IMG/VR virus record: IMGVR_UViG_2718217863_000003
Origin: a virus
Taxonomy: Duplodnaviria; Heunggongvirae; Uroviricota; Caudoviricetes
Direction: 5' to 3' (one strand)
Length of the DNA: 42,690 nt
Part shown: piece after piece, positions 1 through 42,690 of the stretch
How the letters are laid out: each line of letters opens with the position of its first letter
Numbering within the stretch: the stretch's first letter is position 1
Notes under the pieces: generated by a model
Databases searched by the model: none
What the model saw: the letters and a program-made list of their open reading frames with translations, nothing else
Told to the model about the DNA's origin: nothing
Made by a program: the position numbers and the translations under genes

Positions 1-327
1 ATGACTAAAAATACTCGTTTTTCCCCCGAAGTCCGTCAACGGGCAGTCCGTATGGTTCTGGAAAGTCAGAGCGAATATGACTCACAATGGGCGACAATTT
101 GTTCCATTGCTCCAAAGATTGGCTGTACGCCGGAGACTCTGCGTGTCTGGGTTCGCCAGCATGAGCGGGATACCGGGGGCGGTGATGGAGGGCTCACCAC
201 CGCTGAACGTCAGCGTCTGAAAGAGCTGGAACGTGAAAATCGTGAACTGCGCCGCAGTAACGATATCCTTCGCCAGGCTTCCGCTTATTTTGCGAAGGCG
301 GAGTTCGACCGCCTCTGGAAAAAATGA
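1..327 (+). CDS. IS3-family transposase OrfA (HTH)
   Basis: 108-aa [22 protein letters not shown]..., leucine-zipper-like C-terminus; ends in A-rich slippery run. Confidence 0.9.
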
Positions 328-1214
328 TGCCACTGCTGGATAAGCTGCGTGAGCAGTACGGGGTCGGACCGCTATGCAGCGAACTGCATATTGCCCCGTC
401 AACGTATTACCACTGTCAGCAACAGCGACATCATCCGGATAAACGCAGTGCCCGTGCGCAGCGCGATGACTGGCTGAAGAAAGAGATACAGCGCGTATAC
501 GATGAAAATCACAAGGTATACGGTGTGCGTAAAGTCTGGCGTCAGTTGTTACGGGAAGGTATCAGAGTGGCCAGATGCACTGTGGCACGTCTCATGGCGG
601 TTATGGGACTTGCCGGTGTTCTCCGGGGTAAAAAGGTCCGTACGACCATCAGCCGGAAAGCCGTTGCCGCAGGCGACCGCGTAAACCGTCAGTTCGTGGC
701 AGAACGACCTGACCAGCTGTGGGTGGCTGATTTTACTTACGTCAGCACATGGCGGGGCTTCGTCTATGTGGCGTTCATCATTGATGTGTTTGCCGGATAC
801 ATCGTGGGGTGGCGGGTCTCATCGTCCATGGAAACGACATTCGTGCTGGATGCACTGGAGCAGGCGTTATGGGCCCGTCGACCGTCCGGCACGGTCCATC
901 ACAGTGATAAAGGTTCTCAGTATGTATCGCTGGCCTACACACAGCGGCTTAAGGAAGCCGGATTACTGGCATCAACAGGAAGTACAGGCGACTCGTATGA
1001 CAACGCGATGGCGGAGAGCATCAATGGTCTTTACAAAGCGGAGGTAATACACCGTAAGAGCTGGAAAAACCGTGCAGAAGTGGAACTGGCCACACTCACG
1101 TGGGTGGACTGGTATAACAATCGACGATTGCTGGAAAGGCTGGGCCATACTCCTCCGGCAGAAGCAGAAAAAGCTTATTATGCTTCCATCGGAAACGATG
1201 ATCTGGCAGCCTGA
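324..1214 (+). CDS. IS3-family transposase OrfB (DDE integrase domain), expressed as OrfAB by -1 frameshift
   Basis: 296-aa ORF overlapping orfA in -1 frame at GGAAAAAATGATG; DDE-type motifs. Confidence 0.9.
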
Positions 1215-1216
1215 GT

Positions 1217-4200
1217 TCACAGATAAAACACTCTCCAGGAAACCCGGGGCGGTTCAGTAAGGTTTTGCCCGTCTGTTGTTTTTTGCGCATAAAACAGATA
1301 CGCAGCAGACGTTCCAACCTCAAAAACGTTTTGTCGAGTACTGGAACCCCACACCCTGATACTAACTGGTAGTTCTGAATTACCTGAATTAAGTAAAGCA
1401 AAACGATTGCCAGTCCCTGTTTGTTTTCTAATTACTAAATCGGCAGTTGAGTTAACCTCATCTTTGTTGATGGTTAGCGCCTGCGCTGTAGCACCGTTAA
1501 CAGTGCCACTTAGTAGTTGAACCGCTCCATCATCGCCATTTAACAGCACTTGAGCGCTGCTTCTGTGGTTTTTCAGGAACAACATTTTGCCTGTGCTTTC
1601 TGATGTGCCTACCGACCACGCCGAATTGGTTCCAGTGCTATCAACACCGCGCACAGCACAATTCATACTACTGTAATCTGACGTACTCCCCAGCACATCA
1701 ACACGCCCGCCGCCTAATTTTGATGGAGTCGTCGAGGTTAACGACCTGACGGTTACATCCTGATTCCATCCTGAAACAACTACCTGACTCCACTCCGTCC
1801 AGTTTCCATTGACAACAAAGCGAACGTATATGCGTTTTGTGTCGCTGCCAATCAGCGTTTGCATGATCGCATAATCTGAACCCGTAGTTTTACGAGTAGA
1901 TTCTACACGTAGCAAAAAGTTACCGCTTACGCCGTCAGGCTTATTGGTAATATATGCACCACCTGCAACAGTTTTGCATTGATAGTATTTAACAGATCCA
2001 GCCACTGTATTAGCAATGATCAAGTCGTTTAAATCAATAGTCTTGTTGTCAATGGTTTCCGGCTCGATAGATCCCGCCATACCTGCGTTAAATGTGGCAA
2101 AGTCAGAAAAGGTTGTTTTACCGCCTACCGTCACCCCGCTATCGAGTTTTGCTTGTGTGATTACTTTGCTGTTTTTTGTGTGGTCAGAATAACTACCAAA
2201 ATACAAATCACCGTCACCAGCTATACCCAGGTATTTTTGATCAACATCATCAACCTTAAACCCAATGGACAAGTTTTTAATTGTGTTGTTGCTCGTTAAA
2301 ACCAAAGGCGTATGCTGAGATCCTTTGATGCTTACCGTAGTGTTATCGGAACTGGTGCTTGTGTTTGCAAATTCTGCGGTGGCTGCGCTGATTTTGTAAG
2401 TTATTTTTAGATTGCGGGCCTCAACCCTCCCGTCGTGGCGAACAATAAAATCACCACTTGATTCACCTTTTGTGTTTTTCGCCCTGATGTGGATTTCGCC
2501 AAGTGATTCGTTGTTTTCAGGCGACCAAACAACGCCGCGCTCGCTTCCGTCGTTGTTCATGAACCACAGATGAGCGGTTCCTTTTGCTGATTTTAGCCTG
2601 ATAGATGGCGTTTCTTTCAATATATCAAGATCACCAGACATAACATCGCCGGATTTTTTCACCTGCGCATCGTTAGTTACGTTGCCAAGTCCAACATCCG
2701 ATTTCGACGGCTTGTTTGCCGAGCCGTATAGCTCATTGATGCTAAAAGTCCCGTTGTTAAGCCGGGCATCGTTGCCGGCATAGATCTTAATCTTCGCGGT
2801 TGAGTAGTCGATATTGATCGCTGACCACGTATCGCCGCACCGCGAGAATATACCAGAACCGTGGCTATAAATGGTCGCCGTGCTTCCGGTCGGCTTATCA
2901 CCGCGCCAGAAATGACCACCTTTGTCACGCAGAGCTTTTAAGATCTCTACATCGCTCATCTTGCCGTTTGTTGATATCCCGCTACCGCCAAGACCGAAAG
3001 CGCCTGTAAGCATAGCATTAGAAAGACCCAAATCTGCTTTAGTCGGCTTGTTTAACTGGTCGTAAATCCTTACAACGGGGCTTTCAACATATCCAGAAGG
3101 CGCGGCGGTTTGCTTAACAAATCCGTCTGGAATGTATAATTCCGGGCGTGCCGTCTGCGCCAGCACCGCAACCTTTGCGCCGTTGATAAATGCGCGCTGG
3201 AAGGCCCAAACCTCAATAAAGCCGTCACCTTTAACCAGGCCGTAACGCATCTGGTTGTTATCGGTCAGCCCGGTTGACCCTAAGCGGCGTATACTCAGAT
3301 GACGAGAAACATTATCCGCACTAAGCAAAGAAGGCAGACCGCGCGCCGAGATCTCGATAAAGTCAATGTTTCCGTAAGGGGAGCCGTAGTTACCGGCATT
3401 AGTAACCATTAGCGTTACATGGCAATTGCCGCTTCCGGGATCGGAAAGTTTCGCGATCTTTATGTAAAAAGACTCATTACCAGTAACAACGGGCCAATCG
3501 TATTGCGTCATCGGGCTGACGAGTCCCCCGACCTTGTCGAGATATTCTTTCGCCTTGTTCTCTGACGCTTTAGCGTTGGTTTCGCTGACCTTTGCTGCTG
3601 CCTCACTATTTTTCGCGTTGGTTTCTGATTTTTTGGCTGCTGTCGCGGAGTTTGCCGATGCAGTTTGTGAGTCTGCTGCCGCCTGTGCGCTGTTATCCGC
3701 ATTCGTCTCAGACGTTTTTGCGGCCTTCGCGGAATTTCCTGCTGCCGTTGCCGAGGAAGCTGCACTGCCGGCGCTCGAGGCAGCGCTCGTTTCTGATGAT
3801 TTTGCCGCCACTTTTGAAGCCGACGCATCCCGGGCTGAGGTGGCAGCTTCTGACGCTTTCGTGGTCGCGGTGGATGCAGATGTGGCCGCAGATTTTTGTG
3901 ATGCTGCGGCATTCATTTCCGACGTTTTCGCTGCACCGGCACTGGTGGCTGCCGCGCTTTTTGAAGACTCTGCGGCGGCAGCACTTTTTGATGCTTCAGT
4001 GGCCTTTGTTGATGCCGTTCCTGCGCTGGAAGACGCTGACTGAGCCGACGACGCGGCCTGTCCGGCTGACGTGCTGGCTGCACGTGCTGAGCCTGCAGCA
4101 TCAGTCGCACGGGTTGCCGCCTCACGGGCTGATGTGCTGGCATCGCTGGCTGACTTCTTCGCGGCTGCCGTGTTCTGTGCCACCGCGGACGCGTTACGCG

Positions 4201-4540
4201 CCACCTCTTCCACCATCAGTTCAAAACGGCGCAGTGCCTCAGGACGGGCATCATCCTCCGTCATGGCACCGAGAAAATCATTCAGCGTACCGGGTCGGGA
4301 ATCTTCATACACGGTGATGGTCCCGGCATGTGACGGCGGGAATCCTTCCACCAACAGAATAACGCTGTACTGACCGTACTCAACGTCCATGCTGTAACGC
4401 CCGGCTTCATCCGGATTTTCTGAGGCCAGCGTGTTCACCACCACCGTGGTACTGTTACGTTTTGCTTTCAGCTGGATTGTGCAGTTCTGTACCGGTTTTC
4501 CTGTGCCGTCTTTCAGTACACCTGAAATCTTTACTGCCAT
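1217..4540 (-). CDS. stf: side tail fiber protein (lambda Stf-like), 3' end interrupted by the IS; last ~13 codons and stop are IS-derived
   Basis: N-terminus MAVKISGVLKDGTGKPVQNCTIQLKA... (start at third codon of track ORF); long Ala/Ser/Thr-rich repeat region; ORF runs into IS right end. Confidence 0.8.
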   Translation of the reverse strand: MAVKISGVLKDGTGKPVQNCTIQLKAKRNSTTVVVNTLASENPDEAGRYSMDVEYGQYSVILLVEGFPPSHAGTITVYEDSRPGTLNDFLGAMTEDDARPEALRRFELMVEEVARNASAVAQNTAAAKKSASDASTSAREAATRATDAAGSARAASTSAGQAASSAQSASSSAGTASTKATEASKSAAAAESSKSAAATSAGAAKTSEMNAAASQKSAATSASTATTKASEAATSARDASASKVAAKSSETSAASSAGSAASSATAAGNSAKAAKTSETNADNSAQAAADSQTASANSATAAKKSETNAKNSEAAAKVSETNAKASENKAKEYLDKVGGLVSPMTQYDWPVVTGNESFYIKIAKLSDPGSGNCHVTLMVTNAGNYGSPYGNIDFIEISARGLPSLLSADNVSRHLSIRRLGSTGLTDNNQMRYGLVKGDGFIEVWAFQRAFINGAKVAVLAQTARPELYIPDGFVKQTAAPSGYVESPVVRIYDQLNKPTKADLGLSNAMLTGAFGLGGSGISTNGKMSDVEILKALRDKGGHFWRGDKPTGSTATIYSHGSGIFSRCGDTWSAINIDYSTAKIKIYAGNDARLNNGTFSINELYGSANKPSKSDVGLGNVTNDAQVKKSGDVMSGDLDILKETPSIRLKSAKGTAHLWFMNNDGSERGVVWSPENNESLGEIHIRAKNTKGESSGDFIVRHDGRVEARNLKITYKISAATAEFANTSTSSDNTTVSIKGSQHTPLVLTSNNTIKNLSIGFKVDDVDQKYLGIAGDGDLYFGSYSDHTKNSKVITQAKLDSGVTVGGKTTFSDFATFNAGMAGSIEPETIDNKTIDLNDLIIANTVAGSVKYYQCKTVAGGAYITNKPDGVSGNFLLRVESTRKTTGSDYAIMQTLIGSDTKRIYVRFVVNGNWTEWSQVVVSGWNQDVTVRSLTSTTPSKLGGGRVDVLGSTSDYSSMNCAVRGVDSTGTNSAWSVGTSESTGKMLFLKNHRSSAQVLLNGDDGAVQLLSGTVNGATAQALTINKDEVNSTADLVIRKQTGTGNRFALLNSGNSELPVSIRVWGSSTRQNVFEVGTSAAYLFYAQKTTDGQNLTEPPRVSWRVFYL

Positions 4541-4551
4541 ATTCACCCCAC

Positions 4552-4578
4552 AAAAAAGCCCGCCTGAACCGGCGGGCT
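4552..4578 (-). terminator. intrinsic terminator downstream of lom
   Basis: minus-strand hairpin AGCCCGCC-GGTTCA-GGCGGGCT followed by TTTTTTG. Confidence 0.7.
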
Positions 4579-4604
4579 GTCATAACACTGTGTTACCTGG
4601 CTAA

Positions 4605-5204
4605 TCAGAATTTATAACCGACACCCACGATGAAACCGTCAGTGCGCCAGTCGCCACTGCCGGAACCTTCATAAGCGACATCAACGGCCACGGATTCGGT
4701 CGGGTTAAACTGCACGCCAGCCCCCCACGCCAGAGACGTGTTGCTGTGGCGACCGTCATCACTTCCGGTCAGCACGTCGTGCGTTTTCCCCTTGTTGTCA
4801 GTTACGCGGAGATAATCCCCGGAGAAAGTCGACACACGGCTGTAAGCCATACCCGCCATCGCATACGCGCTGAACCATTCATTCACGCGCACAGACGGCC
4901 CCGCCATCACGCTGAACCAGCGGTTACGCACGGAATCTTCATGCCAGCGGGTATCGCTGTAATGCGTTTTTTGCTCATCTTTGGCATTGGCATAACTGAA
5001 TGACGTCACCAGCCCCAGCGTGTCCGTAAATTCATAACGGTATTTCACGTTAATCCCGTTCAGATTATCGCTGCCGGGGACGTTCGTACGGGCATGAAGA
5101 TACCCTGCGCTCAGTGTGGACTGGTGTTCAGACGCCCATGCAGGCGTACCTGATACGGCCAGACAGATGGCTGCGGACAAAATAGCTGCATAAACTTTAC
5201 GCAT
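4605..5204 (-). CDS. lom: Lom/Ail-family outer membrane beta-barrel protein
   Basis: 199 aa, signal peptide, C-terminal ...GVGYKF; position between J and stf as in lambda. Confidence 0.9.
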   Translation of the reverse strand: MRKVYAAILSAAICLAVSGTPAWASEHQSTLSAGYLHARTNVPGSDNLNGINVKYRYEFTDTLGLVTSFSYANAKDEQKTHYSDTRWHEDSVRNRWFSVMAGPSVRVNEWFSAYAMAGMAYSRVSTFSGDYLRVTDNKGKTHDVLTGSDDGRHSNTSLAWGAGVQFNPTESVAVDVAYEGSGSGDWRTDGFIVGVGYKF

Positions 5205-5226
5205 AATTACCTCTCGCTTTTCTGCA

Positions 5227-5252
5227 ATAAAAAAGGCGCCATTTCTGGCGCC
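5227..5252 (-). terminator. intrinsic terminator downstream of J
   Basis: minus-strand hairpin GGCGCC-AGAAAT-GGCGCC followed by TTTTTTATT. Confidence 0.7.
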
Positions 5253-5271
5253 CGTATCTGGGTTATAAAAT

Positions 5272-8200
5272 TCAGCTAATCGTGATGCCTGCAGTGGCTT
5301 TCTTCATCACCACAACCAGCAAATCGCTGATACTGGCTGTGGGATACCAGTTATTTACCAGCCATGCTGACACCGAAAACTCCAGTGTCATGTGACCGTG
5401 ACCGGCAGGCATATCAATAACACCACTGTAAATCAGCGTATTATCCAGCGCGGTACGGTTATAAATTTCAGCACCGTTTTTCCGTACTATCAGGCGGCAT
5501 GACGAATAAATATCGTTATTCTCCCGCTCATGTTTAGCGCCGCTGAATGCCACCGCCGGAATAACAATCTGCCGGTCAAACGGCTGATCGTCATAAACCC
5601 TGACGGTGATGGTCCCTGATGGCCACCGTTCCGGTGCACGGGAGTCCCGGGGGAAAGCTTTGCCCACTGTTTTAACGAGATCGCCTTCAATCTGGTTGGC
5701 GGACAGTTTTCCCAGAACCCGACAGTTCTCGTTAATCGTGACGTTGTTGAGCGTCCCGGCGTTCGCATTCACGTTACCGCTGATATCGGCATTTTTCGCC
5801 GTCAGCCGCCCGTCCGGTGTCAGGGAAAATACCGGAGGATTACCGCCGCTGGTAATGGTGGGAGCCGTCAGGCGTTTCAGGAACACTTCGTTCATGAATA
5901 TCTGATCGCCCTGCCCAACAAACATCGGCTTTGTGTTGCCATTCGCAGGATTAATCATCGCAATCCTGTCTGCCGCCAGCAGCACCTGACTCTGCATGCC
6001 GTCAGGGGTGTTCTCAATACCGGCACCAATACCCGCGATATAAAGGCGTCCGTCCTGCATCTGCTGCAGCTTCACAGCCCACATGCTGTTCAGGTTATTA
6101 TTTGTATCAACCTGAACCTTCTGTATCTGCTGAATTGCCGCACTCTGGTCTTCCAGTTTCTTATTGACGGTCTGCGTGATTTCATTGCTGACATCCGTAA
6201 TGGACGTCCTGATTTCAGCCAGGTCAGGCGCAAGCTGACCGTTATCAATCTGCGTCCACAGCTCCTGAGCCAGATGGGTTTTCCCTATCTCGCCTTTGAA
6301 AAAATCCAGATAACCGGATGCATCATCACTCGGCTGACCAACAGCCTCCACGAATGCCGATTTGCCAACGGTGTTCACACTGCGGATATAAAAGTAATAA
6401 TCATGGCCCGGTTTGATATTGATACTGGCGGCTATCCAGTACAGCGCCGTGCCAAGATAGCGTGCTGTGGTTTCAACCTGCCTGATATCGGTAATCCGCT
6501 TTTCCGAGAACCAGAACTCAAACTGTACCGTCGGATCATAAACCGCAAGATGCGGCGTGGCGGTTATCTGAAAATAGCCCGGCGTCAGCTCAATCCGCGA
6601 CGGCGCTGCCGGTGCGGCAATCCGGAACGATACCGACGCCGGATCGCCCTGCTGCCCCCACGCATTTACTGCCCGGACTGTCAGCCTGTAGTTCCCCAGC
6701 GCCAGTTGTGTGAAGCGGTAAGTGGTTTCCGTCGTCCGGGCCGTGCTGACCAGCCACTCACTGCCGTCATCCGCTGTTACGGTCAGACGGAGCAGGAAGC
6801 TCACGCCCTTCACCACCTTCGGCGTGTCCCAGCGCGCCAGCACCTGATATTCCCCGCTGTCTGCGGTGACTTCGGCAGTCAGGTGCTGCACCGCTGGCGG
6901 CGTGACACCATTCACCGTGCCGCTCTGGTCGCCGTCAAAGTGCGCCCCGTTATCCACGATGGCTTCTTTTTCCGGTACATGCTGCACGGCGGTGATGGCA
7001 TACGTGCCGTCATCGTTCTCACGGATACTCACACAGCGGAACAGGCGCTGGCGCAGCGTCGGCAACTTCAGCCCCCACACGCTGTATTCTGCAACACCAT
7101 CAGGAACCCGGCTCACTTTCACCTTCACGCCGTCGGTGACGGACTGGACCTCCACGCTGACCGGATTACCCTGACCGTCAACCAGGCTTATCAGCGTGGT
7201 ACCGGAGGATGGCAGCGTGATTTCACGGTCGAGCGTCAGCGTCCGGGTCTGGCTGTTCACCGCCAGCACGCGCCCGCCGGTGCTGATACCCGCATAGTCA
7301 TCATCGCAGATTTCAATGACATCCCCCGGTACATGGCGAAGCCCTTCCGCACCCACGCTGAAGTCCACGGTCTGCGTTTCCAGCAGTTCCGTTTTAATCA
7401 GCCACAGCCCGGCGCGGTGCGCCTGCCCCCGGCTGGTACAGCCAAAGGCATCCATCTTCGTGACGTTACGACCGTAACGGGCAATGGCCTGCGTATCTTC
7501 AACAAGCTCTGTCGCCGTCTCCCAGCCGTTGTCCGGGTCAATCCAGTTCACCTCAACGGCATTATGGCGGTCTTTCAGGGCGCTGAAGCTGTAGCGGAAC
7601 GGCGCGCCATCATCCGGCATCACCACATTACTGCGGTTATAGGTCCACACCTTATCTGATGGTCGGTCCTGCACGAACGTCAGCGTCTGCCCGTTCCATA
7701 CCGGCATACAGCGCATCGCCGAGCAGAAATCACTGAGCACATCCCACGCCTTGCGCTGTGTGGTCAGGTACGCATTACAGGTGATGCGCGGCTCCGTGCC
7801 GCCAAAGCCGTCCGGCACCGACTGGTCGCAGTACTGGCCGATGACATACAGCGCCCATTTATCCACATCCGCCGCACCAAGACGTTTCCCCATGCCGTAG
7901 CGCGGATGGGTCAGCATATCCCACAGACACCAGGCCATGTTGTTGCTGTATGCCGGTTTAAACGTTCCGTCCCAGATACCGCTGTATTGCCGCGTCTGCG
8001 GGTTATAGTTCGACGGCACCTGCAGAATGCGCCCGCGCAGATGATAATTACGGCTCACCTGCTGGCTGCCGAACTGCTCCGAATCCACCTGTACGCCGAC
8101 CAGTGCCGTGTTCGGGTAGCACTGTTTCACATCGATGATTTCGGTGTATGACGACCAGAGCGTTTTGTTCTGCAGCTGGTCTGTGGTGCTGTCCGGCGTC

Positions 8201-8751
8201 ATCCTGCGCATCCGGATATTAAACGGGCGCGGCGGCAGGTTATCCACCACCACCGAGGCCAGATACTGCGAGGTGGTTTTGCCCTTAATGGTGATGTCTT
8301 TTTCCGTCACCCAGCCACCATTACGCTGTATCTGAACCAGCAGGCGAACTTCCGACGGATTCCGGTCCCCCTTTGAGGTGGTTTCCACCAGTGCCTGCAC
8401 ACCGAAGGTAAAGCGCAGACGGTCGATGTTTGCAGACGTGATGGTGCGGGTGATCGGCGTGTCATATTTCACTTCCGTACCCAGCACCGTCTCGGAGCCG
8501 GAGGATTCAAACCCCTCCGGCGGTGTCTGCTCCTGCTCACCGGCACGGAACACCACCGTGACACCGGAGATGTTGGTATTCCCCTCAGTGTCCAGCACCG
8601 GCGTACTGTTCAGCAGCACGCTTTTTAATCCATCCACCGGACCTTCAACCGGCCCTTCACTGATGGCGTCTATCACGCTCAGCATCTGGGATGATTTCAG
8701 GTTGTCCTTCGCTTCGCGCGGGGTATGCCCCTTACTGCTGCCTTTACCCAT
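5272..8751 (-). CDS. J: tail tip host specificity protein J
   Basis: 1159 aa; N-terminus [20 protein letters not shown]... as in lambda J; fibronectin-like repeats. Confidence 0.95.
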
Positions 8752-8811
8752 TCCTCACGCTCCAGAAACGACAAAACCGCCCTGAGGCGGTTTCACATAA
8801 AACGTTTTGCA

Positions 8812-9459
8812 TCAGCGACCAATCACCACAACCTGACCACCGTCCCCTTCGTCTGCCGTGCTGATCTCCTGAGAAGCCACCCGCGACCCCACGCGCATTT
8901 CACCGTACAGAACGGGCAGAACATTGCCCTGGGCAACCATGTTATCCAGTGAGGAGAAATAGGTGTTCTGCTTACCGTTATCCGTTGTCTGTGTACGGGG
9001 AGTTCTGGCTTTCGGTGCCAGCATCTGCGCCACACCGCCAAGGATCATACTGGCCCCCGCAGCATACATGCCCGATACAGCCGCAGCTCCCAGCCAGCCC
9101 ACAGGGTTCCACCACGCCACTGCAATCAGCGCCGCACCCAGCACCGCCTGAAACACACCGCCACTTTTTGCTCCCGCAAGACGCGGAACGATGTGGATCA
9201 CGGCACCATTTTTCAGCGGCTCATTAAGACGGGCTGATAATTCGTTTTCGCCTGCATCACGCCCGGCAATGCGCACCTGATACCAGCCATCGCTCAGTTT
9301 CTGACGAAACGCCGGGATCTGCATGGCCAGCGCCCGGATGGCTTCGGCCCCCGTTTTCACACGAAGGTCGATGCGGCGGCCAAATCGTTGCAAATCCCCG
9401 TAAAGGCAGATACGTGCCATGCCCGGTGACGCCAGAGGGAGTGTGTGCGTCGCTGCCAT
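8812..9459 (-). CDS. I: tail assembly protein I
   Basis: 215 aa, MAATHTLPLASPGMARICLYGDL..., C-terminal ...GDGGQVVVIGR; synteny. Confidence 0.85.
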   Translation of the reverse strand: MAATHTLPLASPGMARICLYGDLQRFGRRIDLRVKTGAEAIRALAMQIPAFRQKLSDGWYQVRIAGRDAGENELSARLNEPLKNGAVIHIVPRLAGAKSGGVFQAVLGAALIAVAWWNPVGWLGAAAVSGMYAAGASMILGGVAQMLAPKARTPRTQTTDNGKQNTYFSSLDNMVAQGNVLPVLYGEMRVGSRVASQEISTADEGDGGQVVVIGR

Positions 9460-10100
9460 TTGTCGGTGTACCTCTCTCGTTTGCTCAGTTGTTCAGGAAT
9501 ATGGTGCAGCAGCTCGCCGTCGCCGCAGTAAATTGCGGCGTGATTCGGCACCGATGAACCAAAACAGCACAGCAGCACATCGCCCGGCTGTGCCGCTGAC
9601 AACGGCACCTGATACAGCCCCGTCGCCTCCAGATTATCCAGATAGAGATTCTGGCCGTTACGCCACCAGTCATCCTCACGATGAAAATCAGGCATCTCAA
9701 TTCCCGCCAGATGGTAAGCATCCCGGAGCAGCGTGTAACAGTCCGTCACCCCGTGCTCAAAGCGCCGCCCGGTAAGATGCGGCACACAGCGGAACTTGTG
9801 AATCGCCCCCCGGCAGACCAGCCACCACGGCAAATCACTCTGCACCTGCAGCCGCCGGTCGGCCTCACTCAGCCAGGGCAGACCACCGGGGTGGCTGTGG
9901 ACCAGCGCCACAATCTCACCCTGCATTTCTGCCTGCAGCCAGTCTTCCGGCGACATACGGAAATACGCCTCCGGCTCACCGGAGATATTCACGCAGGGAA
10001 AATATCTTTCCCCCTCCGGCGTGCTTACCACGAAGCCGCACGACTCCGCTGGCGCACATCGCCGGGCGTGCGCCAGAATCGCTGATTCTGTCTGTGTCAT
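9357..10100 (-). CDS. K: tail assembly protein K (JAMM/MPN plus NlpC/P60-like)
   Basis: HSHPGG JAMM motif, Cys/His peptidase motifs; synteny; 3' end overlaps I by ~100 nt. Confidence 0.85.
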   Translation of the reverse strand: MTQTESAILAHARRCAPAESCGFVVSTPEGERYFPCVNISGEPEAYFRMSPEDWLQAEMQGEIVALVHSHPGGLPWLSEADRRLQVQSDLPWWLVCRGAIHKFRCVPHLTGRRFEHGVTDCYTLLRDAYHLAGIEMPDFHREDDWWRNGQNLYLDNLEATGLYQVPLSAAQPGDVLLCCFGSSVPNHAAIYCGDGELLHHIPEQLSKRERYTDKWQRRTHSLWRHRAWHVSAFTGICNDLAAASTFV

Positions 10101-10105
10101 GGGAT

Positions 10106-10804
10106 TTACTGCGAAAGTTTGTTAATGGAAAGGAAGCCGCCAAAGTTGCCGACGTTATTGCGGAACTTACAACCGCTCAGGCATTTGCTGCATTTATCCT
10201 TCGTGATATCGGACGTTGGCTGGTCATATTCATCCGCGACAGCCGGACCGCTATAACCGCACTCGTCACCGCGATAGGTCCAGGTGCAGGTGTTGGCCAG
10301 CATGATACGTCCCGGAAAAACAGCGCCATCCGTTTCCGTCGGCGTGGACAGTACAAAGGAGGCACTCACCGCGCTCAGTTCGCTGCACTGCTCAATGCGC
10401 CAGCGGCTGATCACCTCCTGCTCCGGATCGGCGTAACTGTTTCCGTTGACGAAGTTCACCGCATCCAGAAAACGGGCGTAAACCTTACGCCGGACCACCG
10501 TTCCGCCGACCAGACTCTGCATATCTTCCGCCATCCCGGTGACCATGCCGTACAGATTAGAGACTTTAAGCGTTGGCCTTGCACTGGCTCCTTTGCCGTT
10601 CATCTCAAATCCGCTTCCCTGAATGGGATAAGCCTGATACTGCCGCCCCTGCCAGGTGACTGGTTCACCTTTTTCGTTCTGCTCATTACAGAAGAAATAA
10701 CGATCTCCGCCGACCTCTGTCAGATCAATTTCCCAGAGCACGACCAGCGCGGATTGCTCCGTTTTAGTGCACTCATTGAGTGTTTCCTGCTGTATATCCT
10801 GCAT
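10106..10804 (-). CDS. L: minor tail protein L
   Basis: 232 aa, MQDIQQETLNECTKTEQSALVVLWEIDLTEVGG...; synteny. Confidence 0.9.
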   Translation of the reverse strand: MQDIQQETLNECTKTEQSALVVLWEIDLTEVGGDRYFFCNEQNEKGEPVTWQGRQYQAYPIQGSGFEMNGKGASARPTLKVSNLYGMVTGMAEDMQSLVGGTVVRRKVYARFLDAVNFVNGNSYADPEQEVISRWRIEQCSELSAVSASFVLSTPTETDGAVFPGRIMLANTCTWTYRGDECGYSGPAVADEYDQPTSDITKDKCSKCLSGCKFRNNVGNFGGFLSINKLSQ

Positions 10805-11190
10805 CAGTGAGTGACCTCTTCAAAGGTACAGTTAAAATCGGTATACATGGCATTATCCGAAATGCTCCACTCCCTGCAGACAACCCGGACAGTCCTGTTG
10901 TGTTTTGGCGGACGCCACAAAAAAGCACGAATCCCGGCATGACGGGATAAAAAACTGTCCAGCGCGGCACGGGAATATTCATCTGTGACACGAAATACCG
11001 GTTTAAACGTTTTCAGATCCGCATTCAGACCACCAGCCCGTCGCTGTTCATATCCGTCACCAAACTTTACCGTAATAACTGATGGCTTTCGTGTCGTCTC
11101 CATCCCCTCACGGGGGATCCAGTTAAAAACTTCAGGCTCAGGCACTGTACAATCCTCCATCCCGACGCGATGACTGCATAATTGACACAA
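10804..11190 (-). CDS. M: minor tail protein M (true start probably internal)
   Basis: position between H and L; ...VKFGDGYEQRRAGGLNADLKT... motif. Confidence 0.75.
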   Translation of the reverse strand: MCQLCSHRVGMEDCTVPEPEVFNWIPREGMETTRKPSVITVKFGDGYEQRRAGGLNADLKTFKPVFRVTDEYSRAALDSFLSRHAGIRAFLWRPPKHNRTVRVVCREWSISDNAMYTDFNCTFEEVTH

Positions 11191-14100
11191 CCCTGCTGTC
11201 GATCAGATCCACCAGTCCCCTGGCTGAGCGCGCATCTATCTCGCCATTGCTCCCTTGATTCTGAATGCTGATGTGATACACGGGAGAATAAACAAATCCA
11301 CCGCCACCATTCACATCTCCAATGGCCCTGACCCCAAGAGAGCCGTCCGCTGCCCGTGTCAGTGGCATGATTGCTTCAGGCCCGGCCTCGCCCATCAACC
11401 CGGCCCCCTTCGCAAAAGCAAAATACGTCGGTGTATCCACAATAGTGTTACTGTAAGCACTCAGATTTGCCGATGTGTAAACACCACCTTTTGCGTTTGC
11501 CACTGCCCCCGAAATCCATCCGCCGACCGTACCAAGCCACCCTCCGGCACCGGAGAGTGATTTCAGTCCGTTAACAATGGCTGCATTCATCAGAATTTTT
11601 GAAACTTCCCGGAGAACTGAACTCCCCCAGTTCCTCCAGTCCACAACATTTCCGGCCAGTGCATCGGAAATATTTGATACCAGCCCGTCCATAGTGGAAA
11701 CGACAGCATCTGCCGCCTGCGAAGCATAATCGGTGGCACTGTCTGCCCAGTTGGTCAGCCCCTCCTGGAGTCCTGCATTCCAGTTATTACGTAAAGCATC
11801 GGCCTTTGCATAATAATCCTGCTGATCGCTGAGACGCTCTTCCAGATATTTTTTATTCAGTTCTTTCTCCTGTTTCCACAGGGCTTCTTCAATTTCTCCG
11901 GCCTGATACTGTCTCAGCAGCTCGTTATTTTTCTGCTCAAACTCATGCCGGATACTCCACATTTCCTGGAGTCGTTCACGCATCCGTGAGCCTTCACCAT
12001 ATCCCAGTAACTGCGCGTCGTTAGACGCCCGGGTACTGGCATTACTGTCCGCCAGGCTGCTTTCATACGCAGCAAGCTGCTCACGAATCTTTTTCTGGTC
12101 GATGAGTGCTGCATTCTGCAAAAGCGTTTTTTTCTGCGCTTCTGACAGGGTTGATAATTCGCCCTGACTGACCTGATATTTCATCTTAGCCAGTTCAGTA
12201 TTCTGCCCTGCCAGTGCTATCTGTTCTTTTTGCTGTTTAATCAGCCGTTTATAAATATCTTCTGTTTTTTCCGCTTCGGTCTTTTTATGCGCTTTGGGTT
12301 TATTTGCCTGGTTATTTCGCCAGGCATCCAGTGAGTTATTGATATAATTCTGTCTGGCTGTCTGATACGCCTCTCCCACAAAGCCAAGATCATCCGCAGC
12401 ATAGCCCAGTCGAGCACGCTCACGCGCTTCCCCCTTAAGGCGGGACAGAGCCAGTTCGCGCTTGCTGTTATTCAGTGCGGTCTGCTGTTTATCATCCAGG
12501 GTTGCCTGTGGTAGCCGTAACGGTACATTCACCAACCCCTGTCGCTGCTGAAGTAATTCATTACCAAGCCCAAGAAGGCGATTAAACTCGGTATGCTGCC
12601 CATTCATGATCAACAGGGACTGATACGCTTTGTTTTGTTCCGCCGCCTGTTGACGGATCAACGCAACCCGCCGCTCCTCCAGCCCGGCAAGCACATCCTG
12701 AATGGATTGCGCTTTGCCCTGCATTTGTGTGAGACGGGACTGTTCAACTGCCAGTTGATTTGTTGCTTCTGCAAGCCCTTCTGTGACTGTTTTTACCGAC
12801 GTCATGTGGTTAATCATAAAACCGTTATCGGTTGTCCAGCCCGGGTTTGCCAGCACATACTGATAGCCAGCAATTTTTTCCTGTAAGGATTTAATCTTAC
12901 TTTTCTGCTCGTCAATTAACCTGTTTTGCTCATCAAGTGCCTGCCGCGTCTTTTCCTCATTATCTGACGCTTCAGGAAGCGACATTGCCGACGTTTTCTG
13001 GCGAATTTCGTCGATTGTTGCGGCATACTGGCGTGCAGATTCTCTGGCCTGCTCCTGATTCTGATACATCGTGTACCAGGCCGTCGCCCCCAGCATGACG
13101 AGTCCCGGCACACCACCAACCAGCCCCAGCGCACCACTTAACAGACGACTCCCCACTGACGTGACAGTATTCAGCGTTGTCTGCGCCGCTGTTCTGGCCG
13201 CAATATTACGGGTAAGTGACGCCTGAGCAGCTGTCAGCTTCGCTTCTGCTGCGGCCTGCCTTTCGGTACCGCGAGCAGCAACAACCGCCTGTTGCGCACG
13301 ATAAACCGCCGCACGCGCTCTGGCGGTTGCTATCTGTGTCCCCCGAAGTTGCGCTTCAGCAAGAGCCACTTCGTTTCTGGCTGCAGTAATTAATCCGGCA
13401 GTTGCAGATCCAGCAGACGACGCCATATTGCCAAAATATCGGGCTACCCCGACGGCAACCAGTGCGCCAGCTGCAGCAGCCACGGTATCAATATTGTCTG
13501 CAACACCATTCAGCACACCGGAGAGTGTCTTTGTCACTCCGCTTGCCTCGTTCGCACCACCAACCCAGGCCATAAAGGCGTTTTCAACTTTGGTTGCAGA
13601 GGATGAAACAGTATCAGGCATTGCTGCATATTCATCACGCAACGCCCCAAGCTGACTAATCAGTGCAGGAACAACCTTATCGGCGGTCAGTTTTCCGTTA
13701 TCCGCCATGGCCTTCAGATCCTTACGGGCAACCCCCATTCCCGCAGCCAGCGCACGAATAACACGATCGCCGTTCTCATTCACCGAGTTAAACTCTTCAC
13801 CGCGCAGCACTCCCTGCGCCAGTGCCTGACTGAACTGCATGATCACCGAACTGGCTTCTGCTGTACTGGCACCGGATAATTTCAGGCCCGTGGAGATCGC
13901 CTCGGTGACTTTCAGTACCTCCTCAGAACTGTAACCATACTCCCGCATGGAAGCTGCAGAACGGGCAAAAAGGCTGGCGTTATCAGAAAACGCCGTCCCC
14001 GTTCTCTGGCTGATCGCCATTAATTCACGCTGTGATGCCTGAAAATCATCACTGGACTGTGAGGCCTGCTTCAGACGGGCATTTACTGAATTCCACTCAT

Positions 14101-14371
14101 CGGCGAGAGAAATAAGATGACCGGTAGCAAAAGCCCCGGCAAATGCCCCCGCCATATTCAGTGCCGAAGATTTAGCTGTATTTATCTGATCCGTCACTTC
14201 TGCCAGTGCACGCCGCATTTCACGGGAGGCAGCAGCAGACTGTTGGCCTCCGTTCTGCATGGTGCGGTAGTAATCCTGCCCCATACGCGAAGCCCGGGAG
14301 ATCTCTGACTGGAATGACCGGGAGTTTGCCGAGATTTTAATAATCAGTTCACGTAATGTCGCCACACTCAT
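11138..14371 (-). CDS. H: tail tape measure protein H
   Basis: 1077 aa, coiled-coil/Ala-rich, follows G-T chaperone genes. Confidence 0.9.
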   Translation of the reverse strand: MSVATLRELIIKISANSRSFQSEISRASRMGQDYYRTMQNGGQQSAAASREMRRALAEVTDQINTAKSSALNMAGAFAGAFATGHLISLADEWNSVNARLKQASQSSDDFQASQRELMAISQRTGTAFSDNASLFARSAASMREYGYSSEEVLKVTEAISTGLKLSGASTAEASSVIMQFSQALAQGVLRGEEFNSVNENGDRVIRALAAGMGVARKDLKAMADNGKLTADKVVPALISQLGALRDEYAAMPDTVSSSATKVENAFMAWVGGANEASGVTKTLSGVLNGVADNIDTVAAAAGALVAVGVARYFGNMASSAGSATAGLITAARNEVALAEAQLRGTQIATARARAAVYRAQQAVVAARGTERQAAAEAKLTAAQASLTRNIAARTAAQTTLNTVTSVGSRLLSGALGLVGGVPGLVMLGATAWYTMYQNQEQARESARQYAATIDEIRQKTSAMSLPEASDNEEKTRQALDEQNRLIDEQKSKIKSLQEKIAGYQYVLANPGWTTDNGFMINHMTSVKTVTEGLAEATNQLAVEQSRLTQMQGKAQSIQDVLAGLEERRVALIRQQAAEQNKAYQSLLIMNGQHTEFNRLLGLGNELLQQRQGLVNVPLRLPQATLDDKQQTALNNSKRELALSRLKGEARERARLGYAADDLGFVGEAYQTARQNYINNSLDAWRNNQANKPKAHKKTEAEKTEDIYKRLIKQQKEQIALAGQNTELAKMKYQVSQGELSTLSEAQKKTLLQNAALIDQKKIREQLAAYESSLADSNASTRASNDAQLLGYGEGSRMRERLQEMWSIRHEFEQKNNELLRQYQAGEIEEALWKQEKELNKKYLEERLSDQQDYYAKADALRNNWNAGLQEGLTNWADSATDYASQAADAVVSTMDGLVSNISDALAGNVVDWRNWGSSVLREVSKILMNAAIVNGLKSLSGAGGWLGTVGGWISGAVANAKGGVYTSANLSAYSNTIVDTPTYFAFAKGAGLMGEAGPEAIMPLTRAADGSLGVRAIGDVNGGGGFVYSPVYHISIQNQGSNGEIDARSARGLVDLIDSRVVSIMQSSRRDGGLYSA

Positions 14372-14411
14372 TCTCCGGACGAAAAAAAACCGCCGAAGCG
14401 GTTATGTTGAC

Positions 14412-15100
14412 TCACTGAGACACTATTAAAAGCGCGTTTTCCAGTCCGGCAAATGGATCTGAAGCGCCTTCTGTCTGCTCCTTCTCCCACTGAAGAAGCG
14501 CATCATTCAGTGACACTTTGACCCCCTGCGCACCGTAAATAGCTGAAACAATCTGGGCAGCCCGGAAATCAGCCCGTTCGTCCCCCAGCGGGCTGAACCT
14601 GTCAAATTCTGCCCACATCATGATTTCTGATGCGGACATTTCCCGGCGTAACTCTGACAATGTGCGCCCCATCCTGAGCGCCAGCATCATCAGAAAACGC
14701 ATCCCCGGAAGCGCTACTTTTTTTTAACCTCGCCGGCATCACTGATCAGTTCCAGAGACTGCCGAAGAAGCCGCGCATGCACCGGGCCATACACGGCAAT
14801 CACCTGTTCACGATCATCCTCTGAAAATACGGGTTGCAGTCCGGTATCACACAGAACATCAATGAACAGTTCAACATCTGCCTCCAGATTTCGGCGGGCG
14901 CGCTCCGCAACGGATAACGGTGTCTCATCATCTTTTGCTTTAACGATCTCCTGCCAGCGCAACCAGGCTTCTGCAGAAGGTTCCCGTAACACAACCGTTG
15001 CTCCCTCCCATTCAGGCACATCAACGGTTTTATGGCGAAACCCCGACATCGTTGCCAGTGCCAGATTACGGATATTTTTAGTCATCACATCCATCCTCAT
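14412..15100 (-). CDS. tail assembly chaperone G-T fusion made by programmed -1 frameshift
   Basis: T-frame ORF (track 14412..14702) is open back to slippery site A_AAA_AAG at end of G. Confidence 0.75.
14714..15100 (-). CDS. G: tail assembly chaperone G
   Basis: 128 aa, ends ...GEVKKK*; synteny between V and H. Confidence 0.85.
   Translation of the reverse strand: MRMDVMTKNIRNLALATMSGFRHKTVDVPEWEGATVVLREPSAEAWLRWQEIVKAKDDETPLSVAERARRNLEADVELFIDVLCDTGLQPVFSEDDREQVIAVYGPVHARLLRQSLELISDAGEVKKK
14717..14723 (-). promoter_or_regulatory. -1 ribosomal frameshift slippery heptamer A_AAA_AAG (G to GT)
   Basis: minus strand GTT AAA AAA AAG TAG; -1 frame continues ...VALPGMRFLMM. Confidence 0.75.
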
Positions 15101-15804
15101 TAACTGACGGTTACAGTGCAGGAAGTGGAGGTCACTTTGTTAACCGGGCTCGCTGAATCAGAAATCTCGCAGGTATACGCACCGGCATCACCGGATGCTG
15201 CTGATGCCTTACTGAACGTTGCCGCCGTCTGTCCGGAAACAGGAGAACCACCTTTTTTCCAGGCATAAGAATAAGGCGGCACACCACCCACAGCCTCAAC
15301 CGCCATTTCAAGTTTCGCTCCGGAAGCAACCCGCAGCGTGCTTTTTAAATCGACCTTCACTTTCAGCTGCTCTGTCGTCAGCACAGGCTTACCTTTCAGG
15401 CGCAGAGAAAACGTTGCAGCCACAACACCATTGGTTCCTGCAGACCAGGTATGCTGACGCACCTCTGCCATAAAGGTAAATCCGTTGCCTGACGGAAAAA
15501 TAACTTTAAAGCCATACGTGGTGTCATTGTCATAGGCACTGCGCAACGCGTTCTGGGCAGCATTCAGATAAAAGTTGCCTGACATGGAAATCTCTGAAGC
15601 AGCCCCAAGACCGTTAATATTTTCCTGCTCAACAGAATACAGCGTGGTGACATCAATATCCTGCTTTTGTCCTGCGGTAAACTGCACCTCTTTGATTGTA
15701 CAGCTCAGGCCAAGATAGCTGGCAGAATCCAGGGTTTCTGCTGTTACCGGTGCAGACGAAATCATAATTTTCGTCAGTTGCGAACGCTCAAAATTAGAGG
15801 ACAT
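15100..15804 (-). CDS. V: major tail protein V with C-terminal Ig-like domain
   Basis: 234 aa; synteny; C-terminal ...GGVPPYSYAWKKGG...AGAYTCEISD... Big_2-like. Confidence 0.85.
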   Translation of the reverse strand: MSSNFERSQLTKIMISSAPVTAETLDSASYLGLSCTIKEVQFTAGQKQDIDVTTLYSVEQENINGLGAASEISMSGNFYLNAAQNALRSAYDNDTTYGFKVIFPSGNGFTFMAEVRQHTWSAGTNGVVAATFSLRLKGKPVLTTEQLKVKVDLKSTLRVASGAKLEMAVEAVGGVPPYSYAWKKGGSPVSGQTAATFSKASAASGDAGAYTCEISDSASPVNKVTSTSCTVTVS

Positions 15805-15821
15805 ACTCGTCTCCTGAAAAT

Positions 15822-15843
15822 AAAAAAACCCGCCAGCGGCGGG
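15822..15843 (-). terminator. intrinsic terminator-like hairpin upstream of V
   Basis: minus-strand CCCGCC-GCT-GGCGGG followed by TTTTTTTA. Confidence 0.55.
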
Positions 15844-15864
15844 TGGGTAAAATCATTAATGACC

Positions 15865-16209
15865 TCAGGCTATTACCTGGAATTCAAGCGTGGCTCTGCT
15901 CAGACGGGAGTCAGGATCATAACCCTGCGTTTTAGAAATAACGGAGGGTGCCAGTTTTCTTACCGCATCAAGCGCCTGCTCACGAATATTATCTGCGTCA
16001 TCAGGTACTGTCGCCCAGACATCGATCTGCACGGTAATTCTGGATTCAGCCTGCCCATCAAGCACATCAGATACCGTGTCAGACACCACAGAAAACACCA
16101 GCCACGGCGGAGATACTGCAGGCTTTCCCTCCGTCAGCGGGACCACATAAGGATAAACCTGTCCTCCGGCCAGCTGAGACAACAGGGAATACAGTGTGCC
16201 CTCCCTCAT
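15865..16209 (-). CDS. tail terminator / tail component protein (U-like)
   Basis: 114 aa, position immediately upstream of major tail gene. Confidence 0.55.
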   Translation of the reverse strand: MREGTLYSLLSQLAGGQVYPYVVPLTEGKPAVSPPWLVFSVVSDTVSDVLDGQAESRITVQIDVWATVPDDADNIREQALDAVRKLAPSVISKTQGYDPDSRLSRATLEFQVIA

Positions 16210-16655
16210 TTACTTAAGACCTCATCAATAGCCTGATTCATTCGCTGTATGGCAACCTGCGCCGCCAGCTCCTCTGTCGTATCGAAAGCCGGGCGAATGA
16301 ATGGATGCGCGGGCATGTTTATCGTTCCCAGCTCCACAAAGCGCCAGTAAAATGCATTTCGGGGATCGCTGGCTTTCATGCTGTTATCACTGTTTCCGGT
16401 TCGCAGGTTCCGTCCGCGAATGTGGACACCCGAGATAATTTCCCCCCGACGCTTTGAACGCTGAGTGAGAACAACCACATTTTTCTTCAGTTTCCCGGTT
16501 CGCTCCGGCGCACGTTCAACAACTGCATCCCGCATAACTTCAGCACCGGCACGGGTGGCATCGCGCAGAACCTTATTGTTTTCTGCCCTGCTGAGCGTCT
16601 CCAAATCCCGTGCAATATCCGCCAGGCCGGAAAAATCAAGACTGAAATCCATCAC
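16206..16655 (-). CDS. HK97 gp10-like tail completion protein
   Basis: 149 aa; synteny in head-tail joining module. Confidence 0.55.
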   Translation of the reverse strand: MMDFSLDFSGLADIARDLETLSRAENNKVLRDATRAGAEVMRDAVVERAPERTGKLKKNVVVLTQRSKRRGEIISGVHIRGRNLRTGNSDNSMKASDPRNAFYWRFVELGTINMPAHPFIRPAFDTTEELAAQVAIQRMNQAIDEVLSK

Positions 16656-16990
16656 ACATTCCCCTTCAGGCTGCAGAGTATTTCAAGCCGGGTAGCGCGT
16701 GCATCCGGTATTGGTGGACCTTCTATACCCAGAATGGCCCCTTTAAATGCACCGGTCAGCACTTTCAGACGTGAAGTCGCTGTCACATCGCGCCGGAATC
16801 TCATCCAGACTCTGACCGTAGCCTGAGCGGTTTCTGCTCCGCCTGAGATTATCTCCCTCCCGCTGATACCCTTAACTTCTGCCCATACGGTAGCTCCCTC
16901 CGTCACCGTCTCCACCGGATGCCCTGACGGAGAGCGGGCGGTGGTGACATTCAGAATAATTACGCGATCACGTAATCTGCCCGCCTGCAT
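16652..16990 (-). CDS. head-tail adaptor / head closure protein
   Basis: 112 aa; synteny. Confidence 0.55.
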   Translation of the reverse strand: MQAGRLRDRVIILNVTTARSPSGHPVETVTEGATVWAEVKGISGREIISGGAETAQATVRVWMRFRRDVTATSRLKVLTGAFKGAILGIEGPPIPDARATRLEILCSLKGNV

Positions 16991-16998
16991 GTCTCCTC

Positions 16999-17316
16999 CT
17001 ACAAAGGAATAAAACGATAAGGCTCCAGCAGAGAAGAAAAACCAAACGGGACTGGTGCCTTACTGACATCTGAGGAATTTTCCCGGTTTTCGCACCAGTG
17101 CCCGACCAGCAACATGAGCGCCAGCAAAACATCATCAGCTATAAGCACCCCTTCAGGATCACCTTCCGGCACCGTCTCCTCATAAAGCTTACGGTTGATA
17201 AAATTTTCTGCCTTGCGGCAGGCAGCCCGGAAATACAGCATCAGTAACTCATCATCAGTTGCATCATCTGTATCAATACGGCACTGCGCCCTGAGTTTTT
17301 CCACTATTGCTGCCAT
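16999..17316 (-). CDS. head-tail connector (gp6-like); start revised to internal ATG with GGAG RBS
   Basis: track ORF 16999..17496 overlaps capsid gene and terminator; internal MAAIVEKLRAQ... start. Confidence 0.6.
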   Translation of the reverse strand: MAAIVEKLRAQCRIDTDDATDDELLMLYFRAACRKAENFINRKLYEETVPEGDPEGVLIADDVLLALMLLVGHWCENRENSSDVSKAPVPFGFSSLLEPYRFIPL

Positions 17317-17350
17317 CAGAAACTCCTGCCCGCAACACTGTGCGGGCATA

Positions 17351-17372
17351 AAAAAACCGCGTCGGCGCGGTC
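17351..17372 (-). terminator. intrinsic terminator after major capsid gene
   Basis: minus-strand ACCGCG-CCGA-CGCGGT followed by TTTTTTT. Confidence 0.8.
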
Positions 17373-17392
17373 TGTAACTGAACAACGAGTGG

Positions 17393-18610
17393 TTATTTGC
17401 CAGTGAGCGCCTTGATGGCTGCCACATCTTCCAGCACACAGTCAAAACGATGGAAAGCCAGAAATGCCACCTGATCAAACTCAGCATAACGCTCAACCAG
17501 ACGTTTCAGTTCCATATAAGTAACGCGGCGAATGATAAAGCGGTTGAAATCCCCCAGGAAAATGAATTTTTTTCCAGTACCAATCCCGTCAATAGCCTGA
17601 TCAATAACATAAGGGATCCCCAGCACAGTAGCCGGCGTACCGCCTGCAATATCCGGCAGCCATAACGGGCGTTTCTGTCCATCCTCCATCTCTTCAATAG
17701 TCTGCAATGTGGCATCATTGAATGCCCAGCGGTATTTCGGCCCACCACGATATGCCGGATCAATGGCATGTTTCAGGGCATTCATTTCTTTCCAGGTGAA
17801 AGCGGCAGAGGCTGCAGTCTGGATGGTTCCCGTCACCGACGCTGCCAGCCCTTTTGGCTGTAACGGTGATCCCGTTCCGGTCCCCTGAACCAGATATTTT
17901 GCCTCTCCACGACCAATACGCTGGGCAATACGGTTTGCCAGATAAGATTCAATATCCACCCCACTGTCCTGGAGCAGCTCATTGGACACACGAATTATTT
18001 TTGATGACAGCTTTTTAGCCCCCAGAATAGCGGTCCCGAACGTCACATCCTGTTCCGTTGCGGCTGTATTTTCCGCCAGCAGTTCGCCCTCTTCAGTCGT
18101 GCCATCAGACGTTGACCAGGTGATATCCTGCCCGGTTGATGTGGTCAGAAGTTGCGCCACACTGGCAATCCCGCCATAAGCCTTCATGGTGTCAATGATT
18201 TTGTTACGCATCTGCGTGGGCACCGTATATCCGCCCTGAGAATCCGTTGTTACACTCTGAGCCCGCAGTTCACGCATCAGATTACGCTCTTCAGCATTCA
18301 GTTCTGCAAATCCGGCACGCAGAAAACGGTTAAATGCCGCAGCACGCTTCTCTTCCACCGCCTTTTTCCCGTTCTCCGCCTCATTATTCTGGCGCTCTTC
18401 CGGCCCGGACTCATCCACATATGCCTGATCCTGACGGCGCAACTCTTCTTCACGGGCGATTTGCTCATCCAGCGCATCCAGCTCAGCTTTCGCCCTGTTC
18501 CACTCTGCCCGTTGCTCATCAGTCCATGCGTTATCACCAATTTTTTCATGCAGTGCACGCATATCCTTTGCAATGGTGTTTCGTTTTTGCTTCATCTCAT
18601 GAAGTTTCAT
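17393..18610 (-). CDS. major capsid protein, HK97-like with N-terminal delta (scaffold) domain
   Basis: 405 aa; N-terminal coiled coil MKLHEMKQKRNTIAKDMRALHEK...; follows prohead protease. Confidence 0.9.
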   Translation of the reverse strand: MKLHEMKQKRNTIAKDMRALHEKIGDNAWTDEQRAEWNRAKAELDALDEQIAREEELRRQDQAYVDESGPEERQNNEAENGKKAVEEKRAAAFNRFLRAGFAELNAEERNLMRELRAQSVTTDSQGGYTVPTQMRNKIIDTMKAYGGIASVAQLLTTSTGQDITWSTSDGTTEEGELLAENTAATEQDVTFGTAILGAKKLSSKIIRVSNELLQDSGVDIESYLANRIAQRIGRGEAKYLVQGTGTGSPLQPKGLAASVTGTIQTAASAAFTWKEMNALKHAIDPAYRGGPKYRWAFNDATLQTIEEMEDGQKRPLWLPDIAGGTPATVLGIPYVIDQAIDGIGTGKKFIFLGDFNRFIIRRVTYMELKRLVERYAEFDQVAFLAFHRFDCVLEDVAAIKALTGK

Positions 18611-18624
18611 CGTCAGTAGTATCC

Positions 18625-19224
18625 TTATGCATTAAGAAGGGTCAAAAGGCGCTCACGCGCCATTCGTTCATTAACAGCTTTCTTCAGCGCACCACTCGCC
18701 CGCGCTTCCTGCCAGGCTTTCATTGAGCGGACACCGGAGTCTGCGTCCTGATAGGCCGGATATGTCACCGGGCTGACGTCATACAGACGAGAAATGCGCG
18801 TGATTTCCCGGATAACAATCCCCTCGTCGTCTTCATACCAGCTCTCTCCGTCACGGGCGACACGAAACGCGAACGAGGACTGGTTAATGTCACCACGCAA
18901 CATTGGAGACAGCACCAGGTCACAAATAGTCGGAGTATCCGGTGCAACAATGTCATAACGTAAACCGCGTTCATCCACCGACAATGACAATGTGCCGGCA
19001 GAACTTCGTCCGAGAATGAAATTAGGATCATGATTAAACAAGCCACGTACATCATCATTCAGTACATCATCAAAAGCCCCCGGCTTGATGATTTCACGAA
19101 ATCCCCACAGAGGTTCTGAACGACTGTTAAATACCGAGCCATACCCCAGAATGTGGGTCGGGGCATTATCATATTGTTCCGCCCGCACCTCCCCGCTGTA
19201 ACAGCGCGTTTCACGGTCATTCAT
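18625..19224 (-). CDS. prohead maturation protease (HK97 family)
   Basis: 199 aa; ...GYGSVFNSRSEPLWGFREIIKPGAFDD...; synteny. Confidence 0.85.
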   Translation of the reverse strand: MNDRETRCYSGEVRAEQYDNAPTHILGYGSVFNSRSEPLWGFREIIKPGAFDDVLNDDVRGLFNHDPNFILGRSSAGTLSLSVDERGLRYDIVAPDTPTICDLVLSPMLRGDINQSSFAFRVARDGESWYEDDEGIVIREITRISRLYDVSPVTYPAYQDADSGVRSMKAWQEARASGALKKAVNERMARERLLTLLNA

Positions 19225-20443
19225 CGTTCTTTTCCTCTTTGCCTTTCGTATCTTTAAAGTTATTCAACGGATTTGCTGCATTTACGCTGACCAGCATTTC
19301 ATCCAGACCGTCAACCGGGTTCATATCCTCAAATGCCCTGGCTTCATTCCGACTCATCCAGCCATCTGTAATGGCAAAGTGATAGAACTGCGCACGCTCC
19401 TGTGGGGTCCCACGGAGCAACCCCGTGAGGTTAAAACGAACGTAATACCCGGCAGCCCGTTCTGTACGGGTAAACAGGCGACGGTTAAGCTCCTGCTCCC
19501 AGTTCGCAACCCAGGGCATCATCGTGTAGCGAACAAACTGAATCGCCTGCTGCGTAATATTCGAAAATGTGGCTTTTTCCAGGTCATTAATCATGTGCGC
19601 CGGGACATTAAAAATCCCTGCAATCATCGACCTGTTCAGCTTGGTCATATCAATGATCTGAGCATCCACCGGAGAAACTGTCAGAGCGCGGTAATCCAGT
19701 TGCGCAGGCAACAGCATGGTTTTATTTTCCTGGCTGCGAAGCGCTGTCACCGCCCGCTGCCACATATTTTTAAGCCTGCCCCAGCTCTGTTCGTTCAGTT
19801 CATTTTTCACAGAAATAATACCGGCAGGACGGGCATTACCGTTAAAAAAGGCGCTGGTATACTGCTGGCCACTCATTCCCATACCAATGGTTTCAGCATG
19901 CTGCATGATCGGGCTCAGTCCCATTTTCTGATTGTTTCCCAGCGCCCTGATATGGATCATGTCGTCCGGACTTACCGCAAATGCACCCTCTTCGTTATAC
20001 ACCCCGTAAGTATGACGCCCACCGGTGTTAAGTAACGTGGTTTCCCATGGCATACAGCATTCAAGGCTGGTAACCTCTCCACGACGATTACGTTTTACCC
20101 ACGTATAACCATTGCCCCACCCCAGCACATGACGCTGCTTCAGTTCCCGCCACTTATAGCTGGTCTGCCAGGCATTAGGTTCATCATGAACGAGCCAGAA
20201 CAACGGATGATCGCGTGCAGGCTGAACATGCTCATTCGTTTTTCGCATCACATGCAGGGGCATCTGAGCCACACTGGATGAAATAACATAAATACAGGCA
20301 TAGACAGCAGCCAGCTTCATGGATGTTTCCGGACTGACATACACATCCCGGGCAAAAATATTATCCGTCTCAGCGGCCTCTCCGGTTACCGGAACCGAGG
20401 GATTTTCCAGAGACTCACTGCGAAACAGAGCATCAAGAAGCAT
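19217..20443 (-). CDS. portal protein (HK97 family)
   Basis: 408 aa; synteny between terminase and protease. Confidence 0.85.
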   Translation of the reverse strand: MLLDALFRSESLENPSVPVTGEAAETDNIFARDVYVSPETSMKLAAVYACIYVISSSVAQMPLHVMRKTNEHVQPARDHPLFWLVHDEPNAWQTSYKWRELKQRHVLGWGNGYTWVKRNRRGEVTSLECCMPWETTLLNTGGRHTYGVYNEEGAFAVSPDDMIHIRALGNNQKMGLSPIMQHAETIGMGMSGQQYTSAFFNGNARPAGIISVKNELNEQSWGRLKNMWQRAVTALRSQENKTMLLPAQLDYRALTVSPVDAQIIDMTKLNRSMIAGIFNVPAHMINDLEKATFSNITQQAIQFVRYTMMPWVANWEQELNRRLFTRTERAAGYYVRFNLTGLLRGTPQERAQFYHFAITDGWMSRNEARAFEDMNPVDGLDEMLVSVNAANPLNNFKDTKGKEEKNDE

Positions 20444-20573
20444 GTTTTCTCCTCATGGACACTACCAGTGCATAAAGCAGCAACAAACAGCCCGACAGCA
20501 TCAGAGACGCTGGCAGACCTGCATACAGATAAACGCCAGCAGTGAGCAAACCGAAACCGATCAGCCCGGTCAT
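20433..20573 (-). CDS. possible small hydrophobic protein (46 aa) between terminase and portal
   Basis: ATG ORF MTGLIGFGLLTAGVYLYAGLPASLMLSGCLLLLYALVVSMRRKHAS; weak RBS; below track cutoff. Confidence 0.25.
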   Translation of the reverse strand: MTGLIGFGLLTAGVYLYAGLPASLMLSGCLLLLYALVVSMRRKHAS

Positions 20574-20590
20574 ATCAGTAATAAGCTGTT

Positions 20591-29220: not shown

Positions 29221-30042
29221 TTACCTAGTTACCTTTTTTAACTGCCGCTCAGCCCATGCTTCTTCAATATCAAACCGGGTCACCAGCGCATCATAGAATT
29301 TCTTAACTGTTTTTTCCCATGACGCGCGTGTTATCTGGTTTGTCACCTCGCATATAGCATTAAATGTCTCCGTTGATGGTAGTCTTTCATAGCCACGACC
29401 ACCACAACGCTGGCAGTCTCTGATAACAGGCATACCACGTTTTACCGACTCTTCACGATGAATGGCGACACCACGCCCACGGCAATCCTTACAGGCGGTG
29501 GAAACCTCACCCTTTCCGCCACACTCCGGACAGGCAACTTTTACCACCTCCCTGACTTTTTTCCATTCTTCCCAGTAAGACGAATACACACCTTTCGTAC
29601 ACTTTGCCCATACCGGCGGCTTACCATCCGGATACTGGACCTTGTTTGTAAAAACTACGCTTTCAATAAATTTTTCCCCATAGCAACAAGGGCACTGCTT
29701 TTTACTCGCTGCGCTGCGGGCATAATCCTCAAAAGCGTACGAAGCCATAATGCGCATCACTAACGGTTTTATTTCTGCCGGAAGTTTTCTCAACGCCGCA
29801 ACACGATCGCACCGACTGAGTGCATAATCTGCCAGTAATTCTGTTGCCCGCGCCCTGTCATTCATACTGATGCCCATTTTCCCCAGGAACGCAGAAAACC
29901 CCATCTCAGCCCGATTCTGTGTCATGCCCTGCGCGGCCATCACATCAGTGATACTCAGCGCATCTTTTGACGTTGAGGCCGATGCATCGGTCAGGCCAGG
30001 GGATTTTGGGGAGTAGTATTTCGGTAAATCTTCCAGTTTCAT
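29221..30042 (-). CDS. Q: late antiterminator Q with DnaJ-like CxxCxGxG zinc-finger repeats
   Basis: 273 aa; ...YSPKSPGLTD...TDVMAAQGM...; CPECGGKG, CKDCRGRG, CQRCGGRG; directly upstream of pR'/tR'. Confidence 0.8.
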   Translation of the reverse strand: MKLEDLPKYYSPKSPGLTDASASTSKDALSITDVMAAQGMTQNRAEMGFSAFLGKMGISMNDRARATELLADYALSRCDRVAALRKLPAEIKPLVMRIMASYAFEDYARSAASKKQCPCCYGEKFIESVVFTNKVQYPDGKPPVWAKCTKGVYSSYWEEWKKVREVVKVACPECGGKGEVSTACKDCRGRGVAIHREESVKRGMPVIRDCQRCGGRGYERLPSTETFNAICEVTNQITRASWEKTVKKFYDALVTRFDIEEAWAERQLKKVTR

Positions 30043-30419
30043 TTTTTGACCTGCTCTTCATGCATTATGGGGTAAATCTTCACCCCCAGACGTCCACCAG
30101 ATACTGGCTGACCACGAACGATATTGATTTCATCAAACTGCTCATCGTCCATTAACACTCCCGCATGCGTCAGCGCATCCAGCGGTGCTTTCAGGATATT
30201 GTCCAGGTCGCGACGACGCTTATCCGGTGGCTCTGCAATCACCTTTATCGCCAGCCTTCCGGACAGGTTTAATTTCAGCCGCTGCTGGCGAACAATTAGC
30301 GCCACATCACGGCGATAACGCTTTCCGGCCTCCGAGATGAAATACGTATTGCCATGACGTCGCCAGTAGGTATTCACCGTCGGCGGGTAAGGCAAAACAA
30401 ATTCTATGCGTTCAGTCAT
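30039..30419 (-). CDS. rusA: RusA Holliday junction resolvase
   Basis: 126 aa; ...DKRRRDLDNILKAPLDALTHAGVLMDDEQ... Confidence 0.85.
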   Translation of the reverse strand: MTERIEFVLPYPPTVNTYWRRHGNTYFISEAGKRYRRDVALIVRQQRLKLNLSGRLAIKVIAEPPDKRRRDLDNILKAPLDALTHAGVLMDDEQFDEINIVRGQPVSGGRLGVKIYPIMHEEQVKK

Positions 30420-31478
30420 TCATGCTTTCCACTTCAGGACACCCGAATTTCTCGCGTGCATTAAAAAACGAATCAGCAACAACAGCTGGCTGCCGTGTTT
30501 TTCTTCAAAATCTTTTACCCCGGCGTGCAGTTCGTTATGACATTTACGGCACAGCGGAATAACAAACAAATCATCAGCCTTTGTTCCCATACCTCCCAGG
30601 CCATGACCAATGATGTGATGCGGATCATCTGCCTGATTACCGCACGTCATGCATTTCTGCGTTTTTACCCAGCGCGTGTATACAGGCATCTCTTCCCGTT
30701 GTGGTTTCTGGCGCTGGAGATACTGAACCGGAGACTCCGGATCAACGGCGATGCTTACTAACGTCTTTTCCTGGAGTGGGGGCTGTTGCTGGTGGACGTG
30801 AAGTGGCAGCGCAATATTTTTTGTGCGCTGCTTCAGTATGCTGGTGGCAGTCTGTTCTCCCGGTACGATGTCACTCTCACGGTATACGGAGCGGATTTTT
30901 TCCACCGGTAATCCCAGTGAACGACACAATACAGACTCCGGAAGCGCATCAGCCACCTGATTGCAGACCGCCCACCAGGATAATTCGGCCAGCGATAACT
31001 CCCTCTCCTGCGTACCGCTGATTGCGTGACGGATGACGTCAATCATCCATGCTGACAAGTTTTGATGAGCAAGTTGCCCGAGTGATTCTGATGTCTGGTC
31101 CCGCAACTGGTTGTCACAGTGCCAGCACAACACCATCGCGCCGGTACCGTAACGGTGAATGACGGTTTCACTGTGATGATAGTCACCATGAGGCCACTGG
31201 CAGGATTTGACATGACGCAACAGCCAGTCAGACAGTGCCCCAGCGCCGCCAGCAGCACGAATCACCCGATCATCGCTGAAAAATGGCAGTAATGATTTAT
31301 CCTCCGCCAGCGGCTGGCGAACGGCAGGGACGACTCCGGACGGCAGACCGCGCATGCTTTTCGGTTCAGGCTCCACCAGCACTCGAGGGTTATGAAATAC
31401 TTGCATGGATTCACGGCCCGGCCTAAGGACCACCAGCCCGAGTTCCGGTACCAGAACAGGTCGAAGTAATATCCGCAC
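30420..31478 (-). CDS. DUF968-like protein with C-terminal HNH/zinc-finger motif
   Basis: C-terminal ...CMTCGNQADDPHHIIGHGLGGMGTKADDLFVIPLCRKCHNELH...; GTG start with GGAGG RBS. Confidence 0.65.
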   Translation of the reverse strand: MRILLRPVLVPELGLVVLRPGRESMQVFHNPRVLVEPEPKSMRGLPSGVVPAVRQPLAEDKSLLPFFSDDRVIRAAGGAGALSDWLLRHVKSCQWPHGDYHHSETVIHRYGTGAMVLCWHCDNQLRDQTSESLGQLAHQNLSAWMIDVIRHAISGTQERELSLAELSWWAVCNQVADALPESVLCRSLGLPVEKIRSVYRESDIVPGEQTATSILKQRTKNIALPLHVHQQQPPLQEKTLVSIAVDPESPVQYLQRQKPQREEMPVYTRWVKTQKCMTCGNQADDPHHIIGHGLGGMGTKADDLFVIPLCRKCHNELHAGVKDFEEKHGSQLLLLIRFLMHARNSGVLKWKA

Positions 31479-31479
31479 G

Positions 31480-31758
31480 TTACCTCCAGATCCGTTGCTG
31501 GTATGTGCGGGATGAACGCGGTGGGCGTTCGGAGTAAGGGAGTCTGACTGAGATTATCCAGTGACGGTAGTCGAGGCTAAGAGCTTTCTTAACCTCGTAT
31601 CCGCGCCTGCGGTAACACTGAATTATCCATTCCGCCTGCTCTTCAGTGCATGGAGGATGCTGGAACCAGTCTGATTTGAATGCGTGAAAACGCCGTCCGC
31701 ACCTACTGGCAAAGACGGCAGAATCATTAGAATTGTGTAATTTGGTATCGTGCGCCAT
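31480..31758 (-). CDS. hypothetical nin-region protein (92 aa)
   Basis: internal ATG start (MAHDTKLHNS...); upstream part of track ORF overlaps hok terminator. Confidence 0.5.
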   Translation of the reverse strand: MAHDTKLHNSNDSAVFASRCGRRFHAFKSDWFQHPPCTEEQAEWIIQCYRRRGYEVKKALSLDYRHWIISVRLPYSERPPRSSRTYQQRIWR

Positions 31759-31830
31759 CGGTTGTCTCTGCTGGCGCAGCAGGTGCCAGTTGTTCAGGCT
31801 GGCGTGCGAATTGTAAACCAGAATGCCAGG

Positions 31831-31857
31831 AAAAAACAAAACCCGCCGAAGCGGGTT
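31831..31857 (-). terminator. intrinsic terminator at 3' end of hok transcript
   Basis: minus-strand AACCCGC-TTCG-GCGGGTT followed by TTTTGTTTTTT. Confidence 0.75.
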
Positions 31858-31925
31858 ACGTGCGGGTGCGTTGAGGATGCCTGACACATCAGAGGTGGCG
31901 AGGGATTTCTCCCCCGCCAGGTCTC

Positions 31926-32081
31926 TTACTCCTCAGGTTCGTAAGCTGTGAAGACAGCGACCTCCGTCTGGCCGGTTCGGATTCGTACCTCGCAGAGGTC
32001 TTTCCTCGTTACCAGTGCCGTCACAATGACGGTTAAACAGATGACGATCAGGGCGATTAACATCGCCTTTTGCTGCTTCAT
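31926..32081 (-). CDS. hok: Hok/Gef-family type I toxin (HokD/RelF-like)
   Basis: MKQQKAMLIALIVICLTVIVTALVTRKDLCEVRIRTGQTEVAVFTAYEPEE; AAGGAG RBS. Confidence 0.9.
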   Translation of the reverse strand: MKQQKAMLIALIVICLTVIVTALVTRKDLCEVRIRTGQTEVAVFTAYEPEE

Positions 32082-32340
32082 AGCCTGCTTCTCCTTGCCT
32101 TTCGGCACGTAAGAGGCTAACCTAGATTTGCCGTTCATAGATTGAGCCTCAGATTAATGTTAAGCGTCTTGCAGGACGCGTAATGTTAACTGGGGCTTTT
32201 CTCTATCTGCCTTTTGGTGTTCATGCCTGAGACAGATAGCCTCAAGCACCCGCAGTCATTCTACTTAACTAAGATTTCCCCGCAAACCGTTTTTGTCCGG
32301 CACAGTAAATATCCAACTAAACCAATGGCGTTCGCTGTAT

Positions 32341-32520
32341 TTACCGCCAGTATTCAATGCACATGACCGCCATGAACACCCCTAAAAAAAGGGCATTTAT
32401 ATATCCAAATATTAATATCAAAACATCAACTTTTTCCATATACCTTGCTGTGAAGATGATGGGCATACATGATACGAACAACCAGAACGCAACAAACAAA
32501 AACTGCAATGCGTTTTTCAT
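32341..32520 (-). CDS. small two-TM membrane protein (59 aa), unknown family
   Basis: AGGAGG 4 nt upstream of ATG; MKNALQFLFVAFWLFVSCMPIIFTARYMEKVDVLILIFGYINALFLGVFMAVMCIEYWR; AT-rich. Confidence 0.55.
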   Translation of the reverse strand: MKNALQFLFVAFWLFVSCMPIIFTARYMEKVDVLILIFGYINALFLGVFMAVMCIEYWR

Positions 32521-32749
32521 TATTCCTCCTACAATCAATGTGCAATTACATTTAAACACACCTCAATTTGGCCGAACATATAAATATCTAAACCAGAAAA
32601 AATCACTTACATAGCGTTACAAACTCTTTAGTCTAAATATTCATCGTAAAACATTCCCCATACTTATCAGCCCGTTCTGCGCCAGGTAGCTCATTGCCTT
32701 ATCTGGGAATCTGTAATCAGGTTTCCGGATGCTGGTGGATTTTCGCGTT

Positions 32750-33007
32750 TTAGTTGTTCATAAAAGTGCACAGCTTTAACCAGTTCTTCTGATGTAACCG
32801 GGACTGGCGGGGCAGTGAATAAGGCCTGAATTTCATAGTTCGGCCTGTCGTTACAATCCTCTTTTTTCGGTACATATTTCCAGTCACCAGACCACTACTT
32901 CTCCTGAAAGTCCGTAACGCCTTTTTTTTCACGTAGCGATATCGCCATGCCACTGTTTTTGCTTGCCCCGCCGTTTCATGCCCTTCCTGATAATTAACCT
33001 CGCTCAT
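32750..33007 (-). CDS. hypothetical basic protein (85 aa)
   Basis: ATGA start/stop overlap with upstream gene; internal A8-9 homopolymer. Confidence 0.4.
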   Translation of the reverse strand: MSEVNYQEGHETAGQAKTVAWRYRYVKKKALRTFRRSSGLVTGNMYRKKRIVTTGRTMKFRPYSLPRQSRLHQKNWLKLCTFMNN

Positions 33008-33180
33008 TCATCGCCCCACTCATCACAATATGCTTCGACCGGAGTTTTTCCTGCTTCATAATCATCACGCCATGCTTCAGCATCAGCAGCACTGCCACCA
33101 CGTAACTCTGCATAGTCCATTAACAGTTCATGCCATTCTTCAAAACTGACGTTGTATTTAGTTGAACCAAAATCAGCCAT
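33004..33180 (-). CDS. hypothetical small acidic protein (58 aa)
   Basis: translated by hand: MADFGSTKYNVSFEEWHELLMDYAELRGGSAADAEAWRDDYEAGKTPVEAYCDEWGDE; below track cutoff. Confidence 0.5.
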   Translation of the reverse strand: MADFGSTKYNVSFEEWHELLMDYAELRGGSAADAEAWRDDYEAGKTPVEAYCDEWGDE

Positions 33181-33355
33181 TTTGTTCTTCCTCTTCGTCT
33201 TTTATTTCGTGATATGAGTAATTGCAGTAGTTAAAGAAAATATCTTTTGCTTCGTCATGTATTTCATCAGGCGTCGCATCATCATCCACTTCGAATTCAT
33301 CCTCGAAATCTCCACCGGCTATTCCCGTTTCAATAATTATTTTAAACTTTCGCAT
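33173..33355 (-). CDS. hypothetical small acidic protein (60 aa)
   Basis: MRKFKIIIETGIAGGDFEDEFEVDDDATPDEIHDEAKDIFFNYCNYSYHEIKDEEEEQNG; AT-rich. Confidence 0.5.
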   Translation of the reverse strand: MRKFKIIIETGIAGGDFEDEFEVDDDATPDEIHDEAKDIFFNYCNYSYHEIKDEEEEQNG

Positions 33356-33448
33356 TTAACTACCGCCCTTTCGGGCGGCCTCCTGATGTTCTGAGGGTGC
33401 AGAAATCCCTCCGGTTAAGGATTAAATTTTTAACAGAGCTAAATTTAA

Positions 33449-33805
33449 TTATTCAGTTCTGGATTTTGTCGCCCTGCGTATCCGCGCTTTCGCGTTACGC
33501 TCAATCTGAATTAGCTTTTCTATATTTTTTCGCCTTTCCCGCTCCTCCTGACGCAAGAGCCTTACATCATCTGCCAGTCTGGTTTCTCTTTTCGCCACAG
33601 AGAGCATCCAGTCAAATGGCTCCACAACTGCACCGCAGATTTTACAGCGGACCTGACGCTCTTTTTCGTCAACCCGGACAGAGGCGTGATGACAATATGG
33701 TCTTTCCGATGGCTCATAAAGAAAATTAACCTGATTACGAGGGTCATCCTCTTTTACCGGAAATAAAACGATATTGCTTAACTCATCCTCTGGTTTTATT
33801 TCCAT
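33449..33805 (-). CDS. hypothetical Cys/His-containing protein (118 aa)
   Basis: internal ATG with AAGGAGAGGAG RBS; ...CHHASVRVDEKERQVRCKICGAVVEPFDW... Confidence 0.5.
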   Translation of the reverse strand: MEIKPEDELSNIVLFPVKEDDPRNQVNFLYEPSERPYCHHASVRVDEKERQVRCKICGAVVEPFDWMLSVAKRETRLADDVRLLRQEERERRKNIEKLIQIERNAKARIRRATKSRTE

Positions 33806-33862
33806 GCTCCTCTCCTTTGATGCGAATGCCAGCGGTAATTGAAGCCTGATAGCTAATTTCAC

Positions 33863-34285
33863 TCACAGTACCGCCTCCTGAAAATTACCCTGATAGAAAG
33901 CCAGTACACGCTGCATAGCTTCACTCTTCCGGCACTCGCGACAGATTATGTTTAGGCGACTGTCGTAGCGACGTATTTCTCCGTCAGGTAACGACCAGAT
34001 AAGGTCCGGATCAACCACAACCGGTTTCTTCAGCTTTGCCCTCGATAATTTTTTGCGGGCATTTTGCCAGTCTTTACGAGCCTGTTCAGACGGGAATAAC
34101 CCGTAGCCAGAATTGTATACATCGCCACTGGCAACCAGCTCTCTGGCCAGAACGCTCATCAGATATCTTGTTGCCCCAGTTTTAGCTTCCAGTTGTCGTA
34201 ACGTCTCGCGCCCACTCTGGCGTACGAGTTCAAGAACCTGTCCTTTAATTTTTTCCCGCTCTTCTTGTGTAAAAACTTTTGCCAC
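33863..34285 (-). CDS. hypothetical protein (140 aa) downstream of replication gene
   Basis: ORF only; synteny. Confidence 0.45.
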   Translation of the reverse strand: MAKVFTQEEREKIKGQVLELVRQSGRETLRQLEAKTGATRYLMSVLARELVASGDVYNSGYGLFPSEQARKDWQNARKKLSRAKLKKPVVVDPDLIWSLPDGEIRRYDSRLNIICRECRKSEAMQRVLAFYQGNFQEAVL

Positions 34286-34325
34286 AAGCCCTCCTGAAAA
34301 TTACCTCATGACCAGAAATTAACAC

Positions 34326-35402
34326 TTACCCCCTGAAGCCCGGCGGAATTTCGTTATCCGGTTCAGAAATATGATTCACACAACGCTGGTTGTTCGTGCC
34401 GCTTACCGGGAGCAGCCAGGGGTTTTCAAAATTCCGGTCCGGTCCAAAAAACGTCGTCGCTCGCTGAACAAATTCCGTTCCCGTTTTCCCGGTAGCCGCA
34501 AGGTATCTTGCGTAACGCCTCACGCCATCCAGCATGGCCTCTGGTGGCACCCCCTCGCGTAATCTGGCTTTCCAGGCACTGAAAGCGGATTTCTTCGGGT
34601 TTGCCCCGGCACGCAACGGGTATTCCCGCCAGACCTGTTCGAACACATCAGGATAATCCACTCGTCCCACAGGCTGCCCGGTGTTTTCCGGGACTACCCG
34701 ATCGGCTTCCCGCTGAATGGCGGAATCGGCTTCAGGCTGCTGAAGTTGGTGTGATTGCTCCTGCCTTGCGGTCATCACCTGCTGCACAGCGCCCGAATCG
34801 GCTTTCAGCGCATACGCTGAATCGGCTTCCGGTGTCGTGCCTGCGGGCTGGCCAGGAGTGACGGTCTGAACATCCCCTGCCTGGTTCGTGGCGTTTTTTA
34901 CGCCATGGACCATAGTGTTTTGATCTTCTTGATCTGTATCTTTATCTGTATCTTTATCTGTCGTGACTCGTCGTGACATGTGCGTGACATTTCGTGACTC
35001 GCCGTGACAATCGCCATTTTGTTCCCGCTTTCTTTCCCTCTCTCGCTGCGCCCTCTTGCGCTCTGCCGGAGATTTTGCGGTTTGCGAAATATTGCCGTTG
35101 TCCTCTTTCAGCACCTGGCGTTTTTCCCATCCAGTGATTAAATCACCATCAAGTACCCGCCCCTGCATCGTCTGCAAAATTGAATCAATTACCTCTTCTG
35201 TCACGTCGAGCGCACTTGCCAAATCTTCTGTCGTGACATCAATGTGACCTCGCGTGACATTTCGTGACGCGCTCACCAGGAGGTGGATATACACTGCCAT
35301 CACTGTTGCAATTGGCTGCCCTGACACCCTGGCAATTGTTCGCCACTTAGGGTCATTTGGCATGTCATGCCATAATCTGAGCCAGGCGTTAGCCATACTC
35401 AC
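34326..35402 (-). CDS. replication initiator (lambda O-like / Rac YdaU-like) with internal origin iterons
   Basis: 358 aa; position after cro/ydaT; two iteron clusters within the gene; low-complexity linker DKDTDKDTD. Confidence 0.6.
   Translation of the reverse strand: MSMANAWLRLWHDMPNDPKWRTIARVSGQPIATVMAVYIHLLVSASRNVTRGHIDVTTEDLASALDVTEEVIDSILQTMQGRVLDGDLITGWEKRQVLKEDNGNISQTAKSPAERKRAQRERERKREQNGDCHGESRNVTHMSRRVTTDKDTDKDTDQEDQNTMVHGVKNATNQAGDVQTVTPGQPAGTTPEADSAYALKADSGAVQQVMTARQEQSHQLQQPEADSAIQREADRVVPENTGQPVGRVDYPDVFEQVWREYPLRAGANPKKSAFSAWKARLREGVPPEAMLDGVRRYARYLAATGKTGTEFVQRATTFFGPDRNFENPWLLPVSGTNNQRCVNHISEPDNEIPPGFRG
34921..35010. repeat. origin-like iteron cluster 1 (CGTGAC repeats plus 12-bp ATCTGTATCTTT tandem repeats)
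   Basis: GTCGTGACTCGTCGTGACATGTGCGTGACATTTCGTGACTCGCCGTGACA. Confidence 0.6.
35196..35275. repeat. origin-like iteron cluster 2
   Basis: GTCACGTCGAG...GTCGTGACATCAATGTGACCTCGCGTGACATTTCGTGACGCG; shares exact 17-mer GCGTGACATTTCGTGAC with cluster 1. Confidence 0.6.
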
Positions 35403-35467
35403 CTCTTCTGATACCGAATCTTTTTACTCACGAGTTGCCGGAAGCGATTCGATATGACTATTGTCAG

Positions 35468-35893
35468 TCAATGTACTGCCACAGCATTTCCTGCCGGGCC
35501 ACCACGGTTCATCTGATTGAAACCGGCGATTGCCACTGCGACAAAATCATCAGCGTCTCTCACCAGTCGCTCCCGCGTCTCCACCAACTCCCGAAAATAA
35601 GCTGAACTGTGGCTGCGCATTCTGGCCACCAGCAAAGGTGGCATTGCCTTTTCGATCGCTGGTAACAACGCCTGAATTTTTTCAACTGCATCAGGGGTGT
35701 CTTTCTCCACCCAGCGGAAAATTTTCTGGGTATTGCGAGCCAGGGCTTCCGGATGGCTGTCGTCATACAGTTCCGGGAACGTCATTCCCAGCTCGAAATA
35801 CGCTTTGGTAATTTTCGCAGCCGGTACTTTTTCGCCGTCCGGATGCGCCCAGGCATTCATCGCCATGCGGATGTGTTCATGCTTGATTTTCAT
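35468..35893 (-). CDS. YdaT-like / CII-position regulatory protein
   Basis: MKIKHEHIRMAMNAWAHPDGEK...; AAGGGGG RBS; follows cro-like gene as in Rac ydaS-ydaT. Confidence 0.55.
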   Translation of the reverse strand: MKIKHEHIRMAMNAWAHPDGEKVPAAKITKAYFELGMTFPELYDDSHPEALARNTQKIFRWVEKDTPDAVEKIQALLPAIEKAMPPLLVARMRSHSSAYFRELVETRERLVRDADDFVAVAIAGFNQMNRGGPAGNAVAVH

Positions 35894-36119
35894 GAATCCC
35901 CCCTTGGTTAGAAGGCGGATTATGATCAGAACCGGGAATGACAACCGTCGGTATGTGTAACTCATATTTGAGCGCCCCGGCAGTGACTGCCTGAATTAGC
36001 AACGCCCATTTCCACGGAACCTCTTCCCCCCACATGCTGACTGTGGTTTTTGACGTTCCTAGAGCTGCGGCTGTTTTAACAACTCCGCCAAAATAGCCTA
36101 ATACTTCTGATTTTTTCAT
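35877..36119 (-). CDS. Cro/YdaS-like HTH regulator
   Basis: 81 aa, MKKSEVLGYFGGVVKTAAALGTSKTTVSMW...; divergent from cI; GGAG RBS. Confidence 0.7.
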   Translation of the reverse strand: MKKSEVLGYFGGVVKTAAALGTSKTTVSMWGEEVPWKWALLIQAVTAGALKYELHIPTVVIPGSDHNPPSNQGGIHENQA

Positions 36120-36210
36120 GAGTCGCTCCATAAAACTGAACGTCAAAAGTTTAATAATCAAAACCAAAGAAAGTCAAGAAACAAAACCATCTGTGTTTTA
36201 AAATCAAAAC
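36120..36210. promoter_or_regulatory. divergent immunity promoter/operator region (OR; PR and PRM)
   Basis: two 16-bp operator-like repeats GTTTAATAATCAAAAC (36149-36164) and GTTTTAAAATCAAAAC (36195-36210); TAAAAT -10 seven nt before cI ATG. Confidence 0.6.
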
Positions 36211-36849
36211 ATGAGCAAGCAAACTATATCTGAACGCATAACCCAACGTATGCATGCGCTAAACCTGAAAGGCAAAGACCTTGTCAATGGCACTGGCGCA
36301 TCAAAAGGCTCCGTAAGTCAATGGATGAACGGTGGAGGAGCGCCGTCCTCGCGTTACATAAGTTCACTGGCAAAAATATTGAAAGTAAACGAAAATTGGC
36401 TTCTTAATGGAGGAGAGTTAAATACAGGTGATTCGCTTGATCTATCTTTACCGCCGATAAAAACGGTTCCGCTACTATCACTTCAGCAGGCAGCAAGCTG
36501 GAGTGATTATATGAAAAATTCCTCAATAACCTCTTGTGTGCAGCTTGTCGGAGAAATCCCGGTCAATACCTTTGCAGTTGTTCTAGAGAGTGACAGTATG
36601 TCAACATCTGGTGGGGGAGTTTCCATCCCAAATGGTTCAACAGTTTTTGTTGATCCCGATCGAACCGTACAACCAGGAAATATTGTCCTTGCCTTACCCA
36701 AAGGGACCACAACACCTGTCATTCGTAAACTGGAGATAGAAGGGCCGGATATTCTTTTAGTCCCCACGAATCCTCGCTACCCTTCAATTATGCTGGATGA
36801 TCTATCTTGCATATTGGGCGTATGCTTTAAAATTCAACAAGATATTTAA
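36211..36849 (+). CDS. cI: CI-like repressor (HTH plus LexA/S24-like autocleavage domain)
   Basis: 212 aa; N-terminal HTH ...LKGKDLVNGTGASKGSVSQWMNG...; C-terminal S24-like; no SD. Confidence 0.85.
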   Translation: MSKQTISERITQRMHALNLKGKDLVNGTGASKGSVSQWMNGGGAPSSRYISSLAKILKVNENWLLNGGELNTGDSLDLSLPPIKTVPLLSLQQAASWSDYMKNSSITSCVQLVGEIPVNTFAVVLESDSMSTSGGGVSIPNGSTVFVDPDRTVQPGNIVLALPKGTTTPVIRKLEIEGPDILLVPTNPRYPSIMLDDLSCILGVCFKIQQDI

Positions 36850-36916
36850 CCAACCTCATCTATTTGATTAACTGTATGCCATCGTGGTGATGGCTTAACA
36901 GCTGCCTGCTTAAAAT

Positions 36917-36962
36917 GTTTTGATAAAAAAACATTGACCTGAAAAGTTCGTTTTTCTAAACT
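36917..36962 (+). promoter_or_regulatory. candidate OL operator and pL promoter (TTGACC-N17-TAAACT)
   Basis: GTTTTGATAAAAAAAC resembles reverse complement of OR repeats; sigma70 hexamers follow. Confidence 0.5.
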
Positions 36963-37280
36963 TCATTCATTCCCTCACCCCATCCTACAGAATGCAGGGC
37001 AATACTTCGAGTTACCAGGCAGTGGTCAGGGGTTAAGTAGCCAGCCCGAGGCGTAAGAACATGACGGCAGGGTTCAACTTTAATAACTATGCAGCAGGTT
37101 TTTGTTCCGCTACCCCGGCGTTAAGGGGAAACAGAGGATTTCTCAGTGGGCGAAGTCAAACATCAGAATGGAAGGCGTCCAGGGATCAGCAAAGAAACAG
37201 CGATGGCGCTTTATATTGATATCAGCGCCATTGCCGGACAGGTAAGAATTATCAGAGCGGTAACTAAGCGGTATGCGCCT

Positions 37281-37481
37281 TTACTTCAGAAAGTCTCTGG
37301 TGAGTGCACCGAAGATATTGTCAACGATTTCGTCATCAAACTGCGAGGACTCATCTTCAGTTACAAGGTGACCACAATTTTTGCAGATGGCTCCCGCGAA
37401 ACTGTCAGAGCCCTGCGGTTTAAAGGATGTGTCAAAGACTTCGCCACCACATTCTGGGCAAGAAAACTTGATTGTATTCAT
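37281..37481 (-). CDS. hypothetical zinc-ribbon protein (66 aa), antisense to predicted pL transcript
   Basis: CPECGG(x21)CKNCG; GAGAGGAAA RBS before ATG; overlaps opposite-strand ORF 37146..37502. Confidence 0.45.
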   Translation of the reverse strand: MNTIKFSCPECGGEVFDTSFKPQGSDSFAGAICKNCGHLVTEDESSQFDDEIVDNIFGALTRDFLK

Positions 37482-37573
37482 AACCAATTTCCTCTCGAGT
37501 AACAGACCCCTCAGAGGATACCACCTCGCCTGACGTGGTTAAAAGCAGGCAACGCTAACCACAAGGAGCCGAC

Positions 37574-37792
37574 ATGCAGAAACGAGAACCCGTCATCATC
37601 GCGCCAGACTATACCGATGATGAACTTTATGAGTGGATGCGCCAGAAAATTAATGCAGCGCAGGATTTGAAATGGGCCAATGAAGCCAGGGCTAAGCAGG
37701 CTGAAAATCTGTCCGCTCTGGAGCAGGATATCACCAGGCTGGAAAAAGCAGCGGCATTAAGCATTGCCAGAATGATTACATACCCGCGTTAA
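37574..37792 (+). CDS. hypothetical early protein (72 aa)
   Basis: AAGGAG RBS; acidic N-terminus, coiled-coil-like C-terminus. Confidence 0.5.
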   Translation: MQKREPVIIAPDYTDDELYEWMRQKINAAQDLKWANEARAKQAENLSALEQDITRLEKAAALSIARMITYPR

Positions 37793-38360
37793 TAGATAAC
37801 CAACGAAGCTAAGGTTGGTAATTAAGGAGTTCTCCACGGGTGAGGTGGAGTGCGTGCGCCGGACACGGGTGAGCATCCGGCACTGACAGTTTACTGAAAG
37901 GATATTTCCCTGAAAAGTCAGACCATAACGCGAAAGCGCACGGCGAGGTAGCTGGTTCATAGATAGCCTGTCGTTAAATTTTCGTCGACCGTGCGCTTCC
38001 GGTTGTGGCAATCCGCGAAATGGCGCGGCGGTAAGTATGGCGGGGTTATTCCTTCCCCCGTTGAGGACACCGGGTTGTCAGGTTGACCATACGCTTAAGT
38101 GACAACCCCACTGCAACGCCCTCTGTTATCAATTTTCTGGTGACGTTTGGCGGTATCAGTTTTACTCCGTGACTGCTCTGCCGCCCTTTTTAAAGTGAAT
38201 TTTGTGATGCGGTGAATGCGGCTAAGCGCACGCGGAACAGTTAAAACCAAAAACAGTGTTATGGGTGGATTCTCTGTATCCGGCGTTAATTGTTAACTGG
38301 TTAACGTCACCTGGAGGCACCAGGCACCGCATCACAAAACTCATTGTTGAGGGCGCGATA

Positions 38361-38549
38361 ATGAAAACGTTATTACCAAACGTTAATACGTCTGAAGGTT
38401 GTTTTGAAATTGGTGTCACTATCAGTAATCCTGTATTTACTGAAGATGCCATTAACAAAAGAAAACACGAACGGGAGTTATTAAATAAAGTATGCATTGT
38501 TTCAATGCTGGCCCGTTTACGTCTGATGCCAAAAGGATGTGCACAATGA
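38361..38549 (+). CDS. hypothetical early protein (62 aa)
   Basis: internal ATG with GAGGG RBS; MKTLLPNVNTSEGCFEIGV... Confidence 0.4.
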   Translation: MKTLLPNVNTSEGCFEIGVTISNPVFTEDAINKRKHERELLNKVCIVSMLARLRLMPKGCAQ

Positions 38550-38737
38550 ATCCAGTATTTGCACTTATTCTGACGGTTTTTCTTGTTTCCGGAGAGCCAG
38601 TTGATATTGCAGTCAGTGTTCACAGAACAATGCAGGAATGTATGGCAGCAGCAACCGAACAGAAAATTCCAGGCAACTGTTATCCGGTCGATAAAGTTAT
38701 TCACCAGGATAATAACGAAATCCCGGCAGGATTTTAA
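38546..38737 (+). CDS. hypothetical small protein with N-terminal signal-like segment (63 aa)
   Basis: MNPVFALILTVFLVSGEPVD...; overlaps previous stop. Confidence 0.4.
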   Translation: MNPVFALILTVFLVSGEPVDIAVSVHRTMQECMAAATEQKIPGNCYPVDKVIHQDNNEIPAGF

Positions 38738-38830
38738 AACAGCACCGTAATAAATATCCAGTTTCATTCTTATATGTCAGCAATGGCAGAGATTTGTTCA
38801 CCCTTAAATCTGTGATGAGGTTTACCAATA

Positions 38831-41272
38831 ATGAGCACTGATAAAGAAGAATTTGCACTATATTGCGAAGCAAAAAATGACAAAGTAAGAAAACGCCTAG
38901 GAATTAAAGGTGGTTTTTACTGGACTACAGCAAAAAAATTATCTGTTGCAATCTCCCGCTGCATTACCGCAATGGATGACAACGATTATGATGAAGACGA
39001 CTTTAAAAAACCCGTCCGCGTCAATTTGCCCGTTGTTGACGACCTTCCGCCAGAAGGCGTGTTTGATACTGAATTCTGCAACCGCTATGAAAAAGGCGGG
39101 AAAGATGGCATCACAATGACATTTATCGGCCCTTCCCCCTCTGTTCAGGACAAACCAGCCAGCACTGACAATACCAACATCAACGGCGAAGCCATGACTG
39201 AGATTGAGGAGAGCATGCTTCTGCCTGTCTCCGGTCAGGAACTGCCCATTCGTTGGCTTGCTCAACACGGCAGCGAAAAACCAGTAACGCACGTTTCACG
39301 CGACGAACTCCAGGCATTACACATTGCACGGGCTGAAGAACTACCGGCTGTTACTGCCCTGGCTATTTCGCATAAAACCAGTCTGCTCGACTCGCTGGAG
39401 ATTCGCGACCTCCACAAACTGGTTCGTGACACTGACAAAGTTTTCCCTAATCCTGGTAATTCAGACCTGGGACTAATAACTGCTTTTTTCGAAGCATACC
39501 TAGACGCTGACTACACTGATCGGGGTCTGCTGACAAAAGAGTGGATGAAAGGAAATCGTGTTTCACGCATCACCCGCACGGCTTCCGGTGCTAATGCTGG
39601 CGGTGGGAACAAAACCGATCGCAATCCGAATTTAGTACACACCCTCGACACACTGGATGTGGAGATTGCAGCAGCCACACTTCCGATGGATTTTAATATT
39701 TATGAAATTCCGGGCAGCGTTTATCGTCGCGCAAAAGAAGTAGTCCTGAACAAAGAAAGTCCGTTCAAAGAATGGTCCGCAGCACTTCGTGCAACCCCGG
39801 GTATTCTGGACTATTCCCGCGCCGCTATTTTTGCACTTATCCGAAGCGCACACCCTGAATTTTATCACTACCCGGGACGCCTTCAGGGGTATATCAACGC
39901 CTATTTGACGGAAACTGATCACGAGAACCCCAGCAAGGAAACTCTCACAGCTGCCCGGCATACGCCGGAAAAAGATATCCTGGAAGAAATTAACCGCGAG
40001 GTGGTTACTGAGCGTGAAACAGAAGAAGAAAAACCACAACCATCTGACGCAATGGCAGGTGAACAGGCAACAACTGAAACAATGGAACCGGATACAACTG
40101 AACATGGCCAGAACGCGCAGTCGCTGGATGCTCAGTCGCAGGTGAGTTCCGCTAACCAAGTAAAAGTCACCGCTGACGAAGTAAACAAAATTATGCAGGC
40201 AGCCAATATCAGCCAGCCTGACGCCGATAAGTTACTTGCTGTATCGCGTGGTGAATTTGTTGAGGGGATTAGCGACCCTAATGATCCGAAATGGGTCAAA
40301 GGGATCCAGACTCGCGATTCTGTGAACCAGAACCAGCATGAATCGGAACGGAACGACCAAAAAGCGGAACAAAACAGCCCAAATGCGTTACAAAACGAGC
40401 CAGAAACGAAACAATCCGAACCAGTGGCGCAACAGGAAGTGGAAAAAGTCTGCACCGCCTGCGGTCAGACCGGCGGCGGCAACTGCCCTGATTGTGGCGC
40501 GGTGATGGGCGACGCAACATACCAGGAAACATTCGATGAAGAGTATCAGGTTGAAGTTCAGGAAGATGATCCGGAGGAAATGGAAGGCGCTGAACATCCA
40601 CACAAGGAGAACACTGGCGGCAATCAGCATCACGATAGCGATAATGAAACTGGCGAGACGGCAGATCACTCAATTAAGGTGAACGGTCATCAAGAAATCA
40701 CATCCACCAGCAGGACGTGTGACCATCTAATGATCGACCTTGAAACCATGGGAAAAAATCCTGATGCCCCGATCATCTCAATAGGTGCAATATTTTTCGA
40801 TCCGCAAACCGGAGATATGGGACCGGAATTTAGTAAGACTATCGATCTGGAAACTGCTGGCGGAGTCATTGATCGGGACACCATTAAATGGTGGCTTAAG
40901 CAATCACGCGAAGCGCAATCTGCCATTATGACCGATGAAATCCCGTTAGATGATGCACTGTTACAATTGCGGGAATTTATCGACGAAAACTCCGGTGAAT
41001 TTTTTGTTCAGGTCTGGGGAAATGGAGCCAACTTCGACAACACGATTTTGCGCCGTTCATACGAACGGCAGGGGATCCCCTGCCCGTGGCGTTACTACAA
41101 CGATCGCGATGTACGCACAATCGTTGAGCTGGGGAAAGCCATAGACTTCGATGCCAGAACGGCTATTCCATTCGAAGGTGAGCGCCATAATGCACTTGAT
41201 GACGCCCGTTACCAGGCAAAATACGTTTCAGTTATCTGGCAAAAACTGATCCCGAGTCAGGCTGATTTTTAA
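38831..41272 (+). CDS. large early-region exonuclease-domain protein (C-terminal DEDDh-type 3'-5' exonuclease motifs)
   Basis: 813 aa; C-terminal [25 protein letters not shown]; central [16 protein letters not shown]; acidic low-complexity linker. Confidence 0.65.
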
Positions 41273-41333
41273 TGTTCAACCGTCGCCAGTTGTCGTTGAT
41301 ATTCTGCAACTGGCGCGTTCCGGAGTGATAGCC

Positions 41334-41603
41334 ATGAGCGAACAGTACCTGATAACGCTCGACGAGTGGAAACCAAAACGGTTCAGTCTCCCAATAACAA
41401 ACACTACCCTGGTGAAATACGGAAAACTAGGATACATCGTTCCAAGGCCACAAAAAATTCGTGGGCGTTGGCTGATAGATCGCCGAGCAGTATTTGTTGG
41501 GCCTGGTGAAACGGGAATTGCGCCGGAAATTCATACTGGCGATGATGATGCACTGAAGGAGATTTTAACTCATGTCACCGAGGCCACGAAAAAACAGCAC
41601 TGA
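41334..41603 (+). CDS. xis: putative excisionase
   Basis: 89 aa immediately upstream of and overlapping int; GGAG RBS. Confidence 0.55.
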   Translation: MSEQYLITLDEWKPKRFSLPITNTTLVKYGKLGYIVPRPQKIRGRWLIDRRAVFVGPGETGIAPEIHTGDDDALKEILTHVTEATKKQH

Positions 41604-42690
41604 CGTAGCCGGTCTTTACGAAAAGTTTGATCGCAGAACTGGCAGAGTTTACTACCAGTATAAAAATCCTGTGACTGGAAAATTTCACGGACTCGGAACA
41701 GACAAAGGTAAGGCAGAAAAAATCGCTTCCACAGCCAATCAGCGAATAGCTGCAGCAGAAGCTGAATATTTCATGCGCAAAATTGATGAAAGTCTGTCAG
41801 CAACAAAACGTCGGGGTATCAGATTAAAGGCATGGGTTGATCGATATCTGAAAATACAGGACACGCGACTGAAAAATGGAGATATTGCAGCTACAACTCA
41901 CAAAGAAAAAACTCGAATGGCTGCATACCTGGTTTCCCGTCTGGGAAACCACCCATTGAAAGAACTGGAAGTAAGAGACTTTGCATTAATACTGGATGAG
42001 TGGCTGGATAAAGACATGGTCAGCACAGCGAGAGTAAATCGTGGATTATGGGTTGATATTTATAAAGAAGCACAGCATGCAGGGGAAGTTCCTCCTGGAT
42101 GGAATCCTCCGGAGGCTACCCGTAAACCGATCCCTAAAGTAACCAGAGCCAGGCTCACCATGGAAGACTGGCAAAAAATTTACAATGCAACGCCTGAAAA
42201 ACACTTTATCCGTAACGCAATGCTTCTTGCGATTGTTACTGGTCAGCGCCGTGATGACATTTGCCACATGCGTTTTTCAGATGTGTGGAACGAACACTTG
42301 CATATCACCCAGGGAAAAACCGGAATGCGTCTGGCGTTACCGCTTACACTACGCTGTGATGCCATTGGGATAACGTTAAAAGAAGTTATTGATGGGTGCC
42401 GAGACAGAATATTAAGTCCATATCTAATCCATAGTCGGCACCAGAAACAACCGAAGCCGATGAGTAAAGACAACCTGAGCGACTACTTTGCCAAAGCACG
42501 GGATCTGGCTGGGATAATTCCACCAGCAGGAAAAACTCCGCCAACATTTCATGAACAACGCTCTCTATCAGAACGGCTGTACCGTGCACAGGGTATCGAT
42601 ACAAAAACATTACTAGGACATAAAGTCCAGGCAACCACCGATCGCTATAACGATACTCGAGGTCAGGAATGGGTTAAGTTGGTTATTTGA
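41572..42690 (+). CDS. int: tyrosine site-specific integrase (lambda Int family)
   Basis: 372 aa; C-terminal catalytic region ...HEQRSLSERLY...LLGHKVQATTDRY; stop at window end. Confidence 0.9.
   Translation: MSPRPRKNSTDVAGLYEKFDRRTGRVYYQYKNPVTGKFHGLGTDKGKAEKIASTANQRIAAAEAEYFMRKIDESLSATKRRGIRLKAWVDRYLKIQDTRLKNGDIAATTHKEKTRMAAYLVSRLGNHPLKELEVRDFALILDEWLDKDMVSTARVNRGLWVDIYKEAQHAGEVPPGWNPPEATRKPIPKVTRARLTMEDWQKIYNATPEKHFIRNAMLLAIVTGQRRDDICHMRFSDVWNEHLHITQGKTGMRLALPLTLRCDAIGITLKEVIDGCRDRILSPYLIHSRHQKQPKPMSKDNLSDYFAKARDLAGIIPPAGKTPPTFHEQRSLSERLYRAQGIDTKTLLGHKVQATTDRYNDTRGQEWVKLVI

Follow-up and report, generated by a model that had tools for sequence, protein, structure and literature searches.

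IS629 is known to generate target duplications of 3-4 bp and to be located preferentially in prophages (PMC3271280). Loss-of-function mutants of the lambda side tail fibre gene stf lose the side fibres and keep viability (PMC2762979). A different kind of phage fibre carries a C-terminal S74-type domain that folds and trimerises the fibre upstream of it and is then released by autocleavage at a Ser-Lys dyad (PMC8326128); pb1 of T5 is cleaved after Thr1263, before Ser1264, and its chaperone is immediately preceded by the receptor-binding tip (PMC4690869).

The DNA analysed here, a stretch of 42,690 nucleotides (the window), comes from a prophage of the lambda type that sits between potB and potC in E. 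coli of the ST167 lineage. Its genes follow the order J-lom-stf, as in lambda and phage Ayreon, and the position of stf after J and lom, together with the Pfam domain phage_tail_N (PF08400, residues 1-134, 238.8 bits), gives the lambda-type Stf. We consider it highly probable, taking the two parts together, that an IS629 insertion splits this gene and that fibre assembly would be lost as a result.

The IS629 element and its insertion site

The initial annotation reported an IS629-like element at the 3' end of stf, and its near-identity to annotated copies allows us to call it IS629 itself. Positions 1-1256 (plus strand) correspond to nucleotides 55-1310 of the complete 1310-bp element, the first 54 nt of which, left terminal repeat included, precede position 1 of the window. 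Over these 1256 nt Stx-phage copies labelled 'insertion sequence: IS3 family IS629' are 99.2-99.5% identical and the copy in AF017626.1 is 100% identical, the reference set being annotated GenBank copies and not the ISfinder entry. NZ_CP028578.2, whose flank is identical, shows the full element at positions 7947-9256 (1310 bp) of the extended locus L005, window coordinates being L005 coordinates minus 8000. It has the length of about 1310 bp and the imperfect terminal inverted repeats starting with TGAAC that are expected of IS629 (25 nt, 92% complementary, L005 7947-7971 paired with 9232-9256 in a repeat search), as well as two overlapping reading frames joined by a -1 programmed frameshift and a DDE (rve) transposase, annotated by PGAP as a programmed-frameshift transposase across 1-1214 (Table 1). 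This copy is complete and apparently active.

The boundary between the element and host DNA lies between positions 1256 and 1257. The flanks read ...TTTACAGTA/TGAACC...GGTTCA/GTAAGG in NZ_CP028578.2 (slashes mark the element ends) and are identical in strain Sanji, so that the target duplication, for which the initial annotation proposed to look left of the window, is present as GTA on both sides and agrees with the 3-4 bp expected of IS629; in the empty site of HUM3355 GTA is single. In the WCHEC005784 assembly, identical to the window over positions 1-2600, the element is flanked by GTA and the remaining 157 codons of stf stand directly beyond it, where the missing 3' part had been predicted. 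Removal of the element and of one GTA gives a stop-free reading frame of 3759 nt (1252 aa), which matches the uninterrupted HUM3355 gene in the same potB/potC prophage at 100% identity and is as long as the Stf of phage Ayreon (87% amino acid identity). An 800-nt query representing the empty site was covered without a break in 668 genomes, the best 39 listed single-piece matches being 99-100% identical, and no intact relative stopping at codon 1095 was found. A complete IS629 has transposed into the 3' part of stf and made the GTA duplication in doing so, and the disruption proposed initially stands as a simple insertion.

Among 5426 complete E. coli genomes, 176 share this IS629/stf junction, including known ST167 strains, and the locus exists in intron-bearing, intron-less with a second IS, and 263-bp mini-IS variants. 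Because a 1.26-kb stretch matches a named element almost perfectly and one junction recurs in 176 independent complete genomes, chance can be discounted. An inversion between two inverted IS629 copies was also considered and rejected, the 646-bp spacer being collinear with an IS-free relative.

Table 1. Features of the IS629/stf locus, in window coordinates
Feature	Position	Strand	Basis
IS629 orfA (HTH, N-terminal part of transposase)	1-327	+	Pfam HTH_Tnp_1, 7e-13
IS629 orfB (DDE/rve transposase)	324-1214	+	Pfam rve 8e-28, HTH_21 3e-18; NCBIfam NF033516 IS3 family transposase 1e-93
ALIL frameshift pseudoknot	282-398	+	Rfam RF01497, 120.2 bits (gathering score 50)
A6 slippery run, -1 frameshift signal joining orfA and orfB	319-324	+	read from sequence
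IS629 right terminal inverted repeat	1232-1256		repeat pairing
Target-site duplication GTA, right copy	1257-1259		left copy outside the window, directly before the IS left end
stf', chimeric truncated side tail fibre, 1107 aa	1217-4540	-	ORF translation; PGAP CDS WP_223349244.1
IS-derived tail of stf' (EPPRVSWRVFYL and stop)	1217-1255	-	antisense through the IS right end, read from sequence
lom (Ail/Lom family protein)	4605-5204	-	PGAP
gpJ tail tip attachment protein, apparently intact primary receptor-binding protein	5272-8751	-	1159-aa ORF; PGAP gpJ

The chimeric fibre and the severed C-terminal domain

The open frame of stf' runs over 1217..4546 on the minus strand and ends in ...TTDGQNLTEPPRVSWRVFYL before the stop. 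Its translation is both chimeric and truncated, as had been predicted: native residues 1-1095, of which the last, Thr1095, is encoded by a codon straddling the IS/host boundary, are followed by 12 residues coded by the element. The estimate that about 13 codons and the stop are IS-derived was essentially right, since twelve codons and the TGA at 1217-1219 lie wholly within the element. The insertion stands after codon 1095, 13 codons before the predicted cleavage site, and stf' therefore retains 1095 of the 1108 predicted mature residues.

The initial annotation assumed that the native receptor-binding region had been lost, and here our analysis leads to another reading. In the restored protein Peptidase_S74 (PF13884, 'chaperone of endosialidase') lies at residues 1109-1160 (60.1 bits against a cutoff of 22, 2.5e-16), and it is absent from the truncated frame of the window itself. 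At the start of this domain there is a putative catalytic Ser-Lys dyad, S1109-DRRL-K1114, whose S-x4-K spacing equals that of S1264/K1269 of pb1 and S911/K916 of endoNF, and both residues are invariant in 26 homologues. The surrounding SSDRRxK motif aligns with the chaperone region of S16 gp37 (PDB 6f45), which reads SSDRRIK. A search with the C-terminal 443 aa listed 120 homologues, of which 117 have PF13884; the remaining three align with no more than 72% of the query. Taken together, the Pfam placement and the gp37 alignment indicate that the severed part is not the receptor-binding region but an intramolecular chaperone with predicted autocleavage, together with the last 13 residues of the mature protein.

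The 'pyocin knob' region, as PGAP names it, is upstream of the element and is retained, its placement resting on one well-predicted block, the PGAP names and weak Foldseek matches to R-pyocin fibres. The AlphaFold model of the distal part, made for the 96%-identical homologue P0001 with a 26-sequence alignment, is of poor quality (pLDDT 50.6 on average, confident at residues ~120-210 only), and because of this the Foldseek matches against PDB, to R-pyocin fibres and phi812 receptor-binding proteins, are marginal (E 6e-4 to 1e-2). A phmmer search of PDB with the C-terminal 455 aa pointed solely to the chaperone region of S16 gp37 and to shaft motifs of T4 gp34, matches to antibodies having been set aside as spurious, and an NCBIfam scan of the restored fibre returned no family. 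The intact 1252-aa protein starts with an N-terminal anchor of the lambda Stf type, continues as a long shaft with the knob region at its distal end, and closes with the Peptidase_S74 domain, which would drive trimerisation of the upstream fibre and then cut itself off at the Ser1109/Lys1114 dyad.

A tfa chaperone gene had been expected beyond the element, and a tfa-like remnant is indeed located there; as a functional chaperone gene the expectation fails, the remnant being a 44-codon C-terminal relic that is present also in the IS-free HUM3355 and HD12480. The separate full Tfa gene that directly follows stf in the lambda type is thus missing, and phage Ayreon has no annotated tfa either. Fibres of this type have the chaperone built into their own chain.

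Probable consequences for the virion and alternative readings

In the split gene the chaperone domain is stranded whole on the far side of the element, where the 3' fragment offers no in-frame ATG for a stand-alone chaperone frame, only internal TTG and GTG codons. A fibre deprived of its cis chaperone would not trimerise, and virions, if made, would have no side fibres and would rely on gpJ alone for adsorption, as laboratory lambda does. Judging from endoNF, T5 pb1 and related proteins, it is likely that no side fibres are assembled and that J-dependent adsorption stays intact.

The molecular event itself leaves little room for other explanations. Within the window alone, with the left flank out of view, it could appear that the fibre gene naturally ends here with the IS merely abutting it, or that an IS-caused deletion removed the distal part; the duplication and the in-frame remainder of 157 codons directly beyond the element speak against both, and the reading is already refuted by the perfect match of the restored gene to an uninterrupted allele and by the equal length of the Ayreon protein. 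As uninterrupted alleles are 157 codons longer, intact alleles do not end at the position of the element, the outcome that would have contradicted the initial annotation, and we leave this alternative practically no probability. Hardly more credible is a misplacement of an IS629 copy into stf through repeat collapse during assembly: IS629 is multicopy, and one genome has a collapsed or deleted IS629 of 263 bp at the same site, yet an identical junction with canonical ends and a duplication is found in 176 independently assembled complete genomes. A broader objection is that the prophage was already defective and the insertion is a neutral scar without phenotype, of value as a lineage marker only. 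To this speak an ISApl1 in iraM within the window, several pseudogenes marked by PGAP (a fragment of DUF1737, a hypothetical gene with a frameshift, the tfa/DinI relics), and another IS629 copy and a group II intron adjoining the locus, while head, tail, lysis, Q, int and xis genes are all annotated as intact. We regard this as rather unlikely, although a real contender, and it is compatible with the insertion and is no alternative to the molecular event.

With respect to the protein, one may suppose that the 1107-aa chimera can still fold, form trimers and attach to the tail as a working fibre or one of altered specificity, as it keeps the N-terminal anchor, nearly all predicted mature residues and the knob region, ends 13 residues before the maturation site, and has persisted with an open reading frame in 176 complete genomes. 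However, clonal persistence requires no selection, and a frame stays open by default absent further mutation; besides, the last 13 mature residues are swapped for an unrelated peptide, and in characterised family members it is the C-terminal domain that assembles the upstream trimer (PMC8326128, PMC4690869). We therefore hold a folding chimera to be improbable. It is very improbable that stf' assembles, whether aided in trans by the S74-domain fibres of other prophages in the same cell or by folding independently of a chaperone, with a tip remodelled by the 12-residue IS peptide; were it so, the element would have created a new adhesin terminus on ST167 prophage particles instead of destroying a gene. 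Insertion of IS629 with loss of the assembled side fibre is the reading that we prefer.

Significance and comparison with known systems

The insertion as such is ordinary prophage decay, already known and visible in public annotations, and its importance is modest. What changes is the functional reading: the C-terminus of such lambdoid side fibres would be a disposable self-cleaving chaperone and not an adhesin, from which we infer that a 3' truncation abolishes assembly rather than changing specificity. The junction is also a fixed and easily typed marker common to the 176 complete genomes, including known strains of the ST167 high-risk clone, and the variants of the locus could resolve sublineages. 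Caution is needed with prophage catalogues, as the GenBank 'phage' record ON470612.1 ends in the chimeric frame, which is labelled there as an ordinary side tail fibre protein; we do not take this record as proof of an infectious phage carrying stf', since it is a PHASTER prediction from Illumina contigs.

Compared with the IS629 copies in lambdoid prophages of E. coli O157:H7, the element is the same (99.2-99.5% at the nucleotide level), with a 3-bp duplication and a prophage target, but the host here belongs to phylogroup A ST167, the target gene is another one, and no role in virulence or Stx regulation is implied. A parallel in outcome is laboratory lambda (PaPa) relative to Ur-lambda, where an stf downstream of J-lom is inactivated near its distal part and gpJ is left as the sole adhesin (PMC2762979). 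The two share the PF08400 N-terminal anchor; the lesion is an IS insertion here and a 1-nt frameshift in lambda PaPa, and unlike the Tfa-dependent lambda Stf, the distal half of the present fibre is self-chaperoning, as its S74 domain suggests. In this it resembles T5 pb1 and the K1F endosialidase, with a C-terminal chaperone of about 140 residues starting at a Ser-x4-Lys dyad, which in the L-shaped tail fibre of T5 directly follows the receptor-binding tip; the similarity to both is restricted to the chaperone domain and short shaft motifs, and autocleavage is here a prediction. The Stf of Escherichia phage Ayreon (ATP61598.1) has the same 1252 aa and stands in the same J-lom-stf order, with 87% identity overall at the amino acid level and no full tfa behind it; it is uninterrupted, unlike the prophage gene, and diverges from it most at residues ~500-950 and 1050-1150.

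An IS629 insertion in the side tail fibre gene

By its sequence the element at the left edge of the window is IS629 itself, because positions 1-1256 match features labelled 'insertion sequence: IS3 family IS629' at 99.2-99.5% identity over the full length and the AF017626.1 copy at 100% (megablast, phage collection). The window starts exactly at the ATG of orfA, which is nucleotide 55 of the element, so that the left-hand terminal repeat and flank lie outside it, and the right end falls at 1256 (...CCCGGGGCGGTTCA).

The interrupted side tail fibre gene, stf, is read on the minus strand from 4546 (GTG) or 4540 (ATG, the PGAP start; MAVKISGVLKDG...) to a TGA at 1217-1219. At the start of its product Pfam places PF08400 (239 bits), the 'prophage tail fibre N-terminal' domain of lambda type, and the gene comes after gpJ and lom, the position that stf has in lambda. 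The native part ends ...GQNLT, where the Thr codon straddles the boundary between the IS and the host sequence, and the frame continues as EPPRVSWRVFYL and a stop, read from the antisense strand of the IS629 right end; this reading agrees to within one codon with the initial annotation, according to which about 13 codons and the stop are IS-derived.

Window positions 1-2600 are 100% identical in 29 complete E. coli chromosomes, and in one of these, WCHEC005784 (NZ_CP028578.2), the rest of the window aligns with one mismatch and one 1072-bp insertion, the ISApl1 copy of the window. In WCHEC005784, IS629 measures 1310 bp, has 25-nt terminal inverted repeats and is flanked on both sides by GTA (...TTTACAGTA/TGAACC...GGTTCA/GTAAGG...); directly past it PGAP places a 'tail fiber domain-containing protein, missing N-terminus' and then a 'tail fiber assembly protein, missing N-terminus'.

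When IS629 and one GTA are removed in silico, the gene becomes a single reading frame of 3759 nt (1252 aa, no internal stop), which is base for base (100%) the uninterrupted region of HUM3355, where the same prophage, free of any IS, is integrated at the same potB/potC site. The restored gene and the side tail fibre of phage Ayreon are exactly equal in length (87% aa identity), and 668 complete genomes cover an 800-nt 'empty-site' query without a break, the best 39 listed single-piece matches being 99-100% identical. That intact fibre genes might naturally end where the IS begins is contradicted by HUM3355, by Ayreon and by the 668 genomes, and we regard it as essentially certain that the insertion in stf, the structural part of our account, is real, simple and precise. 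PGAP divides the HUM3355 gene in two, but its 3759 nt contain neither a stop nor a frameshift, and therefore this division, which falls in the Ala/Ser-rich repeat region, is an artefact of annotation.

Features of the insertion, of related stf sites and of the prophage (L004 and L005, loci of WCHEC005784; window coordinates are obtained from L004 by adding 1072 beyond 26784)
Feature	Location	Strand	Details
IS629	window 1-1256	+	two overlapping ORFs; near-identity to annotated copies
IS629 first ORF (orfA)	window 1-327	+	108 aa; Pfam HTH_Tnp_1
IS629 second ORF	window 324-1214	+	296 aa; HTH_21, rve, rve_3; NCBIfam NF033516 'IS3 family transposase', 1e-93
ALIL frameshift pseudoknot	window 282-398	+	Rfam, 120 bits; contains A6 run at 319-324
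stf, HUM3355	L006 6923-10681		PGAP: two CDS, 'missing C-terminus' N-terminal part and S74 peptidase/tail fiber domain protein
stf, HD12480	L007 4923-8681		same 3759-nt span; PGAP likewise two features
ISApl1, complete	window 26785-27854		1070 bp, IS30 family; 2-bp duplication; inside iraM 3' end
Second IS629, WCHEC005784	L005 3721-7300, left of the window		inverted, 646 bp from first IS629; own GTT duplication
stf site, Sanji (NZ_CP011061.1)	L009 5571-9150		intron-bearing IS629, same GTA flanks; no second IS629
stf site, 11899A_LBHALD (NZ_CP130447.1)	L008 3401-3663		IS629 of ~263 bp, same site and duplication
Chimeric stf, ON470612.1 (Escherichia phage vB_EcoS-640R1)	L002 2055-5384		last gene; labelled normal side tail fiber protein
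iss (serum-survival lipoprotein, bor homologue)	L004 23854-24147		PGAP, WCHEC005784 prophage
tRNA-Ile	L004 27930-28005		PGAP, WCHEC005784 prophage

The chaperone domain beyond the insertion

IS629 lies after Stf residue 1095. Residues 1109-1160 of the restored protein form a Peptidase_S74 domain ('chaperone of endosialidase', PF13884; 2.5e-16, Pfam), and the best sequence match in the PDB is 6f45, the distal fibre gp37 of S16, whose alignment runs across ...CTTLNQSSDRRLKENI.... Ser1109 and Lys1114 are invariant across 26 homologues, and among the 120 database relatives listed for the C-terminal 443 aa, 117 have PF13884 and the other three cover at most 72% of the query. C-terminal domains of this type assemble the upstream trimer and then free themselves via a Ser-Lys dyad (PMC8326128), and in T5 pb1 the cleavage between Thr1263 and Ser1264 unmasks a receptor-binding tip immediately upstream (PMC4690869). 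By this analogy the mature fibre would comprise residues 1-1108 of the restored Stf, so that the truncated gene would lack 13 mature residues together with the whole cis-acting chaperone (144 residues).

A receptor-binding region beyond the IS, as had been expected, is not supported, because what lies there is the PF13884 chaperone, whereas the knob region is upstream: PGAP still names the truncated products 'pyocin knob domain-containing protein', and the one distal block that was modelled with confidence (pLDDT 81-88, approximately restored residues 905-995) gives weak Foldseek matches to R-pyocin fibres. A tfa gene had been expected there too, and tfa-derived sequence does follow stf, but only as a 44-codon C-terminal relic, which is likewise present in the IS-free HUM3355 and HD12480. 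Phage Ayreon has no tfa after stf, and this absence or relic state fits a self-chaperoning fibre. A chaperone expressed separately from the stranded stf 3' fragment seems unlikely, since no in-frame ATG was found in that fragment.

In its middle and distal parts (window ~1740-2600, residues ~650-935) the stf shaft shares ~78% nt identity with the long tail fibre gene of Tennessee (OZ075147.1), a T5-like Salmonella phage, which indicates that lambdoid side fibres and L-shaped fibres of T5 type have exchanged modules.

Distribution and variants of the site

Of 5426 complete E. coli genomes, 176 match a 300-nt probe of the IS629/stf junction in full, among them Sanji, CRE1493 and WCHEC005237, described as ST167 (PMC6392093); the insertion is therefore an inherited marker of a successful clone and not a private event. 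Duplications of 3-4 bp and a preferential residence in prophages are described for IS629 (PMC3271280), and this kind of event is fully known already. RefSeq annotation already shows the stf pieces as partial genes; we found no literature on exactly this insertion, and the Sanji genome paper (PMC6392093) mentions neither IS629 nor tail fibres.

The state of the site is polymorphic within the lineage, IS629 being intron-less in the window and intron-bearing in Sanji. The second IS629 of WCHEC005784 breaks the vestigial tfa remnant and is in turn split, after IS nucleotide ~790, by an LtrA-encoding group II intron of 2270 bp. In 11899A_LBHALD both ends of the element are retained and the interior is gone (joined at ...GTCAGAGCGAATAT/TGCTGGAAAGG...), a state that reflects either a mini-IS of natural origin or a collapse during assembly. 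ON470612.1 stops exactly at the IS-derived stop codon; it is a PHASTER-predicted prophage from Illumina contigs and not an isolated phage.

The ISApl1 copy in the prophage gene iraM shows 100% identity to annotated copies from plasmids of E. coli, Salmonella and Klebsiella, and it is missing in WCHEC005784, whose prophage is otherwise nearly identical. The WCHEC005784 prophage also carries hokD and dicB (PGAP), which together with iss and tRNA-Ile are typical lambdoid cargo genes.

Expected consequence for the particle

We propose that without the S74 domain the 1107-aa chimeric product should not trimerise, and that prophage particles, if any, would then lack side fibres. Adsorption mediated by J could persist, because the annotation shows gpJ (1159 aa) and the other genes for morphogenesis, lysis and integration as intact. 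The whole account, from the insertion to fibreless, J-adsorbing particles, appears to us highly probable, its phenotype resting on analogy within the family. The expected state parallels that of laboratory lambda, in which loss-of-function mutations of stf, frequently located in its final fifth, abolish the side fibres and leave the phage viable (PMC2762979).

Follow-up and report, generated by a model that had tools for sequence, protein, structure and literature searches.

The window, that is, the whole 42,690-nt stretch of DNA analysed here (Caudoviricetes record IMGVR_UViG_2718217863_000003), carries on its minus strand a short open reading frame, ORF59, of 59 codons and a TAA stop (32341..32520), delimited by its reading frame, conservation in two clades, hydropathy and predicted fold. 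The ATG occupies 32520-32518 and the TAA 32343-32341, and the product reads MKNALQFLFVAFWLFVSCMPIIFTARYMEKVDVLILIFGYINALFLGVFMAVMCIEYWR. The Shine-Dalgarno sequence AGGAGG (32525..32530, minus strand) lies 4 nt 5' of the ATG and is polymorphic: among DNA-anchored copies of clade A, the clade of the window, both AGGAGG (n=54) and AGGGGG (n=60) are found. ORF59 is contained within a 342-nt module (32299..32640, minus strand), bounded on both sides by mosaic joints relative to related phages, and is preceded there by an AT-rich leader or intergenic part of 120 nt (32521..32640, minus strand), which was covered by promoter and RNA-folding scans. The GC content of the module is 35.5%, compared with 50.4% for the whole window, and falls in the bottom 1.2% of windows of similar size (346 nt). 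The original prediction, made from the letters alone, had placed a 59-residue ORF with a strong ribosome-binding site in an AT-rich segment, and all three points hold (GC is 37.5% over 32341-32740, the span it had considered). That span also takes in the intergenic leader of 120 nt together with the final part of a decayed gene, which ends at 32641. Codons 44-46 of ORF59 contain a T7 homopolymer run (32384..32390, minus strand) at which frameshift alleles occur in public assemblies; these encode products of 55-56 residues (P0019, P0021, P0024, P0025 and P0028), and the run is absent from clade B. The sole other stretch of the window as poor in GC (0.30-0.33) is found in the lysis cassette, at ~26200-26600, over ydfR and the first part of the endolysin gene.

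Escherichia phage vB_EcoS-640R1 (ON470612), which appears to be a complete Qin/Rac-like lambdoid prophage, matches the window at 100% identity across the ORF59 stretch. The early-right operon, on the minus strand, runs from a cro/dicC-like gene through cII, O, lygF, several small genes and the decayed gene to ORF59, which is followed 3' by hok/sok, rem, ydfU, rusA and Q. ORF59 has the same orientation as cII, O and the genes leading to Q, and its earlier assignment to the nin region is supported: it occupies the nin-equivalent part of the operon. The lysis cassette (S, ydfR, R and Rz) is downstream of Q. The decayed gene (32641..33007, minus strand), recognised by comparison with pPE4, arose by deletion-fusion and a frameshift relative to pPE4 gp20..gp23, and its stop codon forms the left edge of the module. 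The equivalent gene in CE10 is marked 'frameshifted; internal stop' by PGAP.

A moron, in the sense defined for HK97 and HK022, is an extra gene that separates two genes lying side by side in related phages. The ORF59 module occupies a slot of this kind. In pPE4 (L003), the stop codon of the upstream gene is only 74 nt from the hok promoter and the slot is empty; in Rac 442/2 (L004), the same slot is filled by an unrelated 87-residue ORF (HP5); and in the window it is filled by the 342-nt module (32640..32299). By position and by its distinct base composition, the module is a moron. The original prediction had used this term, which is supported for cargo position and composition but not for autonomous expression, as computational scanning found no private promoter and terminator for expression from a repressed prophage. 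The pPE4 record (PP818812) is deposited as 'Actinobacillus phage vB_Apl-pPE4'; its nin/hok region matches lambdoid prophage DNA of E. coli at 92-96% identity, which looks odd for the claimed Actinobacillus host.

The best candidate for a promoter upstream of ORF59 scores 6.6 bits against the position weight matrix (PWM) and is matched by 270 of 300 shuffles. The positive control of the same scan, the hok promoter (TTGCGG-16-TAGAAT; 32258..32286, minus strand), which is the right-hand neighbour of the module, ranks first with 8.3 bits. No consensus promoter or terminator was found inside the module by this computational scan, which weak or non-sigma-70 promoters could escape. A pR-like promoter was located by sequence scan upstream of the cro/dicC-like gene (36148..36177, minus strand), and no terminator-like site was found on the minus strand between it and ORF59. 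Given the lack of a local promoter and of an intervening terminator, ORF59 is probably read as part of the early-right operon and co-transcribed with it from pR after induction. Folding of the leader (z = -0.6 and -1.3) showed neither an unusual RNA structure nor sequestration of the Shine-Dalgarno sequence, and Rfam has no match inside the module, either at the gathering threshold or at E<=1. Rfam matches elsewhere in the window comprise two STnc100 sRNAs (27994-28182 and 28458-28651, minus strand), DicF (38135-38186, plus strand), an ALIL pseudoknot, which is an IS3-type frameshift element (282-398, plus strand), and a tRNA (29005-29077, minus strand).

The next gene is hok/sok, comprising the CDS of a 51-residue Hok toxin (31926..32081, minus strand; Pfam HOK_GEF, PF01848, E=3e-23) and the hok/sok RNA element (32076..32251, minus strand; Rfam RF01794, 112 bits). 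In clade A, hok/sok is intact and lies 90 nt downstream of ORF59. A 70-residue ORF in the window (31926-32138, minus strand) is an in-frame N-terminal extension of hok, that is, the mok frame is fused to it. In L008 (CP178302, 2940-3180), the clade A copy that has diverged furthest, mok instead has a frame of its own that overlaps hok. Such mok/hok frame switching agrees with the indel polymorphisms that related copies show at 32133-32135 and 32215. A related prophage locus, hokW-sokW of Sp5, assists lysis and phage release after induction (PMC8621323).

Two clades and their coding status

Word-indexed protein searches with ORF59 return only near-identical sequences from Escherichia and Shigella. 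A second clade (clade B; P0037 and P0043) emerged when 1.84 billion representative proteins were searched exhaustively with HMMER. Its members also have 59 residues, align without gaps, use the same start and stop, and are 41% identical to clade A (24 of 59 residues shared; E=3.7e-9). Clade B occupies a different site, a prophage or island remnant that lies between ttcA plus an integrase fragment at one end and sitD fragments, uspF and ompN at the other. At some clade B loci (e.g. L215, 72-6106, CP028754), a complete sitABCD lies to one side of the integrase fragment and ORF59, with sitD fragments on the opposite side; this arrangement suggests that the island junction at ttcA/uspF has been scrambled or duplicated. 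About 55 nt past the ORF59 stop, clade B retains a fragment of hok that is 80% identical to hok of the window over 62-66 nt (blastn E about 1e-12). The fragment spans Hok residues 24-45 and contains an internal stop, and is thus dead, so that clade B combines an intact ORF59 with a dead hok. Since hok lies 3' of ORF59 in both clades, the ORF59-hok order is older than the clade split, and the linkage is ancestral.

At the nucleotide level, the two ORFs are 60% identical, with 25, 16 and 31 differences at codon positions 1, 2 and 3, respectively. The Nei-Gojobori method gives a pS of 0.72, a pN of 0.33 and a dN/dS of ~0.19. The sense frame is the only frame that is open in both clades, and detectable DNA similarity between them is limited to the ORF, the flanks being unalignable. 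In a neutral simulation (72 random substitutions, 20,000 runs), 2.8% of runs left the frame open, 0.26% left it open with both start and stop preserved, and 0.045% combined an open frame with the observed amino acid identity; all features, including hydrophobicity, were reproduced in none of the 20,000. Frame, length and amino acid character are thus conserved at a dN/dS below 1, and on this comparative evidence ORF59 is a genuine protein-coding gene that has been under long-term purifying selection. Peptide strings of ORF59 had no match in the searchable literature. SMP7, a candidate for ORF59 from a Ribo-seq preprint on CFT073 (10.64898/2026.09.28.754932), was rejected because it lies in the microcin island. 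K-12 does not carry the clade B locus, so that K-12 ribosome profiling is uninformative for this clade.

Members of the family occur only in Escherichia and Shigella, mainly in chromosomal prophages and their remnants. Among 5,426 complete RefSeq genomes of E. coli, 1,570 contain the clade A segment at >=95% identity and 1,045 contain clade B, the latter including Nissle 1917, ATCC 11775 and ST131 strains. A scan of species-representative genomes found three loci. Searches with tblastn found ORF59 in 3 of 50,697 phage records and in six non-mobilizable plasmid records, which are probably chromosomal fragments. No third clade was found in the species-representative genomes, the 50,697 phage records or the plasmids. 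Three points were absent from the original prediction: the identity of hok/sok as the next gene, the ancestral linkage of the two, and the mainly chromosomal-remnant habitat.

Variation within the clades

Two population samples were built independently of whether ORF59 is intact. The clade A sample consists of 119 viral contigs anchored by a 30-mer in the upstream leader, and the clade B sample of 28 metagenome contigs anchored in the hok remnant; variation within clade B was examined at loci L209 and L220-L247. Of the clade A copies, 116 extend into ORF59 and 114 of these have it intact, as do all 28 clade B copies. In a comparison of genes at the same clade A loci, ORF59 is intact in 114 of 117 assessable copies and the similarly small DUF7167 and phrog_519 genes in 62 of 91 and 67 of 92, respectively, a contrast among related copies that may reflect one or two inherited lesions counted repeatedly. 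The mutations seen would be expected to produce only ~0.6 nonsense events, so the intactness of ORF59 is weakly informative.

In three independent comparisons, variability in ORF59 is 3-8 times below that of its flanks. Common segregating sites in clade A number 2.8 per 100 nt in ORF59 versus 9-10 in the immediate flanks (Fisher p=0.007). In clade B, nucleotide diversity is 0.0025 in ORF59 versus 0.0101 upstream. Between L008 and the window, ORF59 differs at 2.3% of sites and three flanks differ at 9%, 18% and 24%. The changes that do occur within lineages are almost all non-synonymous, at ~14 N to 1 S: clade A has the replacements V16A, V31I, I37M, Y40H and M53T plus singletons, together with one synonymous singleton, and clade B has M6V, S11N and A31V. 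L008 carries three 1-nt deletions and a 3-nt insertion in ORF59, which still totals 180 nt. These deletions represent either real decay or an assembly error; the neighbouring hok, ydfU and integrase genes of L008 are intact.

Such replacement-heavy variation could reflect recent relaxation, recent spread of the module or diversifying selection. Because variation is almost all non-synonymous and intactness is uninformative, present-day constraint on the protein is not demonstrated. ORF59 might be a relic, a gene that was functional for long and now drifts in cryptic prophages and remnants, too recently to have decayed. The ratio of 14 N to 1 S is compatible with neutrality (P=0.18) and incompatible with an omega of 0.19 (P=8e-5), and a McDonald-Kreitman-type table (fixed, 47 N and 25 S; polymorphic, 14 N and 1 S) gives p=0.033. 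The triple frameshift in L008, the frameshift alleles at the T7 run and the many copies in which the neighbours are pseudogenes or IS elements fit the same picture, as does the small number of nonsense events expected. However, ORF59 consistently shows the lowest variability in its surroundings, every clade B copy of it is intact, with a dead hok nearby and sitD and integrase genes in fragments, and the window places it in an apparently complete prophage. Taking both sides together, we regard a drifting relic as unlikely.

Predicted product and possible roles

Kyte-Doolittle analysis of ORF59 gives hydrophobic segments at about residues 4-24 and 33-55, and an AlphaFold model based on the two-clade alignment contains helices at 2-26 and 31-58 (mean pLDDT 72). 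The two hydrophobic helices noticed at the outset are borne out by both methods. In clade B, charged residues are found at the N-terminus (R2 and K3), in the loop (E26 and E30) and at the C-terminus (E56 and R59), and this distribution favours an N-in/C-in arrangement. The product is thus predicted to be a two-TM hairpin of the inner membrane with a short periplasmic loop. Invariant in both clades are M1, L5, L8, W13, S17, C18, P20, I21, I22, T24, L36, F38, G39, N42, A43, L44, E56, W58 and R59, and G47 is conserved except in one variant. These residues include three motifs: W13 with S17-C18-x-P20-I-I-x-T24 in helix 1, which includes a Ser-Cys-x-Pro kink; F38-G39-x-x-N42-A43-L44-x-x-G47 in helix 2, which places a polar Asn on a face of small residues (G39, A43 and G47); and E56-x-W58-R59 at the C-terminus. 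Features of this sort, the Asn among small residues and the Ser-Cys-x-Pro kink, favour helix-helix association in membrane proteins. The conserved residues thus suggest helix-helix packing, either as self-association, in which case the hairpin would be oligomeric, or as binding to a host membrane protein.

Scans of both clades against Pfam, PHROGs, NCBIfam and PADLOC gave no significant match, in agreement with the earlier statement that the family was not recognised. The top sub-threshold matches (DUF4212, E=0.07; phrog_2720, E=0.93; TIGR04104, E=0.2) are put down to hydrophobic composition. PADLOC-DB has no family for ORF59 at E<=1, a profile search of the PDB gave no match, and Foldseek against BFVD returned only generic hairpins (best E=0.88), a 59-residue hairpin being too small to discriminate between folds. 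None of these searches revealed homology pointing to superinfection-exclusion, abortive-infection or toxin proteins.

We hold with moderate confidence that ORF59 is translated AT-rich accessory cargo upstream of hok/sok, transcribed from pR and encoding a hairpin membrane protein. The cargo would be an insertion immediately 5' of the hok/sok promoter, within the early-right operon of lambdoid prophages of the Qin/Rac type. After induction or infection, transcription from pR would be followed by efficient translation from the strong Shine-Dalgarno sequence, and the product would enter the inner membrane and form a helical hairpin there, N-in/C-in, whose short loop faces the periplasm. In early lytic growth, the hairpin may self-associate or bind a host membrane protein, and could act as a membrane-active accessory factor in phage-host conflict, possibly alongside Hok or by excluding other phages. 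Given a real gene, membrane perturbation or growth inhibition alongside Hok is a tentative assignment, exclusion of other phages is somewhat unlikely, and both modulation of a host membrane protein and the absence of any current function are unlikely; this division is rough, conditional on the gene being real, and not additive with the confidence placed in rival explanations. Nothing yet indicates an unusual mechanism.

Two further readings are each considered doubtful. ORF59 could be a small hydrophobic type I toxin controlled by an unseen antisense or trans-acting RNA, and so form a second toxin-antitoxin unit beside hok/sok. It has fewer than 60 residues, is very hydrophobic, has a strong Shine-Dalgarno sequence, is prophage-borne, adjoins a bona fide type I system and, like many type I toxins, has been missed by annotation. 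However, its product has two TM segments rather than one, no plus-strand (antisense) promoter rises above background in the scan, which need not detect every promoter, the Rfam search of the module at E<=1 and the leader folding were negative, and no Pfam toxin family matches. Alternatively, ORF59 could be a functional partner of Hok, a two-TM hairpin retained beside hok from a time preceding the clade split, that acts at the inner membrane and gates it, antagonises it as an immunity protein or cooperates with it, or an exclusion or defence factor under diversifying selection. If true, diversifying selection would account for replacement-only recent changes in a conserved stretch, and ORF59 would also have been kept in E. 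coli remnants after the death of hok.

It is very improbable that ORF59 is not a gene, that is, a chance ORF in a T-rich, AT-rich spacer that is hydrophobic by composition and possibly has a function at the DNA or RNA level. The deficit of synonymous variation and the high nucleotide identity of L008 despite its frameshifts could hint at constraint on nucleotides, and PGAP leaves the ORF unannotated, with no RefSeq feature under either the clade A or the clade B ORF among the entries listed. Against this, frame, start, stop, length, the shared residues and hydrophobicity are kept at 40% nucleotide divergence, a combination that the neutral runs never produced; codon position 2 is the most conserved and the flanks are unalignable; and there is no RNA family or structure signal. 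Where databases do have a gene here, it is on the other strand. The GenBank records of vB_EcoS-640R1 and PhiR42_1 call the opposite-strand ORF and leave ORF59 uncalled, and the only RefSeq plasmid record with a PGAP gene at this position has the antisense strand called as 'hypothetical protein'. In the window this antisense ORF (32357..32614, plus strand) is open and has 85 residues. It is annotated in ON470612, where it bears the name 'hornerin' (252 nt), in ON470619 and PV340562 and, in a shorter version, in NZ_CP148542, but it is scarcely credible as a real gene, being unconserved, interrupted by two stops in clade B, truncated in L008 and NZ_CP148542, at a pN/pS of ~0.9, without a family match and opposite in orientation to the operon.

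Conservation between the clades, dN/dS, frame openness and the simulations thus argue that ORF59 is the coding sequence and that the antisense annotation is wrong. ORF59 corrects the 'hornerin' and antisense 'hypothetical protein' calls, and a large share of complete E. coli genomes carries a conserved gene for a 59-residue membrane protein that is unannotated or annotated on the wrong strand. The family adds to the under-charted small membrane proteins of prophages, and the old two-gene order of ORF59 followed by hok/sok is open to simple genetics.

Comparison with known small membrane proteins

Several groups of small membrane proteins share features with ORF59 but differ in detail. Hok/Gef toxins are likewise small, hydrophobic, prophage-borne and located in the inner membrane, as predicted for ORF59. 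However, they consist of one TM segment and a periplasmic domain, whereas ORF59 has two TM helices; ORF59 does not match PF01848 (clade A at E<=1, clade B at E<=10), and no mok-like leader ORF, fold-back RNA or antisense RNA was detected for it. GhoT/OrtT, a two-TM membrane toxin of E. coli with 57 residues, has a similar size and the same two-helix hairpin that is predicted for ORF59. In this case, the differences are that ORF59 matches no Pfam model, toxin families included (clade A at E<=1, clade B at E<=10), and has no GhoS-like partner nearby.

Class II holins and pinholins such as S21 are two-TM proteins of about 70 residues. They resemble ORF59 in being phage-encoded and in having two TM helices with the N-in/C-in topology predicted for ORF59. 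However, ORF59 lies outside the lysis cassette, matches no holin family in Pfam or PHROGs, and ends in only EYWR, whereas holins typically have a charged tail. A function as the lysis holin was rejected on account of the separate S/R/Rz cassette after Q and the lack of a holin family match.

Morons include the HK97 gp15 membrane protein. ORF59 resembles them in its insertion into a slot, its atypical GC content and its nature as a small membrane protein dispensable for core phage functions; it differs in its lack of a detectable promoter or terminator and in belonging to the early-right operon, not to the late region. It showed no sequence relation to known moron products. T4 Imm and P22 SieB are small phage proteins of the inner membrane that mediate superinfection exclusion. 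They have no sequence or PADLOC match to ORF59, but they are likewise small, phage-encoded and inner-membrane proteins and would be plausible analogues of its role. Set beside these proteins, ORF59 represents a new family of small proteins whose kind is familiar, that of the prophage accessory membrane peptides, and not a new type of system.

Follow-up and report, generated by a model that had tools for sequence, protein, structure and literature searches.

Two overlapping genes in lambdoid prophages of E. coli, encoding strongly acidic proteins of 60 and 58 amino acids, make up a mobile cassette of about 0.4 kb of accessory ('moron-like') early genes. The stretch of DNA that we analysed (42,690 nucleotides, hereafter the window) corresponds to one complete E. 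coli prophage, lambdoid and Qin/Rac-like. Both genes were already annotated as members of uncharacterised families, and an anti-defence role for them is plausible, making them candidates only; we find no support for strict DNA mimicry. What is new here is the boundaries of the cassette, its leader, the predicted folds, the conserved charge, the independence of the two families and their distribution, which is wider than expected and includes IncI2 plasmids. As to kind, these are small acidic accessory proteins of mobile elements.

Two overlapping genes for strongly acidic proteins

The initial annotation had proposed two overlapping genes of 58 and 60 amino acids in a phage early region, and both are indeed present on the minus strand at 33004-33355, overlapping by 8 nucleotides, within a rightward early operon that extends from cro through Q. 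The features of the region are as follows.

33004..33180, minus strand: 58-aa gene, PHROG 519, without a Pfam family (ORF ATG...TGA; RefSeq WP_000753060.1)
33173..33355, minus strand: 60-aa gene, Pfam DUF7167 / PHROG 1997 (ORF ATG...TGA; RefSeq WP_001224662.1)
33356..33386, minus strand: translation leader of the cassette (sequence, RNA fold, start of homology)
33362-33379, minus strand: 7-bp stem with GAAA loop (RNA fold)
33379-33384, minus strand: Shine-Dalgarno AGGAGG (sequence)
33449-33862, rightward early operon: Zn-ribbon protein gene
33863-34285, rightward early operon: DUF977 gene
34326-35402, rightward early operon: replication gene

RefSeq names WP_001224662.1 'DUF7167 family protein' and WP_000753060.1 'hypothetical protein'. 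In the order of the operon, cro and ydaT are followed by the replication gene, the DUF977 gene, the Zn-ribbon gene, the 60-aa gene and the 58-aa gene, which places the two acidic genes after replication genes; downstream of the 58-aa gene come a frameshifted pseudogene (RefSeq), hokD/sok, DUF968, rusA and the Q antiterminator. In one genome, whose copy of the 1.7-kb region is 100% identical, the prophage adjoins potC/potD. The start ATG of the 58-aa gene overlaps the stop codon of the 60-aa gene within the shared ATGGCTGA (33173-33180), an arrangement consistent with coupled translation. The stop of the 58-aa gene in turn overlaps the ATG of the next gene (ATGA), and the run of genes therefore looks translationally coupled. 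A scan of the region found no promoter-like or terminator-like site on the coding strand between the acidic genes and their neighbours, and Rfam gave no match inside the cassette.

The strong acidity and interspersed aromatic residues that had been ascribed to both proteins are borne out by their composition. The 58-aa protein contains 9 aromatic residues, and its 16 D+E against 4 K+R give a net charge of -12; the 60-aa protein contains 8 aromatic residues, with 20 D+E against 5 K+R (net charge -15). The pI of each is 4.05. When the 144 ORFs of the window that reach 50 aa are ranked by acidity, these two take the first two places, with net charges per residue of -0.25 for the 60-aa protein and -0.21 for the 58-aa protein, compared with -0.11 for the third most acidic. 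The AT-richness noted earlier for one of the genes also holds: the GC content of the 60-aa gene is 36.6%, compared with 44.1% for the 58-aa gene and 50.4% for the window.

Substitution patterns indicate that both small ORFs are real genes under purifying selection. When the 58-aa gene is compared with an 88%-identical copy on an IncI2 plasmid, pS is 0.45 and pN 0.06 (dN/dS about 0.09), and against an Enterobacter copy the values are 0.83 and 0.11; for the 60-aa gene and a Klebsiella homologue they are 0.86 and 0.19. The low pN relative to pS in both genes points to purifying selection and thus supports coding.

A mobile cassette with its own leader

Copies of both genes with 98.9% identity are present in four Stx2a phages and in Stx phage ArgO145. 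In these phages they belong to the other early operon and are located in the exo-xis region, flanked by two ead/Ea22-like genes. When the upstream sequences of this prophage and of ArgO145 are aligned, homology starts exactly at TCAGGAGG, i.e. at the Shine-Dalgarno sequence. Because homology begins there despite the fact that the genes upstream of the leader differ between the two, the leader travels with the cassette. With the stem unfolded the Shine-Dalgarno sequence lies 23 nt from the start codon, whereas with the stem folded the distance is normal, and 6 nt separate the stem from the AUG of the 60-aa gene. From this anatomy we infer that the leader is a hairpin-bridged ribosome-binding site. 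The stem is not an intrinsic terminator, since no T-run follows it and the terminator scan is empty there.

Mosaic joints occur on both sides of the cassette. Among 80 IMG/VR loci in which the 58-aa gene is identical or 98% identical, found with a narrow family alignment that recovers near-identical E. coli copies only, homology to the window breaks off at several recurrent joints, upstream at about 33380-33470, at 33830 and beyond, and downstream at about 32730 or 32990; the 60-aa gene is also present at 79 of these 80 loci. Of 5426 complete E. coli genomes, 1750 (~32%) have the pair, in up to four places per genome, and in 1753 of the 1912 E. coli records with a match the coverage of each of the two genes is 80% or more.

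The 60-aa protein belongs to the DUF7167 family

The 60-aa protein matches Pfam DUF7167 (PF23768) at 55.1 bits, with a cut-off of 24.4, its residues 2-53 aligning to profile positions 1-60 of 60, and it matches PHROG 1997 with an E-value of 9e-31. It is a full-length member of the family, of the same length as its relatives in Klebsiella, Citrobacter, Yersinia and Pantoea and with the same invariant E-V-[DE]-D-D-A-T, and we find no difference between it and the family. Further tblastn matches that are 40-43% identical occur in Enterococcus phages; plasmids contribute only 15 records.

The neighbourhoods of DUF7167 genes vary. In Klebsiella Guernseyvirinae the gene overlaps the start of a DUF2800/PD-(D/E)XK nuclease gene and also neighbours a Gp2.5-like SSB gene, and in Enterococcus Herelleviridae it follows a DUF3850/ASCH protein. 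We considered a nuclease as a recurrent neighbour of DUF7167 and rejected it, the 'exonucleases' concerned being unrelated (DUF2800/PD-(D/E)XK versus DUF3850/ASCH). In all the contexts examined outside E. coli the 58-aa gene is absent from beside DUF7167. Both families have members that are flanked by Ea22-like genes, in prophages of Enterobacter and Klebsiella.

The 58-aa protein belongs to a small, widely distributed family

The 58-aa protein matches PHROG 519 with an E-value of 4.5e-23, its residues 1-58 aligning to positions 76-137 of 143. This partial coverage probably reflects the inclusion of fusions or longer members in the PHROG, and longer members of the family do exist in the form of a DUF1187 fusion (P0197) and a NADAR fusion in EP_H11. 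The family is small, with 74 matches at E <=1e-3 in an exhaustive HMMER scan of 1.84 billion representatives, almost all of them stand-alone proteins of 50-65 aa. The PHROG 519 pattern reads F-E-E-W...L...A...G-G-S-x-A-D-x-x-A-W-R-x-D-Y-x-A-G-K-T-P-x-E-A...D-E-W-G.

Homologues that are 79% identical occur without DUF7167 in Enterobacter prophages, directly after Ead/Ea22-like genes and near xis/int or in the nin region. EP_H11 and IME392, phages of ~111-116 kb, carry more distant members, as do Kuttervirus (Cba120 orf183), other Ackermannviridae and the KP34-like phage phiKDA1, where the homologue lies between DNA polymerase and 5'-3' exonuclease, the same interval that gene 5.9 occupies in T7. 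In P2-like phages a member comes directly after the Dam methylase and GpA, and on a RecT-bearing phage contig one adjoins a protein with a Lar restriction-alleviation domain. In IME392 the gene follows a NADAR gene by 18 nt, and in EP_H11 NADAR and the 58-aa domain are fused in frame in one 218-aa protein. Phage NADARs, one of them from T5-like phages, neutralise DarTG1 defence (PMC11257639). The link to NADAR does not hold as a general rule: it is confined to the related phages IME392 and EP_H11, and other T5-like phages with NADAR have no adjacent 58-aa domain.

By tblastn the 58-aa family is present in 554 plasmid records, 516 of which are typed conjugative, and 412 of the 554 fall in the 80-90% identity band. 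On the plasmid that we examined, an IncI2 mcr-1 plasmid, the gene follows a CaiF/GrlA regulator and DUF1187 and heads an operon that continues with SPFH/NfeD and the T4SS genes. Given this position, on the far side of repA and some 17 kb away from mobC and the relaxase, it is not clearly a leading-region gene. On large plasmids typed IncT and IncU, members of the family sit inside long co-directional arrays of small hypothetical genes.

Predicted folds and conserved charge

AlphaFold2, run with family alignments, gave confident models of both proteins, structure prediction being one of the checks that the initial annotation had proposed. The 58-aa protein is predicted to be a three-helix bundle (helices 13-27, 34-42 and 47-55; pLDDT 87.9, pTM 0.71). 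The model of the 60-aa protein (pLDDT 86.2) has a beta-hairpin (2-8 and 17-23) and then a helix (29-43), after which the tail is unstructured, aromatic and acidic.

The near-invariant residues of the 58-aa family (W16, L20, W37, Y41, G44 and P47) look like structural or core positions, mostly hydrophobic or aromatic. The E-V-[DE]-D-D-A-T motif of DUF7167 lies at the strand-helix junction, and conservation reaches at least 93% at every one of its positions. Of the aligned members, 46 of 47 have a negative net charge in the 58-aa family (median -10), as do all 42 in DUF7167 (median -13). Positions with at least 60% D/E number 13 in the 58-aa family and 22 in DUF7167, and the acidity is kept position by position among relatives that are 30-60% identical. 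This conservation of negative charge and of individual D/E positions shows that acidity is a selected property and not a compositional accident.

Searches for relatives of known function

Searches of Pfam, NCBIfam, PADLOC and PHROGs gave no functional assignment for either protein beyond DUF7167 and PHROGs of unknown function; there were no matches in PADLOC-DB, which holds defence systems and not anti-defence proteins. In Pfam at E up to 1, Ocr, ArdA and KlcA are absent for both proteins, and the same scan gave no match to Gam. When family profiles were compared with all PDB chains at E up to 10, the matches were at chance level only and included no antirestriction protein. A fold search of the models found no resemblance to a known DNA-mimic structure, and Arn, Ugi and p56 gave no match in the PDB sequence and fold searches, whose libraries may or may not contain representatives of these proteins. 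Alignment of T7 gp5.9 with each family by hhalign gave probabilities of 0.3% and 0.04%. Across the profile and PDB sequence searches we likewise found no homology to a protein of known, unrelated function. The 58-aa family and DUF7167 are separable and also unrelated, profile-profile comparison having detected no relationship between them.

Two further leads were followed and rejected. A HicB-like/UPF0150 N-domain was considered for DUF7167; the hhalign alignments to two plasmid HicB proteins are in register but not significant (E 0.14 and 0.2, probability <1%), and the 60-aa protein has no Pfam match to HicB. A ribbon-helix-helix was considered for the 58-aa protein, for which the sole lead was a 20-residue match to pRN1 ORF56 (E 0.52); this is contradicted by the strandless three-helix model and by the net charge of -12, which itself argues against DNA binding.

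Literature searches for DUF7167, DUF1187, the accessions, the PHROG identifiers and the sequence motifs found nothing, and for DUF7167 in particular neither a characterised member nor a publication. Neither protein was found by motif searches in the supplements of a large accessory-gene screen, or by term and sequence-motif searches in a modelling survey of exo-xis proteins (PMC8614690).

Discussion

Our leading reading of what the two proteins do is host-protein inhibition or counter-defence, for which the grounds are circumstantial and which we hold tentatively, at somewhat less than an even chance. Both proteins are too small for enzymes, being <61 aa and without a Pfam catalytic domain. 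Their small size, compact fold and extreme charge, their location in early operons and their mobility between elements together suggest stoichiometric binding of a host protein. Each protein would most likely act alone as a stoichiometric binder or inhibitor, its target probably being a nucleic-acid-binding protein of defence or DNA metabolism. The conserved acidic and aromatic surface would occupy the basic, nucleic-acid-binding site of this target, and the outcome would be counter-defence or host take-over through electrostatic mimicry and not through enzymatic activity. Of the two families, the 58-aa one has the somewhat better case for being an inhibitor. We note that the NADAR, Lar-domain and Dam-methylase neighbours of the 58-aa family lend weak circumstantial support to counter-defence, guilt by association being weak evidence in phage accessory regions. 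Against counter-defence, the IncI2 gene is located outside the immediate leading region, the most invariant residues of the 58-aa family look structural, and other lambdoid exo-xis genes are reported to affect the lysis-lysogeny decision and not defence.

A more ambitious version of this reading, which we regard as speculative and rather doubtful, is that the 58-aa family is an unrecognised, very widespread inhibitor of a nucleic-acid-targeting host defence. DUF7167 would then be another inhibitor in its own right, which in E. coli has come to be linked with the 58-aa family. Candidate targets of the 58-aa family would be a restriction system, DarT-type DNA ADP-ribosylation or RecBCD, and its carriers would be lambdoid and P2-like prophages, Kuttervirus, other virulent phages and IncI2 (mcr-1) plasmids.

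The main alternative, possible if on balance doubtful, is that the proteins modulate the phage's own development (lysis-lysogeny, replication or recombination) by acting on phage proteins or housekeeping host proteins, in the manner of exo-xis or nin genes. The lambdoid exo-xis genes (orf60a, orf61, orf63, orf73, ea8.5 and ea22) share a neighbourhood with the cassette in Stx phages, and like the cassette genes they are early-transcribed, small and non-essential-looking; they are reported to influence lysogenisation and induction (PMC3824215, PMC7093339). The position of the ArgO145 cassette between two ead/Ea22-like genes of the exo-xis region, the Ea22-like genes that flank both families in Enterobacter and Klebsiella prophages, and the proximity of DUF7167 to replication and recombination genes, which it adjoins in Guernseyvirinae and follows here, all fit such a role. 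The cassette differs from the exo-xis genes in that here it belongs to the other early operon and comes behind the replication genes, and a comparison of Pfam families found none common to the two proteins and the lambda exo-xis proteins. Moreover, the 58-aa family is also found in strictly virulent phages and on conjugative plasmids, for which no lysis-lysogeny decision arises, and this argues against a role in development as a general explanation; nor does either family have a constant phage-encoded neighbour that might serve as its partner.

The initial annotation had offered the two proteins as candidate DNA mimics or anti-defence proteins. That they are genuine acidic early accessory proteins stands, but we find no similarity to Ocr, ArdA, KlcA/ArdB or T7 gp5.9, and it is unlikely that they are true mimics of double-stranded DNA of the Ocr/ArdA type that block type I restriction-modification or BREX. 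They do share small size and a pI of about 4 with Ocr, ArdA, sArdN/sArdC, gp5.9, T4 Arn, phi29 p56 and PBS Ugi, and they share with acidic nucleic-acid-mimic inhibitors an early or accessory location and carriage by both phages and conjugative plasmids. The beta-hairpin and following helix of DUF7167 also loosely recall the N-terminal domain of ArdA, which counts in favour of such mimicry. Strong negative charge characterises the Ocr/ArdA family, Ocr and ArdA having a pI of about 4 (bioRxiv 10.1101/2023.04.06.535777), and the two proteins, with 28-33% D/E, come close to this value. Short acidic modules derived from ArdA, sArdN and sArdC, have antirestriction activity as DNA mimics (PMC12548430); that such short modules suffice keeps the anti-restriction idea alive, but does not tie it to these two proteins. 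The likeness is thus one of kind and not of family, with no sequence, profile or fold similarity detected: Pfam gives no Ocr, ArdA or KlcA match even at E up to 1, and there is no PDB sequence match. In addition, the footprint of a type I enzyme on DNA is far larger than what a monomer of 58-60 aa would span.

Less likely still is an obligate partnership, in which the two proteins would work only together as a heterodimer, a toxin-antitoxin-like pair or an inhibitor and its cofactor. The 8-nt overlap fits translational coupling, the two genes keep company at nearly all of the IMG/VR loci (79/80) and in most of the matching E. coli records (1753/1912), and in moving between the exo-xis region and the post-replication region the cassette stays in one piece. 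Nevertheless, homologues of the 58-aa protein that are 79-88% identical occur without DUF7167 in Enterobacter prophages and on IncI2 plasmids, DUF7167 genes of Klebsiella, Guernseyvirinae and Enterococcus have no 58-aa neighbour, and the families are also apart in Kuttervirus and P2-like phages. The plasmid records are likewise unequal (554 for the 58-aa family against 15 for DUF7167), both proteins are acidic, unlike a typical toxin-antitoxin pair, and no fusion of the two was found, frameshift artefacts excepted.

Finally, the reading by which these ORFs are mis-annotated or without function, their acidity being a by-product of local base composition, as might be thought from their very short length, the AT-richness of the 60-aa gene and the lack of a known function, is already essentially refuted by synonymous sites near saturation with little amino-acid change, by the existence of family profiles (Pfam DUF7167, PHROGs 519 and 1997), by relatives 30-50% identical in other phage families and in Enterococcus phages, by confident AlphaFold2 models and by the conserved Shine-Dalgarno sequence that the cassette carries.

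About one complete E. coli genome in three carries the cassette, Stx-converting phages included, and a close copy of the 58-aa gene is found on the IncI2 plasmid type that spreads mcr-1. As candidates for screening, both families are well defined and inexpensive. Should either protein disable a host defence, it would rank among the most prevalent counter-defence genes in Enterobacteriaceae, and a counter-defence role, if true, would bear on phage therapy and on the spread of plasmids.

Leader and longer forms of the 60-aa protein

Window 33356-33386 (-), leader of the 60-aa gene, with SD AGGAGG and 7-bp GAAA-loop hairpin
Window 33356-33440 (-), read-through forms of the 60-aa gene (homologous proteins P0072-P0076 and P0079)

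The SD of the 60-aa gene (AGGAGG) lies 23 nt upstream of its AUG, and the interval between the two contains a 7-bp hairpin with a GAAA loop that, when folded, would place the SD within 6 nt of the AUG. Because homology between the window and the Stx phage ArgO145 starts exactly at this SD, the SD/hairpin leader belongs to the mobile cassette.

Many E. coli copies carry GAA in place of TAA just before the ATG of the 60-aa gene; gene callers therefore give forms of 84-93 aa, which read through the leader hairpin (…QEAARKGGSEMRKFK…). P0073 (139 member sequences) has a different residue where the internal Met would be (…SERRKFK…), and because of this change the P0073 lineage may really make the longer form of the protein.

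Genes flanking the cassette

Window 33449-33862 (-), Zn-ribbon protein, upstream neighbour (PHROG 1621)
Window 32691-33007 (-), frameshifted pseudogene after the cassette (RefSeq annotation; internal stop)
Window 32076-32251 and 31926-32138 (-), hokD/sok type I toxin-antitoxin locus (Rfam sok, 112 bits)

The upstream neighbour, which has a weak match to a TFIIB-type zinc-ribbon, also accompanies the cassette in ArgO145 (gp17), where a 70-aa gene is inserted between the two. On the other side, the first 16 codons of the pseudogene (MSEVNYQ...) are similar to the N-terminus of an ead/Ea22-like gene of ArgO145, the gene after the cassette there; beyond codon 16 the pseudogene matches an unrelated gene of mEp460-like phages. 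The hokD/sok locus is in the same operon as the cassette, approximately 0.8 kb downstream.

Relatives in other phages and on plasmids (local coordinates)

L011 3501-5025 and L012 3501-5025, DUF7167 and nuclease genes, Klebsiella Guernseyvirinae
L017 2506-3162, NADAR and 58-aa homologue, fused, phage EP_H11
L019 2495-3154, NADAR then 58-aa homologue, separate genes, phage IME392
L018 3016-3171, 58-aa homologue, phage phiKDA1 gp26
L107 3060-3218, T7 gene 5.9 (unrelated, compared by position)
L010 11793-12177, 58-aa gene copy, IncI2 plasmid pMCR-NMG21 (NZ_MK836306.1)

In Klebsiella Guernseyvirinae the DUF7167 gene shares approximately 10 nt with the start of a DUF2800/PD-(D/E)XK nuclease gene (454 aa), and next after the nuclease comes a Gp2.5-like SSB/annealing protein. 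The 55-aa DUF7167 protein of ON107243 is itself annotated 'PD-(D/E)XK phosphodiesterase', apparently in error.

In IME392, 18 nt separate a NADAR (ADP-ribosyl-glycohydrolase) gene from a downstream gene for a 57-aa homologue of the 58-aa protein, and in EP_H11 the two are joined in frame as one 218-aa protein; the NADARs of other T5-like phages are without a 58-aa-type neighbour. The KP34-like phage phiKDA1 encodes a 51-aa homologue between its DNA polymerase and 5'-3' exonuclease. In T7 the same interval is occupied by gp5.9, a small acidic RecBCD inhibitor unrelated to the 58-aa family; the likeness is an analogy of position only.

The mcr-1 plasmid pMCR-NMG21 carries a copy of the 58-aa gene (88% identical) that overlaps a DUF1187 gene at its 3' end, after a CaiF/GrlA-family regulator, and heads an operon continuing into SPFH/NfeD and T4SS genes. 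By tblastn, 554 plasmid records contain the 58-aa family, and 516 of these are conjugative.

Follow-up and report, generated by a model that had tools for sequence, protein, structure and literature searches.

Phage SPP1 carries the replication origin oriL inside gene 38, where direct repeats to which gp38 binds are combined with an AT-rich unwinding element, and a plasmid containing oriL replicates in vitro (PMC6316719). In phage lambda, ori occupies the middle part of gene O, where a set of iterons precedes an AT-rich tract (PMC7466680). The lambda iterons are 18-bp inverted repeats, with two O proteins binding to each (PMC6022878). Our own analysis of the SPP1 gene 38 linker located five GAAACGACA- or GAAAAAGACA-like repeats, with a spacing of 10–12 bp, followed by an AT-rich run.

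Shorter repeats are found at the ori and crr of phage P4 and at the origins of the staphylococcal SaPI elements. These repeats are 6–8 bp in length, are arranged in two clusters, and are recognized by the element's own initiator. In plasmids, iteron arrays serve both as parts of the origin and as control elements.

Here we compare with these systems a locus in a 42,690-nucleotide stretch of DNA from a lambda-like E. coli prophage, the whole of which is referred to below as the window. We argue that the locus is probably the replication origin of the prophage and that it lies inside the gene for the prophage's own initiator. The literature that we searched on replisome organizers, iterons, and phage replication modules contained no description of the origin of this initiator family.

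Results

The Initiator Gene and Its Neighborhood

The replication initiator gene was located at 34326–35402 on the minus strand. It has a GTG start and encodes a 358-residue protein identified as a phage replisome organizer from the list of open reading frames, PHROG matches, and the names of NCBI homologues. The protein matched phrog_3729 ("replication initiation protein") over its full length with an E-value of 7e-257. Further PHROG matches were to "replisome organizer" (E = 7e-6 and 1e-4), "DnaD-like helicase loader," and "primosomal protein" families. A Pfam scan of the protein detected no family at E ≤ 0.1 except for a sub-threshold match to HTH_Crp_2, and an NCBIfam scan detected no domain beyond a weak match to the tail of DnaT (discussed below). 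By these Pfam and PHROG results the initiator is not a homologue of lambda O.

PHROG matches of the neighboring genes place the initiator in the gene O slot of a lambdoid early-right operon. It is preceded by a CI-like repressor gene (cI; 36211–36849, plus strand), a cro-like gene (35877–36119, minus strand), and a cII-like gene (35468–35890, minus strand), so that, as in lambda, it stands in the right operon after cII. The next gene after the initiator is Ren-like (33863–34285, minus strand), and no gene for a helicase or helicase loader was found downstream of the initiator in the window. This is a difference from lambda, which has gene P, and from SPP1, which encodes its own loader gp39 and helicase gp40.

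The initiator gene is present, at a coverage of ≥80%, in 1647 of 5426 complete E. coli genomes (~30%). Most copies are labeled "hypothetical protein" or "phage replisome organizer," and annotation of an origin is absent. A plasmid collection contained no small plasmid with this initiator module as its sole replicon; the matches were to prophages in large replicons and to two 51-kb circular Pseudomonas phage-like records.

Domain Structure of the Initiator

A structural model of residues 1–165 was produced with AlphaFold2. The model, together with hhalign, defines an N-terminal winged-helix DNA-binding domain of approximately residues 1–95 (coding region 35118–35402, minus strand), which is modeled confidently, with pLDDT values of 85–96 for residues 11–90. 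The modeled helices span residues 4–16, 18–27, 31–47, 58–65, and 69–79 and are followed by a β-hairpin. The predicted recognition helix is residues 69–79 and the predicted β-wing is residues 80–90. A Foldseek search of the PDB with the N-terminal model found no close relative; the matches were all to generic winged-helix structures of the MarR type and did not reach E < 1e-3.

The profile of the initiator family matched a PF09681 (Phage_rep_org_N) protein in hhalign with a probability of 95.9% and an E-value of 6e-9. The matched protein passes the Pfam thresholds for both Phage_rep_org_N and DnaB_2; the initiator itself has no direct Pfam match. The gene for the matched protein has a GTCACG array of its own, followed by a GATACA tract. 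SPP1 gp38 showed no similarity to the initiator family profile in hhalign, and gp38 itself had no match to PF09681.

The C-terminal 24 residues of the initiator (residues 335–358; 34329–34400, minus strand) resemble the tail of DnaT, matching positions 156–179 of the 179-position NCBIfam DnaT profile with E = 7e-4. When the protein was compared with PDB sequences using phmmer, weak matches to the DnaT chains 6aep, 2ru8, and 9zbt were obtained and nothing besides the DnaT tail was matched. Many homologues of the initiator contain the Pfam DnaT domain PF17948. The DnaT-like tail is presumed, from this weak 24-residue match, to be a route to the helicase-loading machinery of the host.

Two Hexamer Arrays within the Initiator Gene

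The hexamer CGTGAC occurs at 23 sites on the two strands of the 42.7-kb window, against 18.9 expected from shuffled sequences. Nine of these sites are packed into a 307-bp segment of the initiator gene, where ~0.14 would be expected (Poisson estimate ~4e-14). Chance does not explain this clustering. An earlier note on this DNA had described two clusters of CGTGAC repeats within the initiator reading frame and an exact 17-mer common to them. Both clusters were located, and the 17-mer, GCGTGACATTTCGTGAC, was found at 34982–34998 and at 35252–35268. In the orientation of the gene the order of elements is array A, ~220 bp, array B, an AT-rich tract, and a hairpin.

Array A (35232–35268, minus strand) comprises four cores that read GTCACG on the coding strand, spaced by 11, 10, and 10 bp. 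On the plus strand the copies start at 35232, 35253, and 35263 (CGTGAC) and at 35243 (the variant TGTGAC). The array codes for residues 45–57 (ASRNVTRGHIDVT), which form the end of helix 3 and the loop and β1 before the helix-turn-helix. Array A is followed by a single inverted core, CGTGAC on the coding strand (35200–35205, plus strand); measured along the coding strand, it starts 32 bp after the last array A copy does. This core specifies Asp-66, Val-67, and Thr-68, at the beginning of the recognition helix.

Array B (34962–35008, minus strand) comprises five GTCACG cores spaced by 10, 11, 10, and 10 bp, with plus-strand CGTGAC starts at 34962, 34972, 34983, 34993, and 35003. Tandem Repeats Finder reported a 10-bp-period array at 34960–35009. 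Array B codes for residues 132–147 (CHGESRNVTHMSRRVT) of a disordered linker. The spacing of 10–11 bp throughout both arrays corresponds to one core per helical turn. No further array of this hexamer was found elsewhere in the 42.7-kb window, whereas SPP1 has a second origin, oriR, away from oriL.

The parallel that the earlier note had drawn with lambda ori and gene O held for the layout but did not extend to the initiator protein or to the form of the repeats. Lambda iterons are 18–19 bp with a dyad and form one contiguous array; the cores of the present locus are direct repeats of 6 bp, spaced by 10–11 bp, with variable flanks and no dyad, in two arrays ~260 bp apart. The locus also differs from the origins of iteron plasmids, which have host DnaA boxes and a Rep_3/RepA-type initiator with WH1-WH2 domains, since its cores are 6 bp compared with iterons of 17–22 bp, the protein matches no Rep family, and the gene contains no DnaA box. 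The P4 and SaPI elements resemble the locus in having short repeats in two clusters, but the winged-helix organizer is unrelated to their initiators, which are of the helicase or primase-helicase kind. Furthermore, the AT-rich region of the SaPI origins lies between the two repeat sets, whereas here it lies outside them, after array B, and the repeat clusters of P4 and the SaPIs, unlike array A, are not within the coding sequence of a DNA-binding domain.

The AT-rich Tract and Neighboring Signals

A 12-bp tandem repeat (TCTTTATCTGTA, 2.9 copies, plus strand, 34927–34961; Tandem Repeats Finder) directly adjoins array B. It belongs to an AT-rich tract at 34917–34961, defined by Tandem Repeats Finder and a GC scan, that is purine-rich on the coding strand, has the form (GATAAAGATACA)n, and encodes DKDTDKDTDQEDQ. 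With a GC content of 27.5% the tract contains the lowest 40-nt window of the gene, and two GATC sites lie within it (34922–34925 and 34931–34934). The earlier note had placed one cluster inside a linker encoded by the 12-bp repeats and had suggested a search for an adjacent AT-rich element. Array B is indeed in the linker, but it adjoins the tandem repeat rather than lying inside it, and the tandem repeat is itself the AT-rich element. We propose that the tract at 34917–34961 is the DNA unwinding element.

Array B and the tract together encode residues 132–160, a linker that follows the winged-helix domain and is modeled as disordered (pLDDT <50). This placement is of the lambda type, in which ori occupies the central part of the initiator gene and the iterons and a subsequent AT-rich tract of ~40 bp fall in the coding sequence of an interdomain linker. 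The correspondence with SPP1 is also close. There, too, repeats at one per helical turn and an AT-rich element occur in the same order in the linker of an organizer gene after the N-terminal DNA-binding domain. SPP1 gene 38 is, however, without a counterpart of array A.

Directly after the tract in gene orientation is an imperfect inverted repeat with a 13-bp stem (34882–34912) and a perfect 6-bp core, TGGCGT-AAAAA-ACGCCA. A search for DnaA boxes found none in the initiator gene; the nearest TTWTNCACA sequence is at 34266–34274, and the total for the window is at chance level. A promoter scan gave a single weak plus-strand site inside array B, again at chance level. The minimum of the cumulative GC skew is at 36–38 kb, 1–3 kb from the arrays, where it is confounded by a switch in the direction of transcription.

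Conservation of the Arrays across the Initiator Family

A protein search of viral contigs recovered only relatives of 99% identity, which are uninformative about conservation, and the necessary diversity was supplied by genome contigs. The family was scanned using one genome per species, giving 80 loci from α-, β-, and γ-proteobacteria with 33–98% identity. An array was defined as at least three copies of a hexamer at 10–11 bp spacing with no more than one copy carrying a mismatch. Arrays of the same hexamer were present in both zones in 45 of the 80 loci, in zone B only in 22, in zone A only in 3, and in neither in 10. An equivalent of array B, with 3–6 copies, was therefore found in 67 of the 80 loci, and array A was found at the same position in the gene in 48. 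In control windows taken from the flanking DNA of the same loci, any array was present in 26 of 844 and two arrays of one hexamer in none of 844. Several of the loci scored as having array B only do contain array A, but with irregular spacing. Approximately 12 distant members truly have no array A and have kept array B.

The A-to-B distance varies from 157 to 282 nt between loci, with a median of 258 nt. Across the family the cores are spaced by 10 bp in 253 cases and by 11 bp in 56. The inverted core is present at the same position in approximately half of the GTCACG-class loci. Variation in copy number among relatives is shared with lambda and the Stx phages, the Stx origins having six iterons.

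The earlier note had treated loss of the repeats from related prophages that conserve the protein as evidence against an origin; the repeats proved instead to be conserved alongside the protein. Among homologues of Pseudomonas, Aeromonas, Ralstonia, Bordetella, Burkholderia, sphingomonads, and other bacteria, whose N-terminal domains are only 33–70% identical, the two arrays have stayed at the same positions in the gene and the AT-rich tract is also retained. For example, the homologues in Pseudomonas phage phi1 and Aeromonas phage pAEv1818, each with 70% N-terminal identity, retain both arrays, the inverted copy, and the tract. The N-terminal domain is the only constant partner of the arrays; relatives differ both in their C-terminal domains and in their downstream genes. 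The downstream gene encodes a "replication protein P" in phage phi1 and a DnaB-type helicase in phages pAEv1818 and Hennie, and has no equivalent in the window.

A purine-rich run of AGATAA, AGATAC, or AGAGAA directly follows array B in nearly all of the 67 loci. The mean minimum GC content over 30 nt is 0.28 in this tract compared with 0.58 for the loci, 72% of its bases are purines, and it is found even in hosts of 60–69% GC. In 25 of the 67 loci the tract is the lowest-GC 30-mer of the entire locus analyzed (1.9–5.9 kb, most ~5.4 kb). The tract has a period of 5 or 6 nt and its reading frame varies between relatives, and for these reasons it looks like a feature of the DNA. Across the family, array B is followed at 40–55 nt by a GC-rich hairpin whose loop is usually 4 nt. 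Perfect stems of at least 6 bp were present in 48% of loci compared with 14% of control segments (Mann-Whitney p = 1e-11).

A reverse search was made independently of the protein by scanning IMG/VR for three GTCACG cores at 10-bp spacing. It returned more than 120 stretches, where one or two would be expected by chance (an estimate based on 18 specified bases). Of 80 retrieved loci, 60 fall in the gene of this initiator family. The others are mostly in the linkers of other organizer-like proteins, with a purine-rich tract after the array, and a few are intergenic.

The hexamer itself differs between clades. Loci of the classes GTCACG, CGAACG, GCAACG, GTGACG, and GTAACG were found, together with one locus with ACTACG; array A is of mixed hexamers in one locus. 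All classes fit NNN-ACG, usually with C as the next base (logo consensus NNNACG-c), and the AACG in the core of the SPP1 repeats is like that of the CGAACG class. The class tracks the N-terminal domain clade, and whenever the hexamer changes it does so in both arrays. The peptide encoded by array A varies with the class, being SRNVTRGH, S-NTERGRTQ, or S-ATRGNVA.

Constraint at the DNA Level

Within each array the core is read in all three frames, as GTC-ACG (Val-Thr), G-TCA-CG (Ser-Arg), and GT-CAC-G (Cys/Gly-His). Codon choice was compared in 21 distinct GTCACG-class homologues with 58–74% N-terminal identity from hosts of several orders. Each position was given a score equal to the share of gene pairs with the same amino acid that also use the same codon. 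The score over the 21 genes was 1.00 at Val-49 (GTC), Thr-50 (ACG), Gly-52 (GGT), His-53 (CAC), Val-56 (GTC), and Thr-57 (ACG) and 0.90 at Ser-46 (TCA). Outside the cores the mean was 0.42 (core versus rest, Mann-Whitney p = 2e-5). Equally invariant residues elsewhere (Arg-9, Leu-10, Pro-15, Thr-22, and Arg-82) scored only 0.18–0.25, and Arg-51, the third base of which falls in the spacer between two cores, scored 0.28. The GTG codon of Val-67, in the inverted core, is the same in every pair that shares valine at this position. Judged by codon usage, the constraint on the arrays is on the DNA rather than on the protein.

Discussion

The sequence comparisons presented here suggest that arrays A and B, the AT-rich tract, and the hairpin jointly form the replication origin of the prophage inside its own initiator gene, a reading to which we assign a probability of roughly 0.8. 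The type of layout is known from lambda and SPP1, and what is newly described is the origin of this widespread initiator family. In this reading array B and the tract, with the hairpin as a probable third part, make up the ancestral core, to which array A was added as an accessory in this proteobacterial subfamily. The unusual part of the arrangement is an iteron array under strong DNA-level selection at the place where the initiator's own DNA-binding domain is encoded.

Repeats within a gene could be a by-product of a repeated peptide (SRNVT...VT) that the protein needs. Both clusters do encode SRNVT and VTT, and array A codes for a conserved part of the winged-helix domain in which Arg-51 and Gly-52 are invariant. 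Nevertheless, the copy number of array B ranges from 3 to 6 with differing peptides, and the peptide of array A shifts with the hexamer class. We reject this explanation, to which we attach almost no weight, because the hexamer is used in three frames within each array and because synonymous sites in the cores are fixed, with four-fold degenerate third positions 100% fixed in the core and free at other invariant residues. Alternatively, the arrays might be operators for autoregulation, copy control, or exclusion, at which the initiator or another phage protein blocks transcription or by which the initiator is titrated, with replication starting elsewhere. Such a role is most plausible for array A, which is in the transcribed 5′ part of the gene and with which distant relatives dispense, and the iteron arrays of plasmids are known to double as control elements. 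However, array B is nearly always joined to a tract of very low GC content, and usually to a hairpin, an anatomy that is expected of an origin and is unneeded by an operator. The 42.7-kb window also has no other array of the hexamer, and in SPP1 gene 38 the same layout has been proven to act as an origin. We consider it improbable that the arrays are operators only.

The hexamers might also be bound by a host factor or by a different phage protein rather than by the N-terminal domain of the initiator, given that in other viral contigs GTCACG arrays occur beside quite different organizer-like proteins and in intergenic DNA. Against this, the hexamer follows the N-terminal clade across three classes of proteobacteria, a pattern not expected if the binding protein were a conserved host factor. 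In addition, neighbors and C-terminal domains are freely swapped but the arrays stay with the N-terminal domain, an argument that is weakened by physical linkage because the arrays lie inside the gene for this domain. On balance a different binding protein is very unlikely. For the hairpin alone, there is the further consideration that, with the T-rich stretch beside it (34882–34930, plus strand), it could be an intrinsic terminator antisense to the initiator gene and not part of the origin. A terminator scan flags the 13-pair stem followed by TAGTGTTTTG on the plus strand, and the pairing of hairpin and tract is conserved. However, the four terminator-like sites in the region are close to the 2.6 expected by chance, no antisense promoter was identified, and in most relatives the tail is broken by C and A (TCTTTATCT, CTCTTCTC), which makes it a poor terminator tail. 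We regard a terminator as an improbable explanation of the hairpin and favor its assignment to the origin.

The role of array A is less clear than that of array B. Because approximately 12 distant members keep array B without array A, array A could be regulatory instead of part of the origin. A more elaborate possibility, which we put forward tentatively and think rather less likely to be right than wrong, is that array A is the working partner of array B, with a loop over ~25 helical turns and both arrays required for firing. The NNN-ACG code would then have switched at least five times, each switch coordinating both arrays, the array A peptide, and the residues that read the DNA.

By analogy with lambda and SPP1, initiation at this origin might proceed as follows. 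The N-terminal winged-helix domain would bind each 6-bp core (GTCACG here, NNNACG-c in the family). As there is one core per helical turn, bound initiators would align on one face of the DNA, forming an oligomeric complex on array B that array A, ~260 bp upstream, may join by looping. Strain from the complex would open the purine-rich AT tract at 34917–34961. The C-terminal part of the initiator would then recruit the replicative helicase. In this prophage that helicase is probably the host's, because a phage helicase or loader gene is absent, and recruitment would be via the DnaT-like tail. The DnaT-like C-terminal domain might, in addition, recognize the AGA-rich tract, with its period of 5 or 6, in single-stranded form, much as DnaA recognizes DnaA-trios.

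With the origin assigned to a 390-bp stretch, origins throughout this large family of proteobacterial prophages could be annotated automatically from a signature that combines a pair of in-phase hexamer arrays with a purine-rich AT tract and a hairpin. The arrays also offer a clean case of strong selection at the DNA level acting over protein-coding sequence. The hexamer classes, of which there are at least five, are candidate orthogonal initiator-origin pairs. If the two-part origin reading is true, these pairs would be natural ones in which, unusually, the same nucleotides both serve as a binding site and encode part of the binding protein. An origin embedded in this way would account for the incompatibility and exchange of replication modules among lambdoid prophages.

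Replication Module and Other Features of the Prophage

The initiator gene is followed by a gene for a Ren-like/DNA-binding protein and then by a gene belonging to a PHROG of unknown function, as judged by PHROG matches. No gene for a helicase or a helicase loader lies after the initiator (window positions 33449-34400). The last 24 residues of the initiator resemble the C-terminal tail of host DnaT. The prophage replication module looks like an "initiator-only" type, which presumably uses host helicase loading.

Several RNA features were matched in the window by Rfam models. The sok antitoxin RNA (32076-32251, minus strand; RF01794, 112 bits) implies the presence of a hok/sok-type toxin-antitoxin locus within the prophage. 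The DicF antisense sRNA (38135-38186, plus strand; RF00039, 76.7 bits) lies just past the immunity region. Two copies of the STnc100 sRNA (27994-28182 and 28458-28651, minus strand; RF02076, 132-138 bits) lie beside a tRNA-Met gene (29002-29077, minus strand). The ALIL pseudoknot serves as the frameshift element in insertion sequences of the IS3 family, and its presence at 282-398 (plus strand; RF01497, 120 bits) means that an IS element occupies the window's left end.

Repeats in the Initiator Gene and Its Relatives

A repeat search detected a coding-strand 11-mer, GAAGCCGATTC, at 34701-34832, present as three exact copies and one variant, GAAGCCGATCG. The copies are translated as EADS/EADR peptides, which belong to the initiator's C-terminal half. 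Their spacings of 24 and 96 nt keep a single reading frame throughout, as would be expected of a repeated peptide or of a recent duplication more than of a DNA site.

In many relatives (for example the family loci L001, L091, L095, L097, L099, and L108) the AT-rich tract is directly followed by CCCCCC-TTA/TAA-CCCCCC, which encodes the peptide PPxPP and is often succeeded by a G-run able to pair with it. The hairpin that follows the tract thus recurs in this sequence form among the relatives.

The family locus L149 (MAG Pseudomonadota, JBCCAC010000001.1) has a mixed array A, located about +78 to +135 from the DPK codon, in which three CGAACG cores come first and two GTGACG cores after them; its array B is GTGACG-like. 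The mixed array could represent an intermediate stage in the change from one specificity class to another.

Outside the initiator family, in-phase GTCACG arrays of three to four copies were found in five unrelated viral contigs (L170, L180, L189, L195, and L234), in DNA that is apparently non-coding, and some of these arrays are adjoined by AT-rich sequence. The hexamer-per-turn design seems to be employed by other replicons also.

Follow-up and report, generated by a model that had tools for sequence, protein, structure and literature searches.

Two small proteins probably encoded on opposite strands of the same DNA at the start of the early-left operon of a lambdoid prophage

The window analysed here, a stretch of 42,690 nucleotides, is a lambdoid prophage of E. 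coli in which two ORFs overlap on opposite strands shortly beyond the repressor gene, and the question raised by this locus is which of the two should be regarded as a gene. The overlapping pair is present at 37146-37502 as a sequence-only reading had described it, and the ambiguity which that reading reported is genuine, being mirrored in existing annotation. The queried 601 bases are 100 % identical to strain M217 and to phage vB_EcoS-640R1. In M217, PGAP calls the minus-strand ORF as an 'ECs_2282 family putative zinc-binding protein', in the O145:H28 strain 12E115 it calls the plus-strand ORF as a 'hypothetical protein', and phage records call the plus-strand ORF alone. The switch to the plus ORF in 12E115 is due to a nonsense allele (E14*) in the zinc-ribbon ORF. 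The sequence-only reading had further held that at most one of the ORFs was likely to be real, a view that gave way once relatives were compared: purifying selection was evident in both frames and both ORFs were kept in every lineage examined. These comparisons indicate that the locus is, in all likelihood, a genuine antisense and fully nested pair of protein-coding genes, both under purifying selection. The aligned sequences show constraint on the two amino acid sequences as well as conservation of each ORF, with its start and ribosome-binding site, and of the position at which the zinc-ribbon ORF stops. The annotation rule of picking one ORF breaks down here because both proteins appear to be kept by selection.

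Genomic setting and the two reading frames

The pair is preceded by cro (35877-36119, minus strand; P22_Cro) and by a cI-like repressor gene (36211-36849, plus strand; HTH and Peptidase_S24). A pL-like sigma-70 promoter (TTGACC-17-TAAACT) was placed at 36934..36962 on the plus strand by a consensus scan and by its position downstream of the cI-like gene; it is presumed to drive the plus gene together with the ydfC-DicF-dicB operon. This sigma-70-like site lies ahead of the pair and on the same strand as the plus ORF, in agreement with the earlier proposal that the latter is co-directional with pL. The description of the site as 'rexAB-equivalent' proved loose, as the pair is situated downstream of the pL-like promoter rather than between cI and pL, and the zinc-ribbon gene is opposed to cI. 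Within the early-left (dicB/DicF) operon the pair is the cassette that comes first, in the slot of N in lambda and not that of rexAB. It is followed by ydfC (37574..37792, plus strand; PGAP annotation, phrog_1744), the DicF RNA (38135-38186; Rfam, 76.7 bits) and dicB (38361-38549; Pfam DicB), and then by ydfD and an exonuclease VIII-like gene. Among 5,426 complete E. coli genomes approximately 930 carry the locus, O157:H7 and O145:H28 prophages being among the carriers. In other prophages of the Qin type, ydfA/ydfB occupy the same flanks as an alternative cassette, indicating a variable cassette slot; neither ORF of the pair had a Pfam or NCBIfam match connecting it to YdfA (DUF1391) or YdfB. 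The earlier characterization of the position as a site for exclusion or defence morons stood as regards the variable slot, but the exclusion or defence function was without support because no PADLOC defence-system model was matched: the plus protein gave no match, and the zinc-ribbon protein reached only 16.5 bits (E=0.0019) against the candidate PDC-M14A.

Between the pL-like promoter and the plus gene lies a conserved untranslated leader of 132 nt (37000..37131, plus strand), which occurs, unannotated, in more than 4000 of the 5426 complete E. coli genomes. A put-like antiterminator role for the leader would be no more than a lead, as it has no alignable similarity to putL of HK639 and no stable fold (MFE z=+0.78). 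An Rfam scan of 36850-37620 returned no matches.

The plus ORF (37146/37203-37502) contains the whole of the 66 aa minus ORF (37281-37481), so that about 200 bases of DNA are shared and 66 of the 99 plus codons are common to the zinc-ribbon gene. The register is exactly codon on codon, with position 1 of the minus codon opposite position 3 of the plus codon and position 2 opposite position 2, an arrangement termed sas13 in the OLGenie nomenclature (PMC7531306). As sas13 is the classic 'shadow ORF' register, a single open pair is unsurprising by chance and proves nothing on its own. One shared triplet (37281..37283) marks the edge of the overlap: read as TTA (Leu) it is codon 27 of the plus gene, and read on the other strand as TAA it ends the zinc-ribbon ORF.

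For the plus gene, the ORF listing gives 37146..37502 on the plus strand, encoding 118 aa from a GTG start with GAGGA 7 nt upstream. Both signals are present as had been reported, but the conserved start is more likely the ATG at 37203, yielding a 99 aa product of the PHROG 21318 family (37203..37502, plus strand), the same start as that chosen by PGAP. Although the GTG at 37146 has the better Shine-Dalgarno (SD) sequence, comparison of related sequences favours the ATG: variable sites in the 18 codons following the GTG are spread 7/3/4 over the codon positions, a non-coding pattern, a 1-nt deletion throws the GTG out of frame in 11 E. coli-clade loci, and the starts of other lineages fall at the equivalent of 37197-37203, four of these lineages having a strong SD and an ATG two codons upstream of the position equivalent to 37203. 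The match to phrog_21318 is full-length (E=8.8e-67), with residues 20-118 of the longer ORF aligned to profile positions 1-99 of 99. AlphaFold (AF2) predicted a compact alpha-alpha-beta-beta-alpha fold with a pLDDT of 74 from an alignment of 11 sequences only; the search for structural relatives of the plus protein returned none, and a deep HMM search with its family returned only 12 cluster representatives, all of them small proteins of the same kind or noise. We also considered and rejected a lambda N-type antiterminator, given that the conserved part of the plus protein has no arginine-rich N-terminus and its predicted fold is compact alpha/beta. Position, as the first gene after pL, is the sole feature of lambda N that the plus gene matches.

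The minus ORF is listed as 37281..37487, and its ATG at 37481 gives a 66 aa protein (37281..37481, minus strand; MNTIKFSCPECGGEV...CKNCGH) with a CxxC-x21-CxxC arrangement and an acidic C-terminal helix. The strong ribosome-binding site previously ascribed to it is present as an SD sequence, GAGAGGA (37490..37496, minus strand), located 8 nt from the ATG. The zinc-ribbon assignment holds up: against NCBIfam NF047912 (the ECs_2282 family; cut-off 37) the protein reaches 57.3 bits, residues 4-59 being aligned to profile positions 1-56 of 60, and it also matches the N-terminal region of the 194-position profile phrog_4852 (E=1e-9). The four cysteines C8, C11, C33 and C36 form two CxxC pairs, a putative zinc site, and are unchanged in every lineage. 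The structure model for this protein was of low confidence (pLDDT 55), and profile searches of PDB sequences with both families gave no matches. Its most likely identity is a putative zinc-binding module, binding nucleic acid or protein, with an acidic helix.

Relatives of the pair and conservation of both frames

We compared 16 divergent lineages from Escherichia, Citrobacter, Klebsiella, Enterobacter, Serratia and metagenomes, together with DNA from about 130 independent E. coli-type loci in viral and metagenome collections and from one Serratia chromosome. Protein searches identified zinc-ribbon relatives with 60-84 % identity in Citrobacter, Klebsiella and Enterobacter, and plus-protein relatives with identity as low as 36-39 %. 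Conservation in related prophages had been suggested as a check on the pair, and it spoke for both members, each ORF being intact in all 16 lineages and in three distant phages. The zinc-ribbon ORF spans 66 codons in 15 of the 16 lineages and 62 in Serratia, where a 12-nt deletion preserves both frames. The distant copies, identified by tblastn in coliphage HK639, Klebsiella phage ST974-OXA48phi18.2 and KP12 at approximately 29 % identity, show the same nested pair in the same register, with the plus-strand analogue alone annotated in each. Homology to them was supported by hhalign on the zinc-ribbon side (E=6e-10) and on the plus side (E=2e-5), and their plus analogues belong to phrog_29546, linking this family to phrog_21318. 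Two of the scans of genome contigs and viral contigs for the most divergent members gave no matches. The pair travels as one cassette of approximately 0.4 kb among the lambdoid prophages of at least five genera of Enterobacterales, and in most lineages it is found first after a cI-like repressor and a pL-like promoter. The plus gene is co-directional with the operon in both of the contexts observed, following cI in the majority of lineages and cro in two.

Homology between lineages ends at the conserved SD and ATG of the plus gene, the DNA further upstream being unrelated. The 26 N-terminal codons that follow (37203..37280, plus strand) lie outside the zinc-ribbon ORF and encode a conserved motif, LxVDxSAxxGQ...P-L. 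Variable sites in this single-coding part numbered 14, 11 and 21 of 24 at codon positions 1, 2 and 3, respectively, displaying a third-position bias. Among 135 de-duplicated loci, the plus ORF was never broken alone.

Several features specific to the zinc-ribbon gene were also maintained. In the 16 lineages, plus codon 27 takes no form other than TTA, CTA or TCA, which make up the full set of codons that read as a stop on the opposite strand, and in one lineage a Leu-to-Ser change at this codon retained the zinc-ribbon stop. The cysteine codons alternate between TGC and TGT while the opposite plus residue flips between Ala and Thr. An SD sequence (AGGA, GGAGG or AAGGA) is present 7-9 nt from the zinc-ribbon ATG in all lineages, even where it lies beyond the end of the plus ORF. 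Nonsense alleles interrupt the zinc-ribbon gene in 23 of these 135 loci, 22 of which carry E14* and one E44*, indicating that the gene is dispensable in some E. coli prophages.

Selection on the two proteins and competing explanations

Codon usage, proposed earlier as a means of deciding between the frames, could be scored for both but was uninformative, the scores being equal (0.153 versus 0.155 bits/codon) and lying between the in-frame and antisense distributions of the long genes of the window. Simple pairwise dN/dS for each frame was suggestive, but because such estimates are confounded by the overlap they were replaced by a triplet maximum-likelihood model of our own design. Since triplets coincide on the two strands, each was modelled as a single state encoding both amino acids. 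The parameters were kappa and a separate omega for each frame, codon frequencies followed F3x4, and likelihoods were computed by Felsenstein pruning. The model was fitted to the 16 lineages jointly with the 24 non-overlapped plus codons and with free branch lengths. Assuming a neighbour-joining tree and the absence of recombination within 270 nt, and with doubly synonymous sites being scarce (9-14 inferred changes), omega was estimated at 0.26 for the plus frame outside the overlap (LRT for omega=1, 81.9), 0.42 for the plus frame inside it (58.2; about 58-60) and 0.29 for the zinc-ribbon frame (125.1; about 125-127). The sequence-only reading had held that synonymous-site conservation for the plus frame alone would discard the zinc ribbon; the opposite was found, with the zinc-ribbon frame the more constrained of the two and the plus frame constrained as well.

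In this register, selection on one strand can mimic selection on the other, and we therefore simulated evolution under a single frame (100 runs for each null), keeping the tree, weighting acceptance by BLOSUM scores and allowing strong gamma rate heterogeneity. When the zinc-ribbon gene alone was under selection, the largest LRT for the plus frame was 16.7, against an observed value of 59.9, and the lowest omega was 0.63. When the plus gene alone was under selection, the largest LRT for the zinc-ribbon frame was 9.8, against an observed 127.2, and the lowest omega was 0.67. Under either null, none of the 100 simulations left the other frame open throughout the 16 lineages. An earlier set of 39 sequences led to the same outcome for both frames, with the plus frame open in every sequence in 10 % of its single-frame simulations.

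Substitutions classified by parsimony gave a concordant picture. Rates per opportunity were 0.71 for changes silent in both frames, 0.32 for those silent in the zinc-ribbon frame only, 0.19 for those silent in the plus frame only and 0.10 for those nonsynonymous in both, classes that are close to multiplicative. Changes silent for the zinc ribbon caused plus replacements with a mean BLOSUM62 score of 0.81 versus an expected 0.03 (P<0.0002), and changes silent for the plus frame caused zinc-ribbon replacements with a mean of 0.57 versus an expected -0.08 (P<0.0002). This effect persisted in transitions and in transversions taken separately. Conservative replacement is a protein-level signal, and it therefore argues against a purely nucleotide-level constraint such as RNA structure.

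This last result bears on one alternative, namely that the zinc-ribbon gene is accompanied by a functional RNA or DNA element, either an antisense RNA or a structure in the pL transcript, which would be the source of the constraint attributed to the plus frame, with the plus ORF amounting at most to a short, unimportant leader peptide. A 27-nt patch (GGTCAC.TTGTAACTGAAGATGAG) is near-invariant at the nucleotide level, synonymous sites included, as might be expected of such an element, and antisense RNAs are used in lambdoid immunity regions (OOP in lambda, sar in P22). However, this explanation does not predict the conservative bias of zinc-ribbon-silent substitutions in the plus protein, nor a plus ORF that is open over 90-115 codons in 19 lineages, nor the retention of an SD and ATG at its head together with a confident, compact predicted fold. 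We consider it very unlikely.

An explanation that we regard as very unlikely is that the zinc-ribbon gene alone is real and the plus ORF is its shadow, held open through the pairing of second codon positions and called by annotation for its length. Long shadow ORFs arise most readily in the sas13 register, NCBIfam curates the zinc-binding family only, and the plus frame stayed fully open in 10 % of the 39-sequence simulations. The zinc-ribbon frame is also the more constrained within the overlap, as the omega estimates show, and variable sites at its positions 3, 2 and 1 number 43, 16 and 32 across lineages and 17, 3 and 8 in the E. coli clade. Against this explanation stand the conservation of the 26 plus codons outside the zinc-ribbon ORF, where the third-position bias and an omega of 0.26 (LRT 82) were recorded, and the beginning of homology exactly at the SD and ATG of the plus gene. 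Within the overlap, the plus omega and LRT fall well outside the simulated range described above, and the conservative plus replacements run in the same direction. The plus ORF is moreover unbroken even where the zinc-ribbon ORF is broken, and its fold is predicted with confidence.

The converse, in which the plus gene alone is real and the CxxC pairs are a by-product of its Thr/Ala-Phe-Trp-Ala and Thr-Thr codons, might draw on the listing of the plus ORF alone in most records from gene callers and phage annotators, on its invariable co-directionality with the operon, and on the nonsense alleles and poor structure model of the zinc ribbon, but it is scarcely credible given that the zinc-ribbon LRT lies above and its omega below anything simulated, plus third positions are markedly less variable inside the overlap (32 of 65) than outside it (21 of 24), the cysteines hold despite the Ala/Thr alternation opposite, the stop is held through three different plus codons, the SD and ATG are kept outside the plus ORF, and the protein passes the NF047912 cut-off and matches phrog_4852.

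Possible expression of the pair and comparison with known systems

The zinc-ribbon gene is oriented against pL and cI and would therefore require a promoter of its own. Upstream of its ATG is a conserved block of 71 nt (37482..37552, minus strand) that is kept in 14 of 16 lineages with unrelated flanks beyond it. This block contains a candidate extended -10 promoter on the minus strand (TTAACC at 37542-37537, 16 nt, then TGgTATCCT with the hexamer at 37520-37515), which matches at 8 of 12 positions and falls below the threshold of the promoter scan. It can also be drawn as two short hairpins, the second lying over the zinc-ribbon SD. The first hairpin includes one compensatory pair, the arms of the second are swapped between lineages (CUUGG/CCAAG to CCUCU/AGAGG), the consensus structure of the block is weak (-5.4 kcal/mol) and its fold z-scores were below significance. 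The candidate promoter and the second hairpin are mutually incompatible as drawn, because the -10 element overlaps the 5' arm of that hairpin. Taken together, these features hint only weakly at a promoter or hairpin function for the block.

Were both genes expressed, the plus gene would be transcribed from pL with the early-left (ydfC-DicF-dicB) operon once the repressor is inactivated, and the zinc-ribbon gene would use a weak promoter of its own, located at 37515-37542 and facing pL. If that promoter is real and pL is silent in the lysogen, the small protein could be made in the lysogen. As the promoters converge and the two mRNAs would share 200 nt of full complementarity, each gene when expressed should depress the other, through transcriptional interference and duplex RNA. 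The outcome would be two mutually exclusive products, one for each phase of the phage life cycle. We tentatively suggest, as a possibility that is more doubtful than not, that the locus is a strand-switch module in which a zinc ribbon read towards cI belongs to lysogeny and a protein read from pL belongs to the lytic phase, their mutual silencing meaning that the direction of transcription through 200 bp would report and reinforce the state of the switch. Within such an arrangement the two proteins may act on a common target or on each other. A convergent gene at the head of the dicB/DicF operon and beside the repressor could influence the lysis-lysogeny switch, and if the strand-switch reading were true the locus would rank among the most deeply conserved antisense dual-coding loci known from bacteria or phages.

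Antisense transcription has precedents in this part of lambdoid genomes. OOP RNA of lambda acts against cII and sar RNA of P22 against ant. The likeness is that a short convergent transcript beside the repressor gene would complement, and be expected to damp, an early lytic mRNA. OOP and sar are, in contrast, non-coding and overlap their targets in part, whereas the putative antisense transcript described here encodes a conserved protein and covers two thirds of the plus gene. The zinc ribbon also resembles the Lar/Ral-type proteins of Rac and related prophages (TIGR03655, phrog_6422), which are small CxxC...CxxC proteins of the early-left region. Membership of the Lar restriction alleviation family was rejected, as similarity did not rise above noise (15.7 bits for TIGR03655, whose cut-off is 39.6; E=0.0098). 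Lar-type genes also run in the direction of the early operon, to which the zinc-ribbon gene here is opposed.

Antisense overlapping genes are a known and contested category (PMC5960689, PMC9927249, PMC8850804, PMC7457138), and whether bacteria and phages have long protein-coding overlaps of this kind continues to be debated; those we retrieved rest mainly on ribosome profiling. In E. coli O157:H7 they include ano, inside ECs2385 (PMC5960689), and three further pairs in EDL933 (PMC9927249), and others have been reported in Pseudomonas aeruginosa (PMC8850804). The published cases share with the present pair protein-coding ORFs on opposite strands, an annotation rule that drops one of them, and a search for purifying selection by overlap-aware dN/dS (OLGenie, PMC7531306). 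They are described as novel ORFs inside longer annotated genes, with RNA-seq and Ribo-seq providing most of the support, whereas both members of the present pair are small, nearly coextensive and co-occur down to approximately 30 % identity, on comparative evidence only. Our literature searches found no case of comparable depth of co-conservation for two small, nearly coextensive genes, and no paper on ECs2282 or on the pair as overlapping genes. Nor did we find it recognized elsewhere that the NF047912 and PHROG 21318 families, both already in databases, form one locus. PHROGs 21318 and 29546 have no functional annotation and NF047912 is named only as putative zinc-binding, and the family tables returned for the three do not indicate that the two gene sets share DNA.

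Several traits make the pair useful. Both partners are small and recognizable, the minus-strand product by its zinc ribbon and the plus-strand product by its confidently predicted alpha/beta fold, and both pass selection tests that allow for the overlap and are calibrated by simulation. The locus is thereby a clean test case for the sharing of codons by two proteins, with frame-specific knock-outs that are easily designed and two that already exist as natural alleles. In practical terms, a single nonsense mutation decides which of the two genes an annotation pipeline reports.

The closest known arrangement is that of HK639_45 in coliphage HK639, which is likewise the first gene after pL and where distant homologues of both proteins occur in the same nesting and register. 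The HK639 locus differs in that the zinc-ribbon ORF is 70-73 aa long and unannotated, with approximately 29 % zinc-ribbon identity, the plus analogue is 113-115 aa long, and an annotated putL-like antiterminator RNA precedes HK639_45.

Gene content at the nested-pair locus

In another E. coli prophage (L216), ydfA and ydfB were found in place of the nested pair (L216 1501-2428 versus window 37146-37552), which in the window comprises the plus-strand gene (37203-37502, 99 aa) and the antisense zinc-ribbon gene (37281-37481, minus strand, 66 aa). Common to L216 and the window were a conserved 132 nt leader (37000-37131), which follows the pL-like promoter and precedes the first ORF, and the annotated neighbours, namely YdaT-family, Cro/CI-family and LexA-family genes upstream and dicB, ydfD and an exonuclease downstream. 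Like the nested pair in the window, ydfA/ydfB were bounded by this leader and a 37 nt block (37515-37551). The nested pair and ydfA/ydfB look like alternative cassettes, swapped at conserved junctions. In two lineages, a 384-385 aa protein with an HSDR_N domain (type I restriction enzyme R, N-terminal; L011 4930-6084 and L212 1396-2553) was located between the repressor region and the nested pair.

The leader and the block upstream of the zinc-ribbon gene

More than 4000 of 5426 E. coli complete genomes carry the leader as an unannotated sequence, and a copy with 76 % identity was identified in an Actinobacillus phage. Phage HK639 carries an annotated putL-like antiterminator RNA in the equivalent slot; no alignable similarity was found between the two. 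An Rfam search (36850-37620) returned no matches for the leader, and the predicted fold was not unusually stable (z=+0.78). The 37 nt block, also carried by prophages that lack the nested pair, is part of a longer conserved stretch (37482-37552, minus strand) that precedes the zinc-ribbon gene and contains two short predicted hairpins. Hairpin 1 (GCCUG...CAGGC) displayed one compensatory change; in hairpin 2, which covers the Shine-Dalgarno sequence, the arm sequences varied by lineage with complementarity retained.

Variation in the two overlapping frames

Natural knock-outs specific to one frame exist. Zinc-ribbon codon 14 (37440-37442) was changed from GAA to TAA (E14*) in 22 of the 135 de-duplicated loci, including O145:H28 strain 12E115, and this allele corresponds to F80L in the plus protein. 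Codon 44 (37350-37352) was changed from GAG to TAG (E44*) in a single locus (L086), where the change was silent in the plus gene. The Enterobacter lineage (L009/L010, L215) carried TTG or GTC where the conserved ATG of the plus gene stands elsewhere, and its plus ORF extended approximately 30 codons further upstream, with a CxxC of its own (KCKSCG) in the extension. In L005-L007 the plus ORF was open for 174 codons upstream, yet the internal Shine-Dalgarno sequence and ATG were retained. Three distant phages each contained an intact, unannotated CxxC...CxxC ORF of 63-73 aa, nested antisense and in exact codon register within a gene annotated as 'hypothetical protein': HK639_45 (phage HK639, L217 2462-2809), QBP28601.1 (L218 1995-2303) and KP12_367 (L219 1971-2258).

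Repressor annotation and other RNAs

The window repressor ORF (36211-36849) was unbroken at 212 aa, with both HTH and Peptidase_S24 domains. For the strain M217 repressor, the NCBI annotation pipeline PGAP calls just the C-terminal 113 aa, as 'LexA family protein' (L001 2012-2350). Rfam matches elsewhere in the window comprised two copies of the sRNA STnc100 (27994-28182 and 28458-28651), a tRNA gene (29005-29077), an ALIL frameshifting pseudoknot of an IS3-type element (282-398) and a sok antitoxin RNA (32076-32251), the last of which implies a hok/sok-type module.

Follow-up and report, generated by a model that had tools for sequence, protein, structure and literature searches.

RecE of the Rac prophage in Escherichia coli K-12 is encoded in a leftward operon upstream of xis-int, and its C-terminal part (residues ~564/606-866) is a PD-(D/E)XK 5'-3' nuclease. 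The N-terminal module of RecE carries no assigned function in the literature, and the N-terminal 600 residues have been reported to enhance linear-linear recombineering (PMC11611040). Phage T4 DexA (227 aa) and E. coli EcD (189 aa) each consist of a single domain. They share the Pfam domain PF16473 and the DEDDh catalytic residues, and both are DNA 3'-5' exonucleases (PMC12153337). The founder of this Pfam family, Rv2179c of Mycobacterium tuberculosis, is a stand-alone bacterial protein and is described in the family entry as a 3'-5' exoribonuclease. With respect to the recombination (Rec) modules of lambdoid phages, Zheng et al. 2025 reported the occurrence of DnaQ-like nucleases and defined a 'Tritos' class with a nuclease, no SAP, no anti-RecBCD function and many Chi sites. 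The same authors pointed out that the usual effect of 3'-5' exonucleases on homologous recombination is inhibitory and not stimulatory (PMC12315714).

The DNA analysed here, referred to as the window, is a viral stretch of 42,690 nucleotides (IMG/VR record IMGVR_UViG_2718217863_000003). Positions 38831 to 41272 on its plus strand are occupied by a mosaic exonuclease gene, an ATG-initiated open reading frame of 813 codons whose product is predicted to consist of a RecE-type N-terminal module, an acidic linker and a DEDDh nuclease. Coordinates, strand and length were exactly as described in the original prediction, which had been made from the letters of the window alone. The open reading frame is real and intact. 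A GAGG sequence is located 10 nt 5' of the ATG, the start is the one used by PGAP in a 99.98%-identical prophage, and the protein is 100% identical to RefSeq entry WP_000102136.1 ("exonuclease"). Contigs with the identical protein number at least 1000. Of 5426 complete E. coli genomes, 1245 have a match that spans 80% or more of the gene, and 4745 have a match of any kind, which ranks the gene among the commonest E. coli prophage genes. The matches listed in a homologue search with the full protein were near-identical E. coli sequences only; the diversity of the family was sampled from a protein library clustered at 50% identity. Gene and architecture are already in the databases, as the Pfam combination PF06630 plus PF16473 and under the PGAP name 'exonuclease'. 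A literature search retrieved no study of this domain combination.

The genes are arranged in the order cI - ydfC - DicF - dicB - ydfD - exo - xis - int, beside potC, and the exonuclease gene, which is intact, belongs to the early left operon of a lambdoid prophage of E. coli. This leftward operon is headed by a gene for a cI-type repressor of the LexA/S24 family (36211 to 36849, plus strand), from which cro is divergently oriented (35877 to 36167, minus strand). The early-left transcription unit upstream of the exonuclease gene includes the small RNA DicF (38135 to 38186, plus strand; Rfam RF00039, 76.7 bits), dicB (38361 to 38549, plus strand) and ydfD (38546 to 38737, plus strand). Coordinates of the latter two were transferred, with an offset of 1446, from the PGAP annotation of the 99.98%-identical prophage. 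Directly 3' of the exonuclease gene follow xis (41334 to 41603, plus strand) and, overlapping its end, int (41572 to 42690, plus strand), both of which are supported by the list of open reading frames and by PGAP. The gene had been placed at the Rec-module position before xis-int, and this was borne out; the slot is the same as that of recE in Rac. Between the exonuclease gene and xis/int there is no annealase gene, and in 17 of 25 species-level loci of the DEDDh type the next large open reading frame is an integrase homologue. A scan of the window for promoters and terminators gave no signal above that of shuffled sequences and no promoter dedicated to the exonuclease gene. On the plus strand between position 36962 and the start of the gene no promoter-like site was detected, the number of sites not exceeding that in shuffles. 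Since the leftward operon is controlled by the repressor and no promoter of its own was detected, the exonuclease gene should be silent in the lysogen.

Residues 632 to 803 (40724 to 41239, plus strand) correspond to a predicted DEDDh 3'-5' exonuclease domain of the Rv2179c/DexA/EcD family. This region matched PF16473 with an E value of 1.2e-67 and 227.4 bits (cutoff 27) end to end, over profile positions 2 to 177 of 177. Rv2179c has the same domain, and no similarity to the 813-aa protein was seen outside it. All five catalytic residues are present, namely D636 and E638 (in MIDLETMG), D736 (in GANFDNTIL), and H786 and D791 (in HNALDDA). They align to the catalytic positions of DexA and of an EcD-like protein, and the respective columns are kept in 17 to 18 of 18 aligned sequences representing clusters of 50% identity. 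The T4 DexA structures 8KEL and 8KEN were matched by the domain at E = 2e-6. Sequence identity amounts to 38% with the EcD-like protein of 189 aa and to about 28% with DexA; unlike these single-domain proteins, the 813-aa protein has an N-terminal extension of 630 residues. The EcD-like protein was equated with the published EcD (PMC12153337) on the basis of the forward primer, the alignment of A78 to DexA D90 and the 3' end. The printed EcD reverse primer had no match in the viral contigs and apparently contains one extra A compared with the gene end in locus L008. Residues 632 to 803 are predicted to form a catalytically complete DEDDh (DnaQ-like) 3'-5' exonuclease fold of the PF16473 family, in agreement with what had been proposed for the C-terminus. 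This assignment rests on sequence, since the full-length structure prediction gave a poor model of the domain, owing to the few alignment rows that cover it. In the whole 813-aa protein no match to PD-(D/E)XK, YqaJ or DUF3799 families was found with Pfam, and tblastn searches of the window with both PD-(D/E)XK types gave E values of 0.27 or higher throughout. The view that the C-terminus is not of the PD-(D/E)XK type was further upheld by the lack of any BLASTP alignment past RecE residue 591, and the domain search assigned the protein as a whole to no well-characterised family.

The N-terminal ~600 residues had been considered unassignable in the original prediction but turned out to be the N-terminal region of RecE. 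BLASTP aligned residues 58 to 615 with residues 50 to 591 of K-12 RecE at 59% identity (near 95% for residues 117 to 265). The alignment stops at RecE residue 591, just short of the PD-(D/E)XK nuclease domain, and no part of the protein aligned to RecE residues 592 to 866. PF06630 ('Exonuc_VIII') matched residues 57 to 189 (E = 1.5e-35; 123 bits, cutoff 25). Residues 1 to 615 matched positions 1 to 602 of the 877 positions of NCBIfam model NF007259 (exodeoxyribonuclease VIII) with a score of 944.4, which lies under the equivalog cutoff of 1269 and leaves the protein outside this equivalog. The protein is therefore related to RecE; judged by these similarities, it is a RecE whose nuclease head has been exchanged, with a DEDDh exonuclease in place of the C-terminal PD-(D/E)XK nuclease.

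The folded N-terminal module comprises residues 1 to 395 (38831 to 40015, plus strand), with a small alpha/beta domain (residues 1 to 100) and a helical domain (residues ~120 to 390). The core conserved throughout the family extends over residues ~226 to 395 (RTxSGxNAGGGxxTDR...H...PGILDYSRA). Foldseek searches with the full model yielded no match at E<=1e-3 in the PDB, and no match was obtained for the N-terminal module in BFVD; the predicted fold of the module appears to match nothing solved in the PDB search. It is followed by a linker (residues 396 to 631; 40016 to 40723, plus strand) which was delimited by composition, pLDDT and alignment to RecE, with which it is shared. Residues 396 to 630 include 50 D/E as opposed to 15 K/R. 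AlphaFold2 pLDDT values below 50, indicative of disorder, cover most of the linker (residues 402 to 445, 451 to 464, 490 to 536 and 560 to 645), and the acidic low-complexity linker noted at the outset was thus recovered. Within the linker, a conserved motif of 10 residues (479 to 488; 40265 to 40294, plus strand) also occurs in RecE, the Tritos protein and Gifsy-type proteins; 27 of 79 long representatives of the family show its pattern. A four-cysteine, zinc-ribbon-like element is located at residues 541 to 555 (40451 to 40495, plus strand). It had been noticed before, yet with a spacing of CxxC-x8-CxxC and as not assignable; the spacing is CxxC-x7-CxxC, and the element lies in the RecE alignment, being kept in K-12 RecE as CNACGQTGGDNCPDC. 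Its local pLDDT is 72 to 78 inside a disordered stretch, and it occurs sporadically, in 7 of 79 family representatives.

At the DNA level the gene is a mosaic. Nucleotides 339 to 792 are 92% identical to K-12 recE, and nucleotides 1331 to 2442 are 98% identical to a gene of phage Tritos, whose 5' half differs. The two phages thus have the 3' 1112 nt of the gene in common, and the order dicB-ydfD-exo-xis-int is alike. The N-terminal ~270 residues of the Tritos protein are of another kind, whereas the N-terminus here is of the Rac RecE type. The K-12 pseudogene ydfE was tried as a counterpart of the N-terminus and rejected; it is dissimilar and a remnant of the alternative Tritos N-terminus. Long RecE proteins of the Gifsy-1 type are 83% identical over the conserved core, residues 226 to 395 (loci L098-L112), and have the linker motif in part. 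Their C-terminal end is a DUF3799 PD-(D/E)XK domain with a large insertion, and a RecT-family gene always follows.

Family loci were retrieved with a trimmed alignment of the N-terminal core. Among 70 loci from the GTDB species-representative set, 25 were of the DEDDh type and 33 of the complete PD-(D/E)XK type. An adjacent RecT gene was present in none of the former and in all 33 of the latter (Fisher p = 5.7e-17). The best 80 IMG/VR loci showed the same distribution, with RecT in 0 of 50 DEDDh and in 18 of 19 PD-(D/E)XK loci; the open reading frame beside the PD-(D/E)XK type was confirmed as PF03837 RecT. Across Enterobacterales, one and the same N-terminal module is found fused to either type of nuclease. 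The gene in the window has no recT downstream, in contrast to that of RecE. Searches of the window by tblastn with two RecT types, lambda Bet, P22 Erf, lambda Exo and Gam, and P22 Abc1 and Abc2 gave a best E value of 0.18. No annealase is annotated by PGAP in the near-identical prophage, Sak and Sak4 having been judged from this annotation only. Both analyses confirmed the earlier statement that a RecT/Bet-like partner is missing.

The window contains 12 Chi sites, as compared to 1.74 expected and with none of 100 shuffles reaching 12, yet this number in 42.7 kb may not be far above the density of the E. coli chromosome. In the host there is about one Chi site per 4.5 kb. At a density that may be close to that of the host, the count indicates that Chi is not avoided, more than that it is strongly enriched. 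Eight sites are located on the minus strand, which is the late-gene strand, and four on the plus strand. The Tritos type (class B) is characterized by a nuclease, the lack of annealase, SSB and anti-RecBCD genes, and at least four Chi sites on the late-gene strand. The same was seen in the window, where the nuclease is accompanied by no annealase, SSB or anti-RecBCD gene. Modules with a nuclease and no annealase had been described as the Tritos type in 2025 (PMC12315714).

What the 813-aa protein acts on (DNA or RNA), its polarity and its role were derived from homology and genomic context. The most likely role, to which we give an even chance of being correct, is annealase-independent processing of DNA 3' ends during lytic growth by a Tritos-type protein consisting of a RecE module and a DEDDh head. 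The PL transcript would express the protein upon induction or infection, and the nuclease head would then strip nucleotides from DNA 3' ends. The N-terminal module would deliver or tether the DEDDh head as it would the nuclease of RecE. Because no annealase is present, a strand-annealing pathway of the RecET or Red type would not be expected. Instead, DNA ends would be conditioned, for example by trimming of 3' tails, to become substrates of RecBCD, and recombination-dependent growth would proceed via RecBCD, Chi and RecA of the host. The inhibitory effect that 3'-5' exonucleases usually have on homologous recombination, and the description of Rv2179c as an exoribonuclease, count against this role.

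The main rival to the end-processing role is a defence function like that of EcD. According to this explanation, which we regard as unlikely, the protein is an anti-phage nuclease of the EcD or 'HREX' kind that degrades superinfecting DNA, such as the 5hmC-containing DNA of T-even phages, and spares that of the host. Apart from the 38% identity of the nuclease domains, it draws on the observations that E. coli was protected from T4 by EcD supplied on a plasmid, and that EcD cut T4 DNA and left unmodified dsDNA uncut (PMC12153337). The EcD-like gene, too, belongs to the early genes of a prophage and is located beside the Dam methylase gene in a P2-like int-C-cox...exo-dam region, whereas the gene studied here belongs to a lambdoid PL operon. 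The neighbouring gene dicB is reportedly protective against some phages, which was likewise counted for defence. However, the acidic residue proposed to read the 5-hydroxymethyl group (D169 in DexA, E145 in EcD) corresponds to K769 in the 813-aa protein, with Lys in 13 of 18 aligned sequences, although the alignment of this loop is uncertain. Moreover, W152 of DexA, which is also Trp in EcD, is replaced by Tyr (Y756). The tetramer-forming D90 of DexA, which is Ala in EcD and whose loss has been put forward as the cause of the phage specificity of EcD, is still present as D708. Silence in the lysogen, as expected from the repressor-controlled operon, also argues against defence, and so does an N-terminal module that is common to a recombination nuclease. 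PADLOC found no defence-system match for the whole protein and only a weak match of the isolated domain to a CRISPR-associated DEDDh protein.

Scavenging or removal of nucleic acids in lytic growth, with host DNA fragments (as for T4 DexA), retron msDNA or a signalling oligonucleotide as substrate, is improbable. The early position in a lytic operon would fit such a function, and RecE of Rac is said to trigger a retron via degradation of its msDNA. On the other hand, degradation of the host chromosome is not known for temperate lambdoid phages, the window contains no companion endonuclease, and nothing in the PADLOC output links the protein to a defence system. Scavenging would also leave unexplained the strict alternation with PD-(D/E)XK plus RecT on a common N-terminal module.

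We attach little probability to an exoribonuclease like Rv2179c that would process or turn over the PL transcript, DicF or host RNAs. DicF is part of the same transcript, the Pfam family is named for Rv2179c, and variants of the PGAP name read '3'-5' exoribonuclease'. Yet the nearest characterised relatives, DexA and EcD, act on DNA, the N-terminal module is otherwise joined to DNA nucleases, and the genomic slot is one of DNA-transaction genes. A decaying mosaic remnant without function, for which the mosaic structure at the DNA level, truncated alleles of 417 aa (loci L077-L080) and the pseudogene state of the K-12 counterpart ydfE might speak, is highly improbable and was rejected. The open reading frame is intact and widespread, the full-length form being identical on at least 1000 contigs, the catalytic residues are conserved across the 50%-identity cluster representatives, and the same architecture is found in 25 species-level loci and in deposited phage records including Tritos. 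A true RecE (exonuclease VIII) with 5'-3' dsDNA exonuclease activity, as annotated in phage records and in line with the strong NF007259 match, was rejected as having hardly any probability because the score is below the NF007259 cutoff, RecE residues 592 to 866 are not aligned, and PD-(D/E)XK Pfam matches and RecT are absent.

The findings on the 813-aa protein do not overturn current understanding. The label 'exodeoxyribonuclease VIII' in many phage records implies a 5'-3' dsDNA exonuclease and a RecT partner, and the protein has neither the fold nor the partner. Returning to DNA end processing, we tentatively suggest, as a possible though doubtful extension, that the N-terminal module of RecE is a nuclease-agnostic platform which docks to a partner from the host or the phage, for instance the replisome, RecBCD, SSB or an end of DNA, and into which two nucleases of opposite polarity have been plugged. 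The DEDDh form would then serve annealase-independent end preparation or act as a prophage nuclease against superinfection. The alternation between DEDDh without RecT and PD-(D/E)XK with RecT would make the RecE N-terminus tractable by domain swaps. The findings bear on the use of host recombination by Chi-rich lambdoid phages that lack systems of the Red or RecET type (PMC12315714). If the platform reading is true, the DEDDh version would represent a distinct strategy in such Chi-rich lambdoid phages, in which a 3'-5' exonuclease of the phage prepares DNA ends for recombination by RecBCD, Chi and RecA of the host.

The 813-aa open reading frame at 38831-41272 (+) was confirmed as originally predicted, with an ATG start; a GAGG lies 10 nt 5′ of it. 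Its DNA is 100% identical to copies on many E. coli chromosomes, where the PGAP name is 'exonuclease' (WP_000102136.1), and in deposited phage records such as vB_EcoS-640R1. Of 5426 complete E. coli genomes, 4745 contain a match to the gene and 1245 a match with at least 80% gene coverage; the identical protein occurs on at least 1000 contigs. A prophage of E. coli M217, integrated beside potC, is 99.98% identical to the window. Databases already hold the gene, and the literature already describes its module type.

The C-terminal domain was identified with high confidence. Pfam profile PF16473 (Rv2179c-like 3′-5′ exoribonuclease domain) spans aa 632-803 from end to end (E 1.2e-67). A sequence search of solved structures returned only 8KEL and 8KEN, a 227-aa 'Exodeoxyribonuclease' (E 2e-6), which is T4 DexA; the dexA translation of phage T4T gives the same alignment. 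The catalytic DEDDh set consists of D636 and E638, D736, and H786 and D791. In an alignment of 18 sequences, comprising the window protein, DexA, an EcD-like protein and 15 relatives that represent clusters at 50% identity, each of these columns is kept in 17-18. Judged by the residues present, the nuclease is catalytically complete, and its assignment as DnaQ-like rather than PD-(D/E)XK was correct.

The N-terminal ~600 aa had been regarded as unassignable but proved to be RecE's own N-terminal region. The NCBIfam equivalog NF007259 (exodeoxyribonuclease VIII) matches aa 1-615 with model positions 1-602 of 877, scoring 944 against an equivalog cutoff of 1269, and PF06630 ('Exonuc_VIII') matches aa 57-189. 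In BLASTP, residues 50-591 of K-12 RecE align with aa 58-615 at 59% identity, and near-identity is seen over residues 117-265 of the window protein. Both the acidic linker and the cysteine element fall inside the alignment, which ends just ahead of the RecE nuclease domain. The counterpart of the latter element in K-12 RecE is CNACGQTGGDNCPDC; in the window protein the spacing is CxxC-x7-CxxC, one residue less than the CxxC-x8-CxxC first proposed. The homology accounts for the origin of the region, not for its role. Full-length RecE boosts linear-linear recombineering (PMC11611040).

AlphaFold2 modelling with an 80-sequence alignment gave high confidence for aa 1-100 and ~120-390; residues ~400-645 were predicted to be disordered except for a small ribbon near 540-557. 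A separate model of aa 1-395 from 108 sequences has a mean pLDDT of 86. Foldseek gave no significant fold match, either in the PDB (full-length model, E ≤ 1e-3) or in BFVD. The linker is long and acidic (50 D/E versus 15 K/R in aa 396-630) and tethers the DEDDh nuclease to the RecE N-terminal module. Of 79 long representatives of the family, only 7 have the zinc ribbon and 27 the GISDPxDP motif, which makes both accessory linker features. In many relatives lacking the zinc ribbon (e.g. at loci L098, L135, L165 and L178) the linker carries a short conserved motif, roughly (I/V)xNLGxGxF(S/T)(V/I)(D/E)xL, which is not in the window protein.

When aa 1-620 were used as HMMER query against 1.84 billion cluster representatives, only 268 clusters were found at E ≤ 1e-3; the RecE N-terminal family is narrow. 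Its conserved core covers aa ~226-395 (RTxSGxNAGGGxxTDR...H...PxDFDIY...RRAKE...PGILDYSRA). Among the 79 long representatives, local BLAST (E 1e-5) assigned 15 DEDDh heads, 19 RecE PD-(D/E)XK heads and 45 of neither type. Part of the loci left unclassified by the Rac-type query alone encode a divergent, Gifsy-type PD-(D/E)XK nuclease (Pfam DUF3799), and in others the nuclease was not recognisable. Exchange also affects the N-terminus. The C-terminal 370 residues of the phage Tritos protein are common to the window protein (98% DNA identity over nt 1331-2442) and its N-terminal ~270 residues, of a type that survives as a remnant in K-12 ydfE, are unlike those of the window protein. Between K-12 recE and the window gene, DNA identity reaches 92% over nt 339-792 of the latter. 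The family amounts to a series of module swaps, in which N-termini are exchanged as well as heads.

Several loci depart from this arrangement. At L169 (Pectobacterium polonicum) a nuclease-less protein with the RecE N-terminal core ends near 8000 and is followed by a separate ORF (8158-8895) for a 245-aa protein, DnaQ-like by a 'VIDTETT' ExoI motif only; this split suggests that the link between N-terminal module and DEDDh nuclease can also be non-covalent. Proteins at L178-L182 (Enterobacter, Lelliottia, Citrobacter) show a fourth C-terminal type, with ~260 residues past the core, no recognisable nuclease and no RecT; they are probably the 'RecE-2' proteins without nuclease domain mentioned by Zheng et al. 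(PMC12315714). The 417-aa alleles at L077-L080 (IMG/VR) stop right after the core and are either pseudogenes or the N-terminal module made alone. Finally, L113 ('MAG: Veillonella parvula'), with a DEDDh head and a core region 98% identical to the E. coli-type gene, is almost certainly an Escherichia binning contaminant, not a Firmicutes occurrence.

For loci encoding the conserved core, nuclease head and downstream gene were classified. In a species-level set (70 loci of GTDB representative genomes, almost exclusively from Enterobacterales), RecT was adjacent at none of 25 loci with a DEDDh head and at all 33 complete loci with a PD-(D/E)XK head (Fisher's exact test, p = 5.7e-17). The next large ORF was an integrase homologue in 17 of the 25 DEDDh loci. 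Among the best 80 IMG/VR loci, which are closely related and therefore not independent, RecT was found at 0 of 50 DEDDh loci (at least 1.2 kb downstream available in 47) and at 18 of 19 PD-(D/E)XK loci, the exception ending at a contig edge. A Pfam search identified the adjacent gene as RecT (PF03837, E 7e-37). The original prediction that the window lacks a RecT/Bet-like partner was right: none of the tblastn queries (two types of RecT; Exo, Bet and Gam of lambda; Erf, Abc1 and Abc2 of P22; both PD-(D/E)XK heads) did better than E = 0.18. RecT is missing throughout the DEDDh class, not from the window alone. That nuclease polarity and the presence of RecT alternate strictly on one shared N-terminal module was not found stated in the literature examined.

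The exonuclease gene belongs to the leftward early operon of a lambdoid prophage whose early region is of the Qin/Dic type. It is preceded by cro (35877-36167, -), a cI-type repressor gene (36211-36849, +), ydfC (37574-37792), the DicF sRNA (38135-38186, +; Rfam 76.7 bits), dicB (38361-38549, +) and ydfD (38546-38737, +), and followed by xis (41334-41603, +) and int (41572-42690, +). No promoter-like site was found on the + strand from 36962 to the exonuclease start, with a site count not above shuffles, so the simplest reading is that the gene is transcribed from PL. DicF, dicB and ydfD are directly 5′ of the gene as in the K-12 Qin prophage, where the counterpart ydfE is a pseudogene interrupted by IS2 and has the alternative Tritos-type N-terminus. 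The cI-like ORF is unbroken in the window (212 aa); in the M217 prophage PGAP annotates only its C-terminal 112 aa ('LexA family protein'). The late region encodes a P27-family small terminase subunit, an HNH endonuclease and an HK97-family prohead protease. A low-GC block at 26-28 kb is due to a 1070-bp copy of ISApl1 (IS30 family; 26785-27854, transposase ORF 26844-27845, +), the element that mobilises mcr-1. This copy is 100% identical to plasmid copies and is missing from the M217 prophage, where the empty-site junction lies within an iraM-like gene. At L005 990-3252, opposite window position ~733-741, the M217 prophage carries part of an IS629 and an inserted group II intron (ltrA), neither of which is in the window.

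The Chi sequence GCTGGTGG occurs 12 times in the window, a count reached in none of 100 shuffles, versus 1.74 expected. The sites range from 11030 to 42527, eight being on the - strand (late genes) and one within the exonuclease gene (40704-40711). Many Chi sites are known from lambdoid phages without anti-RecBCD functions (Zheng et al. 2025, PMC12315714). The window, with an exonuclease lacking an annealase or anti-RecBCD partner and no avoidance of Chi, fits the 'Tritos' class of these authors (Table 1; n=4 phages; nuclease +, SAP -, SSB -, anti-RecBCD -; Chi 21/6 to 7/2). The class is therefore already catalogued.

An EcD-like role in defence was weighed against recombination. Kang et al. 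2025 solved the T4 DexA structure and described EcD, an E. coli DexA homologue. EcD protected cells against T4 and cut the DNA of this phage but left unmodified dsDNA uncut, a strategy named 'HREX' (PMC12153337). A 189-aa EcD-like protein (MIDTET...PFLNI) was identified in viral contigs and matched to EcD by the published forward primer, by A78 aligning to DexA D90 as described, and by the gene 3′ end; it is likely the 'bacterial' HREX protein. Compared with the 3′ end of the EcD-like gene, the reverse primer printed in the supplement of PMC12153337 contains an additional A. The gene is found at viral locus L026 (5679-6269, -) and at L008, L013, L023, L024 and L029, with cox-side genes on one side and a gene for a Dam-type methyltransferase on the other. 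This setting is a P2-like early region (int, C-type repressor, cox, ..., exo, Dam methylase), so EcD is probably a prophage gene too. The EcD-like protein is 38% identical to the window nuclease domain. DexA D90 is kept as D708, whereas the proposed 5hmC-reading residues W152 and D169 correspond to Y756 and K769; 13 of the 18 sequences in the alignment have Lys in the latter column. A 5hmC-specific function is not simply transferable to the window protein. EcD-like defence is an unlikely role, if one to be kept in mind. Scavenging or anti-defence by this early-operon nuclease is improbable. An RNase, the activity named in PF16473, is slightly more improbable still. A decaying remnant is very doubtful, and a true RecE is hardly conceivable, being refuted by tests such as the NF007259 score below cutoff and an alignment that stops before the RecE nuclease domain.

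The preferred reading is that the protein would be a 3′-5′ DNA exonuclease active in lytic growth, which would not run a RecET/Red-type annealing pathway and would more likely condition DNA ends for host RecBCD/RecA-dependent recombination, with the N-terminal module supplying the same targeting function as in RecE. Taken as one package, these steps have about an even chance of being right; the specific biological role is put forward tentatively, at rather less than even. The main ground for continued interest in the window gene is the strict alternation between nuclease head and RecT.
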